A stretch of DNA of 41,630 nt from Candidatus Woesearchaeota archaeon (GTDB lineage: Archaea > Nanobdellota > Nanobdellia > Woesearchaeales > ARS49), in NCBI GenBank assembly GCA_041599235.1, contig JBFHWZ010000003.1, positions 1 through 41,630 on the forward strand, in the 5' to 3' direction. A program made the translations under genes and the position numbers. Of this stretch, positions 1-41,630 are shown in pieces. Under the pieces are notes generated by a model, which was given only the letters and a program-made list of their open reading frames with translations, was not told where the DNA came from and searched no databases. The first letter of the stretch is position 1, and each line of letters begins with the position of its first letter.

Positions 1-155
1 ACTTGTCCTAACATCATTGCTCTGCAGCAAAATCGTTCAAGGCCAAGGTCGTCCATGACATCTTTGGCGTTTTCTTTTTCTGCGCGTTGCTTAAACTGCT
101 CCCATAAGTGAGCAATTGGCTTTCCGCAGCTCCAGCATCGTATTGGTATAATCAT
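1..155 (-). CDS. rpoN: DNA-directed RNA polymerase subunit N/Rpo10 (3' end runs off the window)
   Basis: Manual translation MIIPIRCWSCGKPIAHLWEQF...DDLGLERFCCRAMMLGQ has the CxxC...CCR Zn motif; usual position after rps9; not in the ORF track. Confidence 0.96.
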   Translation of the reverse strand, partial: MIIPIRCWSCGKPIAHLWEQFKQRAEKENAKDVMDDLGLERFCCRAMMLGQ

Positions 156-162
156 TTTTTTC

Positions 163-558
163 TCACCTGTATGATTTTTGTCGTTTTGATCGTGCTTTGC
201 CGTGACAGTTTGGCTTGTGTGTTTCTTTTTGGCGTACGTCGGCAACCAATAAGGTTCGGTCGTAGTCGCTGAATTCTTTGTGCAGGTTTTTGTCATAGAT
301 GCTCAGTGCGCGGGCAATAGCTGTTCTGGCCGCATCTGCTTGTGCGCTCATGCCGCCGCCGTGCACGCGGACATCAATGTTGACTCCTTTGACTGCTTCG
401 CCTGCTATGATAAGTGGTTCTTGGATTTTCATACGGTACAGTTCTGGCTGTACGTAGTCAAGCAAGTGTGAGTTGATACGTACAATGCCTGCTCCTGCTC
501 TCAGCGTTGCGCGGGCTATTGCTTTTTTGCGTGTTCCTGAAACATGAATGACATTCAT
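163..558 (-). CDS. rps9: 30S ribosomal protein S9 (uS9)
   Basis: GTRKKAIARA, GGGMSAQADA, C-terminal QKSYR. Confidence 0.98.
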   Translation of the reverse strand: MNVIHVSGTRKKAIARATLRAGAGIVRINSHLLDYVQPELYRMKIQEPLIIAGEAVKGVNIDVRVHGGGMSAQADAARTAIARALSIYDKNLHKEFSDYDRTLLVADVRQKETHKPNCHGKARSKRQKSYR

Positions 559-983
559 ACTTTTCCTCCAAGTGATTTGCAGATTGCCTCGACTGTGGTG
601 TATTTGACAACACTGAGCTTGGTGATGTTTGCTGGCTTCAGTGTTTGTGCTTTTTTGTTTTTGAATGCATCAGGCACGCCTTTGTAGCATTTGATGTTTT
701 TGAATGCTGCGGCGCCTCTGCCTTTTTTGTACGGCAGCATGCCTCTGATGATTCTTTTCAGGAATCGGTCAGGGCTTCTGAAAATAAAGGGTCCTTTTTG
801 CGGCCTGCCTTGTTCTGAGCGTCGGTAGCGGTATCGTTCAAAAGCTACTTCTTTGTTGCCTGTTATGATTGCTTTTTCGCTGTTCAGCACGCTGACGGTA
901 TTGCCTTGCAGTGCTTGTTTGGCAACATGGCTTGCTAAGCGTCCTGCTACGGTATCTGTTGCGTCAATAATTACTTCGCTCAT
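555..983 (-). CDS. rpl13: 50S ribosomal protein L13 (uL13)
   Basis: IIDA...GRLAS..AK, RIIRGMLPYKKGRG. Confidence 0.98.
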   Translation of the reverse strand: MSEVIIDATDTVAGRLASHVAKQALQGNTVSVLNSEKAIITGNKEVAFERYRYRRSEQGRPQKGPFIFRSPDRFLKRIIRGMLPYKKGRGAAAFKNIKCYKGVPDAFKNKKAQTLKPANITKLSVVKYTTVEAICKSLGGKV

Positions 984-1342
984 CCTAATATCCTCACTTC
1001 TGATGCTTTTGGATTTTTCTTAAGTAAGTCTGAAATGGTAAGGCAGGTGCCTTTTGCGTCTTCAATGCGTTTTTTTGCGCCATCACTGAATGACCAGGCT
1101 GCAATAATCAGTGCATGGTTGAGTGTGCCTGTGCCCAGCACTTTGCCTGGCACAATGACTGTCTCATTTGCCTTGGTGAACCTGTTGATTCTGGAAATAT
1201 TAACCACTCTGCGTTGTCTGGTTGATCGTTCCAGGTCATCTGCAATGCGTCTCCACAGGCCAGCCTTTTGGCTACTTGCTTCTTTGCGCAATGTCTGTAT
1301 AAGCGCTTGCAAATGTTGGTTTGATGGTCCGGTTCGTTTCAT
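980..1342 (-). CDS. rpl18e: 50S ribosomal protein L18e
   Basis: VNISRINR, VIVPGKVLGTG, FSDGAKKRI. Confidence 0.97.
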   Translation of the reverse strand: MKRTGPSNQHLQALIQTLRKEASSQKAGLWRRIADDLERSTRQRRVVNISRINRFTKANETVIVPGKVLGTGTLNHALIIAAWSFSDGAKKRIEDAKGTCLTISDLLKKNPKASEVRILG

Positions 1343-1355
1343 GTTAGCTTGCTAA

Positions 1356-1389
1356 AATGAAATTCGTTGAATTTCAACGTAATTTCATT
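1356..1389. repeat. Near-perfect inverted repeat between tRNA-Leu and rpl18e
   Basis: AATGAAATT-CGTTGAA-T-TTCAACG-T-AATTTCATT: 16 bp with one bulged base. Confidence 0.85.
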
Positions 1390-1410
1390 GTGCGTTACCT
1401 TTGAGTATAA

Positions 1411-1496
1411 TGCGGAGGAAGGGATTTGAACCCTCGCACCCACTAAGGGACAAGGCCCTCAACCTTGCGCATTTGACCAGGCTCTGCCACCTCCGC
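1411..1496 (-). tRNA. tRNA-Leu(GAG), CCA not encoded
   Basis: Acceptor GCGGAGG/CCTCCGC+A73, anticodon arm CAAGG-TTGAGGG-CCTTG, long variable arm, T-loop TTCAAAT. Confidence 0.97.
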
Positions 1497-1499
1497 GTT

Positions 1500-2279
1500 T
1501 TATTTGAGGAGTGTTTGCAACTCTTGCAATGATTCTGATAATGCATCAGCAGCAGTGGTTGCAATTTCTGAGGCAGTGAGCTGTCCCCATGGTTCTATAG
1601 TGAATACCATATTGTTCTTGTTGTACTCTACTTTGACGACGTCATCGCAGACACCATCGCAGGCATCAACAAGGTTGTGGTCAAGTATGAGGTTTTTGTC
1701 CAGTTTGCCGTTCTTGTCAAATGCCTGGCGTGGGTATTTGTTTTTGAACTCTTCAAACTTTGAACTGTTATTGTTAACGGTGATGATTGGTTCGTAGGCA
1801 TAATGTACTAAGCCCGGAATCCATTTGGCATGTTGCTTGCCTGTTCCTAAGACTGCAGTTGCTTCAAATTCCAGTTCCTGGCCTTTGAGCAATTTCACTA
1901 TCGGCGTTTCAGGATACACTGGCTTGATTTTAGGATCTTTAGGTTTCAGGTCTGAAGCATGCACAATGCCTGCACCTTTTGCTTTAAGTGTTATTTTGCA
2001 CTGGCAGCGTGCGCAGCCTTCGCCTTTGCACTTGCACTGGTCAGGTAGTGAGTAACTTTTGAGGTCTGTATTGAGCGGAATAAGGCCCAGTCGGTGCGCA
2101 ACAATTTCATCATAGAGCACCGAGGTGTTTTTGGCAAACTCAACAGTATCAACTGCCATGGTTGGTACTGAGTCAAGCATAGACCGCCTGAGCGAATTAG
2201 CTAATGCAGGCGTAATGCCTTTCAGGAGAAACGTTACGCGTCCTGTCTTTTTGTCCTTGTGTATGACTGTCAGATCCAT
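1500..2279 (-). CDS. rpoD: DNA-directed RNA polymerase subunit D/Rpo3
   Basis: ANSLRR...VPTMA, NTSVLYDEIVAHRLGLIPL, HAKW; start moved to ATG 2279, just after the rps11 stop. Confidence 0.97.
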   Translation of the reverse strand: MDLTVIHKDKKTGRVTFLLKGITPALANSLRRSMLDSVPTMAVDTVEFAKNTSVLYDEIVAHRLGLIPLNTDLKSYSLPDQCKCKGEGCARCQCKITLKAKGAGIVHASDLKPKDPKIKPVYPETPIVKLLKGQELEFEATAVLGTGKQHAKWIPGLVHYAYEPIITVNNNSSKFEEFKNKYPRQAFDKNGKLDKNLILDHNLVDACDGVCDDVVKVEYNKNNMVFTIEPWGQLTASEIATTAADALSESLQELQTLLK

Positions 2280-2281
2280 AG

Positions 2282-2680
2282 TTATACCCTCCGGCCTCTG
2301 CGACCGCCTTTCTTTCTGCACCCGCCATGCGGCAAGGGAGTAACATCTTCGATAATGCCTATTTTCAGCCCCATTCTGCTCAGGGCTCTGATAGCTGCTT
2401 GTGCGCCTGGACCTGGATTGTTAGGTCCGTTGTGTCCGCCCGGAGCGCGCACTTTCACGTGCAGGCCATTGATGCCTTTATCGCGGGCAATTTCAGCCAC
2501 GCGCTTTGCTGCCATCATGGCTGCTGTTGGTGAGCTTTCCATGCGGTGTGATTTAACCACTTGGCCACCAGAGCTGACCGCAAGTGTTTCTGTTCCAGAA
2601 ACATCAGTAACATGAATGATCGTGTCATTATAGCTGGCGTAAATGTGTACCACGCCCCATCGTATATCGCTTTTCTTCAT
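2282..2680 (-). CDS. rps11: 30S ribosomal protein S11 (uS11)
   Basis: [42 protein letters not shown]. Confidence 0.98.
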
Positions 2681-3234
2681 TTTTTCTCTGCAGGTGCTTC
2701 TGTTTTTTGCTCAGGAGGTTCTGGCAGTTTTCGTTCTGGATGCTCAGCATCTGCTAAGCTGGAATGTGCAACAAAGTCAACACCTGCTTCTTCTTGCAGG
2801 CTCACCAAATAGCTGGGTGCAGTTATTTTTTTGCCCGAGCAAGTAATGTGCCGGTGGGTGATGAACTGTCGTGCTTGTGCTATGTTTCGCGCAAGCCCTT
2901 TTTTGTGCACAACAGTCTGTAATCGTCTATTGAGTATGTCTTTAACCGTCAATCCAAGAACATCATCGAGGTGCGCTCCTGCTTTAATCATGCCCAGGCG
3001 CTGCAGGCGCTGCATGAGCTGGTCGCGTTCTTTGTCTGCTTGTGCACCACGAGCTGCAATCAGTTTTTTTGCTTGTGCTTGTGCGCTTTTGAGCTTGCTT
3101 GATGCGCGCCAGAGCTCTTGCTTGTTCTTCAGGCCATACTCGTACACAAGTGCTTTTTCTTCCTCAATACGTGCCTTGTTCCAAGGATGTCCTGGTCCTC
3201 TGAATTTCGCCCGTAGTTTTCGTGGATCTCCCAT
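2677..3234 (-). CDS. rps4: 30S ribosomal protein S4 (uS4)
   Basis: [32 protein letters not shown]. Confidence 0.98.
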
Positions 3235-3253
3235 GTTCGGTTACCTTGTTTAC

Positions 3254-3724
3254 TTATTTCCCTGCTTTCTTGCCTGTTTTTGCACGTTTGACGCCCATCA
3301 CTTTTCCTTTGTTCTTACGGAAATTGCTTTTGGTGCGCTGACCGCGTACAGGCAAGCCTGCTGCATGACGCATGCCGCAATATGATTTTATTTTTTTCAT
3401 CATTTTGATGTCATTTTCTTGAGTCAGTTTGAGATTAGAAGTGAGCAAGTGCGTGTTTTCACCTGTTACTGGATCGCGTCGCCTGTTGAGCATCCAGGCA
3501 GGCAAGCCTGCGGTGTGCAAAGACGTGCTGATATCATTAAGCTTCTTGGTTTGCTCATCACTTAAAGCGCCTGTTTTGGTTGCAGGATCAACTGCAGCAA
3601 GTGTGCAGACTGCACGTGCGCACATGAAGCCAATGCCCTTGATTTTTGTCAAGGTATAGCCTATTGGCTTCTTGCCATCAAGATCAGTGTTTGCTATGCG
3701 TACTATATACTTAAGATCTGCCAT
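3254..3724 (-). CDS. rps13: 30S ribosomal protein S13 (uS13)
   Basis: IVRIANTDLDG, IKGIG, RHAAGLPVRGQRTKSN. Confidence 0.98.
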   Translation of the reverse strand: MADLKYIVRIANTDLDGKKPIGYTLTKIKGIGFMCARAVCTLAAVDPATKTGALSDEQTKKLNDISTSLHTAGLPAWMLNRRRDPVTGENTHLLTSNLKLTQENDIKMMKKIKSYCGMRHAAGLPVRGQRTKSNFRKNKGKVMGVKRAKTGKKAGK

Positions 3725-3732
3725 AGTGTTAG

Positions 3733-3792
3733 AGCCCGATAGAATTAAACGTAACCGTTTAACCCTCAGTTCGCCCCCAAAGGACTCGGGCT
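3733..3792 (-). promoter_or_regulatory. Structured 5' leader of the rps13 operon (putative three-way junction)
   Basis: Minus strand: AGCCCGA/TCGGGCT closing stem enclosing GTCCT-TTG-GGGGC and AGGGTTAAACG-GTTA-CGTTTAATTCT hairpins. Confidence 0.6.
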
Positions 3793-3817
3793 GGTATAGT
3801 AGAGAAGTGGTGCATCA

Positions 3818-3830
3818 TTTATAAAGGTTT
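3818..3830 (-). promoter_or_regulatory. BRE/TATA promoter of the rps13 operon
   Basis: AAACC-TTTATAAA on the minus strand. Confidence 0.75.
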
Positions 3831-3849
3831 CGAGCACAAAGGAAACAGT

Positions 3850-3857
3850 TTTATATA
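3850..3857 (+). promoter_or_regulatory. TATA box of tRNA-His
   Basis: GAAACAGT-TTTATATA, 25 nt before the tRNA. Confidence 0.7.
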
Positions 3858-3882
3858 GGAACCAAGACTTTAAAAACGCCAT

Positions 3883-3954
3883 GGTGGCCGTGGCGTAATG
3901 GTAGCGTAGAAGACTGTGGCTCTTCTGGCCCGGGTTCGATTCCCGGCGGCCACC
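3883..3954 (+). tRNA. tRNA-His(GTG) with genome-encoded G-1
   Basis: G-1 plus GTGGCCG/CGGCCAC plus C73; anticodon arm GAAGA-CTGTGGC-TCTTC; T-arm CCGGG-TTCGATT-CCCGG. Confidence 0.97.
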
Positions 3955-3957
3955 CTC

Positions 3958-4452
3958 TTATTGCTTTAATCGCGATACCATATATGGTATCATAAAGCCG
4001 CCTGTGTACACGAGCGCAACCAGCAGCGGGTTGTGTAAGGGCGTGCCCAGTTGCATAAGCACTTCTAAGCGATTGGCAAAATATGCCATGATGTAGACAT
4101 TAATCAGTGCTAGTGCTGGCAAGAATACGCTCATGATGAGCATGTGTTCGTGCTGCATTTTCTGGATGTAGCCTGCTATGACGCTCACGAGAAAGCCAAA
4201 GGATACTGCTATAAAGAACAGGCTGAGGTACAGCCAGAAGCCTGATAAAATCAGCAAAAACGGAACAATGACTACTGAAACAATGAAGTTGCCGAGGATA
4301 ATGAGAAGCAATCCTATCCAGAGCGCTGCTGAGTCAAGAACGCGCACAGTATCTGTTTTTTTATGATGTGCTCTGCCTAGAATGCGGATTGTTTTTTCAA
4401 CCTCCCGCTGGGACCACCCTTTTTTGATAAGCAGTTTCTTGAGGTTTTCCAT
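3958..4452 (-). CDS. Hypothetical membrane protein (~4 TM helices, basic N-terminal helix with KGWS motif)
   Basis: Hydrophobic segments; 1-nt TAATG overlap with the upstream gene. Confidence 0.8.
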   Translation of the reverse strand: MENLKKLLIKKGWSQREVEKTIRILGRAHHKKTDTVRVLDSAALWIGLLLIILGNFIVSVVIVPFLLILSGFWLYLSLFFIAVSFGFLVSVIAGYIQKMQHEHMLIMSVFLPALALINVYIMAYFANRLEVLMQLGTPLHNPLLVALVYTGGFMIPYMVSRLKQ

Positions 4453-4916
4453 TAGTCTTCTTTTTTGCCTTCAATAAGGTCAGTAACATGCTGCACATAT
4501 TCCTGCGTGCGCTTGTAATAATCACCGATAATATCGATGGTTACTTCTATTTTTTTGCTGTCTACGTCGGCAGTCATGGTGACGTGCCGACGGAATTCCT
4601 GTGCTCGGGTAAATTCTGCTTTGTTGATTTTCCTAAGCATCAAAAAGAAGTCTGCATAGTTTTTGACTGTTTCATCGTCAGCATAAGCTTTATTGATTGC
4701 TTCAATACGCAGGCGCGGAAGTTTAGGTACGTCAGGAATCGTTCCTTCTTGCTTTGCCTTGATGAGCAGTGCTTCATTGGCTGAGTCTATAACATTCATC
4801 AATCGCGCAATAAGTGATTTCAGTACGTCTACGGTTCGCGTGTACTTCAGACTAACGTGATAGAGATGGTCTGCCCTATTAAGTTCTTTTTTCGCTCGGT
4901 CCAATGCTTCAATCAT
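4452..4916 (-). CDS. Hypothetical alpha-helical protein (possibly HEPN-like)
   Basis: 154-aa ORF coupled by ATGA to NAC; the fold guess is inference only. Confidence 0.8.
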   Translation of the reverse strand: MIEALDRAKKELNRADHLYHVSLKYTRTVDVLKSLIARLMNVIDSANEALLIKAKQEGTIPDVPKLPRLRIEAINKAYADDETVKNYADFFLMLRKINKAEFTRAQEFRRHVTMTADVDSKKIEVTIDIIGDYYKRTQEYVQHVTDLIEGKKED

Positions 4917-5251
4917 TCTGATAATTCCAAAATAGCTGCTGCCAGGTCGCCTTTGTGCTTTTTGATGGCAGCTCGAGCGTCGTCTTCACTCTTGCCTGTC
5001 TGACTCACGACTGTCTTCACATCATCGTCTGAAATGTCTGGTTCAGTGCTCAGTTCCTGCACTTGCGGGGTGCCAATAATCTGGTAGCTTTCTTGCCCGC
5101 CCATGTTCACTTTGCTGACTTGCGGCTGGCTAAAGACATATTGTTTGTCTTTTGTTTTGATAATAACTTCTGTTGCATCAAGCTCTACCTGCTGGATGCC
5201 TAAGCGTTTCATGGCTTTTGCCATATCCCGTGCATTCATTCCTGGTAACAA
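4913..5251 (-). CDS. nac: Nascent polypeptide-associated complex protein (aNAC)
   Basis: PGMN...MKRLGI, EVII, YQIIG, C-terminal UBA-like GDLAAAIL; TTG start preceded by GGTGA. Confidence 0.95.
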   Translation of the reverse strand: MLPGMNARDMAKAMKRLGIQQVELDATEVIIKTKDKQYVFSQPQVSKVNMGGQESYQIIGTPQVQELSTEPDISDDDVKTVVSQTGKSEDDARAAIKKHKGDLAAAILELSE

Positions 5252-5257
5252 GAGAAC

Positions 5258-5428
5258 TCACCCAATAAGTGCTCCTCCAAACATATGGAGCAGTATGGTT
5301 ACTATGATGACTATGACTGAAAAGATAATGACGTGCACAGGCCTGAACTCTATCTTGCTTTTGTATTCGTTAAAATAGCGCGTTAAGCCAGCTGTGCTCT
5401 GCGGCATTGATACTTGTCTGTCTGCCAT
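5258..5428 (-). CDS. secG: Preprotein translocase subunit Sec61beta
   Basis: MPQSTAGLTRYFNEYKSKIEFRP followed by a single TM helix; start set at ATG 5428. Confidence 0.92.
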   Translation of the reverse strand: MADRQVSMPQSTAGLTRYFNEYKSKIEFRPVHVIIFSVIVIIVTILLHMFGGALIG

Positions 5429-5438
5429 GGTAAAAAGG

Positions 5439-5790
5439 AAGTTGGGTGGGCGTAAGCTGCCTTCTGTCAGCCCCCGAAACACTCGTGTCAGTGCAAACAG
5501 TTTTACCTGTTTTGGACGGGCTGTCTTGGCATTCTACTAAGCGCACATACTGTGCTTGCACCTGCCAGTCCTATCCGTTTCAGCGCTCCCTTGTGCCATG
5601 CTCGGCTGGTTATCTTGCTGCTGTTGCCAGCAGTGTCGCAAGCCTCATAGCGATCACAAGGACGTGTCGTGTCTGTGATGGTGCCCTCCATTACTGGAGC
5701 TCCCTTTCGAGAGTGGCTCATTTCACGTTTCCGTGAGGTGGGCAGACTTTCCTCAGACCAAGGTCCGGTAGCCAAGTACCCTCCCAACTT
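5439..5790 (-). ncRNA. rnpB: RNase P RNA
   Basis: CR-I GAGGAAAGTCTGCC pairs with CR-V ACAGAAGGCAGCTTA (P4); P1 GTTGGGAGGG/CCCACCCAAC; P2 CTTGGC/GCCAAG; ACAGA and TGAAAC S-domain motifs; TATA box at 5814-5821. Confidence 0.95.
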
Positions 5791-5813
5791 ACGTATTTAT
5801 GAGTGCAGCAGAT

Positions 5814-5821
5814 TATTTAAA
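5814..5821 (-). promoter_or_regulatory. TATA box of rnpB
   Basis: TTTAAATA on the minus strand, 23 nt before P1. Confidence 0.7.
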
Positions 5822-6004
5822 AGTATCGTAAGAGTGCTGGCTTGAGAGCCCTTCTAGCGCTTATTTTTAGGGGTTTGAGAGGGTTGTTTTTGGCCTCCAG
5901 GACAGGTCTCCTGCCTTTTTACCACCCCTCAGTGATTAAAAATAGAAAGGTTTAAATACTAGAAATGCTCTAGAGATTCCAACACAAACGAGGGTGATGA
6001 CACC

Positions 6005-6373
6005 ATGAACAGAGATGACCAAAACGCAGAATTCCTTAAAAAACTAGAATACAGCATGCGCGAGCAGACTGCAACTGAAGAAACCCGTCCGCACTGGACC
6101 AAGTTACGAGATGCAGCAATTGACGGCACCCTGGAAGATTTTGATGACCTTCTAGCACGCGAACGTGCCTGGGATGGCACTGATCGACGTGGTGATTTAC
6201 GCTTACGAAAACGTGTTGCAGCTGGCCAATTAGATGCTCATGAAGCACGAAACAGCTATCGGCCAACAGAAATTATTGAAACAGACAGACCGTATTTCAT
6301 CGACCCCAGCGGCAGTGTTCACTTAGAACGGCCTGATTGGGACATGGACGGTTTTTACGATAACGGTGAATAA
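6005..6373 (+). CDS. Hypothetical protein
   Basis: TATA TTTAAATA at 5951-5958 and SD GAGGGTGA before the ATG; no recognisable family. Confidence 0.75.
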   Translation: MNRDDQNAEFLKKLEYSMREQTATEETRPHWTKLRDAAIDGTLEDFDDLLARERAWDGTDRRGDLRLRKRVAAGQLDAHEARNSYRPTEIIETDRPYFIDPSGSVHLERPDWDMDGFYDNGE

Positions 6374-6374
6374 A

Positions 6375-7553
6375 ATGGGTTTTTTTAAATCCAAAGAGCA
6401 AAAACGTTCAGAAGAACGGCTCAGAATAGCACAAGGATTGCGCACTGCTCGCGGATATGCCCGAGCAGGGAATGTAAAAGAAACCCAAACGCATCTTGAC
6501 ACTGTTTTGCGCACAGTCAAGCGCTCTAATTTTTCTGATGACTACACGCAAGACCTGTACAAAGGCATTGTGCCCAAAAGCATTGAGCATGAGCAGCTCA
6601 ATGAAATCAAGAGAAAAGCCACACCTTCTCGTTTATTGAGCTATAGTTTTGATGAGTCAAGCATTGAGCAGGCTGTTGAAACAGTCAGCCAAGCATATGC
6701 TGATGCTGGTAAGGACTGTGATGAGCAAGCAGTGCGCCATCGCCTCTATCGCACCATTATGAAGCCATTGTTTGGCATTATTGAAACGCACGTTAACAAC
6801 GGCAATGTTAACAATTTTGAAGACTTAGAAGAGCGAATATTGCATTATGCACGGAAAAGCAAGGCTCCAGAAGCGCGTCTTGCAGGCTTAACCCAGGAAC
6901 TTATGCTCGCTAAAGGCCAAGTGTATGCTAACAAGGCTGGACTGCTTATGAATGAAATGGTGCAATTGCACAAATCAGGCAAAGCAGGTCCTGACCTGAT
7001 GCCTGCAGTTGAGCAGTGCGTTGAGCAGGCAAACACGTATGTTCCTGATGGCAATTTGGAAATCAAGCAAGGCACGTATGCACTTGCTGCTGACGTGCTG
7101 ATCAGGCAATTGTTTGCGCCAAGAGTTCATGCAGAGGGCGTTGCTGAATTTGACCAGGCAGTGCAGTCAGTTCGGGACTATGCTGCCAAAGCAGGTTTTG
7201 AGGGCGAACGCAAAGAAAAAGTTGAACAAAAACTGAGCGCCATTATCAAAGCAACCCATACTATGGTTGGACAGCTCCTGCCGAAGATTATTGAAACCAA
7301 GAATCAGAAGTTCTTTGACCGCGCAGCAGGATTTTATGTTGGCTTTGCCAAGCACTATGCTGACATACTTGGTGTTACTCCAGAAGAAGCAGAAGCAACA
7401 GTGAATAACTATAGAACGCAGTTAGACTCAACAGGACAAAAGGGTTATCACGCAACAAGTCAAGAAGAGATGTGGACTTTGTTGGGTGGCGGTTCAATCG
7501 ATACATCGTTTAATGATATTGTTAAGCCTAAGGATTATGGACAGAAGGAGTAA
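6375..7553 (+). CDS. Hypothetical alpha-helical protein with degenerate repeats
   Basis: 392-aa ORF from ATG 6375, 1 nt after the previous stop; SD-like GGTGA. Confidence 0.85.
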   Translation: MGFFKSKEQKRSEERLRIAQGLRTARGYARAGNVKETQTHLDTVLRTVKRSNFSDDYTQDLYKGIVPKSIEHEQLNEIKRKATPSRLLSYSFDESSIEQAVETVSQAYADAGKDCDEQAVRHRLYRTIMKPLFGIIETHVNNGNVNNFEDLEERILHYARKSKAPEARLAGLTQELMLAKGQVYANKAGLLMNEMVQLHKSGKAGPDLMPAVEQCVEQANTYVPDGNLEIKQGTYALAADVLIRQLFAPRVHAEGVAEFDQAVQSVRDYAAKAGFEGERKEKVEQKLSAIIKATHTMVGQLLPKIIETKNQKFFDRAAGFYVGFAKHYADILGVTPEEAEATVNNYRTQLDSTGQKGYHATSQEEMWTLLGGGSIDTSFNDIVKPKDYGQKE

Positions 7554-8607
7554 ACTGGAGTATTGACCATGCTTCTTTTCCTTGCAGTACCGTTCGTTCA
7601 TGGGTTTGTTTCAGCTTATATTTTTCAGCTGCTTTGATAAACAGTTCTTTTCCAGCTCTGAATACAACCGTTAGATTGCCCTTTTTTTTGAGAATAAATG
7701 CTGCTTGATTGCACAGTTCATCATAGTGTTGTTCGATTTTCTTCTCACTGATTTGTTTAGTCAGCTCTAAGGGCATAGTGACTATGCAGTCAACGCTTTG
7801 TTTTTTGAATTTAGTGTCCAGCCATTGCAAGTCTTGCCGACTAAACTGAATGTTTTTGTGCATGCCTGCTATTTTGGCGTTTTTTTGTGAGCTTTGCAGG
7901 CTTTTGAAGTTGTTGTCGATAGCATTAATCTTAGCTTGGGGGGTTGTGATTGCTTCATCAAGCTTTGCAAAATATGCATCAAAGTCAAAAGCATTGAATT
8001 TTTTCAGTTTTCTAAACAAGAATTTGTCTTTGTTGTAGTATTGTGGTGATTGGGCACTAGCAAAAAGCGCTGCTTCAATAGGAATCACGCCCGATCTGCA
8101 GACAGGATCAATAAGCAGTTTATCGTCTGTAAACTGTGCTAGGTGTAGTGCTGCAAATGCAGTGGTGCCCTTAAGTGCCTCTTTGCCAAGGAATATTCTG
8201 TAGTCGCGTTTGCTGAGATCCCCTGAAAAGTCAATGCAGAGCACGATATTCTTGTCTTCGAAGGCAACAAACTGCACATCAGGGTTCTTAAACTCCACTT
8301 TGCCAGGAATATGTTCGCCTAGCGCTGCTTCAAGTTCTTTGTTTTTGCTTTTGACCGTAAACGTTTTGTCAATCCATTCACTAAAATCTACTTTTTTTAG
8401 TTCTTCGGGCTTTGTTATTTCTGCAATGACAAAAAGTATGGTGTTGACTGAGCGTGCTTGATAGCAAACCAAAAACAAATCTTCAAATTTTTTGAACTCA
8501 AAAAAAACCTGCCCTTCGCCCGTTGTGGTTTTAACGTCGATTAAAGAAGTGATTTCATGGGCAGCAACATCTTCTATGCCGGTGTTAGTAACTGCTATGG
8601 CTTTCAT
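7528..8607 (-). CDS. THUMP-domain RNA methyltransferase homolog (Trm14/RlmL family), catalytic motifs degenerate
   Basis: [11 protein letters not shown]-terminus, [35 protein letters not shown]. Confidence 0.85.
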
Positions 8608-11057
8608 TCTTCGCCATTCTCTGTTACTATTTTTGCTGCTGCAACAAGCTTGTCGCCTGTTTCAAGCTTCATGACGCGTACACCTTGGGTTGCCCTGCCA
8701 ATAACGCTGATGCTTCGCGCTGGAATCCTGATAATAATGCCGTTTTGGCTGATCAGCATAAGGTCTTCTTTGTCAGTAACAGCCCGCACAGTAACCACCG
8801 TACCATTTTTCTCTGTGATTTTGATGTTCGTGACCCCAACACCGCCCCTGCTGATGAGTCGGTATTCGTCAATGGCTGTGCGTTTGCCATAGCCTTTTTC
8901 TGTTACCGTAAGCAGGGTCTTGTCTGCTTCTGCAACGACCATACCCACCACTGCGTCTTTGCCTTTAAGCTTAATGCCGCGCACCCCATACGCTGTCCTG
9001 CCCATGGGCCTGACATCTTTTTCATTAAAGCGCACTGCCATGCCTTGTTCTGTTGCAATAATCACATCTTGATTGCCGTCAGTGTGCACGACTGTCACTA
9101 ATTCGTCATCTTCAGGATTGCCAATGGCTTTGATGCCGCCCCGTCGGGGATTGGCAAACTCTGCAAGGCTTGTTTTTTTGATAATGCCTTTTTTGGTGAC
9201 CATCATGAGGTATGCATGCGGGTCAAAGGTGCTGACAGGAATAAAGGTGTTGACTGTTTCGTCTTGTTCAAGCTGCAGGAGGTTGACTGCTGCTGTTCCG
9301 CGCGCATATCTGCTTGCTTCGGGCAGTTGATAGACTTTGAGCCAGTGGATCTTGCCTTTGTTGCTGAAGAAAAGTATGTAGTCGTGCGTGTTTGCTGAGA
9401 AGACATGCTCAACAAAGTCTTCTCCTTTGGTTTCTGTTGCTTTGATGCCTTTGCCGCCTCTGCGCTGTGCTTTGTACGTGTCAAGGGGCAGGCGTTTCAC
9501 ATAGCCTGCGTGGGTTATGGTCACGACCATTTGTTCTGGTTTGATCAGCTCTTCTGCTTCAAAACGCGTTGTTTCTATTTCAAGTATCTGTGTTTTTCGC
9601 TCATCGCCATACTGAGACACTAATTCAGCCATTTCGTCTTTGATAATGCCCAGTATTTTTTGTTCTGAAGCAAGAATGGTTTTAAGTTCTGCTATGAGCT
9701 TGAGCAAGTCTGCATGGTCTGCGCGTATTTTATCCTGCTCTAAACCAGTAAGTTTTTGCAAGCGCATTTCAAGAATTGCTTGCGCTTGTTTGTCAGTGAG
9801 CTTATAGTCTTGGATAAGTCCTTGTTTTGCTTCTTGCGCGCTTTTGCTCTTCTTAATCAAGGCCACAATAGGGTCTATATTATCAAGCGCAATAATCAGT
9901 CCTTCTAAGAGATGTGCTTTAGCTTCTGATTGCCTGAGGTCATATGCTGTTCGTTTTCTGACAATAACTTGTCGGTGCGTGATAAATTCTTGCAGCAAGT
10001 CTTTGAGCGCAAGCACTTTTGGCTCATTGTCCACTAAGGCCAGTTGAATGACGCCAAAGGTTGTCTGCAGTCGGGTGTGTGAGTATAATTGGTTCAAGAG
10101 CACGTCAGTGTTGGCGCCGCCTCTGAGTTCCATGACAATGCGGATGCCGTCTTTGTTTGATTCGTCGCGTAAATCAGAAATGCCGGTGATCTTTTTGTTT
10201 CTGACCAGTCCTGCTATTTCTTCAATCAGCTGGGACTTGTTGACTTGATAGGGAATTTCAGTTATGATGATGCGCGTTTTCTTCTTTGTTTCTTCAACAG
10301 CTGCTGTTCCTCTGAGCGTTATCTTTCCCCGTCCTGTTTTGAATGCATCCTGAACGCCTTTGGTGCCGCAGATAATGCCGCCAGTGGGAAAGTCAGGTGC
10401 AGGAACTGCTTTCATAAGTTCTTCAGTGCTTATGTCTGGCTTGTCAATAAGGTGCATAACTGCATTGCATACTTCTTTGATGTTATGCGGCGGAATATTG
10501 GTTGCCATGCCGACGGCAATGCCTGAGCTGCCGTTGATTAAGAGCTGCGGCGCTTTGGAGGGCAATACTGATGGTTCTTCAAGCGAGCCGTCAAAGTTAG
10601 GCACAAAAGCCACTGTTTCTTTGTCAATATCCTGCAGGAGCTCTTCAGCGAGCTTGTTGAGCTTAGCTTCTGTGTAACGCATTGCTGCTGCATTGTCACC
10701 GTCGATGCTGCCAAAGTTTCCTTGGCCATTGATTAAGGGATAGCGTAATGAGAAATCTTGTGCCATACGCACTAAGCTGTCATATACTGCCGTATCGCCA
10801 TGCGGGTGGTATTTACCAAGTACTTCTCCAACAATTCTGGCGCTTTTCTTGAAGGGTTTGTTGTGAAGCATACCCATATCATACATGGCATAGAGAACTC
10901 TCCTGTGAACAGGTTTAAGGCCATCTCTGACATCAGGCAGTGCGCGGCCTACAATGACGCTCATACTGTAGGCTAAGTATGAGCTTTTCATCTCATCCTC
11001 AATCACGCGAGGAATGATTTTTTCTGTAGGTTGTACTGCTTTTGTTTCGTCTGGCAT
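8604..11057 (-). CDS. gyrA: DNA gyrase subunit A
   Basis: [22 protein letters not shown], catalytic AAMRYTE, GyrA-box QRRGGKG, beta-pinwheel repeats. Confidence 0.99.
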
Positions 11058-11113
11058 AGTATTTTTTCGACGAGAAAATAGCCTTTTCTCCTCTATACTG
11101 AAAGACGCTGTTC

Positions 11114-11121
11114 TTTATAAA
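11114..11121 (-). promoter_or_regulatory. TATA box of gyrA
   Basis: ACAACA-TTTATAAA on the minus strand. Confidence 0.7.
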
Positions 11122-11182
11122 TGTTGTGTTTGAATTTGGGCTCTAGAAGGCTTCTAAAGGCTTAATTTGAGGGTTTCAGCCT

Positions 11183-11329
11183 TTAGTGGATTCTGCTTAT
11201 GATGTGGTTTTTGACCCGGAAGTTTCTGCCACAGTACACGCAGCTTTTGCTTTTGGTTGTCAGAATAGTGTCTCTGGACTGATATTTTTGATTGTGCTTG
11301 CACTTAGGGCATTTAAGCACAAACATCAT
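11183..11329 (-). CDS. Small Zn-ribbon protein, 48 aa (DUF1922-like)
   Basis: Manual translation MMFVLKCPKCKHNQKYQSRDTILTTKSKSCVYCGRNFRVKNHIISRIH has two CxxC motifs; ATGA overlap with the scpB stop; below the ORF-track cutoff. Confidence 0.85.
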   Translation of the reverse strand: MMFVLKCPKCKHNQKYQSRDTILTTKSKSCVYCGRNFRVKNHIISRIH

Positions 11330-12639
11330 TCTGATGCCTCGTCAGGAGCTGGCTTTTCTTCTTCAGCAGAAGCTGCAGATTGCGCTTTTTTGCTTTTCTT
11401 AGGCTTCTTCTCAGGAGGCTTTTCAGGAGCTGGCCGTAATTCTTCTATGGGCCTGATTTCTTCTGGCTTGCCTTTTGGATACACAATTTCTTCTGCACGC
11501 TGCTCAATTTGTTCTTCAAAGGTTTTAGGAATTTTCAAGGGCTTGCCTTCTTTTGGTGGTCCTTTGGGTTGCGCTTCTGCAGCAGCTTTTTTGATGCTTT
11601 CAGGAGTCATACGTTTTTCAGGCTCTTCAGCTGGAGCAGGCGCTTCCTCTTTTGGCGTTTCTGCATCCTCGGGCGTTTCTGCTGGCTTTTCTGCTTTTTC
11701 AGCAACAGACACGGCTGTTTTGACTGCTGGAGTTTCTGCTGGCTTTTCTTCTTCAGCAGGTTTCTCTTCAGGAGCTTCTGTCTTCTCAGGAACGTCTGCT
11801 TTTTCTTCAGGTTTCTCTTCTGGAGCTTCTTCAGTTACTTCTTCTGCGGTTTCTTCTGCTGTTTTTTCTGCAGCTTCTTCGAGTTCAGGTTTTTTTGCTT
11901 TTTTCCTGTGTTTTTTCTTCTTTTTCTTGTGCGGTTTGCCATGCAGATGCTCTGGTTCGCCATACACTTCAAGCTCGCCAACAGTTGTTTTTGCTTCCTC
12001 TAAGGGCGGCGTAATAGTTTCATCGTATTTCTCAATAACACCGTAGGTGTCAAGCTCGCCTGATGCTGTTTCAACCTTTTCAGGTGGCTGTGCAGCAGCT
12101 TGTTTTTCTTCCATTTCTTCTTCTTTTTTCTCAATGACTTTTTCAAGGTCTTTGTAGCCTTTGAACTTGGCTTTGAGCGCTTCTGGGGGGATGTCAAAGT
12201 ATTCAAAGAATTTCTGGGTGAGCTTGATGAGTTTTGTTCTGCCTTTTTTCTCTCGGGTGATATACCCAAGTTCTTCGAGCTGCTCAAGATGCGCGTAGGC
12301 TTTGTTGGTTCTGATCTTGATAACCAAGCTTTGCAGCACCGGTGCTTTGAAGGCAACCACAGCAAGTGTTTCAAGGATTGTTTTGGAAAGCTCTGTTTGG
12401 GTCACGATCTTGCTCACAAACGGCAGGTAGCTTTCGCGCACTTGCAGTTTCCAGGCAGGGCCCTCTTCGATAAGCATGATGCTGCTTTTTTTCTCTTCAA
12501 GCTCTGCCTTGAGCTCATAGAGTGCTTGCTTTATGCGTTCAAGGTCGCGCTCTCTGACAAGCTTGCCTAGCTCTTCGAGAGTGAGCTTTTTGCCTGAGGC
12601 AAACAGCACGCTTTCAAGGCGTTTTTTCAGTTCGCTCAT
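11326..12639 (-). CDS. scpB: SMC-Scp complex subunit ScpB with a long low-complexity C-terminal tail
   Basis: LESVLFASG, ELSKTILETLAVVAFKAPVLQS, LTQKFFEYF; the ~290-aa remainder is mostly E/K/P/A-rich. Confidence 0.92.
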   Translation of the reverse strand: MSELKKRLESVLFASGKKLTLEELGKLVRERDLERIKQALYELKAELEEKKSSIMLIEEGPAWKLQVRESYLPFVSKIVTQTELSKTILETLAVVAFKAPVLQSLVIKIRTNKAYAHLEQLEELGYITREKKGRTKLIKLTQKFFEYFDIPPEALKAKFKGYKDLEKVIEKKEEEMEEKQAAAQPPEKVETASGELDTYGVIEKYDETITPPLEEAKTTVGELEVYGEPEHLHGKPHKKKKKKHRKKAKKPELEEAAEKTAEETAEEVTEEAPEEKPEEKADVPEKTEAPEEKPAEEEKPAETPAVKTAVSVAEKAEKPAETPEDAETPKEEAPAPAEEPEKRMTPESIKKAAAEAQPKGPPKEGKPLKIPKTFEEQIEQRAEEIVYPKGKPEEIRPIEELRPAPEKPPEKKPKKSKKAQSAASAEEEKPAPDEASE

Positions 12640-13187
12640 GGTAGTTTGTACGTATCGTCCTCTTTTATCAGCCTGTTGTCTTTAACAAGATTTTTCAGGA
12701 ACGCAAGAAGTTCGTGCTTTTTGACGCCGCACAGCTCAGAAAGGTCAGTGAGTGATTTTGGTTCTTTGCAGGCGTAGAGAATAAAGTTGTTAAACACCGC
12801 AGTGACGTTCTTGTCAAGCACTGATTTTTGTGCTCTGACGGTCTTCACGACCATGTCTGCTTCATGCAGTCTGCCTTGCAGGTCATTGAGGAAGTGCGAA
12901 AGTTCATTGGTTACAAAATTAAGCTGCTCTGGTGCAAGGATTTCAATGCTGCTGGGCATTGAGTCAAAGCAGAAGTCAAGCAGTTCTTTTGGTTTTTCAA
13001 ACGTGATTTCAAGCTCAACAAAGGCGCTGAACAGCTGTTCTTGTTGTTGGGCTTCTTCAAAGTGCTCTGAGGTTATCTTCAGGCCGTCTTTTTTGAGTTT
13101 TGCAACATAGTTTTTGAGGGTTTCCTCTATGTAGTCTTTGGGTGCTCCCAGCATCTCCAGTATGGCTCGTACTTGTATTGGCTGCAT
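12636..13187 (-). CDS. Conserved-looking archaeal hypothetical protein with a C-terminal winged helix
   Basis: EMLGAPK, FSAFVELEI, MPSSIEILAP, LNDL core, then an HTH-like KSLTDLSELCGVKKHELLAFLKNLVKDNRLIKEDDTY; ATGA-coupled to scpB. Confidence 0.8.
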   Translation of the reverse strand: MQPIQVRAILEMLGAPKDYIEETLKNYVAKLKKDGLKITSEHFEEAQQQEQLFSAFVELEITFEKPKELLDFCFDSMPSSIEILAPEQLNFVTNELSHFLNDLQGRLHEADMVVKTVRAQKSVLDKNVTAVFNNFILYACKEPKSLTDLSELCGVKKHELLAFLKNLVKDNRLIKEDDTYKLP

Positions 13188-13226
13188 ATCGATAATAAAG
13201 AAGGCAAAATGGTTTTAAATGTTTTG

Positions 13227-13739
13227 TTACTGCATGGCCTTTTGGAGGTTGACAAGCATGTATCGGTAGAGGCCGCCTCGAATATCGGGCTTCATCACCC
13301 CGTCGACCTCAATAACTGCATCTTTGTATTTTCTGCTGTCTCTGAAGGCTCTGAGGTACTGGCGGTAGAGCGCAGTCGGGCTTTCAAATTCGTTGCGCAC
13401 AACCCAAACAGGGGCACCATCCTTATTGGTGCATGAGTCATAGAGGTGCTCTGCAAAAAACCAGAAGGTTGGCTTGCATACTTTTTGGAGCTCTATGCCT
13501 GTTGTTGTTTTTCGCACACCGCACCTGCGCGCCATTTTAAGCAGTGGAGTGAAAAAATCAGGTGATGCTGGGTACTCTTGCCCTCCATTGTCTTTGTAGA
13601 TTACAGAAAAATCAGCAGTAACTGCCTGAAAAAACAATGCTTTGTACAGTTCGTAGGCCGCATCTTCAAGCTGGCCTGTCTTAATAAGCCCCCTGATTTT
13701 AGGAACAAAGGTCTTAATATCCTCTTCAAGCGTCGCCAT
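13227..13739 (-). CDS. Hypothetical protein
   Basis: 170-aa ORF with ATG start and an upstream TATA-like TTATATA; no family recognised. Confidence 0.7.
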   Translation of the reverse strand: MATLEEDIKTFVPKIRGLIKTGQLEDAAYELYKALFFQAVTADFSVIYKDNGGQEYPASPDFFTPLLKMARRCGVRKTTTGIELQKVCKPTFWFFAEHLYDSCTNKDGAPVWVVRNEFESPTALYRQYLRAFRDSRKYKDAVIEVDGVMKPDIRGGLYRYMLVNLQKAMQ

Positions 13740-13867
13740 TAAGGAAAACTATAGCAGTGCAAGAGGTATATAATGCTTATGGAGCTGCACTTCAGCAATT
13801 CACCATTATCCAATAGTGCTAAAAGTTTTTAATAGTATTTTTAGACCAGACACTACGGGTGGTAGGA

Positions 13868-14437
13868 ATGGCATTTGGATTCTTAAAAAAGAAAAAGGCC
13901 GTGGAAGAAGAGCTAGAGCTCCCTCCGCCGCCAAAACCGCCAGAGGCAATGACGTTTGATTCAGAAATACCCCCGATACGTGCAGACGATGATGACGCTG
14001 AACAACCTGCTTTTCCAGAGTTCAAGCTTGATCAGGAAGAGCCAGAAGAGGCTGAACTGCCAGAAGAAGAGCTTCCTGAAGCGCCTGTTAAAGCGCTTGA
14101 CAAAAAGCCCAGCATCATCCCGCCAGAGCTCAAAACACCTGAGCTACCAAAACCAAAAGTATTTGATAAAACAATAACTGAAGAACTGTCCCGCGAGACA
14201 GTCATTGAAAAGCCAGAAGTCAAGCCCTTGTTCGTCGCTGTCGATGACTATAAAAACGTCATGAGCAATACCAATGTCATCCGCGCTAAATTATTAGAAG
14301 CAGAGGAATATATCCAGCGCCTTGCTGACTTGAAAATCGAGGAAGAGAAAGCATTTGCGCGCTGGAAAAAACAATTAGAGTCAGTTGAAAAGAAATTAAC
14401 GTATGTTGACGCAGTCATAACTAAAGCACAAGGGTGA
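13868..14437 (+). CDS. Hypothetical protein: Pro/Glu-rich N-terminus and C-terminal coiled-coil domain (paralog 1)
   Basis: PLFVAVDDY motif then a heptad helix; SD-like GGTGG before ATG 13868. Confidence 0.85.
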   Translation: MAFGFLKKKKAVEEELELPPPPKPPEAMTFDSEIPPIRADDDDAEQPAFPEFKLDQEEPEEAELPEEELPEAPVKALDKKPSIIPPELKTPELPKPKVFDKTITEELSRETVIEKPEVKPLFVAVDDYKNVMSNTNVIRAKLLEAEEYIQRLADLKIEEEKAFARWKKQLESVEKKLTYVDAVITKAQG

Positions 14438-14442
14438 ACCGC

Positions 14443-14670
14443 ATGGATCAAAAAGCACCAGTATTTGTCAAAATTGAAGATTACCGGGACATTATTGATT
14501 TGATTTCCTTAATTAAGGACAAGCTCAGGCAATCACGTTTCTTACTGGATAAAATAACGGAATTGAAAAACCAAGAAGAGGCTGAACTGGAAAGTTGGCA
14601 AAGAGAACTACAAGACGTCGAAAAAAGAGTAAGCGAAGTCGACCGAGCCCTGTTCGAGCCCGAGCTGTAA
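14443..14670 (+). CDS. Small coiled-coil protein (paralog 2)
   Basis: PVFVKIEDY motif then a heptad helix; SD GGGTGA. Confidence 0.88.
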   Translation: MDQKAPVFVKIEDYRDIIDLISLIKDKLRQSRFLLDKITELKNQEEAELESWQRELQDVEKRVSEVDRALFEPEL

Positions 14671-15008
14671 AAGAAGCGTTTTTTGTGGGCATCAAAGACC
14701 CCATGGAAGTGCGCAAAGAACTCCTGCTCGGCTCAAAGGACCTCATCACAAGCTTGAAAAAGTATGATGAGTTTGTACACTTGCGCGAAGCTAAGCAAAA
14801 GTACATAGAAGAGCTCAAAATAGTCATGGATGAATTGCTTGTTCTGAACAAACGCTTGCGAACGCACTTGCCAAAGACTCCTTTGAAAGGGCCACGTGTA
14901 GTGCGCAAGGTTGAACCCCCTAAAAAGCCCAAGTCTCCAAGAGATCAACTGGACGTGCTCGAAAGAGAATTGTCACGAGTCGAGTCTCGGCTGCAAGCAC
15001 TGGAATGA
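14595..15008 (+). CDS. Coiled-coil protein (paralog 3), start uncertain
   Basis: AFFVGIKDP motif, long helix, C-terminal LERELSRVESRL helix; the TTG start overlaps the previous gene by 76 nt. Confidence 0.78.
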   Translation: MAKRTTRRRKKSKRSRPSPVRARAVKEAFFVGIKDPMEVRKELLLGSKDLITSLKKYDEFVHLREAKQKYIEELKIVMDELLVLNKRLRTHLPKTPLKGPRVVRKVEPPKKPKSPRDQLDVLERELSRVESRLQALE

Positions 15009-15090
15009 TTCTATAAGAACCCCTGTAACTGCGCGGAGCGCCTGAACTGCTGCAAGTTTTATAAATCAGCAAAGACTCCCAACGTCATTC

Positions 15091-15203
15091 GCGGAGGTTC
15101 CCGAGTGGCCAAAGGGGATGGCCTCAAGCGCACACTTGCCACAGTTGTTGTGGTGAAAGCCATTGACTTAGTGTCTTCGCAGGTTCAAATCCTGCCCTCC
15201 GCA
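15091..15203 (+). tRNA. tRNA-Leu(CAA) with a 29-nt intron at 37/38 (15129-15157)
   Basis: Acceptor GCGGAGG/CCTCCGC+A73, anticodon stem ATGGC/GCCAT interrupted after CTCAAG, long variable arm, GCAGG-TTCAAAT-CCTGC; TATA at 15058-15065. Confidence 0.9.
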
Positions 15204-15205
15204 TC

Positions 15206-15880
15206 ATGAAACTCAAAGATAAAGTGGTGTTAGTAACTGGCTCCAGCAGGGGCATTGGCTGCGAAACAGCCAAGGCATTTGCCGAAAAAGGAGCAACTGT
15301 TATTATCACGTATAACAAAACCAAAAAAGGTGCTGAAAAAACAGCTCAGGCCTGTGCAGATGCATTACTGGTACAGCTTGATGTGAGCAATGAAAGCTCT
15401 ATCAAAAAAGCTGTTACTAAAATCATTGAACAATACGGCAGGCTCGACATCTTGGTGAACAATGCAGGTGTGCTTGCATGGAAACCGTTCAAAAAGCATT
15501 CTTCAAAAGATATTGAGTGGCAGGTTGACGTCAATCTCACGGGCTTGATGAAAATGACCCATCATGCCTTGCCCTATTTGCAAAAGCAAAAAGAAGCTAT
15601 GATCATCAACATCTCTAGTGTTGGCGGCATTGCTGCGTTTCCTAACGCGGCAGTGTATTGCGCTACTAAATTTGGCGTTAGGGGCTTCACCCAAGGCCTT
15701 GCTTTGGAATTACCCAAGAGAATAAAAGTATTTACTGTCTGTCCTGGCTTGACAGCAACGCACATGACCGACTATCAAGGTGTGCACCCAAGCAAAGTTG
15801 CAGATGTTATTGTCAGAACTGCTGAAGAGAAGTTACGGAAAAAGCCTGGCGCTGATGTAGTTGTGCCTGATTACGTGTAG
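15206..15880 (+). CDS. Short-chain dehydrogenase/reductase (SDR)
   Basis: TGSSRGIG, NNAG, NISS, catalytic YCATK. Confidence 0.96.
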   Translation: MKLKDKVVLVTGSSRGIGCETAKAFAEKGATVIITYNKTKKGAEKTAQACADALLVQLDVSNESSIKKAVTKIIEQYGRLDILVNNAGVLAWKPFKKHSSKDIEWQVDVNLTGLMKMTHHALPYLQKQKEAMIINISSVGGIAAFPNAAVYCATKFGVRGFTQGLALELPKRIKVFTVCPGLTATHMTDYQGVHPSKVADVIVRTAEEKLRKKPGADVVVPDYV

Positions 15881-15881
15881 C

Positions 15882-16061
15882 ATGAAAAAAGATCTTGCAA
15901 TACTGGCAGATATGGTGGCAATACCATTTTGGATCATCCTCATACTCTATTCTGCATATCAAATAAGTGCAGGAAACCAGAGTTTCTGGCCCGTGTTGGT
16001 TGTTATTGCTGCAGCGCTTATTGCTGATACCTTGCTTGTTATCCACGCAAAAAAGAAATAA
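15882..16061 (+). CDS. Small 2-TM membrane protein, 59 aa
   Basis: ATG 1 nt after the SDR stop; two hydrophobic segments. Confidence 0.65.
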   Translation: MKKDLAILADMVAIPFWIILILYSAYQISAGNQSFWPVLVVIAAALIADTLLVIHAKKK

Positions 16062-16093
16062 CCTTTTTATACCCCTTTCATTCTGGAGGCTGT

Positions 16094-17437
16094 ATGCCAG
16101 TTGAAATTTGTGCTATCGGCGGTTATGGAGAATGCGGTAAAAACATGACTGCAGTCCGCGTCGATGATGAAGTGGTTGTGTTTGACATGGGCTTGCACTT
16201 GCCGAACTGGATTAAATTCACTGAGCAGGAGCATGAAGAAGTTGTTGCCTATGATTCTGATGAACTCAAGCGCGTTCGTGCTGTTCCTGATGATCGCGTG
16301 ATTGATGAATGGAAAGATAAGGTTGTTGCGATTGTTCCTGGCCACGGGCATTTGGATCATATTGGCGCAGTGCCGTTTTTGGCAAACGAGTATGCTTGTC
16401 CGGTTATTGCAACACCCATGACTGCTGAAGTGATTAAAGCTATTTTACGTGATGAGAAAATCCGCATAAAAAACAAGATCATTTCTTTGAATCCTGGTTC
16501 GGTGTTCAAGGTGTCCGATAACCTGAAAGTAGAGTTTGTGCATATCACACACTCTATTCCGCACAGCGTCATGGTTGCTTTGCATACTAAGTATGGCGTG
16601 GTATTGTACGCAACTGATTTCAAGCTTGATAATTCTCCTGTGATGGGCAAAAAACCTGATTATGACCGGCTCAAAGCCCTAAGTAAAAAAGGCATTTTGG
16701 TTTCAATTATTGATGCCTTGTATGCAAAAGATGCTAAGAAAACACCGAGTGAACAAGTTGCGCGGGAAATGCTGCGTGATGTCATGCTCGGTGTTGACAG
16801 CAAAGGCAAAGCAGTGTTTGTCACAACCTTTAGTTCGCATATTGCGCGCATAAAGAGCATTGTTGAGTTTGGCAAGCAGATGAATCGCAAGATTGTATTT
16901 ATGGGCAGGAGCTTGACCAAATATTGTATGGCTGCGCAGGATGCCAAGCTCATCAAGTTCGGCAAGGATATCATCTTCTGTAAGTTTGGCAGGGAGATTA
17001 GGAAAAAACTGCGCGAGATTGAAAAGCGCGGCCCGCAAAAATTCTTAATGGTCGTGACCGGCCATCAGGGTGAGCCACAAAGTACGCTCACCAAGATTGC
17101 AACCAACGTATTGCCATTCAGGTTCCAGTCAGAAGATCATGTGGTGTTCTCATGCACAGTGATTCCAACAGCCATTAACCGCGCACATAGAGAAGTGCTT
17201 GAAGCCAACCTCAGAGAAAAAGGCGTGCGCATGTTCAAAGATATTCACGTTTCAGGGCACGGTTCAAGAGAAGATATCAGGGATTTTATCAATTTTGTCA
17301 AGCCCCAGCATGTTATCCCAACGCACGCTGAAGGCCCCAGTATTGAGGCATTCTGTGATTTAGCTGTTGAGCTGGGCTATCAGGAAGGCAAGACTGTGCA
17401 TAACCTATTGAACGGGCACAGGCTTGTTTTGGAATAA
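16094..17437 (+). CDS. rnj: Ribonuclease J (beta-CASP metallo-beta-lactamase)
   Basis: GGYGECGKNMT, HGHLDHIGA, HSIP, TTFSSHIAR, TGHQGEP, HVSGH. Confidence 0.95.
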   Translation: MPVEICAIGGYGECGKNMTAVRVDDEVVVFDMGLHLPNWIKFTEQEHEEVVAYDSDELKRVRAVPDDRVIDEWKDKVVAIVPGHGHLDHIGAVPFLANEYACPVIATPMTAEVIKAILRDEKIRIKNKIISLNPGSVFKVSDNLKVEFVHITHSIPHSVMVALHTKYGVVLYATDFKLDNSPVMGKKPDYDRLKALSKKGILVSIIDALYAKDAKKTPSEQVAREMLRDVMLGVDSKGKAVFVTTFSSHIARIKSIVEFGKQMNRKIVFMGRSLTKYCMAAQDAKLIKFGKDIIFCKFGREIRKKLREIEKRGPQKFLMVVTGHQGEPQSTLTKIATNVLPFRFQSEDHVVFSCTVIPTAINRAHREVLEANLREKGVRMFKDIHVSGHGSREDIRDFINFVKPQHVIPTHAEGPSIEAFCDLAVELGYQEGKTVHNLLNGHRLVLE

Positions 17438-17505
17438 CACTACTAGTGGGGACTAATAATCTTTAAATACAAGTGCGCCACTATTCAGCACAGGGGGTTC
17501 GACTA

Positions 17506-18249
17506 ATGAAACTCGTACTTGCAGATTCAACGCTATTAAAAGATTCCATCACAGTTATCTCTGAGCTCGTGCATGAAGCACGCTTTAAGGTCACCAAGGA
17601 CGGCCTTGAGCTGGTTGCCATGGACCCTGCTAACGTGGCCATGGTGGTGTACAAGCTTTTGAGCAGCGCTTTTGCAGAATACGAGCTCAAGCAAGACACA
17701 GAGCTTGGCATTAACCTGACTAGTTTTAAGCAAATTCTCAAGCGGGCAAAAGCAAATGACATTGTTACCCTAGAACTGCAGGAAAACAAATTAAAAATCC
17801 AGTTCAAAGGCGACAGTGTCAGAACCTTTAGCATGCCCATCATTGATTTAGAAGAAAAAGAGCAGCGCGTTCCGAATTTAAGCTTCCCCGTATCAGTGCA
17901 CACACATTCTAAGAAGCTCAATGAAGCAATCGATGATGCTGATATTGTTGCAGAAAGCGTTACCTTTGCTGCAGAGCCTGACCTGTTCACCATCCAGGCA
18001 GAAGGCGACCTGAGCAAGGCAAATATTGAGATTAAAGCAGATGATGTAACCAAGATAACCGCAGAGACCAGCGCAAAAGTCAAGGCAAAATACAGCATTG
18101 AATACCTCAAGAAAATAATCCAGGGCTCAAAGCTCGCTGACCAGGCAAGTGTGTACTTTAATCAGGATTATCCATTGAAAGTAGAATACAAAGTAATTGA
18201 CAAACTGCTCTTGAGCTTTATTCTAGCTCCGCGCGTAGAAAATGACTAA
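17506..18249 (+). CDS. pcn: DNA polymerase sliding clamp PCNA
   Basis: AMDPANVAMV, YSIEYLKK, DYPL, FILAPRVE; start at ATG 17506; TATA at 17462-17469. Confidence 0.98.
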   Translation: MKLVLADSTLLKDSITVISELVHEARFKVTKDGLELVAMDPANVAMVVYKLLSSAFAEYELKQDTELGINLTSFKQILKRAKANDIVTLELQENKLKIQFKGDSVRTFSMPIIDLEEKEQRVPNLSFPVSVHTHSKKLNEAIDDADIVAESVTFAAEPDLFTIQAEGDLSKANIEIKADDVTKITAETSAKVKAKYSIEYLKKIIQGSKLADQASVYFNQDYPLKVEYKVIDKLLLSFILAPRVEND

Positions 18250-19316
18250 ACTGATTGAATAATTTTCAGTGCAGGATCTTTATCTTTTGGGTTTTTGAAT
18301 TTCTTCAGATAATCCCCTAGTTTTTCTTTCATTTCTTTTTTGTATGCTTCTTTGATGGGCAGAGCATTTATTTCTGCTTCCCAGTCAATATCCGTATACG
18401 CTACAAAGTTGCTGGTAAAGGTTCTGTTTTCTTTTCTGATCATAGCATCTATTTTTTTTGCTTTTTCTGTGCCAAACTGCTGGGTTGCAGGGAATTTGGT
18501 GAGCGCATTTGCTCCTGCTTTCATGTAATGGCCTGCTTCTTCGCATCGTCTGAGGTTAGTTCCTGCAATAATCTCCAGTTTTGGGAATCTGATGCGCAGG
18601 CTGGCCATCCAGGCAAGGTACTCATCTGAGCTTGGACCTTTGGTATAGCCAGTTCCCCGCACTGGCTTGAGCGCATACATAGTGACGCGATCGATTTTGT
18701 GTTTCTCAATGAAATCATACAGGTAGTGCATGTCTTCAAGCTTGTCGCCCAGGCCTACAATGATGCAGATGCTTTTCTTAAAGCCTTCAAGAGTTGAGAA
18801 CATTCTATCGTAGGGCTCTATTGGCTTGTTAGGACAGACTTCCTTGTGGATGTCTGGATGCAGTGTTTCCATTGATGCCACAATGCCTTTCACATACGGC
18901 CTGCATTGTTCCAAAAATGAGTTGGGCAGCACGCCCAGGTTGAGCCACATTTTTTCTCCATACACCAGGCTTACATTCTTAACGATCTCGAGTATGTCTT
19001 CAAAGGGCATGATGCCATAGCCGCCAGTTAAAAATTCTATTCGCCAGTTGAAGACTTTGCAGAACAGTGCTTCAAGCAGCATGGTTCCCATTGAGCGCCG
19101 TGATGTTTCTGCATGCCTTTTCTGGTGTTGTATTGTTGACCGATAGCAGAACTTGCAGTCAAGTGCGCAGTGCCAGCTGACAAAAATACACCGCCCATAC
19201 CACGTACTGCCATTGAAGTTTTCAAAATAGGTTTTTTCTGCCTTAGTAAGAAGGTCTTTAGTGCCCTCACTAAGCGTGATGTCTTCTGCTCTCAGGAATA
19301 CTGAAGGGTCGTACAT
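18246..19316 (-). CDS. Radical SAM protein (BioB-like TIM barrel), function unknown
   Basis: CALDCKFC CxxxCxxC motif, LTGGYG, SMET, IIVGLG; ATG 19316 lies 22 nt from the TATA box. Confidence 0.9.
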   Translation of the reverse strand: MYDPSVFLRAEDITLSEGTKDLLTKAEKTYFENFNGSTWYGRCIFVSWHCALDCKFCYRSTIQHQKRHAETSRRSMGTMLLEALFCKVFNWRIEFLTGGYGIMPFEDILEIVKNVSLVYGEKMWLNLGVLPNSFLEQCRPYVKGIVASMETLHPDIHKEVCPNKPIEPYDRMFSTLEGFKKSICIIVGLGDKLEDMHYLYDFIEKHKIDRVTMYALKPVRGTGYTKGPSSDEYLAWMASLRIRFPKLEIIAGTNLRRCEEAGHYMKAGANALTKFPATQQFGTEKAKKIDAMIRKENRTFTSNFVAYTDIDWEAEINALPIKEAYKKEMKEKLGDYLKKFKNPKDKDPALKIIQSV

Positions 19317-19370
19317 ACAAGAAGCCAATGCTGTCTGATTTATAAACGTTGGGTTAGAAAAAATAAAAAA

Positions 19371-19826
19371 TTATTTGTTCCCAAAGTAGAACATTTTCTC
19401 AATAGAAACGTCTTCGGAGTTGAACTCGCCTTGTTTTGGGTGCGGTTCTTCTTTCTTAGCTGCAAGGGTTGCTTGCTGTTCTGCTTTTGGTGGGGCTATC
19501 GTTTGCTGTGCTTGTTGCGGAGCTCGGGGAGCTTGCCTGAGCTGATCCACGTCAGCTTTGAGTTGCTGGAGCTCTGCTGCGATTTTCTGAATATACTCTC
19601 CTAAGCGCCTGTTTTCGCGTTCAAGATGTACTTGATAGAGCTGGTCTGATGATGGGTTCTCAACAGTTTTAGTTGATTCTTTTGCTCGATGCAAGAATTC
19701 ACGCACTTCATCTTGGCGCACCATTTGTTCTGCTTGTTCAAAGGCAGCATCAGAGCTGTCAGCCATATTATGCCTGCGTAATTCAGCGCTCAGCTGATTG
19801 ACTTTGCGTAGTTTTTCAACATCCAT
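19371..19826 (-). CDS. Hypothetical coiled-coil protein with a C-terminal IEKMFYFG peptide
   Basis: Strong SD GGAGG; helical core, Gln/Pro linker, motif-like C-terminus. Confidence 0.85.
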   Translation of the reverse strand: MDVEKLRKVNQLSAELRRHNMADSSDAAFEQAEQMVRQDEVREFLHRAKESTKTVENPSSDQLYQVHLERENRRLGEYIQKIAAELQQLKADVDQLRQAPRAPQQAQQTIAPPKAEQQATLAAKKEEPHPKQGEFNSEDVSIEKMFYFGNK

Positions 19827-19841
19827 GGTAATCCTCCTCTT

Positions 19842-20096
19842 TTACTCAATCACTAAGTATCCATCTTGATTGATAACAAAGCTTCGTTTTTTCTCAACAG
19901 GCACTTCTTCTGTTTTCTTGACTGGTGCCGTGGGTGCTGCTGGTATGCGTGCTCGTTTCATGCTGCCTAAGAGGTTCACGCATTTTGCGCAGTATTCCTT
20001 AATGCCCTCTTTTTTGGCAACACAGTGTTTGCACATACGGTTGCCGCACCAGTTGCAGTCTTTGATTAAATCCCGTTTATGAAATCGACATTTCAT
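19842..20096 (-). CDS. Small Cys/His-rich zinc-finger protein (B-box-like)
   Basis: CxxH...CxxC...CxxC...CxxC; TATA box 22 nt upstream. Confidence 0.8.
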   Translation of the reverse strand: MKCRFHKRDLIKDCNWCGNRMCKHCVAKKEGIKEYCAKCVNLLGSMKRARIPAAPTAPVKKTEEVPVEKKRSFVINQDGYLVIE

Positions 20097-20180
20097 GGTG
20101 TGTTTTGTAAAAAGCTAGTATATAAATGTTACTATTTCGTATACTGAAGTTTTATATATCCCTAGCTTCAAAATCCCGCC

Positions 20181-20606
20181 ATGCGCAAAGAGGACCTTAA
20201 AGACTGGATACTGCATTATCTGAAAAGCAAGGATGTTTTTCAGAAAGCGATTCAGGGCATTCAAGAAGACCAGGATGGCTATGACTTACTGGTCAAGCGC
20301 TCAGACAATGACCAGCATGTGCTCATTCTGCCTGAGCTCACTGATTTAGCTGCTGTTGAGAAAAAGTGCAATGACAAACACTTGTTAGTGGTTGTAGCCA
20401 ACTCACGCAAGAACCTCACCTTTGTACTGAAAAACTGGCTGCGTTTAGCAACCCATAAGCGATTGTGCTTGTTTTTTGTCAATCCAAAAAGCATAACAGA
20501 AAAACGCTGGATTATCTATCCGCACACACATAATGCTATAACTGAGAAATCAGCTCTCAAAAAAGGGCTGGAAGCCTTGTTTGCAACAGTTGATGAAGCG
20601 TTTTAA
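20181..20606 (+). CDS. Hypothetical protein
   Basis: 141-aa ORF; TATA TTTATATA at 20151-20158. Confidence 0.8.
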   Translation: MRKEDLKDWILHYLKSKDVFQKAIQGIQEDQDGYDLLVKRSDNDQHVLILPELTDLAAVEKKCNDKHLLVVVANSRKNLTFVLKNWLRLATHKRLCLFFVNPKSITEKRWIIYPHTHNAITEKSALKKGLEALFATVDEAF

Positions 20607-20878
20607 GCTGCTTCTTCTTCGCCTTCTTTGTAGCTTGGCACTGCTGCTCTGCTGATAAGCACAATATCGCCAATGGCCTTAACAAGAGAATGTGGTACAA
20701 TAACGCCTTTGGCACTGCCGAGCACTTTGCTCAGAAATGAGTTTTTGCTTGCTTTGACGCGCCACCCATATACTTTTGTCTGCGTCAGCATGATTTCTTC
20801 AACATCACCGAAATATTCACCTGTATCAGTAAAGACCTTCATGTCAAAAGTGTCAGTAATTTTTTTCATCTTGAGCAT
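20603..20878 (-). CDS. PRC-barrel domain protein (CdpB-like)
   Basis: VFTDTGEYFGDVEEI...GVIVPHSLVKAIGDIVLI; SD AAGGAGG. Confidence 0.9.
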   Translation of the reverse strand: MLKMKKITDTFDMKVFTDTGEYFGDVEEIMLTQTKVYGWRVKASKNSFLSKVLGSAKGVIVPHSLVKAIGDIVLISRAAVPSYKEGEEEAA

Positions 20879-20991
20879 AGTGTTTGCCTCCTTTAGGTTT
20901 CCAGAGAGAAGTTGGTATATAAATTTTGTGGAAGGCTAGAATAGAGGTTGTTAACAAAAGGTATTTATAAGCTGAGCGAGACTGGCAATGC

Positions 20992-21666
20992 ATGAAATAT
21001 AAGAACCTCATCCTGATTGGCACCTCGCATATTTCTCCTAAAAGCCTGCAGGAGGTGCAGTCAGCCATAGAAAAGTATGAGCCAGGTATTGTGGCAATTG
21101 AGCTTGACAAAAAACGCTTGGTTGCCTTGTTGCAGAAGAAAAAGTCAAAGATCCGGCTCAAGGACATCAGGCGCATTGGTTTCAAGGGTTACCTGTTTTC
21201 GTTGATTGGTGCCTGGGTTGAGCGCAAGCTTGGAGAGCAAGTAGGTACTAAGCCCGGCAGTGAAATGCTGGTTGCAGTGAAAACTGCAAAAAAGCAGGGA
21301 GCGCTGCTTGCCTTGATTGATCAGGATATTGAAATCACGCTCAGGCGGTTCTCTCAAGAGCTTACCTGGAAAGAAAAATGGAACTTTGTTGTTGACCTTT
21401 TCAAGGGAGCGGTCTTGCGGAAAAAAGAAATTCCGTTTGATTTGCGCACTGTTCCCAGCCAGGCAGTTATCACTAAGCTGATCAAAAAAGTAAAAAAGCG
21501 GTATCCGAGCATTTACAAGGTCTTGGTTGTTGAACGCAACAGCATCATGGCTGCTAACCTGGCAGGCATTATGCGCGCCTATCCTGACAAGCTGATTGTA
21601 GCCATTATTGGTGCAGGCCATGAGAAAGAGTTGTTAGCACTTGTCAAGAAAGAGCTAAATATATAA
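20992..21666 (+). CDS. TraB/PrgY/GumN family protein (soluble domain only)
   Basis: LIGTSH, VAIELD, PGSEM, ERN, IIGAGH. Confidence 0.92.
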   Translation: MKYKNLILIGTSHISPKSLQEVQSAIEKYEPGIVAIELDKKRLVALLQKKKSKIRLKDIRRIGFKGYLFSLIGAWVERKLGEQVGTKPGSEMLVAVKTAKKQGALLALIDQDIEITLRRFSQELTWKEKWNFVVDLFKGAVLRKKEIPFDLRTVPSQAVITKLIKKVKKRYPSIYKVLVVERNSIMAANLAGIMRAYPDKLIVAIIGAGHEKELLALVKKELNI

Positions 21667-21689
21667 AGAACAACCATACAAAAGGCGAC

Positions 21690-22430
21690 ATGATTGAAAA
21701 TTATGGTGATAAAGTAAAGCGGTTTTTTCGCTTTACCAAAGAGGAGTACCGTGATTTTATTTGCTTAGTCATTCTCTTTGGTTTTATTCTGAGCTTCACC
21801 CAGTGGGGCACGGTTGCTTTTGATGCTGCAGCAGGCTTCAAAAGCTGGCTCATTGCGTGCTTCATTGTCGCGCTTGGTTTGTTTGTGCATCATGCTGCGC
21901 AGCGCTTGATTGCGCTCTATTGGGGATTTCGTGCTCAGCAAAAAATCTGGCTGCCCGGCCTGGCATTGGGGTTAGTATTGGTTTTTCTTAGTAATGGTAA
22001 TGTGATGCTGTTTACTGCGACCAGGACCTTTATCCATGTGCTGCCAGTGCATCGGTTAGGCAAGTACCGCTATGGACCTAATCTGAGAGCCTATGGTAGT
22101 GTGTGCATGTTCGGGCCGTTAGCTAACGTGCTCTTTGCTGCAGTTGCGTATGTGCTTTCCTATGCTATTCCTGGGCGGTTCTTAATGGACCTGGCAATGT
22201 TCAGCTTGGTCTTGGGCTTGTGGAATGCCTTACCTATTCCGCCGCTTGATGGCGGCAAGATGTTCTATGCATCACGCTTGATCTATTCATGGTGGGCAGG
22301 CGCAGTGCTTGGTTTTATAGGTGCTGTTTGGGCCTTAGGACTTGCTATTGTGCCCGCGATCCTGGTAGCACTTGTTACTGGCACTATCATCTGGCTGGTC
22401 ATCTGGATTGCATTTGAACGCCATCTCTAG
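21690..22430 (+). CDS. Site-2 protease (M50) family membrane protein, HExxH degenerate
   Basis: GPLANV and NALPIPPLDGG present; the HExxH position reads HHAAQ. Confidence 0.85.
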   Translation: MIENYGDKVKRFFRFTKEEYRDFICLVILFGFILSFTQWGTVAFDAAAGFKSWLIACFIVALGLFVHHAAQRLIALYWGFRAQQKIWLPGLALGLVLVFLSNGNVMLFTATRTFIHVLPVHRLGKYRYGPNLRAYGSVCMFGPLANVLFAAVAYVLSYAIPGRFLMDLAMFSLVLGLWNALPIPPLDGGKMFYASRLIYSWWAGAVLGFIGAVWALGLAIVPAILVALVTGTIIWLVIWIAFERHL

Positions 22431-22470
22431 GCGCACAAAACTTATAAAGCTCCGTGCCTTGGTTTCTGGT

Positions 22471-24645
22471 ATGATTCAGGGGTTTGAGCCGCGGTTATAT
22501 CAGGAAACCATTTTCTCAACAGTGTCTGGTAAGAATACCTTAGTTGTACTGCCGACCGGCATGGGCAAGACTGCCATTGCCATGATGCTTGCAGCGCACC
22601 GCCTGAAATTATTTCCCAAAAGCAAAATCTTGTTTCTTGCGCCAACTAAGCCGTTGGTTGAGCAGCACTTGCGCAGTTTTCAGGAACACTTAGATGTTCC
22701 CATGGCTGTGTTTACTGGCGAAGTTGCGCCAGCAAAGCGTGCAGCGCAATGGACTGATGCTAAAATCATATTCAGCACACCGCAAGGCATGGGCAATGAT
22801 GTGATTAACCAAAAAGTCCAGCTCAAAGATGTTTCCTTGTTGGTCTTGGATGAAGCGCACAAGGCAGTTGGTAATTATGACTATGTTTTTTTAGCAAAAC
22901 AATACATGAAAAAAGCAGGCTTTCCACGAATTCTTGGTTTGACTGCTAGTCCAGGCAGTGATCAGGAAAAAATCCAGGATGTATGCAAAAACTTGTTCAT
23001 TGAAGCTGTTGAAATCAGGAGCATTGATGATCCTGATGTAAAGGAGTATGTGCAGGAAATGGATTTTGAGTGGATAAAAGTTGAACTGCCTGAAGAGCTT
23101 AAGAAAGTTCAGAAGTTTTTGAAAGACTGCTTACAGGAAAGAACAAGTGAGCTGAAAAAATACGGCGTGAGAAAGCCGTTTTTATCAAAAACAGATTTAC
23201 TGAGCTTACAAAGGCAATTACAGGCAAAACTGTCCTCTGGACAGCGGGATTTTTCTGTTATGAAATCCTTGAGTCTGGTTGCTGAACTGATGAAAGCGCA
23301 ACATGCGCTGGAGCTGTTAGAAACGCAAGGACTCGCTCCCCTGCACGCATACTTGACTAAAATGTTTGAAGAAGCTAAAACCAGCAAAGTAAAAGCAGTC
23401 AAGAACCTAACAAGTAATGTGAACTTCAGAAGCGCTTTGGTGAAAACAGCAGCATTGATTGAAAAAAATATTGAACATCCCAAGCTAACGAAACTGCACG
23501 AGCTTGTTGAAAAAGAAATCAGTGCCAACAACAAAGCAAAGATTATCTTGTTTACTCAATTCAGGGATTCTGCTGTGCAAATCAAGGAAAAGCTGGAAAA
23601 CATCAAAGACGTGGTGCCAGTGATTTTTGTCGGGCAAGCAAAAAAAAGCGGCACCGGATTGAGTCAAAAAGAGCAGGCTGCCATTCTTGAGCAGTTCAGG
23701 GACGGCCTGTATAATGTACTAATTGCAACCAGTGTTGCTGAAGAAGGATTAGATATTCCAAAAGTGGATGTGGTTATGTTCTATGAGCCTGTGCCGTCTG
23801 CTATCAGGACCATTCAGCGCAGAGGCAGAACAGGCAGGCAGGATAAAGGCAGGGTTACTGTGCTCATGACGCAAGGCACGCGCGACGAAGGCTATCGGTG
23901 GAGTGCGCATCATAAGGAAAAGCGCATGAATCGCGTGCTCAACAAGCTTAAGCAGAACTTTGATATCAAGCAGCCGCAGCAAAAGCTGAACAAGTTTGAG
24001 CAAGGGTTTTTGATTTTTGCTGATTATCGTGAAAAAGGCTCAGGCATTATCAAAGAATTAGCTGATTTAGGCGTGCAAATGCGTTTGGAAATGCTTGATA
24101 GTGCTGATTATATGCTGTCTCCAAGGGTCGGTGTTGAGGTTAAGACAGTCCCTGACTTTGTGGGCAGTATTATCGACGGCAGATTGTTAGAGCAGCTCAG
24201 GGCTTTGTCACGAAAATTTGAACGGCCAGTGGTTATTATTGAAGGCACAGAAGATATGTATTCTGTTCGCAAAGTGCATCCAAATGCTATTCGTGGCATG
24301 TTAGCCACCATTGCGGTAAGCTACGGCATTCCAGTGCTCAGAACTGCTGACAGCAAAGAAACAGCTGCGTTGTTAGTATCTATTTCCAAGCGCGAACAAG
24401 AATATGGCAGCACTGATTTTACGCCACACTCAGAAAAGCGCGTGTTTTCAGTAAAAGAACAACAGGAATATCTGGTCAGTTCCTTGCCCAGTGTCGGCCC
24501 AAGCTTAGCTAAAGAATTATTAAAACAATTCAAGTCAATCAAAGCATTAGTAAATGCATCAGAAGAAGAGCTTAAGCAAGTGTCTGGTGTTGGAGACAAG
24601 ATTGCAAAAGCAATCAGGGAATTAGTTGAAAAAGAATACGCTTAA
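22471..24645 (+). CDS. hef: Hef/FANCM-like SF2 helicase fused to an ERCC4 nuclease and HhH domain
   Basis: LPTGMGKT, DEAH, TAS, QRRGRTGR, ADY...EVKTVPD (ERKxxxD-like), HhH repeats; start at ATG 22471. Confidence 0.96.
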   Translation: MIQGFEPRLYQETIFSTVSGKNTLVVLPTGMGKTAIAMMLAAHRLKLFPKSKILFLAPTKPLVEQHLRSFQEHLDVPMAVFTGEVAPAKRAAQWTDAKIIFSTPQGMGNDVINQKVQLKDVSLLVLDEAHKAVGNYDYVFLAKQYMKKAGFPRILGLTASPGSDQEKIQDVCKNLFIEAVEIRSIDDPDVKEYVQEMDFEWIKVELPEELKKVQKFLKDCLQERTSELKKYGVRKPFLSKTDLLSLQRQLQAKLSSGQRDFSVMKSLSLVAELMKAQHALELLETQGLAPLHAYLTKMFEEAKTSKVKAVKNLTSNVNFRSALVKTAALIEKNIEHPKLTKLHELVEKEISANNKAKIILFTQFRDSAVQIKEKLENIKDVVPVIFVGQAKKSGTGLSQKEQAAILEQFRDGLYNVLIATSVAEEGLDIPKVDVVMFYEPVPSAIRTIQRRGRTGRQDKGRVTVLMTQGTRDEGYRWSAHHKEKRMNRVLNKLKQNFDIKQPQQKLNKFEQGFLIFADYREKGSGIIKELADLGVQMRLEMLDSADYMLSPRVGVEVKTVPDFVGSIIDGRLLEQLRALSRKFERPVVIIEGTEDMYSVRKVHPNAIRGMLATIAVSYGIPVLRTADSKETAALLVSISKREQEYGSTDFTPHSEKRVFSVKEQQEYLVSSLPSVGPSLAKELLKQFKSIKALVNASEEELKQVSGVGDKIAKAIRELVEKEYA

Positions 24646-25490
24646 ACTTTCATTTCCCGCAATCGTTTCACTCGTTCTTTCATTGGCGGGTGCGTGCTAA
24701 ATAATCCTGCAATGCCTGCTGCTGAGAAGGGGTTGACAATAAACAATGAGCTGGTGACTGAGTTGCCGCGCATTGGTTTTGCTTTGACGCCATGATGTAG
24801 TTTCTCTAATGCGCTTGCTAATGCTTTGGGATTGCCAATTGTTTTTGCGCCTGTTGAGTCTGCTAAGTATTCTCTGCTTCTGCTGATTGCTAATTGTAAT
24901 ATAATTGCAATAAGGGGTGCTAGGATTGCTAAGGCAAGAAGACCAAGCAGGTTGTTGTTATTGTCATTATCGCCGCGCATGCCGCCAAAGATTGCTGCCC
25001 AGCGTGCCATCATGGCTAAATAACTGATTACTGCAGCTATGGTTGCTGCTATGGTTGTTACCAGAATGTCTCTGTTTTTGACATGGCTGACTTCATGAGC
25101 AAGCACGCCGGTTAATTCATCTTCATTCAACAAGTCAAGAATGCCTTCAGTGCAGGCTACGACTGCGTTTTTTGGGTTTCTGCCTGTTGCAAACGCATTA
25201 GGTGTTTGGGTGGGCACTATGTAGAGTTTTGGTTTTGGTATGCCTGCTTTTTTGCTAATATCTGCAACTATCTTGTGCAGTTTTGGATAGTCTTTCTTAT
25301 GTGCTGGCCGTGCACGATACATTGCAAGCACTATTTTGTCTGAAAAAAAATACGTGCCGAGGTTCATGAGTAATGAAAAGGCCAGTGCTATTGCTAATCC
25401 TGTTCTGCCGCCAAAAACTGAGCCTGCCCAAAGCAATAATCCTGTCAGCACTCCCAGCAACAATACTGTTTTAATGTGATTCCAAACCAT
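24642..25490 (-). CDS. htpX: Zn metalloprotease HtpX (M48)
   Basis: PNAFATGR, AHEVSH, SRSREYLAD, STHPP. Confidence 0.97.
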   Translation of the reverse strand: MVWNHIKTVLLLGVLTGLLLWAGSVFGGRTGLAIALAFSLLMNLGTYFFSDKIVLAMYRARPAHKKDYPKLHKIVADISKKAGIPKPKLYIVPTQTPNAFATGRNPKNAVVACTEGILDLLNEDELTGVLAHEVSHVKNRDILVTTIAATIAAVISYLAMMARWAAIFGGMRGDNDNNNNLLGLLALAILAPLIAIILQLAISRSREYLADSTGAKTIGNPKALASALEKLHHGVKAKPMRGNSVTSSLFIVNPFSAAGIAGLFSTHPPMKERVKRLREMKV

Positions 25491-25495
25491 AACGC

Positions 25496-25843
25496 TTATT
25501 CTTGGTTGAACTTGCTTATATACTTTGTCATGCCCTCTATCTGTCGTAGCTGCGTTTCTTTGAACAAAAATTCCCTGAACTGGTTGTCAATCGTAACGCC
25601 GTGCTTTTGCAGGTCTTGCCTGAGCCGTGCAAACAGTTCTTTGCCTTTTCTATCCAGGTCAGTGAGAATAACAACTGTTTTTGTTATGGCAGCCACTTCT
25701 TCTACTGTTGCATACAAGGGCTTTTTGAGGGTTATGATCTTCTTGAGCCCGAGCGCTTCGAGGGCCTGTTTATCTTTTAAGCCTTCGACAATAATATAGG
25801 GTTGTTCTTCAACAAGTTTGGCTATCCAATCATGCAAGTCCAT
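25496..25843 (-). CDS. Small stand-alone Toprim domain protein
   Basis: IIVEGLKD...VILTDLDRKG. Confidence 0.9.
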   Translation of the reverse strand: MDLHDWIAKLVEEQPYIIVEGLKDKQALEALGLKKIITLKKPLYATVEEVAAITKTVVILTDLDRKGKELFARLRQDLQKHGVTIDNQFREFLFKETQLRQIEGMTKYISKFNQE

Positions 25844-25894
25844 GGCCAGAGAAAGATTTTTTATACTCTTAAGGCTTTGCTTTCTTGGGGGACC

Positions 25895-27220
25895 ATGATT
25901 AGTCTAAGCACGTCATTGTTGTATTATAAACGCGAAGATATTTGCAAGGCTCTGGTGGCTACTGCCGAGGATAAAGAGATTGCGGTCAGGTTTAATGATC
26001 AGTTTGGCAAGCGTCCTGATGTGCTCAAATACCCCAAAGATGTTCTTGAGTTTGCAAAAAAAGGAGCAACCAGCTTCCATTGCAGTGAAGAGCTCTGGCA
26101 TAATCCCTTGCAGCTGGTGCCGGGCATGAAAAAAAAGGAAATGGACGAGCTGCGGAAGAGCTGGGATTTAGTGCTTGACATTGACTGCAAGGTCTTTGAG
26201 TACTCGCGCCTTGCTGCTGATTTGGTGGTTAAAGCACTGCAGCATCATGGGGTTAAGACAGTGAGCGTAAAGTTCAGCGGCAATAATGGGTTTCATATTG
26301 CTGTTCCTGCTGCTGCGTTTCCTGACACTGTTGCTGGGGAGAATATCAAGGACTTGTTTCCTGATGGGCCAAAGCGCATTGCCATGTACTTGCAGCACAT
26401 GATCAAGCCATATCTGGCACAGCAATTGCTCAGTATGGAAAAAATGACCAAGCTGCTTGAGCGCACAGGCAAAAAGTACAGCGATGTGGTCAAAAACAAT
26501 GAATTTAATCCGTTTGAAATCGTCGATATTGATACTGTTCTCATTAATTCGCGCCATTTATACCGCATGGCATATTCCTTGAATGAAAAATCTGGCTTGG
26601 CAAGCATCCCTCTTGAGCCAGAAGCAATACGGACCTTTGATAAAAGCAAGGCGCAGCCGCAGAAAGTGAAAGTCACCTTGGGGTATCTTGACCAGCAGCC
26701 TGTTCCTGGCGAAGCAACCAAGCTCTTGGTGCAAGCGCTTGATTTTAAGATTCCGCAAGAGCAGTCGCAGAACATACGCGAGAAAAAAGAGTTTGAAATT
26801 CCTGAGCAAGCCATTGGCACTGAGTTTTTCCCTGCCTGCATTAAGAAGATACTGCAGGGCTTGCCTGACGGTAAAAAGCGCGCAGTGTTTGTCTTGATTA
26901 ATTTTCTCAGCAGTGTTGGCTGGGAGTATGATGCCATAGAGGACTTGTTGCATGCCTGGAATGAAAAAAATGCTGAGCCGCTCAGGGAAGTATATATACA
27001 GGGCCAGTTGCGCTATCATAAGACTTCTCAGAAAAAGATTTTACCGCCGAATTGCGGCAATAAGGCCTATTATGCTGACTTGGGCATCAAGTGTGATGAA
27101 GCTGTTTGTTCACGCTGCAAAAATCCAGTAAATGCAGCCATCAAAAACCACAGGTTAAGTAGGTTAACAAAGAAACCCGTTAAGAAGGCTACGAAAAAGG
27201 ACTCGTCTGCTCAACAATAA
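25895..27220 (+). CDS. Fused archaeo-eukaryotic DNA primase (PriS catalytic domain plus PriL C-terminal Fe-S domain)
   Basis: WDLVLDID, KFSGNNGFH, RMAYSLNEKSG; then FPAC...DGKKR...PPNC...C...CxxCKNP; start at ATG 25895. Confidence 0.92.
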   Translation: MISLSTSLLYYKREDICKALVATAEDKEIAVRFNDQFGKRPDVLKYPKDVLEFAKKGATSFHCSEELWHNPLQLVPGMKKKEMDELRKSWDLVLDIDCKVFEYSRLAADLVVKALQHHGVKTVSVKFSGNNGFHIAVPAAAFPDTVAGENIKDLFPDGPKRIAMYLQHMIKPYLAQQLLSMEKMTKLLERTGKKYSDVVKNNEFNPFEIVDIDTVLINSRHLYRMAYSLNEKSGLASIPLEPEAIRTFDKSKAQPQKVKVTLGYLDQQPVPGEATKLLVQALDFKIPQEQSQNIREKKEFEIPEQAIGTEFFPACIKKILQGLPDGKKRAVFVLINFLSSVGWEYDAIEDLLHAWNEKNAEPLREVYIQGQLRYHKTSQKKILPPNCGNKAYYADLGIKCDEAVCSRCKNPVNAAIKNHRLSRLTKKPVKKATKKDSSAQQ

Positions 27221-27222
27221 GG

Positions 27223-27230
27223 TTTATAAA
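27223..27230 (+). promoter_or_regulatory. TATA box of the rpl3 superoperon
   Basis: AAGG-TTTATAAA. Confidence 0.75.
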
Positions 27231-27252
27231 GAAACCAGTGTTCTCAGTACAT

Positions 27253-27412
27253 AGCTGACTAGCCTGAAATGAAGTTTTTCAGTACACGTCAAGAAAGGGG
27301 AGGTGCGCCTAAACCTTTCGGACATTCTCGAAAACTTCACAAGGTCGTGTTGGGTGGATGCTGTACTAGGTACAGTATTCTAAAAAATCAGACTCATAGA
27401 TAGGGGTAGCTT
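27253..27412 (+). promoter_or_regulatory. ~160-nt structured 5' leader of the rpl3 operon
   Basis: Nested stems TGAAGTTTT/AAAACTTCA, GTC/GAC, GAAAGG/CCTTTC; 11-bp hairpin at 27356-27380. Confidence 0.6.
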
Positions 27413-28387
27413 ATGCCAACAATACGAAGTCCACGAAGGGGAAGTATGCAGAATTGGCCTAGACGAAGGGCTAACCGAATGCATGCACGCATCAGATCAT
27501 GGACGCCTGCAAAAGAAGCAAAACCGCTTGGCTTTGCTGGCTACAAAGCAGGCATGACCCACGTGTTGGTTAAGGACACCCGGCAAACCAGCGTTACTAA
27601 AAATGAAGAGATTCGCTGGCCAGTTACCGTGGTTGAGTGTCCGCCAATGAAAGTCATTGGTGCCATCTTCTACCACAATACCTACCTTGGCCGTAACGCG
27701 TTTTCTCAAATTCTTGCTGACAAAATCGACAAGGATGTTGCTCGTTCTCTGATTCTTCCCAAAAAAACAAAAAAATTCGATGATATCAAACATGATGCTG
27801 TTGTTGATGTGCGCTTGCTGGTGCACACGCAGCCACGAGGAACTGCTTTGGGCAAGAAAAAGCCAGAAGTGTTTGAGCTTGGTATTGGCGGTGAAGTAAA
27901 AGACAAGCTTGAGTATGCAAAAAAAGCATTAGGCACTGAAATCAAGGTTGAAGACGTGCTTGCTGCTGGTCAGCAAATGGACTCACATGCAATAACTACC
28001 GGACGCGGCTTCCAAGGACCAGTCAAGCGATTTGGCGTTTCATTACGATCACACAAAAGCGAAAAAACACGGCGTGGTCCAGGAAGTATTGGCCCGTGGC
28101 TAGGCACTGGATACTGGCGTGTTGGTAAAGCAGGCCAGACAGGCTTCCATCAGCGCGTTGAATACAACAAAATAATCCTGAAAGTAAGCAATGATCCTAA
28201 AGAAATAAACCCAAAAGGCGGCTTTTTGAAATATGGCAATGTCAAAGCACCCTATATATTGGTGAAAGGCTCATTAGGCGGCCCTAAAAAACGGTTAATC
28301 AAGCTGGTTAATCCTTTGCGGCCAAGCAAAAAAATAGCAAAAGAGGGGCTGGAAATAAGCTACACCAGCACAACCTCGCAACAATAA
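27413..28387 (+). CDS. rpl3: 50S ribosomal protein L3
   Basis: PRRGS, GFAGYKAGMTH, GFQGPVKRFG. Confidence 0.98.
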   Translation: MPTIRSPRRGSMQNWPRRRANRMHARIRSWTPAKEAKPLGFAGYKAGMTHVLVKDTRQTSVTKNEEIRWPVTVVECPPMKVIGAIFYHNTYLGRNAFSQILADKIDKDVARSLILPKKTKKFDDIKHDAVVDVRLLVHTQPRGTALGKKKPEVFELGIGGEVKDKLEYAKKALGTEIKVEDVLAAGQQMDSHAITTGRGFQGPVKRFGVSLRSHKSEKTRRGPGSIGPWLGTGYWRVGKAGQTGFHQRVEYNKIILKVSNDPKEINPKGGFLKYGNVKAPYILVKGSLGGPKKRLIKLVNPLRPSKKIAKEGLEISYTSTTSQQ

Positions 28388-28388
28388 C

Positions 28389-29195
28389 ATGCAAGTAAAA
28401 ATTTATTCAGCGGACAAGGCAGAAGTGGGGACAAAAAAGCTTCCTGCGCAATTCAGTGAGCCAGTGCGCTCTGATGTAATCAAGCGCGCAGTAGAAGCCA
28501 TTGACAGCCATAACCGGCAGCCCTATGGTGCGCATCCACGCGCAGGCCTGCACGTCTCTGCTGATGTTTCCAGACGAAGAAGGGAATACCGCGGCTCCTA
28601 TGGCCGAGGCATCAGTCGCGTTCCACGAAAAGTGCTGAGCAGAAGCGGCACGCAGTTCAATTGGGTTGGTGCGCAAGCACCAGGCATGGTTGGCGGACGA
28701 CGCGCGCATCCAGCTAAAGCAAGCAAGATCTGGAGCAGCAAAATAAATGACAAAGAGCGCAAAAAAGCCATCAGAAGCGCCTTGGCAGCAAGTGTTGATA
28801 AAAAAATTGTTGCTGAACGAGGCCATAAGCTGCCTGAAGGATACCCATTCCTGCTATCAAATGACTTTGAAGGTTTTGATAAAACCAAACTCATCCAGCA
28901 AGCGCTTACAAAACTGGGCTTAACTGACGAGCTCACAAGAAGCAGCCAAAAGAAAGTGCGCGCAGGCAAAGGCAAGCTGCGCGGCAGAAAATACAAGCGC
29001 CGTATTGGTCCGCTTATCGTCGTATCAGGCAAATGCAAACTGCTCGCTGCAGGAACAAACCTGCCTGGTGTTGATGTGATTGAAGTCAACAAGCTGAACG
29101 CACAGCTCTTGGCCCCTGGAAGCGAACCAGGACGCCTGACCTTACTTACTGACAGCGCAGTTGAGCGCTTAAGCAAGGAGAAATTATTCCTATGA
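28389..29195 (+). CDS. rpl4: 50S ribosomal protein L4
   Basis: GRGISRVPR, GGRRAHP, LLAPG. Confidence 0.98.
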   Translation: MQVKIYSADKAEVGTKKLPAQFSEPVRSDVIKRAVEAIDSHNRQPYGAHPRAGLHVSADVSRRRREYRGSYGRGISRVPRKVLSRSGTQFNWVGAQAPGMVGGRRAHPAKASKIWSSKINDKERKKAIRSALAASVDKKIVAERGHKLPEGYPFLLSNDFEGFDKTKLIQQALTKLGLTDELTRSSQKKVRAGKGKLRGRKYKRRIGPLIVVSGKCKLLAAGTNLPGVDVIEVNKLNAQLLAPGSEPGRLTLLTDSAVERLSKEKLFL

Positions 29196-29443
29196 AAGAC
29201 ATAATCAAATATCCACTATCAACAGAAAAAGCAATCAGGCTCATGGAGTCAGATAACAAACTCCTATTTGTGATTGCAAATGATGCTAACAAAGCTGCAG
29301 TCAAACAGGCTGTTGAAGAAGCCTTCAAAGCTAAAGTGTCAAAAGTCAATGTGCACCGCACCAAAGGCCAAAAGCGCGCCTATGTCACGTTCACCAAAGA
29401 AACACCTGCAATTGATATTGCAACCAACTTAGGATTGATGTAA
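29192..29443 (+). CDS. rpl23: 50S ribosomal protein L23
   Basis: PLSTEKA, NKLLFVI, KRAYV. Confidence 0.97.
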   Translation: MKDIIKYPLSTEKAIRLMESDNKLLFVIANDANKAAVKQAVEEAFKAKVSKVNVHRTKGQKRAYVTFTKETPAIDIATNLGLM

Positions 29444-30157
29444 ATGGGAAAGCCACTGATTCAACAGAAACGGGGAAAAGGAAGCGTCACCTACCGCAGT
29501 CCGAGCTTCAGGTTTAAGACAGATGCCAAACTCAAGCGGCTCAAACCCGAAGTAGTTGAAGGCACCATCATAAATTTTGTCAAATGCGCAGGCCATACTG
29601 CCCCCTTGGCAGAAGTTGAGTATGCTGATGGCGAGTTGTGCCTCATGCCTGCTCCAGAAGGGGTCAAGGTAGGCGATAAAGTGCAGGCAGGTCCGGGCGC
29701 AGACATCACCCCGGGCAGCATTGTTTCCTTGCGCGATGTTCCTGAAGGAACAACCATTTTCAACATCGAAAGCCAGCCAGGCGATGGCGGCAAGTTTTGC
29801 AGAAGCTCAGGACTGAGCGCCCGCATTGTCAGCAAAACTGAAACTGTTGCTGTTGTGCTGCTGCCATCAAAAAAGCAGCGCAGCTTTAACCTCAACTGTC
29901 GTGCAACAGTCGGCATCATTGCAGGCGGCGGCAGGCCAGAGAAGCCTTTCCTCAAAGCAGGTACGGTGTATCACAAGAAGCGGGCAAAGAACAAGCTCTA
30001 TCCACGCACCAGCGCTGCTAAGATGAATGCAGTTGATCATCCATTTGGTAACAAGCGAAGTTCACGAAAAGCAAAGCAAAAAGTTATGAGCAGATTTGCG
30101 CCGCCTGGTAGAAAGGCAGGTAAGTTTGCATCAAAGAAGACCGGTAAGAAGAAATAA
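29444..30157 (+). CDS. rpl2: 50S ribosomal protein L2
   Basis: MGK..IQQKRGKG, PGDGGK, MNAVDHPFG, PPGRKAG. Confidence 0.98.
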   Translation: MGKPLIQQKRGKGSVTYRSPSFRFKTDAKLKRLKPEVVEGTIINFVKCAGHTAPLAEVEYADGELCLMPAPEGVKVGDKVQAGPGADITPGSIVSLRDVPEGTTIFNIESQPGDGGKFCRSSGLSARIVSKTETVAVVLLPSKKQRSFNLNCRATVGIIAGGGRPEKPFLKAGTVYHKKRAKNKLYPRTSAAKMNAVDHPFGNKRSSRKAKQKVMSRFAPPGRKAGKFASKKTGKKK

Positions 30158-30537
30158 TGGCAAAAGAATTTTTGTGGCGAGGAAAAACACTGGAAGACAT
30201 CAAGAAGCTCAGCATCAATGAGTTCGCAAACCTGTTGCCTGCTCGGCAGCGCAGATCACTGAAGCGCGGTCTTACCGAGCAGCAGAAGATTTTACTTGAG
30301 CACCTGCGCAAAGGTAAAAGGGATCCAAAAACACATTGCAGAGATCTTATCATACTACCAGAAATGATTGGCAAAAAAATCAAAGTGCACAATGGCAAGG
30401 AGTATGTCATGCTCATCATAGCAGAAGACATGATAGGTCACCGCTTGGGCGAGTTTGCTCTGACCAGAAAACGCGTTGGTCACAGCGCCCCTGGTATTGG
30501 CGCTACCCGATCAAGTGCAGCACTTTCAGTGAGATAA
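30157..30537 (+). CDS. rps19: 30S ribosomal protein S19
   Basis: KTHCRD, MIGHRLGEF, APGIGATRSS. Confidence 0.98.
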   Translation: MAKEFLWRGKTLEDIKKLSINEFANLLPARQRRSLKRGLTEQQKILLEHLRKGKRDPKTHCRDLIILPEMIGKKIKVHNGKEYVMLIIAEDMIGHRLGEFALTRKRVGHSAPGIGATRSSAALSVR

Positions 30538-30541
30538 AACC

Positions 30542-31126
30542 ATGGCTTACAAATATTCATCACAGCTCGAAGGAGACACTGCCAAGGCAGTTGGTGTTTC
30601 ATTGCCTATCAGCACCAAGCAATCAGTGATGATTTGCAATATGGTGCGCGGCAAGAACGTGCAAACTGCTAAGAACGAGCTTGAGCAGGTTATGCAGGGC
30701 AAAAAAGCAGTGCCCTTCACCCGCTTTAACCGCGATACTGGCCACAAAGTGGGCATTGCAGGCGGCAGATTCCCGCAAAAAGCTTGCCAGAACATACTGG
30801 ACATAATCAAAAGCGCTGAAGCAAATGCGCAGTTCAAAGGCTTAAGCTCAAGCAACTTAGTTATTGCGCACATCAGCGCACAAGAAGGCCCGCACATCTG
30901 GCGCTTTGGCAGGCACCGTCGACGCCGCGCAAAGCGAACCCATGTTGAAGTGGTCCTCAAAGAAGTAAAAGCAGCAGAACAGCCAAAGAAGACAGTGAAA
31001 AAAGCCCCTGCCCAAAAAGCAGAGGTAAAAACCGAGCCAAAAAAAGCAGCTCCGAAGGCTGAGCCAAAACCTGCGCCCCAAAAGGAAGCAAAAGCTCCTG
31101 AGAAAAAAACTGAAGCGAAAAAATGA
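30542..31126 (+). CDS. rpl22: 50S ribosomal protein L22 with a Lys/Ala/Pro-rich tail
   Basis: ISTKQS, VPFTRFN, GRFPQKA, SAEANA. Confidence 0.97.
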   Translation: MAYKYSSQLEGDTAKAVGVSLPISTKQSVMICNMVRGKNVQTAKNELEQVMQGKKAVPFTRFNRDTGHKVGIAGGRFPQKACQNILDIIKSAEANAQFKGLSSSNLVIAHISAQEGPHIWRFGRHRRRRAKRTHVEVVLKEVKAAEQPKKTVKKAPAQKAEVKTEPKKAAPKAEPKPAPQKEAKAPEKKTEAKK

Positions 31127-31752
31127 TTGAACGAAAATTAGTCAAGGAACGGGTACGCGAGTATCAGGTACAGAAGTTCATTACTGATACGCTGAAGAAT
31201 GTTAGTCACAGCCATACCAAGCTGGTCAGGACTCCCTTGGGAGAAAAAATCATCATTTTTGCTTCACGCCCAGGCCTGATTGTTGGCCGCAAAGGCGAGA
31301 ACATCAAGAAACTCACCATCATGCTGAAAAAACGCTTCAAGTTCGAGAAGCCGCAAATAGAAATTGCAGAAGTTGACAATCCTAATCTGGATGCGCAAAT
31401 CATTGCTGAACGAATCGCGTCCACCTTGGAACGATTTGGTCTGCAACGGTTCAAAGGCGTTGGCCACAAGACCATGAATGATGTGATGAATTCAGGCGCA
31501 TTAGGCATTGAAATCGTCATGTCAGGGAAAATACCAAGCTCGCGCGCAAAAAGCTGGCGGTTTTACAATGGCTACCTGAAAAAATGCGGCGATATTGCGT
31601 TGACCGGCGTGCGGACAGCATTCTCAACAGCAAACCTCAAGACCGGTGCTGTTGGTATCAGAGTCAAAATCATGCCACCTGACTTGGAATTGCCTGACGA
31701 CATCAAGATCACTGACGCTCCAGAAGAACAACCTGTTGAGGAAGCACCATGA
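31123..31752 (+). CDS. rps3: 30S ribosomal protein S3
   Basis: RPGLIVGRKG KH domain, GIEIVMSGK, GIRVKIMPP. Confidence 0.98.
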   Translation: MIERKLVKERVREYQVQKFITDTLKNVSHSHTKLVRTPLGEKIIIFASRPGLIVGRKGENIKKLTIMLKKRFKFEKPQIEIAEVDNPNLDAQIIAERIASTLERFGLQRFKGVGHKTMNDVMNSGALGIEIVMSGKIPSSRAKSWRFYNGYLKKCGDIALTGVRTAFSTANLKTGAVGIRVKIMPPDLELPDDIKITDAPEEQPVEEAP

Positions 31753-31943
31753 AGTTCAAAGAATTGCAAAACATGCCCGTTCCTGAGCTCAAAGGTAAGC
31801 TGGCAGAACTACATACTGAACTGATCAAGGAGCGCGCGCAGGTTGCAACCGGCACGATTCCAAAAAATCCAAGCAAGATCAGTCAAACCAAAAAAACAAT
31901 AGCAAGGATCAAGATGATTCTTGCTCAGAAGGAGGCGCAGTAA
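31749..31943 (+). CDS. rpl29: 50S ribosomal protein L29
   Basis: KNPSKI...KKTIARI; position in the operon. Confidence 0.95.
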   Translation: MKFKELQNMPVPELKGKLAELHTELIKERAQVATGTIPKNPSKISQTKKTIARIKMILAQKEAQ

Positions 31944-31947
31944 ATAC

Positions 31948-32253
31948 ATGACCGTTTGTGTACGGTGTGGCTTGCCCACTGACCTTTGCGTGTGCGAAAG
32001 CATCGCAAAGGAAACCCAAAAAATCATCGTCAGCACCATAAAGCGGAAATTCGGCAAGGTGTACACGATAATTGAGGGTATTGACACCAAAGAAATCAAC
32101 CTTGATCAGGTTGCCAAGACCTTGAAGGCCAAGCTGGCCTGCGGCGGTACCGCAAAGGAAAACCGCGTCGAACTGCAAGGCGACCATAAGGCAAAAGTCA
32201 AGGAGCATTTGATTGGCATGGGCTTTGCGCCTGAAACAATCATCATCCAATAA
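31948..32253 (+). CDS. Translation initiation factor SUI1/aIF1
   Basis: CxxCGLP..LCVCE, LKAKLACGGT, ELQGDH; start at ATG 31948. Confidence 0.96.
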   Translation: MTVCVRCGLPTDLCVCESIAKETQKIIVSTIKRKFGKVYTIIEGIDTKEINLDQVAKTLKAKLACGGTAKENRVELQGDHKAKVKEHLIGMGFAPETIIIQ

Positions 32254-32270
32254 CACAGGGAACATAGAAA

Positions 32271-32657
32271 ATGGCAACATGCACTGACAAAAAATGCCCG
32301 CATCATGGCGGGTTGCGAACACGGGGCCGCAATTTTACCGGCACCATAGTAGGCACTCGAATGCAAAACACCGCAACAATCGAGTGGGAACGGCGTAGAT
32401 ACATCCCTAAATACGAGCGATACTTGAAGTTAAAGACAAAAGTCAAAGTGCACAACCCTGCATGCATTAATGCCAAGAAAGGGGATATTGTCAAAATCAC
32501 TGAATGTAAGCCACTGAGCAAAACCAAAAACTTTGTCATTGTAAGCAAAGTGGGCGAAGAGGCATTATTTGCTGAACGCGAAGCTAGCATGGAGCAGGCA
32601 AAAGTGAAGAAAAAGCCAAAGAAAGTCGAGGAGGCCAAAGAAGATGAAAGGACTTAA
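32271..32657 (+). CDS. rps17: 30S ribosomal protein S17 (uS17)
   Basis: CTDKKCPHHG, PKYERY, ECKPLSKTK. Confidence 0.97.
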   Translation: MATCTDKKCPHHGGLRTRGRNFTGTIVGTRMQNTATIEWERRRYIPKYERYLKLKTKVKVHNPACINAKKGDIVKITECKPLSKTKNFVIVSKVGEEALFAEREASMEQAKVKKKPKKVEEAKEDERT

Positions 32658-33045
32658 GGCAAATATCGGAAGGCCTCTTCCGCACGGAGCACGTATTTTG
32701 GCGTGCGATAATAGCGGAGCGCGCATTTTGAAGCTTATCAGCGTCTTTAATCTCAAAACAAAAAAAGGCCGCTATTCAGCAGCTGGTATTGGCGATAAGA
32801 TTATGGCCTCAGTTGTCGAGGGCAAACCAGACATGCGCAAGCAGGTCGTGACAGCAGTGATTGTCAGGCAGCGCAAAGAAATACATCGCCGTGACGGCAC
32901 GCGCGTCAAGTTTGAAGATAATGCTGCAGTCATCCTGAAAGATGAGCTGGGCAATCCAAAAGGCACCATGGTAAAGGGCCCTGTTGCCAAAGAAGCATGT
33001 GACCGCTGGCCTGCTATTGCAAAAATATCGAGCGTGATCGTATGA
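32644..33045 (+). CDS. rpl14: 50S ribosomal protein L14
   Basis: CDNSGA, AVIVRQRK, FEDNAAV. Confidence 0.98.
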   Translation: MKGLKANIGRPLPHGARILACDNSGARILKLISVFNLKTKKGRYSAAGIGDKIMASVVEGKPDMRKQVVTAVIVRQRKEIHRRDGTRVKFEDNAAVILKDELGNPKGTMVKGPVAKEACDRWPAIAKISSVIV

Positions 33046-33410
33046 GCTGGAGCAGATCCTGGAAAAGCAGCAAGCAACCGCGCAAGCAGCGCACCTATAC
33101 AGCGCAAGCGCCACTACACCGTAAAAGCAAGCTCCTCGGCAGTCATGTTTCAAAAGAACTCAAGGAAAAACACAAACTGCGCAGCATCAGGCTCATCAAA
33201 GGAGACAAAGTCAAAGTGCTCAGAGGAACCTTCAAAGGAAAAACAGGCAAGGTTGAGCGCGTTGACCTTGGAAAATCAAAAGCATACATCACCGGCATTG
33301 AATTTGTCAAGCGTGATGGCAGCAAAGCATTGTATCCTATTCACACATCAAATGTGCTTATTCAAGACTTAAACACCGGAGATAAGAAACGGCTCGGAGG
33401 ACAGAAATGA
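33042..33410 (+). CDS. rpl24: 50S ribosomal protein L24
   Basis: SKQPRKQR, APLH, KGDKVKVLRG KOW motif. Confidence 0.97.
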   Translation: MSWSRSWKSSKQPRKQRTYTAQAPLHRKSKLLGSHVSKELKEKHKLRSIRLIKGDKVKVLRGTFKGKTGKVERVDLGKSKAYITGIEFVKRDGSKALYPIHTSNVLIQDLNTGDKKRLGGQK

Positions 33411-34090
33411 AGCGACACTTGAAGCGCCACGTAACACCAGTAACCTGGCGAATACTGAAGAAAGAGCAAAAGTTTGTTGTCCGACCACATCCAGGACCGC
33501 ATACGCAGGAACTGAGCATGCCCTTGAACCGAGCACTGAAGCAGCTTAACCTTGCAGCCACAACCCAGGAAGTGAAAAAGCTGCTCAATACCAAAGAAGT
33601 ACTGGTTGACGGACGCAGAGTCACCGAGCACAAACTTCCCGTTGGCTTAATGGATACTATCACAGTCAAAGCAACCAACACAGCATATCGTGTTGTCTTG
33701 GATGCAAAAGGGTATCTCAAAATGATCCCTATCAAACCTGAAGAAGCGCAGGTTAAATTGTGCAGAATTAACAGAAAAACCATGGTGACCAAAGGCAAGC
33801 TCCAGTTAGGCACCAATGACAGCAGAACCATGCTGGTTGACAAAGACGAGTATAAGACTGGCGATAGCGTATTGCTTGAAGTGCCATCACAGAAGATCAA
33901 GAAACGTCTTGCCTTTGAAGCAGGCATGAAAGTGCTGTTGTTTGGCGGCAAGAACAAAGGAGAATACGGGATTATCAAGGACATTCAGGGCACTACCATT
34001 ACCTATGAAACAAAACAAGGACCAAAAGAGACCTTGAAAGCATACGCCTTTGTTGTTGGCAAGGGCAACGAGGAAGTTACACTCACATGA
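33407..34090 (+). CDS. rps4e: 30S ribosomal protein S4e
   Basis: HLKR, PGPH, VDG, PVGLMD. Confidence 0.96.
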   Translation: MKRHLKRHVTPVTWRILKKEQKFVVRPHPGPHTQELSMPLNRALKQLNLAATTQEVKKLLNTKEVLVDGRRVTEHKLPVGLMDTITVKATNTAYRVVLDAKGYLKMIPIKPEEAQVKLCRINRKTMVTKGKLQLGTNDSRTMLVDKDEYKTGDSVLLEVPSQKIKKRLAFEAGMKVLLFGGKNKGEYGIIKDIQGTTITYETKQGPKETLKAYAFVVGKGNEEVTLT

Positions 34091-34602
34091 ATAAAATGCA
34101 GCAGCTGCGGATTGAGAAAGTCACCTTGAACATAGGCGCTGGCAAAGATCAGACTAAACTTGAGAAAGGCATAGTGCTCATCAAGGCAATCACGGGCATT
34201 GAACCAGTGAAAACCATCACGCAGGCACGTATTCCCAGCTGGGGCCTCAGGCCAGGCCTGCCGATTGGCTGCAAGCTTACCTTGCGCAAGCAACCGGCAC
34301 TGGAAGTGCTCAAGCGATTGTTGCAAGCTAAAGAAAACAAGCTCAAGCCAACGCAATTTGATGCCTATGGCAACATCAGCTTTGGCATTCAAGAATATAT
34401 TGACATTCCTGGTGTTGAGTATGATCCAAAAATCGGCATCATGGGCTTGCAGGTCTGTGTCAGTTTGGAAAAGCCTGGCTATCGCATCAAGCGACGCAAG
34501 CTTAAGCAGAAAAAATTGCCGCGCAAGCACGCAGTGAATCGCGATGAAGCTATTACCTTCATGAAAACTCAATTCAAAATCGCAGTAGGTGAAGCTGAAT
34601 GA
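34087..34602 (+). CDS. rpl5: 50S ribosomal protein L5
   Basis: IEKVTLNIG, IGCKLTLR, GNISFGIQEYID, YDPKIGI. Confidence 0.98.
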   Translation: MNKMQQLRIEKVTLNIGAGKDQTKLEKGIVLIKAITGIEPVKTITQARIPSWGLRPGLPIGCKLTLRKQPALEVLKRLLQAKENKLKPTQFDAYGNISFGIQEYIDIPGVEYDPKIGIMGLQVCVSLEKPGYRIKRRKLKQKKLPRKHAVNRDEAITFMKTQFKIAVGEAE

Positions 34603-34829
34603 CCATAAGCGACTGGAGAAAAATGTTCAAGCAGTTAAAGAACAAACCGCAGAAGCTCAAGAAGTACATTAAGCATAATGCACCTAAGGAACGCAAGACT
34701 GGTATGCGCACCACTGCCTGTGAAAACTGCGGGCGCTATGATGGGCATATCAGCAAATATGGCCTGAATATGTGCAGGCATTGTTTCAGAGAAATGGCAC
34801 CGAAAATCGGATTCAAGAAGTATAGTTAG
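34599..34829 (+). CDS. rps14: 30S ribosomal protein S14 (Zn-type)
   Basis: CENCG...KYGLNMCRHCFRE...GFKKY. Confidence 0.96.
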   Translation: MTISDWRKMFKQLKNKPQKLKKYIKHNAPKERKTGMRTTACENCGRYDGHISKYGLNMCRHCFREMAPKIGFKKYS

Positions 34830-34838
34830 GGGGAACAG

Positions 34839-35228
34839 ATGTTAAACGATCCATTAGCAAACACATTGTCCGGCATCATGAATTATGAGAAGGTTGGCAA
34901 GAAGAGTTTTGTCATCAATCCAACCTCAAAAGTAATCTTGAAAGTACTGGACATCATGAACCAGCATGGCTATGTGGGTAAAGCAGAGCCAATCACTGAT
35001 GCAAAAGGCGGGTATGCCAATGTGCATTTGCTGGGCGCGATCAACAAATGCGGCGTGATTAAGCCGCGCTTTTCAGTTAATCTGGGCGAGTTTGAGAAAT
35101 TTGAAAAGCGGCATTTGCCAGGTAAAGGTGTTGGCATTATCATTATCTCAACTAACAAGGGTCTGATGACCTTGGAACAAGCGCGAGAAAAAGGTATTGG
35201 AGGTCGGCTCATCGCCTACTGTTACTGA
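34839..35228 (+). CDS. rps8: 30S ribosomal protein S8
   Basis: DPLAN, INKCGVIKPRF, GIGGRLIAYCY. Confidence 0.98.
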   Translation: MLNDPLANTLSGIMNYEKVGKKSFVINPTSKVILKVLDIMNQHGYVGKAEPITDAKGGYANVHLLGAINKCGVIKPRFSVNLGEFEKFEKRHLPGKGVGIIIISTNKGLMTLEQAREKGIGGRLIAYCY

Positions 35229-35770
35229 TGAAAGTAAGCATTGAAGAGGAACTGGAAATACCGCAGGGCGTTCAGGTGACGGTCAATAAAGACATTCACG
35301 TGAAAGGGCCAAAAGGCGAGCTTAGTAGGTCACTGTTCCATCCAGGCATCAAGATAGTGGTTAAAGACAATAAAGCGCTGTTCACTGCACAAAAAGCTAC
35401 CAAGCGTGAAGCAAAAGTATTGTACAGCTTCAAAGCGCACTTGGCCAACATGATGAAAGGTGTGCAAGAGCCGTGGGTGTACAAACTTAAGATTTGTTCA
35501 GGCCACTTCCCTATGAATGTGAGCGTGAGCAGCACCAAAGTAAGTATCAAAAATTTCCTTGGAGAAAAGCATCCGCGCGAGGCAAAGCTCAAGCAGGGTG
35601 TGACTGTCAAAGTCGAGGGCACTGAAGTCACTGTGGAGAGCTCTGACAAAGAGCTTGCAGGCAACACTGCCTCAGAACTGGAGTTGCTGACCAAAGTCTC
35701 TAACCGCGATTTGCGCATTTTCCAGGATGGCTTGTACCTCATCCATAAAGCAGGAAAGGATATAGAATGA
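35228..35770 (+). CDS. rpl6: 50S ribosomal protein L6
   Basis: VKGPKG, HFPMNV, NFLGEK, DLRIFQDG. Confidence 0.98.
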   Translation: MKVSIEEELEIPQGVQVTVNKDIHVKGPKGELSRSLFHPGIKIVVKDNKALFTAQKATKREAKVLYSFKAHLANMMKGVQEPWVYKLKICSGHFPMNVSVSSTKVSIKNFLGEKHPREAKLKQGVTVKVEGTEVTVESSDKELAGNTASELELLTKVSNRDLRIFQDGLYLIHKAGKDIE

Positions 35771-36336
35771 AAGACGCACTGAAATTACGAAAACAGATCA
35801 AGAACAAAAAACCTGATTTTGCTAGAGAGTCGTCTCATAAAATAAAACGCATTGGCGATAACTGGCGCAAGCCAAAAGGTCTGCACAGCAAGATGCGCAG
35901 AGGCCGCCATGGCAAGCCTGCTTCAGTGAAGCCCGGCTATGGCAGTCCGGCAAGCGTCCGCGCACTGCACAAATCAGGGCTCATTCCAGTGCTGGTGCAC
36001 AGCATGACTGACCTAAACGCCTTGAAAAAAGGCACGCATGGTGCAGTTGTTTCCGCACGAGTGGGCAACAAAAAAAGAATCATGCTCCTAACCAAGCTTA
36101 AAGAACAGGGCATCCGCGCTCTGAACATCAAGGATACTGACGCATATATCAAAAAAGTAACTGACGCTCTGGCTGCGCGCAAGTCTGCTAAGACCGCAGC
36201 AGTGAAGAAAAAAGAAACCAAAAAAGCAGAGAAAACACCAGAGAAAAAAGAGCTGACTGAGAAAGTCAGCGAAGAATCAGCAAAAGAAGAGCAAAAGAAA
36301 GAGCTTGACAAGGTCTTGACCAAGAGGACGCAATGA
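35767..36336 (+). CDS. rpl32e: 50S ribosomal protein L32e with a C-terminal charged extension
   Basis: KPDFAR, WRKPKGLHSK, GYGSP, VGNKKR. Confidence 0.96.
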   Translation: MKDALKLRKQIKNKKPDFARESSHKIKRIGDNWRKPKGLHSKMRRGRHGKPASVKPGYGSPASVRALHKSGLIPVLVHSMTDLNALKKGTHGAVVSARVGNKKRIMLLTKLKEQGIRALNIKDTDAYIKKVTDALAARKSAKTAAVKKKETKKAEKTPEKKELTEKVSEESAKEEQKKELDKVLTKRTQ

Positions 36337-36782
36337 AACTGCACAAAAAAACAGATTTGGCAGCAAAGATACTCAAGTGTAGTCCGCGCAGGGTGCGCTT
36401 TGACCCAGCACGATTAACTGAGATCAAGGAAGCAGTGACCAAGTTTGATATGCGCAACCTGATCAAGAAAGGCGCTATTACTAAAAAGCCAATACAAGGC
36501 GTTGCGCAGTTCAGGGTACGCAAGAAAAAAGTGCAGAAAAGCAAGGGCAGGCAGAAAGGTCCGGGCAGCCGCAAAGGAAAAGCAACCGCACGCCTCAAGC
36601 CCAAGCGCGACTGGATGAACACTATCAGGGCCCAACGCACAGTACTTAAGCGCTTGCGTGAGGGCAACCACATTGACAATCAAACCTTTACTGCACTCTA
36701 CCGAAAAGCCAAAGGCGGCTTTTTCAGAAGTGCACGGCACATTAAACTCTATATCAAAGAACAAGGCATGTTGAAAAAATGA
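36333..36782 (+). CDS. rpl19e: 50S ribosomal protein L19e
   Basis: LAAKIL, GPGSRKG, WMNTIRAQR, YRKAKGG. Confidence 0.97.
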   Translation: MKLHKKTDLAAKILKCSPRRVRFDPARLTEIKEAVTKFDMRNLIKKGAITKKPIQGVAQFRVRKKKVQKSKGRQKGPGSRKGKATARLKPKRDWMNTIRAQRTVLKRLREGNHIDNQTFTALYRKAKGGFFRSARHIKLYIKEQGMLKK

Positions 36783-37345
36783 AAACAGTAGCATTCAGAC
36801 GGAAGCGAGAAGGAAAAACCGATTACAAGAAGCGTCTTGCCTTGCTCAAAGGCAGCAAGCCGCGCGTTGTTATCAGACGCTCGCAAAAGCAAGTCATTGC
36901 GCAAGTTGTTGCCTACAAGCCAGCAGGCGATACAGTGCTGGTGGGCACCACATCCAAAGAGCTGAACAAGCTTGGCTGGAAAGGTGCACTGAACAACCTG
37001 CCCGCAGGCTACTTGACAGGGTATCTCCTTGCTAAAAAAGCTGCGCAGAAAAAAATCAAGGACTGCGTATTGGATGTCGGACAACAGACCAGCATCAAAG
37101 GCTGCTCAGTCTATGCTGTCCTGAAAGGCCTGGTTGATGGCGGCCTGAACATCCCGCATTCACCAGAAGTATTCCCGCAGGACGAACGCATTCGCGGCAC
37201 GCACATTGCAGCGTTTGCAAAAAAACTCAAAGAAAACAAGGAGCGCTATGAGCGCCAGTTTGCGCACTACGTCAAAAGCGGTTGTGATCCTGAGACTGTT
37301 CCAAAGCAATTTGATGATGTTATGACCAAAGTGAAGGGAGGATAA
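36779..37345 (+). CDS. rpl18: 50S ribosomal protein L18
   Basis: RRKREGKTDYKKRL, NLPAGYLTG, KGLVDGGL. Confidence 0.97.
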   Translation: MKTVAFRRKREGKTDYKKRLALLKGSKPRVVIRRSQKQVIAQVVAYKPAGDTVLVGTTSKELNKLGWKGALNNLPAGYLTGYLLAKKAAQKKIKDCVLDVGQQTSIKGCSVYAVLKGLVDGGLNIPHSPEVFPQDERIRGTHIAAFAKKLKENKERYERQFAHYVKSGCDPETVPKQFDDVMTKVKGG

Positions 37346-37346
37346 A

Positions 37347-38177
37347 ATGGCAGAAGAAGAACAACCAACCACACCAGAAACAAGCGATGACCTAACGCCA
37401 GAAGAAAAGGTTGAAGTTGAAAAAGAAGTCATTACTGATCTCCCTCGGGAAGATGTGGTTGAAAAGAAAGAGCCGCCGGTTTTGGAAGGGTGGAAGCCGC
37501 GAACCAGTCTTGGACAGCAAGTAAAAGAACGAAAAATAACTGACATTGACCAGATTATTGATAATGGCTACAAGATTTTAGAGCCAGAGATTGTTGAAGT
37601 GCTCGTGCCTGATGCAGAAAGCGAGCTGCTCTTGGTTGGCCAAAGCAAAGGAAAATTCGGGGGCGGCGCCAAGCGCGTCTTTAAGCAGACGCAAAAGAAA
37701 ACCCCTGAAGGTAACAAGCCCAGCTTCATGACCTTTGCCGTATTTGGCAATAAGAACGGCTATGTGGGTGTTGGCTCAGGCAAGAGCAAAGACACAGTAC
37801 CCGCACGTGAAAAAGCATTGCGCAAGGCAAAGCTCAACATGATCAAGATTCGATGCGGCTGCGGCAGCTGGGAATGCGGCTGCAAGACACCGCACAGCAT
37901 TCCATTCAAGGTATCAGGCAAAATGGGCAGTGTTTCAATCACGCTCATGCCTGCGCCAAAAGGTAAGGGCTTGATTGCTGAGCCAGAAATTGCAAAGATC
38001 TTGCACCTGGTAGGCATCAAAGATGTCTGGAGCAAGACCTCAGGACAAACCAAAGTCAAGGCAAACCTGGTGAAGGCAACCGTCAAAGCACTGAAGCAAT
38101 TAATGGAAATGAAAGTCAAGCATGATCAGGCCGCTACTGTCGGCATGATTGAAGGAAAAATACCAGTAAGTGAATGA
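37347..38177 (+). CDS. rps5: 30S ribosomal protein S5 with an acidic N-terminal extension
   Basis: WKPRTSLG, GNKNGYVG, GCGSWEC, PAPKGKG. Confidence 0.97.
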   Translation: MAEEEQPTTPETSDDLTPEEKVEVEKEVITDLPREDVVEKKEPPVLEGWKPRTSLGQQVKERKITDIDQIIDNGYKILEPEIVEVLVPDAESELLLVGQSKGKFGGGAKRVFKQTQKKTPEGNKPSFMTFAVFGNKNGYVGVGSGKSKDTVPAREKALRKAKLNMIKIRCGCGSWECGCKTPHSIPFKVSGKMGSVSITLMPAPKGKGLIAEPEIAKILHLVGIKDVWSKTSGQTKVKANLVKATVKALKQLMEMKVKHDQAATVGMIEGKIPVSE

Positions 38178-38530
38178 ACATGGCAAAACTAGCAATCATA
38201 CGGATTCGTGGACCATTGCGCGTCAGCCCTGCTGTACGGCGCACGTTCGAGCAACTCAAGCTCCGCAAAAAATTCAATTGCGTTATTCTTGAAGACACAC
38301 CCGCAAATAAAGGCATGCTTCAGGTGGTCAGTGGTTACATCACCTGGGGCGAAATATCTGATGATGCTCTGAAGCTGCTTGAAAAACGAAAAACGCCAGT
38401 TTGCTACACCCTGCATCCGCCACGCGGCGGCTTTGAGCGCAAGGGCACCAAAGTTGCTTTTAACGTGGGTGGCGCCTTGGGCTATCGGGGAGATAAAATC
38501 AATGCCTTGCTTGAGAGGATGGCAGCATGA
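38174..38530 (+). CDS. rpl30: 50S ribosomal protein L30
   Basis: IRIRG, GML..V..YITWGE, LHPPRGG, GYRG. Confidence 0.96.
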   Translation: MNMAKLAIIRIRGPLRVSPAVRRTFEQLKLRKKFNCVILEDTPANKGMLQVVSGYITWGEISDDALKLLEKRKTPVCYTLHPPRGGFERKGTKVAFNVGGALGYRGDKINALLERMAA

Positions 38531-38973
38531 CAGTCAAACGAAATAAGAAAAACAGAAAACAGCGCGGCTCACGAGAGTGCGGTTGGGGCCTGACCCATCG
38601 AGGCAAGGGCAACAAAGGCGGCTCAGGTAATGCAGGCAGCGGCAAAAAAGCAAAAGCAAAGATGCCAGGCAAGGGCCAGTGGAGCATTCAGCGCTTTGGC
38701 AAGCATGGCTTTAAGTCAAAGGGCCAACTGGTTATCGATACACCAATCAATGTGCGCGAACTAGAGGCACGGCTTGAACGCTGGGTCAACACCAAAGCAA
38801 TAACCAAAGAAGGTGACGTGTTTGTGGTTGACTTGCCAAAACTTGGCTACACCAAACTGCTCAGCACAGGCAAAGTCAGCCATAAGTACAAGATCACTGT
38901 TCCACGAGCATCAAAAGCAGGTATTGAAAAAGTGAAAGCTGCTGGCGGTGACGTGATTGGTGTCAAACAATGA
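38527..38973 (+). CDS. rpl15: 50S ribosomal protein L15
   Basis: RGSRECGWG, GGSGNAG, FGKHGF, EKVKAAGG. Confidence 0.97.
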   Translation: MTVKRNKKNRKQRGSRECGWGLTHRGKGNKGGSGNAGSGKKAKAKMPGKGQWSIQRFGKHGFKSKGQLVIDTPINVRELEARLERWVNTKAITKEGDVFVVDLPKLGYTKLLSTGKVSHKYKITVPRASKAGIEKVKAAGGDVIGVKQ

Positions 38974-40364
38974 GTTTTTGGAAAAATTTTATTTACAATC
39001 TGCCAGAAGTTGCAGCGCCAACGCAGCGAAAATTAGGGTTTAAGGCAAAGCTGAAATGGACCTTGATTATTCTGGTGCTGTTCTTCGTCCTTGGCTTCAT
39101 TCCCTTATTCGGGCTTGGCCAGAACGCCTTGCAGCGATTTGAGTTATTATCTATCATTCTCGGAGCCAGCTTTGGTTCTATTATCAGCTTAGGTATTGGA
39201 CCAATCGTGACTGCCAGTATCGTGCTGCAGTTATTGAATGGTTCAGGCATTGTCAAATTTGACTTGACAACACAAGATGGAAAAAAGACCTTTCAGGGCA
39301 TTCAAAAGCTCCTGAGCGTGTTCTTTATCTTGTTTGAGGCATTTATTTATGTCTTCATGGGCGGGCTTGCGCCGCCTGCAGAGCTGGTCGGTACTGCTGC
39401 ATACTTGCAGCTTGAATTTTTATTGGTATTTCAATTATTTTTAGGCGGCATGCTTATCTTATACATGGATGAAGTATGTAGCAAATGGGGCTTTGGTTCA
39501 GGAGTCAGTTTATTTATCGCAGCAGGTGTTTCGCAAAGCCTGTTTATTCGGGCCTTCAGTCCTTTACCTTCTCCAACCAATCCCTCTATCGCAACAGGAG
39601 CTATTCCTGCCTTATTTCAAAGCCTTGCAGCAGGTGATCCGCAAACAGCACTGCTGATGATTGCAGGGTTAGCATCTACTATTGTTGTGTTTGTGATTGC
39701 AGTCTATGGCCAAGCTATGAAAGTCGAGATTCCGCTCAGCTTTGGGCGCATCAGAGGCCATGGTATTCGCTGGCCTTTGAGTTTTATGTATACATCGAAC
39801 ATTCCAGTCATTCTTATTGCAGCATTGCTTGCTAACATCCAGCTCTGGGCGCAATTATTGCAAAACTGGGGGCATCCTTGGCTTGGCACCTTTGTGGGCA
39901 ATCAGCCAGCAACAGGCTTTGTTACCTGGATTTTCCCTCCTGACATTGTTGGCAAGATTATTCGTGGCAGCTTGACTAGCGCTGACTTATTCCAAGGATT
40001 AGCATACATCCTTATTCTTATTGCAGGCTGTGTCTTATTCAGCTGGTTCTGGGTCCAGACCAGTGGTATGGATGCGCGCAGCCAGGCTAAGCAGATCATG
40101 GCTTCTGGCTTGCAAATCCCTGGCTTTAGAAAAGACGAACGCGTGCTTGAACGCTTATTGACCCGCTACATTGGTCCATTGACTGTCATGGGCGCTATTC
40201 TTGTTGGCATTCTTGCAGCAGTCGCTGATGTCAGCGGTGCTTTGACTAATGGAACTGGTTTGTTGCTTGCAGTCATGATTATCTATCGCTTGTATGAAGA
40301 CATTGCCCGCCAGCACATGATGGATATGAATCCAATGATGCGAAAATTCATGGGTGGCAGCTAA
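38970..40364 (+). CDS. secY: Preprotein translocase subunit SecY/Sec61alpha
   Basis: LGIGPIVTASIVLQLL, KWGFGSGVSLFIAAG, YTSNIPVIL, IPGFR, GTGLLL. Confidence 0.99.
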   Translation: MSFWKNFIYNLPEVAAPTQRKLGFKAKLKWTLIILVLFFVLGFIPLFGLGQNALQRFELLSIILGASFGSIISLGIGPIVTASIVLQLLNGSGIVKFDLTTQDGKKTFQGIQKLLSVFFILFEAFIYVFMGGLAPPAELVGTAAYLQLEFLLVFQLFLGGMLILYMDEVCSKWGFGSGVSLFIAAGVSQSLFIRAFSPLPSPTNPSIATGAIPALFQSLAAGDPQTALLMIAGLASTIVVFVIAVYGQAMKVEIPLSFGRIRGHGIRWPLSFMYTSNIPVILIAALLANIQLWAQLLQNWGHPWLGTFVGNQPATGFVTWIFPPDIVGKIIRGSLTSADLFQGLAYILILIAGCVLFSWFWVQTSGMDARSQAKQIMASGLQIPGFRKDERVLERLLTRYIGPLTVMGAILVGILAAVADVSGALTNGTGLLLAVMIIYRLYEDIARQHMMDMNPMMRKFMGGS

Positions 40365-41135
40365 ATGGGTTTCTTAAGTTTCTTAGACCCTGCATTAGAC
40401 TTTATGTTTGGCTGGACGCTGCTATTAACTCCCTTCTGGGCACTGCTGATTATGAGTTTCTTGATTTCTTTGGTTATTGTAGTGATTTACAAATGGACCA
40501 CTGACCAAAAATTGATGAAAGACTTGAAAGATGAGACCAAAGCATTTCAAAAACAGATGAAAGAGCTCAAGGCACACCCTGAAGAAATGATGAAAGTGCA
40601 AAAAAAGGCCATGCAGACCAATATGAAATACATGACGCATTCTATGCGGCCAACCCTGATTACGTTCATCCCAATCATTCTTATCTTTGGCTGGCTGCAA
40701 GGCCATTTAGCTGTTGAGCCCATCATGCCCGGCCATGAATTCTCAGTAGAAGTCATGTTTGAAAAAGGCATCACCGGAAACATTACTGCTGCTGTTCCTG
40801 ACGGCATTAGAGTAACTGGTGAACACACCAAAGTGATTGACAATGGCAAAGCAGTGTTTACGTTTAAAGGTGATGCTGGAACGTATCGTGCGCCAGGACT
40901 TGATTTTACTGTCAATGATAAAACCTATACAAAAGAAATCATCATTGGCACTGACAGAAACTATGAAACACCGCTTAAAGTCGTCAAGGATAAGACAGTC
41001 AAAAGCATTAATACGATGCATGAAAAAACAATTGTGATGAATTTACTTGGCTGGAAGCTTGGCTGGCTCGGCACCTACATCATATTTGCATTGGTATTCT
41101 CACTGGTATTAAGAAAACTGATGAAAGTGTATTAA
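40365..41135 (+). CDS. DUF106/EMC3-TMCO1 (Oxa1/YidC superfamily) membrane protein with an inserted soluble domain
   Basis: TM1, coiled coil (TDQKLMKDLK), MRPTLITFIPIILIFGWL, final GWLGTYII TM helix; follows secY. Confidence 0.9.
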   Translation: MGFLSFLDPALDFMFGWTLLLTPFWALLIMSFLISLVIVVIYKWTTDQKLMKDLKDETKAFQKQMKELKAHPEEMMKVQKKAMQTNMKYMTHSMRPTLITFIPIILIFGWLQGHLAVEPIMPGHEFSVEVMFEKGITGNITAAVPDGIRVTGEHTKVIDNGKAVFTFKGDAGTYRAPGLDFTVNDKTYTKEIIIGTDRNYETPLKVVKDKTVKSINTMHEKTIVMNLLGWKLGWLGTYIIFALVFSLVLRKLMKVY

Positions 41136-41440
41136 GGTTTTAAGAGCTGCACATCTTTAATTTCAATTTTTTCCAAGCGGTCTTCACAACATCCGCACCT
41201 GTTGTTCATCGTAATTTTATAAAACAGCAAGTCTTTCTTTGGGTGAACAATCAAACGGTATTGGTTGTTTTGTTTATCAGACAGCTCTATTTCTCTCCAT
41301 TCTTCAAGTATTTCAAGAGCTCCTTCTTTCCAGCGTATATCCTCGTCAGATGAGTTGCTAAGGACAGTCAGGTGCACGTTATTAATCAGTATTCGATTGT
41401 TTGGCTTCAGATTGTTTAGTTTTGTTATAGTGTTTTTCAT
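41132..41440 (-). CDS. Hypothetical protein, 102 aa
   Basis: ATG 41440 lies 1 nt after the stop of the upstream ORF; AT-rich. Confidence 0.6.
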   Translation of the reverse strand: MKNTITKLNNLKPNNRILINNVHLTVLSNSSDEDIRWKEGALEILEEWREIELSDKQNNQYRLIVHPKKDLLFYKITMNNRCGCCEDRLEKIEIKDVQLLKP

Positions 41441-41441
41441 T

Positions 41442-41630
41442 TTAAGCATTTCTTTCAAATCGCCATATAAACGGAAACCCGCCTGTGGAACAGCCCGCAT
41501 ACTCTTTTCTAGAGGCCCCATGATCTTCTTCGCGCGTAGCACATTCCAAATCACAAATGAGCGCTTTCCCTTCTAGCGCGGGGTTTCGGACAACGCCGTC
41601 ATATAATTGAATTTTTCCGCCATCAACAAT
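41442..41630 (-). CDS. C-terminal part of a hypothetical protein (5' end outside the window)
   Basis: Open frame IVDGGKIQLYDGVVRNP...GGFPFIWRFERNA* from the window edge. Confidence 0.5.
   Translation of the reverse strand: MVDGGKIQLYDGVVRNPALEGKALICDLECATREEDHGASRKEYAGCSTGGFPFIWRFERNA

Follow-up and report, generated by a model that had tools for sequence, protein, structure and literature searches.

Three consecutive open reading frames, ORF1, ORF2 and ORF3, occupy positions 13868 to 15008 of the window, the 41,630-nucleotide stretch of a Candidatus Woesearchaeota archaeon contig that was analysed here (Table 1). All three genes that a preliminary description had claimed at this site are present, and the peptides that it quoted were found inside them. 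These are real genes; the reading of the three as spurious ORFs was rejected because the trio is conserved in 80 loci, which derive from MAGs labelled Woesearchaeota or Nanoarchaeota. Between a candidate TATA-like element upstream of ORF1 and the start of that gene, immediately 5' of the ATG, lies a purine-rich GGTGG/AGGA stretch. Of the 62 loci for which the ORF1 start was refined, 28 have a TATA-like hexamer at -50 to -15, and support for the candidate element, TTTTTAATA, is weak. Runs of five or more T were found within the coding region in 60 of the 80 loci and 3' of ORF3 in 49, and the limits of the operon were delimited neither by such T-run terminators (80 loci) nor by TATA motifs (62 loci).

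Table 1. Features of the trio and of its surroundings in the window (residue numbers refer to the protein named).
Feature	Position	Strand	Description
gyrA	8604-11057	-	in window
scpB	11326-12639	-	in window
Candidate TATA-like element TTTTTAATA	13826..13834	+	34-42 nt before ORF1 ATG; read from sequence
ORF1	13868..14437	+	long form, 189 aa; ATG at 13868
ORF1 N-terminus	residues 1-10		MAFGFLKKKK, hydrophobic-then-basic
ORF1 proline motif	residues 19-25		PPPPxPP
ORF1 linker	residues ~26-117		acidic, proline-rich
ORF1 shared module, residues ~118-189	14219..14434	+	strand PLFVAV and heptad helix; paralogous to ORF2
ORF2	14443..14670	+	short form, 75 aa from ATG 14443; module alone
ORF3	14595..15008	+	137 aa from TTG 14595
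ORF3 tail	residues 1-27		basic; encoded in 76-nt overlap with ORF2
ORF3 strand and helix	residues 28-93		FFVGI strand and heptad helix, ending at LPKT
ORF3 linker	residues 94-114		basic
ORF3 C-terminal helix	residues 115-137		conserved, amphipathic
PRC-barrel gene	20603-20878	-	PF05239, E 2.1e-7; only PRC gene; 5.6 kb from trio

The trio is a strict, tightly coupled unit. The order ORF1-ORF2-ORF3 on one strand is kept in 79 of the 80 loci, the 80th ending at a contig edge, and the junctions are tight. When the most upstream start codon is taken as the gene start, the stop of ORF1 and the start of ORF2 share 4 nt in 31 of the 80 loci; at the junction of ORF2 with ORF3 the overlap is 4 nt in 21 loci, and in 20 the two genes lie 0-1 nt apart. 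In the window an alternative start of ORF2, GTG 14434, would give a protein of 78 aa and the same 4-nt overlap with the ORF1 stop. An exhaustive HMMER search retrieved 2599 cluster representatives at E<=1e-3, of which 877 reach E<=1e-10. At least 175 species-level genomes keep the trio whole, and about ten of the 80 loci do so although their neighbours differ; such strict co-conservation agrees with the operon proposed in the preliminary description. The helical regions of all three families are essentially indel-free, and the charges of the proteins are complementary, the ORF1 linker being net negative in 63 of 70 sequences (median -11.5, 20% Pro), ORF2 having a median net charge of -7 and the ORF3 linker being net positive in 68 of 73. 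A mirror-tree (distance-matrix) test gave no trio-specific signal over and above shared phylogeny, the partial r being 0.35-0.53 compared with 0.41-0.56 for the unrelated PCNA. A phage origin was rejected, as ORF1 had no tblastn match in 50,697 phage records, and a defence-system reading was rejected on the lack of a PADLOC match for ORF1-3.

Judged by sequence comparison, the C-terminal module of ORF1 and the whole of ORF2 are true paralogs. The C-terminal 70 residues of ORF1 align with ORF2 by BLASTP over 65 aa without a gap (29% identity, E 3e-12), as the earlier gap-free alignment of the first two genes had it, and the two family profiles match by hhalign over 66 columns with a probability of 97.3% (E 2.5e-11). 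In a tree, 80 ORF1 modules and 81 ORF2 sequences split across one branch (support 99); on this topology the duplication is older than all 80 related genomes examined, and both copies were kept. ORF2 comprises a strand, PVFVKI, an uninterrupted heptad helix and a C-terminal LFEPE motif. Column-averaged hydrophobicity over 75 homologs shows an unbroken 3-4 hydrophobic spacing between residues 28 and 70, and four polar residues are conserved, K42 (74/75), E45 (75/75), D46 (72/75) and E48 (71/75). The region from F8 to P73 is 66 aa long in all 75 ORF2 homologs; the module region of ORF1 has this length in 77 of 80 homologs and measures 65 aa in the remaining three. ORF2 changes at a slow rate similar to that of RNase J (mean Kimura distance 0.76 vs 0.69). 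No additional copies of the module were found by a six-frame scan of the window.

The long form differs from the short one in what precedes the module. Both the MAFGFLKKKK basic N-terminus and the poly-Pro acidic linker that had been claimed for ORF1 are present, and the pattern is conserved across 80 homologs: residues 3, 5 and 6 are hydrophobic in 76, 72 and 69 of these, residues 7 to 10 are K or R in 62, 72, 58 and 55, and Pro stands at positions 19, 20 and 22 in 74, 72 and 77 (the PPPP motif). The putative membrane peptide spans about 10 residues and its helical hydrophobic moment is modest, with a median of 0.33 among the 35 of 80 ORF1 sequences caught by a strict pattern. The N-terminus looks like a membrane-targeting peptide, a resemblance that takes the earlier proposal of a membrane tether part of the way.

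ORF3 had been described as a third paralog, and this claim was not confirmed. BLASTP of ORF3 was non-significant (E 0.55-0.59), and hhalign returned short or weak matches only (E 0.0012-0.043, probability 1-19%). Scores also lay near those of reversed decoys: the ORF3-HMM gave a median of 8.0 bits on real ORF2 sequences vs 4.5 bits on reversed ones, 12 of the 81 sequences outscoring the best decoy, and did no better than decoys on ORF1 modules (1/80), in a test whose positive control, ORF2 with ORF1, scored 80/80. The gapless register given in the preliminary description is the best offset of all for both ORF2-ORF3 and ORF1-ORF3, two independent comparisons; its significance does not survive removal of the strand motif with the heptad phase preserved (p 0.19-0.23). 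Homology of ORF3 to ORF1 and ORF2 is not demonstrable from these comparisons, and the trio is better described as a pair of paralogs joined by a third, similarly designed subunit. Of the single module said to be common to three genes, what stands is the relationship of ORF1 with ORF2, together with a strand motif, a heptad phase and a nearly equal indel-free length that recur in ORF3, whose region from F30 to P93 is 64 aa in 79 of 79 homologs and thus within 2 residues of the module. The second, C-terminal helix attributed to ORF3 is present and conserved. Its basic N-terminus likewise exists in the window but is clade-specific; the MAKR... tail is retained in three close homologs, whereas most homologs begin about 5 residues ahead of the FFVGI motif. 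The public gene call for ORF3 (107 aa, GTG 14686) truncates away the conserved FF.

It could be argued that the three genes are co-transcribed although their products do not form one complex, with ORF3 an unrelated small regulator or nucleic-acid binder, ribbon-helix-helix-like, and ORF1 and ORF2 acting separately. The lack of detectable homology between ORF3 and the module would fit this reading, as would the lack of a trio-specific co-evolution signal and a conserved strand-helix-turn-helix pattern in ORF3, FFVGI..R..LL(G/S)SK, with its G/S-S-K turn. The gene order is, however, invariant and the junctions tight in 79 of the 80 loci, and the helical region of ORF3 not only approaches the module in length but keeps an equal heptad phase from the strand on. 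In addition, none of the 25 families that the 79 ORF3 homologs match most often is a ribbon-helix-helix family, and the pre-turn helix of ORF3 is probably shorter than the first helix of that fold. We consider such independence of the three products unlikely.

The absence of a recognisable named family, remarked upon when this DNA was first described, extends to the databases: ORF1-3 have no significant match in Pfam, NCBIfam, PADLOC or PDB sequences, which supports their being an undescribed family with respect to these libraries. No published description of the family came up in the literature passages searched. The window proteins of the trio had no Pfam match better than E 0.02. In hmmsearch against PDB sequences the best E was 4.2 for the module profile (A4) and 0.16, 0.18 and 0.13 for profiles A1, A8 and A9, respectively, and the best chains were nearly all coiled coils or designed helical proteins. 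Homologs were also scanned one by one against Pfam at E<=0.1 (80 of ORF1, 75 of ORF2 and 79 of ORF3), and the 25 families most often matched were listed. Neither Snf7 nor PspA_IM30, the marks of ESCRT-III and PspA, was matched by the window proteins or is among the matches listed for the homologs, and a single ORF1 homolog out of 80 matched Prefoldin (E 0.048), a family absent among the matches listed for ORF2 and ORF3. The bacterial Z-ring proteins ZapA and ZapB resemble the trio in small size and a long coiled coil, and ZapA begins with a small beta element; against the E. coli proteins, hhalign gave probabilities of 0.3% (ORF2 family with ZapA), 4.3% (ORF2 family with ZapB) and 0.1% (ORF3 family with ZapA). 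V-SNARE_C was matched by 4 of 75 ORF2 homologs at noise level (best E 0.012). The conserved polar mid-helix layer of the trio recalls SNAREs by analogy only, and ORF1, ORF2 and ORF3, unlike an anchored SNARE, have no C-terminal hydrophobic segment.

Other likenesses concern architecture. The architecture of ORF1, with a putative N-terminal membrane-targeting peptide, a linker and a small C-terminal domain that starts with a strand and then a helix, resembles that of SepF, which anchors FtsZ to the membrane in bacteria and archaea. The SepF core is alpha/beta, however, whereas the C-terminal part of ORF1 is a long heptad helix, and SepF (PF04472) had no match in the window proteins and is absent among the matches listed for ORF1, ORF2 and ORF3 homologs. 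The available text of 10.1101/2020.10.06.327809 describes the SepF membrane-targeting sequence and the use of a Woesearchaeota SepF sequence as a query, and SepF is therefore apparently separate in this group. The architecture of the division-ring tethers, haloarchaeal CdpA and gamma-proteobacterial ZipA, as given in the available part of PMC12126565, also recalls ORF1, with a membrane anchor, a long disordered linker and a small C-terminal domain. Both proteins, however, have transmembrane segments in place of the short putative peripheral peptide of ORF1, and bear no sequence relation to it, and neither shares an operon with genes for a paralog and for a third coiled-coil subunit. The Dip system (DipA, DipB and DipC) is, like the trio, a three-gene operon of small proteins; it is linked to membrane and division and lies near replication genes. 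In the available text of 10.64898/2026.05.19.726155 it belongs to FtsZ-using archaea and consists of the GTPase DipA, the DUF2073, SepF-like DipB and the Zn-ribbon DipC, whereas ORF1-3 have no GTPase, DUF2073 or Zn-ribbon match in Pfam or NCBIfam. Within DPANN the same text reports Dip only in Nanohalarchaeota. Woesearchaeales-type DPANN are not reported there to carry the Dip of other FtsZ-using archaea.

A relation to CdvA and ESCRT-I deserves separate treatment. Common to these systems and the trio are a beta element that leads into a long helical region and, in Thermoproteales, adjacent paralogous genes; the ESCRT-I stalk is built of three long helices according to the available text of PMC11188069 and PMC5840170. 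[quoted passage not shown] The helix halves on either side of the polar cluster are about equally long, the PRC-barrel gene of the window lies 5.6 kb away, and PF18822, the CdvA coiled-coil/hairpin family, is matched by 3 of 80 ORF1 homologs. The accessible portion of PMC11188069 describes PF18822 as a helical hairpin resembling the ESCRT-I steadiness box and reports two adjacent CdvA-related paralogs in Thermoproteales. The PF18822 matches, however, are at noise level, the best (E 0.019) lying far below the family cut-off in a scan of 80 proteins against all families in which about 1.6 matches at E 0.02 are expected by chance, and the family is absent among the matches listed for the 75 ORF2 and 79 ORF3 homologs. 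The putative turn contains neither Gly nor Pro and the heptad phase continues through it. Unlike CdvA with its N-terminal PRC barrel, ORF1-3 have no PRC-barrel match in Pfam and thus no fused barrel; no E3B peptide was seen, and no Vps4, ESCRT-III or winged-helix ESCRT-III partner was found in or beside the trio. DPANN are, moreover, reported to be mostly FtsZ-based, at 93.2% of genomes in the available text of PMC8407392. Taken together, we regard the steadiness-box reading as very unlikely.

The preliminary description had seen support for a role in division, cell shape or chromosome segregation in the nearby scpB, gyrA and PRC-barrel genes, and all three are located in the window. In many of the 80 loci the trio is flanked by ScpB, GyrA, RNase J and PCNA. 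Divergently upstream, ScpB is encoded in 53 loci and a winged-helix protein of 183-194 aa, in the position of ScpA, in 51, and GyrA is near the trio in 41. Within the trio or immediately next to it, the 80 loci have no FtsZ, SepF, Min, Cdv or SMC gene. The context argument is weak, because about 10 of the 80 loci place the trio amid metabolic genes and because PRC-barrel proteins are present in 509 of 524 archaeal genomes in the available text of 10.1101/2023.03.28.534520, the gene here lying on the other strand. The conserved neighbourhood may simply be synteny inherited within one order.

The same neighbours could point to a tether between chromosome and membrane that works with SMC-ScpB, ORF1 serving as the anchor and the basic linker of ORF3, with its basic tail in some clades, binding DNA, such that the nucleoid is positioned or segregated. 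Consistent with this are the frequencies of ScpB, the winged-helix protein and GyrA, the winged-helix gene that directly adjoins ORF1, across a spacer of about 100-145 bp, in 19 of 44 scorable loci, and the net positive charge of most ORF3 linkers. Yet the trio occurs without ScpB, winged-helix or GyrA neighbours in about 10 loci, inserts of up to several genes part it from the ScpB/winged-helix unit in many loci, most ORF3 homologs are devoid of the N-terminal basic tail, ORF3 matched no DNA-binding family, and in the distance-matrix comparison the trio correlates no better with ScpB than with PCNA. The tether is in our view improbable. As to the upstream 183-aa protein of the window, its identification as ScpA found no support from profiles, there being no ScpA match in Pfam or NCBIfam and, in the PDB, weak winged-helix-type matches only.

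Our preferred reading, which we hold tentatively and with less than even confidence, is that the trio encodes a co-translated, membrane-tethered, heteromeric coiled-coil scaffold, favoured for division or for holding the chromosome. ORF1, ORF2 and ORF3 would be co-transcribed and translationally coupled, and their products would be subunits of one small cytoplasmic complex on the inner face of the membrane. ORF1 would act as the anchor, its hydrophobic-then-basic peptide binding the membrane and its acidic proline-rich linker providing a flexible spacer, while its C-terminal module, a short beta strand and a heptad helix of about 55 residues, would pair with the module of ORF2. ORF3 would enter the helical core, leaving its basic linker and C-terminal helix as an output or adaptor end. 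A mid-helix polar pair, K/E in ORF1 and ORF2 and R/K at the aligned columns of ORF3, would set the register or the choice of partner; the polar cluster could equally be the turn of a helical hairpin and not a register-setting layer. We infer membrane binding, mutual binding and the stoichiometry of the trio from such features. A role in division or with the chromosome, although favoured, is the most speculative part of the proposal, being drawn only from neighbouring genes whose conservation is loose (ScpB, GyrA, RNase J and PCNA). In a bolder version, to which we attach a low probability, the trio would itself be an unrecognised apparatus for the cytoskeleton or for division, found throughout the lineage of Woesearchaeales-type DPANN. 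It would form a heterotrimeric coiled-coil stalk, anchored at the membrane and connecting it with either the division ring or the chromosome, and would possibly be a distant strand-plus-hairpin relative of CdvA and the ESCRT-I steadiness box.

To our knowledge, almost nothing has been established about the organisation of the membrane, the division ring and the chromosome in DPANN, and we know of no genetically tractable Woesearchaeote. The trio is carried by at least 175 species-level genomes, is under tight length constraint and has a recognisable putative anchor-plus-linker design, and is therefore a concrete candidate that is cheap to test. These three small soluble proteins could be a lineage-specific module of cell biology. 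Kinship with the CdvA/ESCRT-I hairpin, if true, would bring this building block to FtsZ-using DPANN as well; were the trio a generic scaffold only, there would still be three fewer 'hypothetical proteins' in a core genomic region.

The conserved unit in this region is the three genes themselves rather than their surroundings. When HMMs of ORF1 (long form), ORF2 (short form) and ORF3, together the trio, were run over every ORF of the 80 related loci compared, the order ORF1-ORF2-ORF3 on one strand was recovered in 79; in the exception (L080) the sequence ends just upstream of ORF2. The trio is the consecutive operon of the preliminary description, and its genes are real, co-conserved and coupled: with the most upstream start codon taken as the gene start, ORF1 and ORF2 share 4 nt in 31 of the 80 loci, and at the ORF2/ORF3 junction there is a 4-nt overlap in 21 and a spacing of 0-1 nt in 20. 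Typically gyrA, scpB and the gene for a 183-194-aa winged-helix protein, all on the opposite strand, are followed by a variable insert, the trio, a second variable stretch, RNase J and PCNA. Across the 80 loci, many of them cut short by contig ends, ScpB was counted in 53, the winged-helix protein in 51, RNase J in 53, PCNA in 40 and GyrA in 41. In about ten loci an intact trio lies amid genes for carbamoyl-phosphate synthase, aspartate carbamoyltransferase, phosphate transport, photolyase and the like.

The window, an archaeal contig, carries ribosomal-protein operons, an rpoD-type RNA polymerase subunit, gyrA, scpB, PCNA, RNase J, Hef and SecY, together with an archaeal RNase P RNA and one ORF in which the two primase domains are joined (see table). 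An alternative ORF2 start, GTG 14434, would give a 4-nt overlap with the ORF1 stop. The public call for ORF3 is 107 aa from GTG 14686, with loss of both Phe of the conserved FFVGI motif; we take the start as TTG 14595 because the longer basic N-terminus is present in three close homologs. In most ORF3 homologs of the 80 loci FFVGI lies only ~5 residues from the start, which marks the basic tail as an addition particular to some clades. Its 25 residues (14595-14670, plus strand) are read in an alternative frame of the acidic 3' end of ORF2. In some related clades the tail is encoded past the ORF2 stop, and in most it is absent.

Coordinates and properties of the trio and of other features in the window
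Feature	Position	Strand	Description
ORF1	13868-14437	+	189 aa counted from ATG
ORF2	14443-14670	+	75 aa, as in the public gene call
ORF3	14595-15008	+	137 aa from TTG; 76-nt overlap with ORF2
tRNA-Leu(CAA)	15091-15203	+	29-nt intron; 83 nt downstream of ORF3
170-aa ORF	13227-13739	-	between winged-helix gene and ORF1
Conserved 183-194-aa protein	12636-13187	-	ScpA position, directly upstream of scpB
ScpB	11326-12639	-	437 aa; ScpB domain confined to residues ~3-151
Small conserved cluster	19371-20878	-	151-aa coiled-coil, 84-aa Zn-ribbon and 91-aa PRC-barrel proteins
PRC-barrel gene of this cluster	20603-20878	-	PF05239, E 2.1e-7
Sec61-beta gene	5258-5482	-	PF03911, E 8.7e-12
Archaeal RNase P RNA	5444-5785	-	126 bits
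Fused PriS-PriL	25802-27220	+	single 472-aa ORF; primase small-subunit and large-subunit Pfam domains

ORF1 and ORF2 are paralogs that share, as had been proposed, a module of a short strand and a heptad helix. BLASTP gives a gapless alignment of ORF1 120-184 to ORF2 9-73 (29% identity, E 3e-12), the family profiles match with an hhalign probability of 97.3% (E 2.5e-11), and column-averaged hydrophobicity correlates at the BLASTP offset (r = 0.84). In a FastTree phylogeny of 74 columns a single branch (support 99) splits the 80 ORF1 modules from 81 ORF2 sequences; the duplication therefore predates every genome sampled, and neither copy was lost.

The claim of a third paralog did not extend to ORF3, for which homology to the module was not detected by BLASTP, hhalign or decoy searches. 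BLASTP matches of ORF3 to ORF1 and ORF2 were non-significant, and small profiles aligned only at the strand motif, over 11-15 columns (E 0.02-0.04). When deep profiles were used (75 and 79 sequences), ORF2 45-67 paired with the C-terminal helix of ORF3 (E 0.0012, probability 19%), and relaxed settings paired ORF1 113-185 with ORF3 20-93 (E 0.0074, probability 5%). The ORF3 HMM gave real ORF2 sequences a median of 8.0 bits versus 4.5 bits for reversed ORF2, with 12 of 81 exceeding the best decoy; there was no excess over decoys for ORF1 modules (1/80), and searches in the reverse direction placed 2/81 and 0/81 above decoys. The positive control, ORF2 against ORF1, scored 80/80. The gapless register originally proposed (ORF2 i = ORF1 i+114 = ORF3 i+22) is nevertheless the top offset for ORF2-ORF3 and, independently, for ORF1-ORF3, with hydrophobicity correlations of 0.38 and 0.46, respectively, and a BLOSUM profile score (z ~3 versus other offsets) reached by none of 5000 column permutations. 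With heptad phase preserved, the excess persists when the strand is included (p 0.004-0.005) and is gone when it is removed (p 0.19-0.23). At this register the core positions of the three families coincide and the helix-end prolines lie at most two residues apart, the strand-to-proline length being 66 aa in 75/75 ORF2 and 77/80 ORF1 sequences (65 in the other three) and 64 aa in 79/79 ORF3 sequences. Because ORF3 keeps register, core positions and length without detectable homology, we read the trio as two paralogs and a third subunit built to match them, ORF3 being either extremely diverged from the module or convergent.

In ORF1, positions 3, 5 and 6 are hydrophobic in 76, 72 and 69 of 80 sequences, positions 7-10 are K/R in 62, 72, 58 and 55, and Pro occupies positions 19, 20 and 22 in 74, 72 and 77; the linker between these N-terminal motifs and the module (median 113 aa, 20% Pro) is net negative in 63 of 70. 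ORF2 comprises just the module (median net charge -7) and ends in an L-(F/L)-E-P motif. Its rate of evolution is nearly as low as that of RNase J (mean Kimura distances 0.76 and 0.69), the ORF1 module and ORF3 being faster (1.40 and 1.30). The strand and helix of ORF3 contain near-invariant R40, L44, K48, L54, K67, L74 and P93, after which come a linker, net positive in 68 of 73 sequences, and a conserved C-terminal heptad helix. Mid-helix K42, E45, D46 and E48 of ORF2 are near-invariant, and ORF3 has R/K (74/79) and K (76/79) at the columns of K42 and E45. These charges would suit a mixed polar layer; they could equally flank a hairpin turn. A rival reading is a hairpin system resembling CdvA/ESCRT-I, and the sole suggestive Pfam item is PF18822 (CdvA), matched by 3/80 ORF1 homologs (best E 0.019).

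Consistent with the preliminary description, no named family was recognised for the trio, which shows no significant match in Pfam, NCBIfam, PADLOC or PDB sequences. For the window proteins Pfam and NCBIfam gave nothing better than E 0.02 and PADLOC no match; the trio profiles matched no PDB sequence better than E 0.13, and tblastn with ORF1 matched none of 50,697 phage records. In per-member Pfam scans (75, 79 and 80 homologs), the matches listed were only to scattered coiled-coil families. Profile comparisons with ZapA and ZapB of E. coli were negative, and a literature search found no account of the family. The recently described Dip operon of FtsZ-using archaea depends on a GTPase together with DUF2073 and Zn-ribbon proteins (10.64898/2026.05.19.726155), all absent from the trio.

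Word-indexed searches with the three proteins returned 9, 12 and 10 proteins, including those of the window itself, all unnamed or 'hypothetical' and, where a source was named, labelled Woesearchaeota. In an exhaustive HMMER search the module profile matched 2599 cluster representatives at E<=1e-3; a cut-off of E<=1e-10 left 877 and one of E<=1e-30 left 21. Among the 150 matches listed, 17 are <=90 aa and 133 longer, and 113 of the 123 listed with >=140 aa have PPxP within the first 110 residues. Scanning GTDB (one genome per species) for the short-form strand pattern gave 177 matching stretches; 175 passed confirmation, and 80 of them were kept. This is a lower bound without a denominator because a single peptide pattern was used. 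NCBI labels the 80 loci as Woesearchaeota (42), Nanobdellota (12), 'uncultured Methanosarcinales' (23, TPA MAGs) and Binatia (1), with two unlabelled. The 'Methanosarcinales' labels are probably wrong, since their rows are intermixed with those of Woesearchaeota and share their synteny.

With regard to function, the 183-194-aa protein may be a divergent kleisin. It has a winged-helix-like region at its C-terminus, ScpB gives the highest correlation with it in the distance-matrix comparison (r 0.81), and no ScpA match was found in Pfam, NCBIfam or PDB. A chromosome-membrane tether working with SMC-ScpB is a rival reading, against which stand the loci in which the trio has other neighbours. The only pointers to a role in division or chromosome handling are neighbours that some loci lack, and this role is the weakest part of the interpretation. 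The PRC-barrel gene, cited earlier as supporting context, is indeed in the window but says little on the role of the trio because such proteins are reported to be near-universal in archaea (10.1101/2023.03.28.534520). Its cluster adjoins a TraB-family gene in an order that recurs in several loci, and the combination of a Zn-ribbon with a short tail behind it loosely recalls DipC as described.

Other features deserve mention. Beyond its domain, the remaining ~280 residues of ScpB form a low-complexity tail rich in K/E/P/A. The 170-aa ORF has no Pfam/NCBIfam match and no counterpart across the 80 loci (a singleton cluster); its slot holds a ~585-aa lamin-tail-domain protein in 27 other loci. The tRNA-Leu(CAA) was missed by default ARAGORN and detected by Rfam (43 bits) and aragorn -i; in several related loci (for example, L021, L023 and L029) an intronless version is found close to the trio. 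The Sec61-beta gene and RNase P RNA both lie in a 754-nt 'gap' between annotated genes, overlapping by ~40 nt by coordinates.

It could be argued that the proteins form no complex and that ORF3 is a separate regulator; a mirror-tree test found no trio-specific signal, and the shared design of the three families points the other way. What the data show is that the genes are real, co-conserved and coupled, that two of them are paralogs, and that the heptad geometry and the charge pattern hold; membrane binding, mutual binding and the stoichiometry of the trio proteins are inferred. Our tentative proposal, which we rate at somewhat below an even chance, is that the trio is a co-translated, membrane-tethered heteromeric coiled-coil scaffold, in which ORF1 would act as membrane anchor and spacer, ORF2 as the core partner paralogous to the ORF1 module, and ORF3 as the adaptor end.
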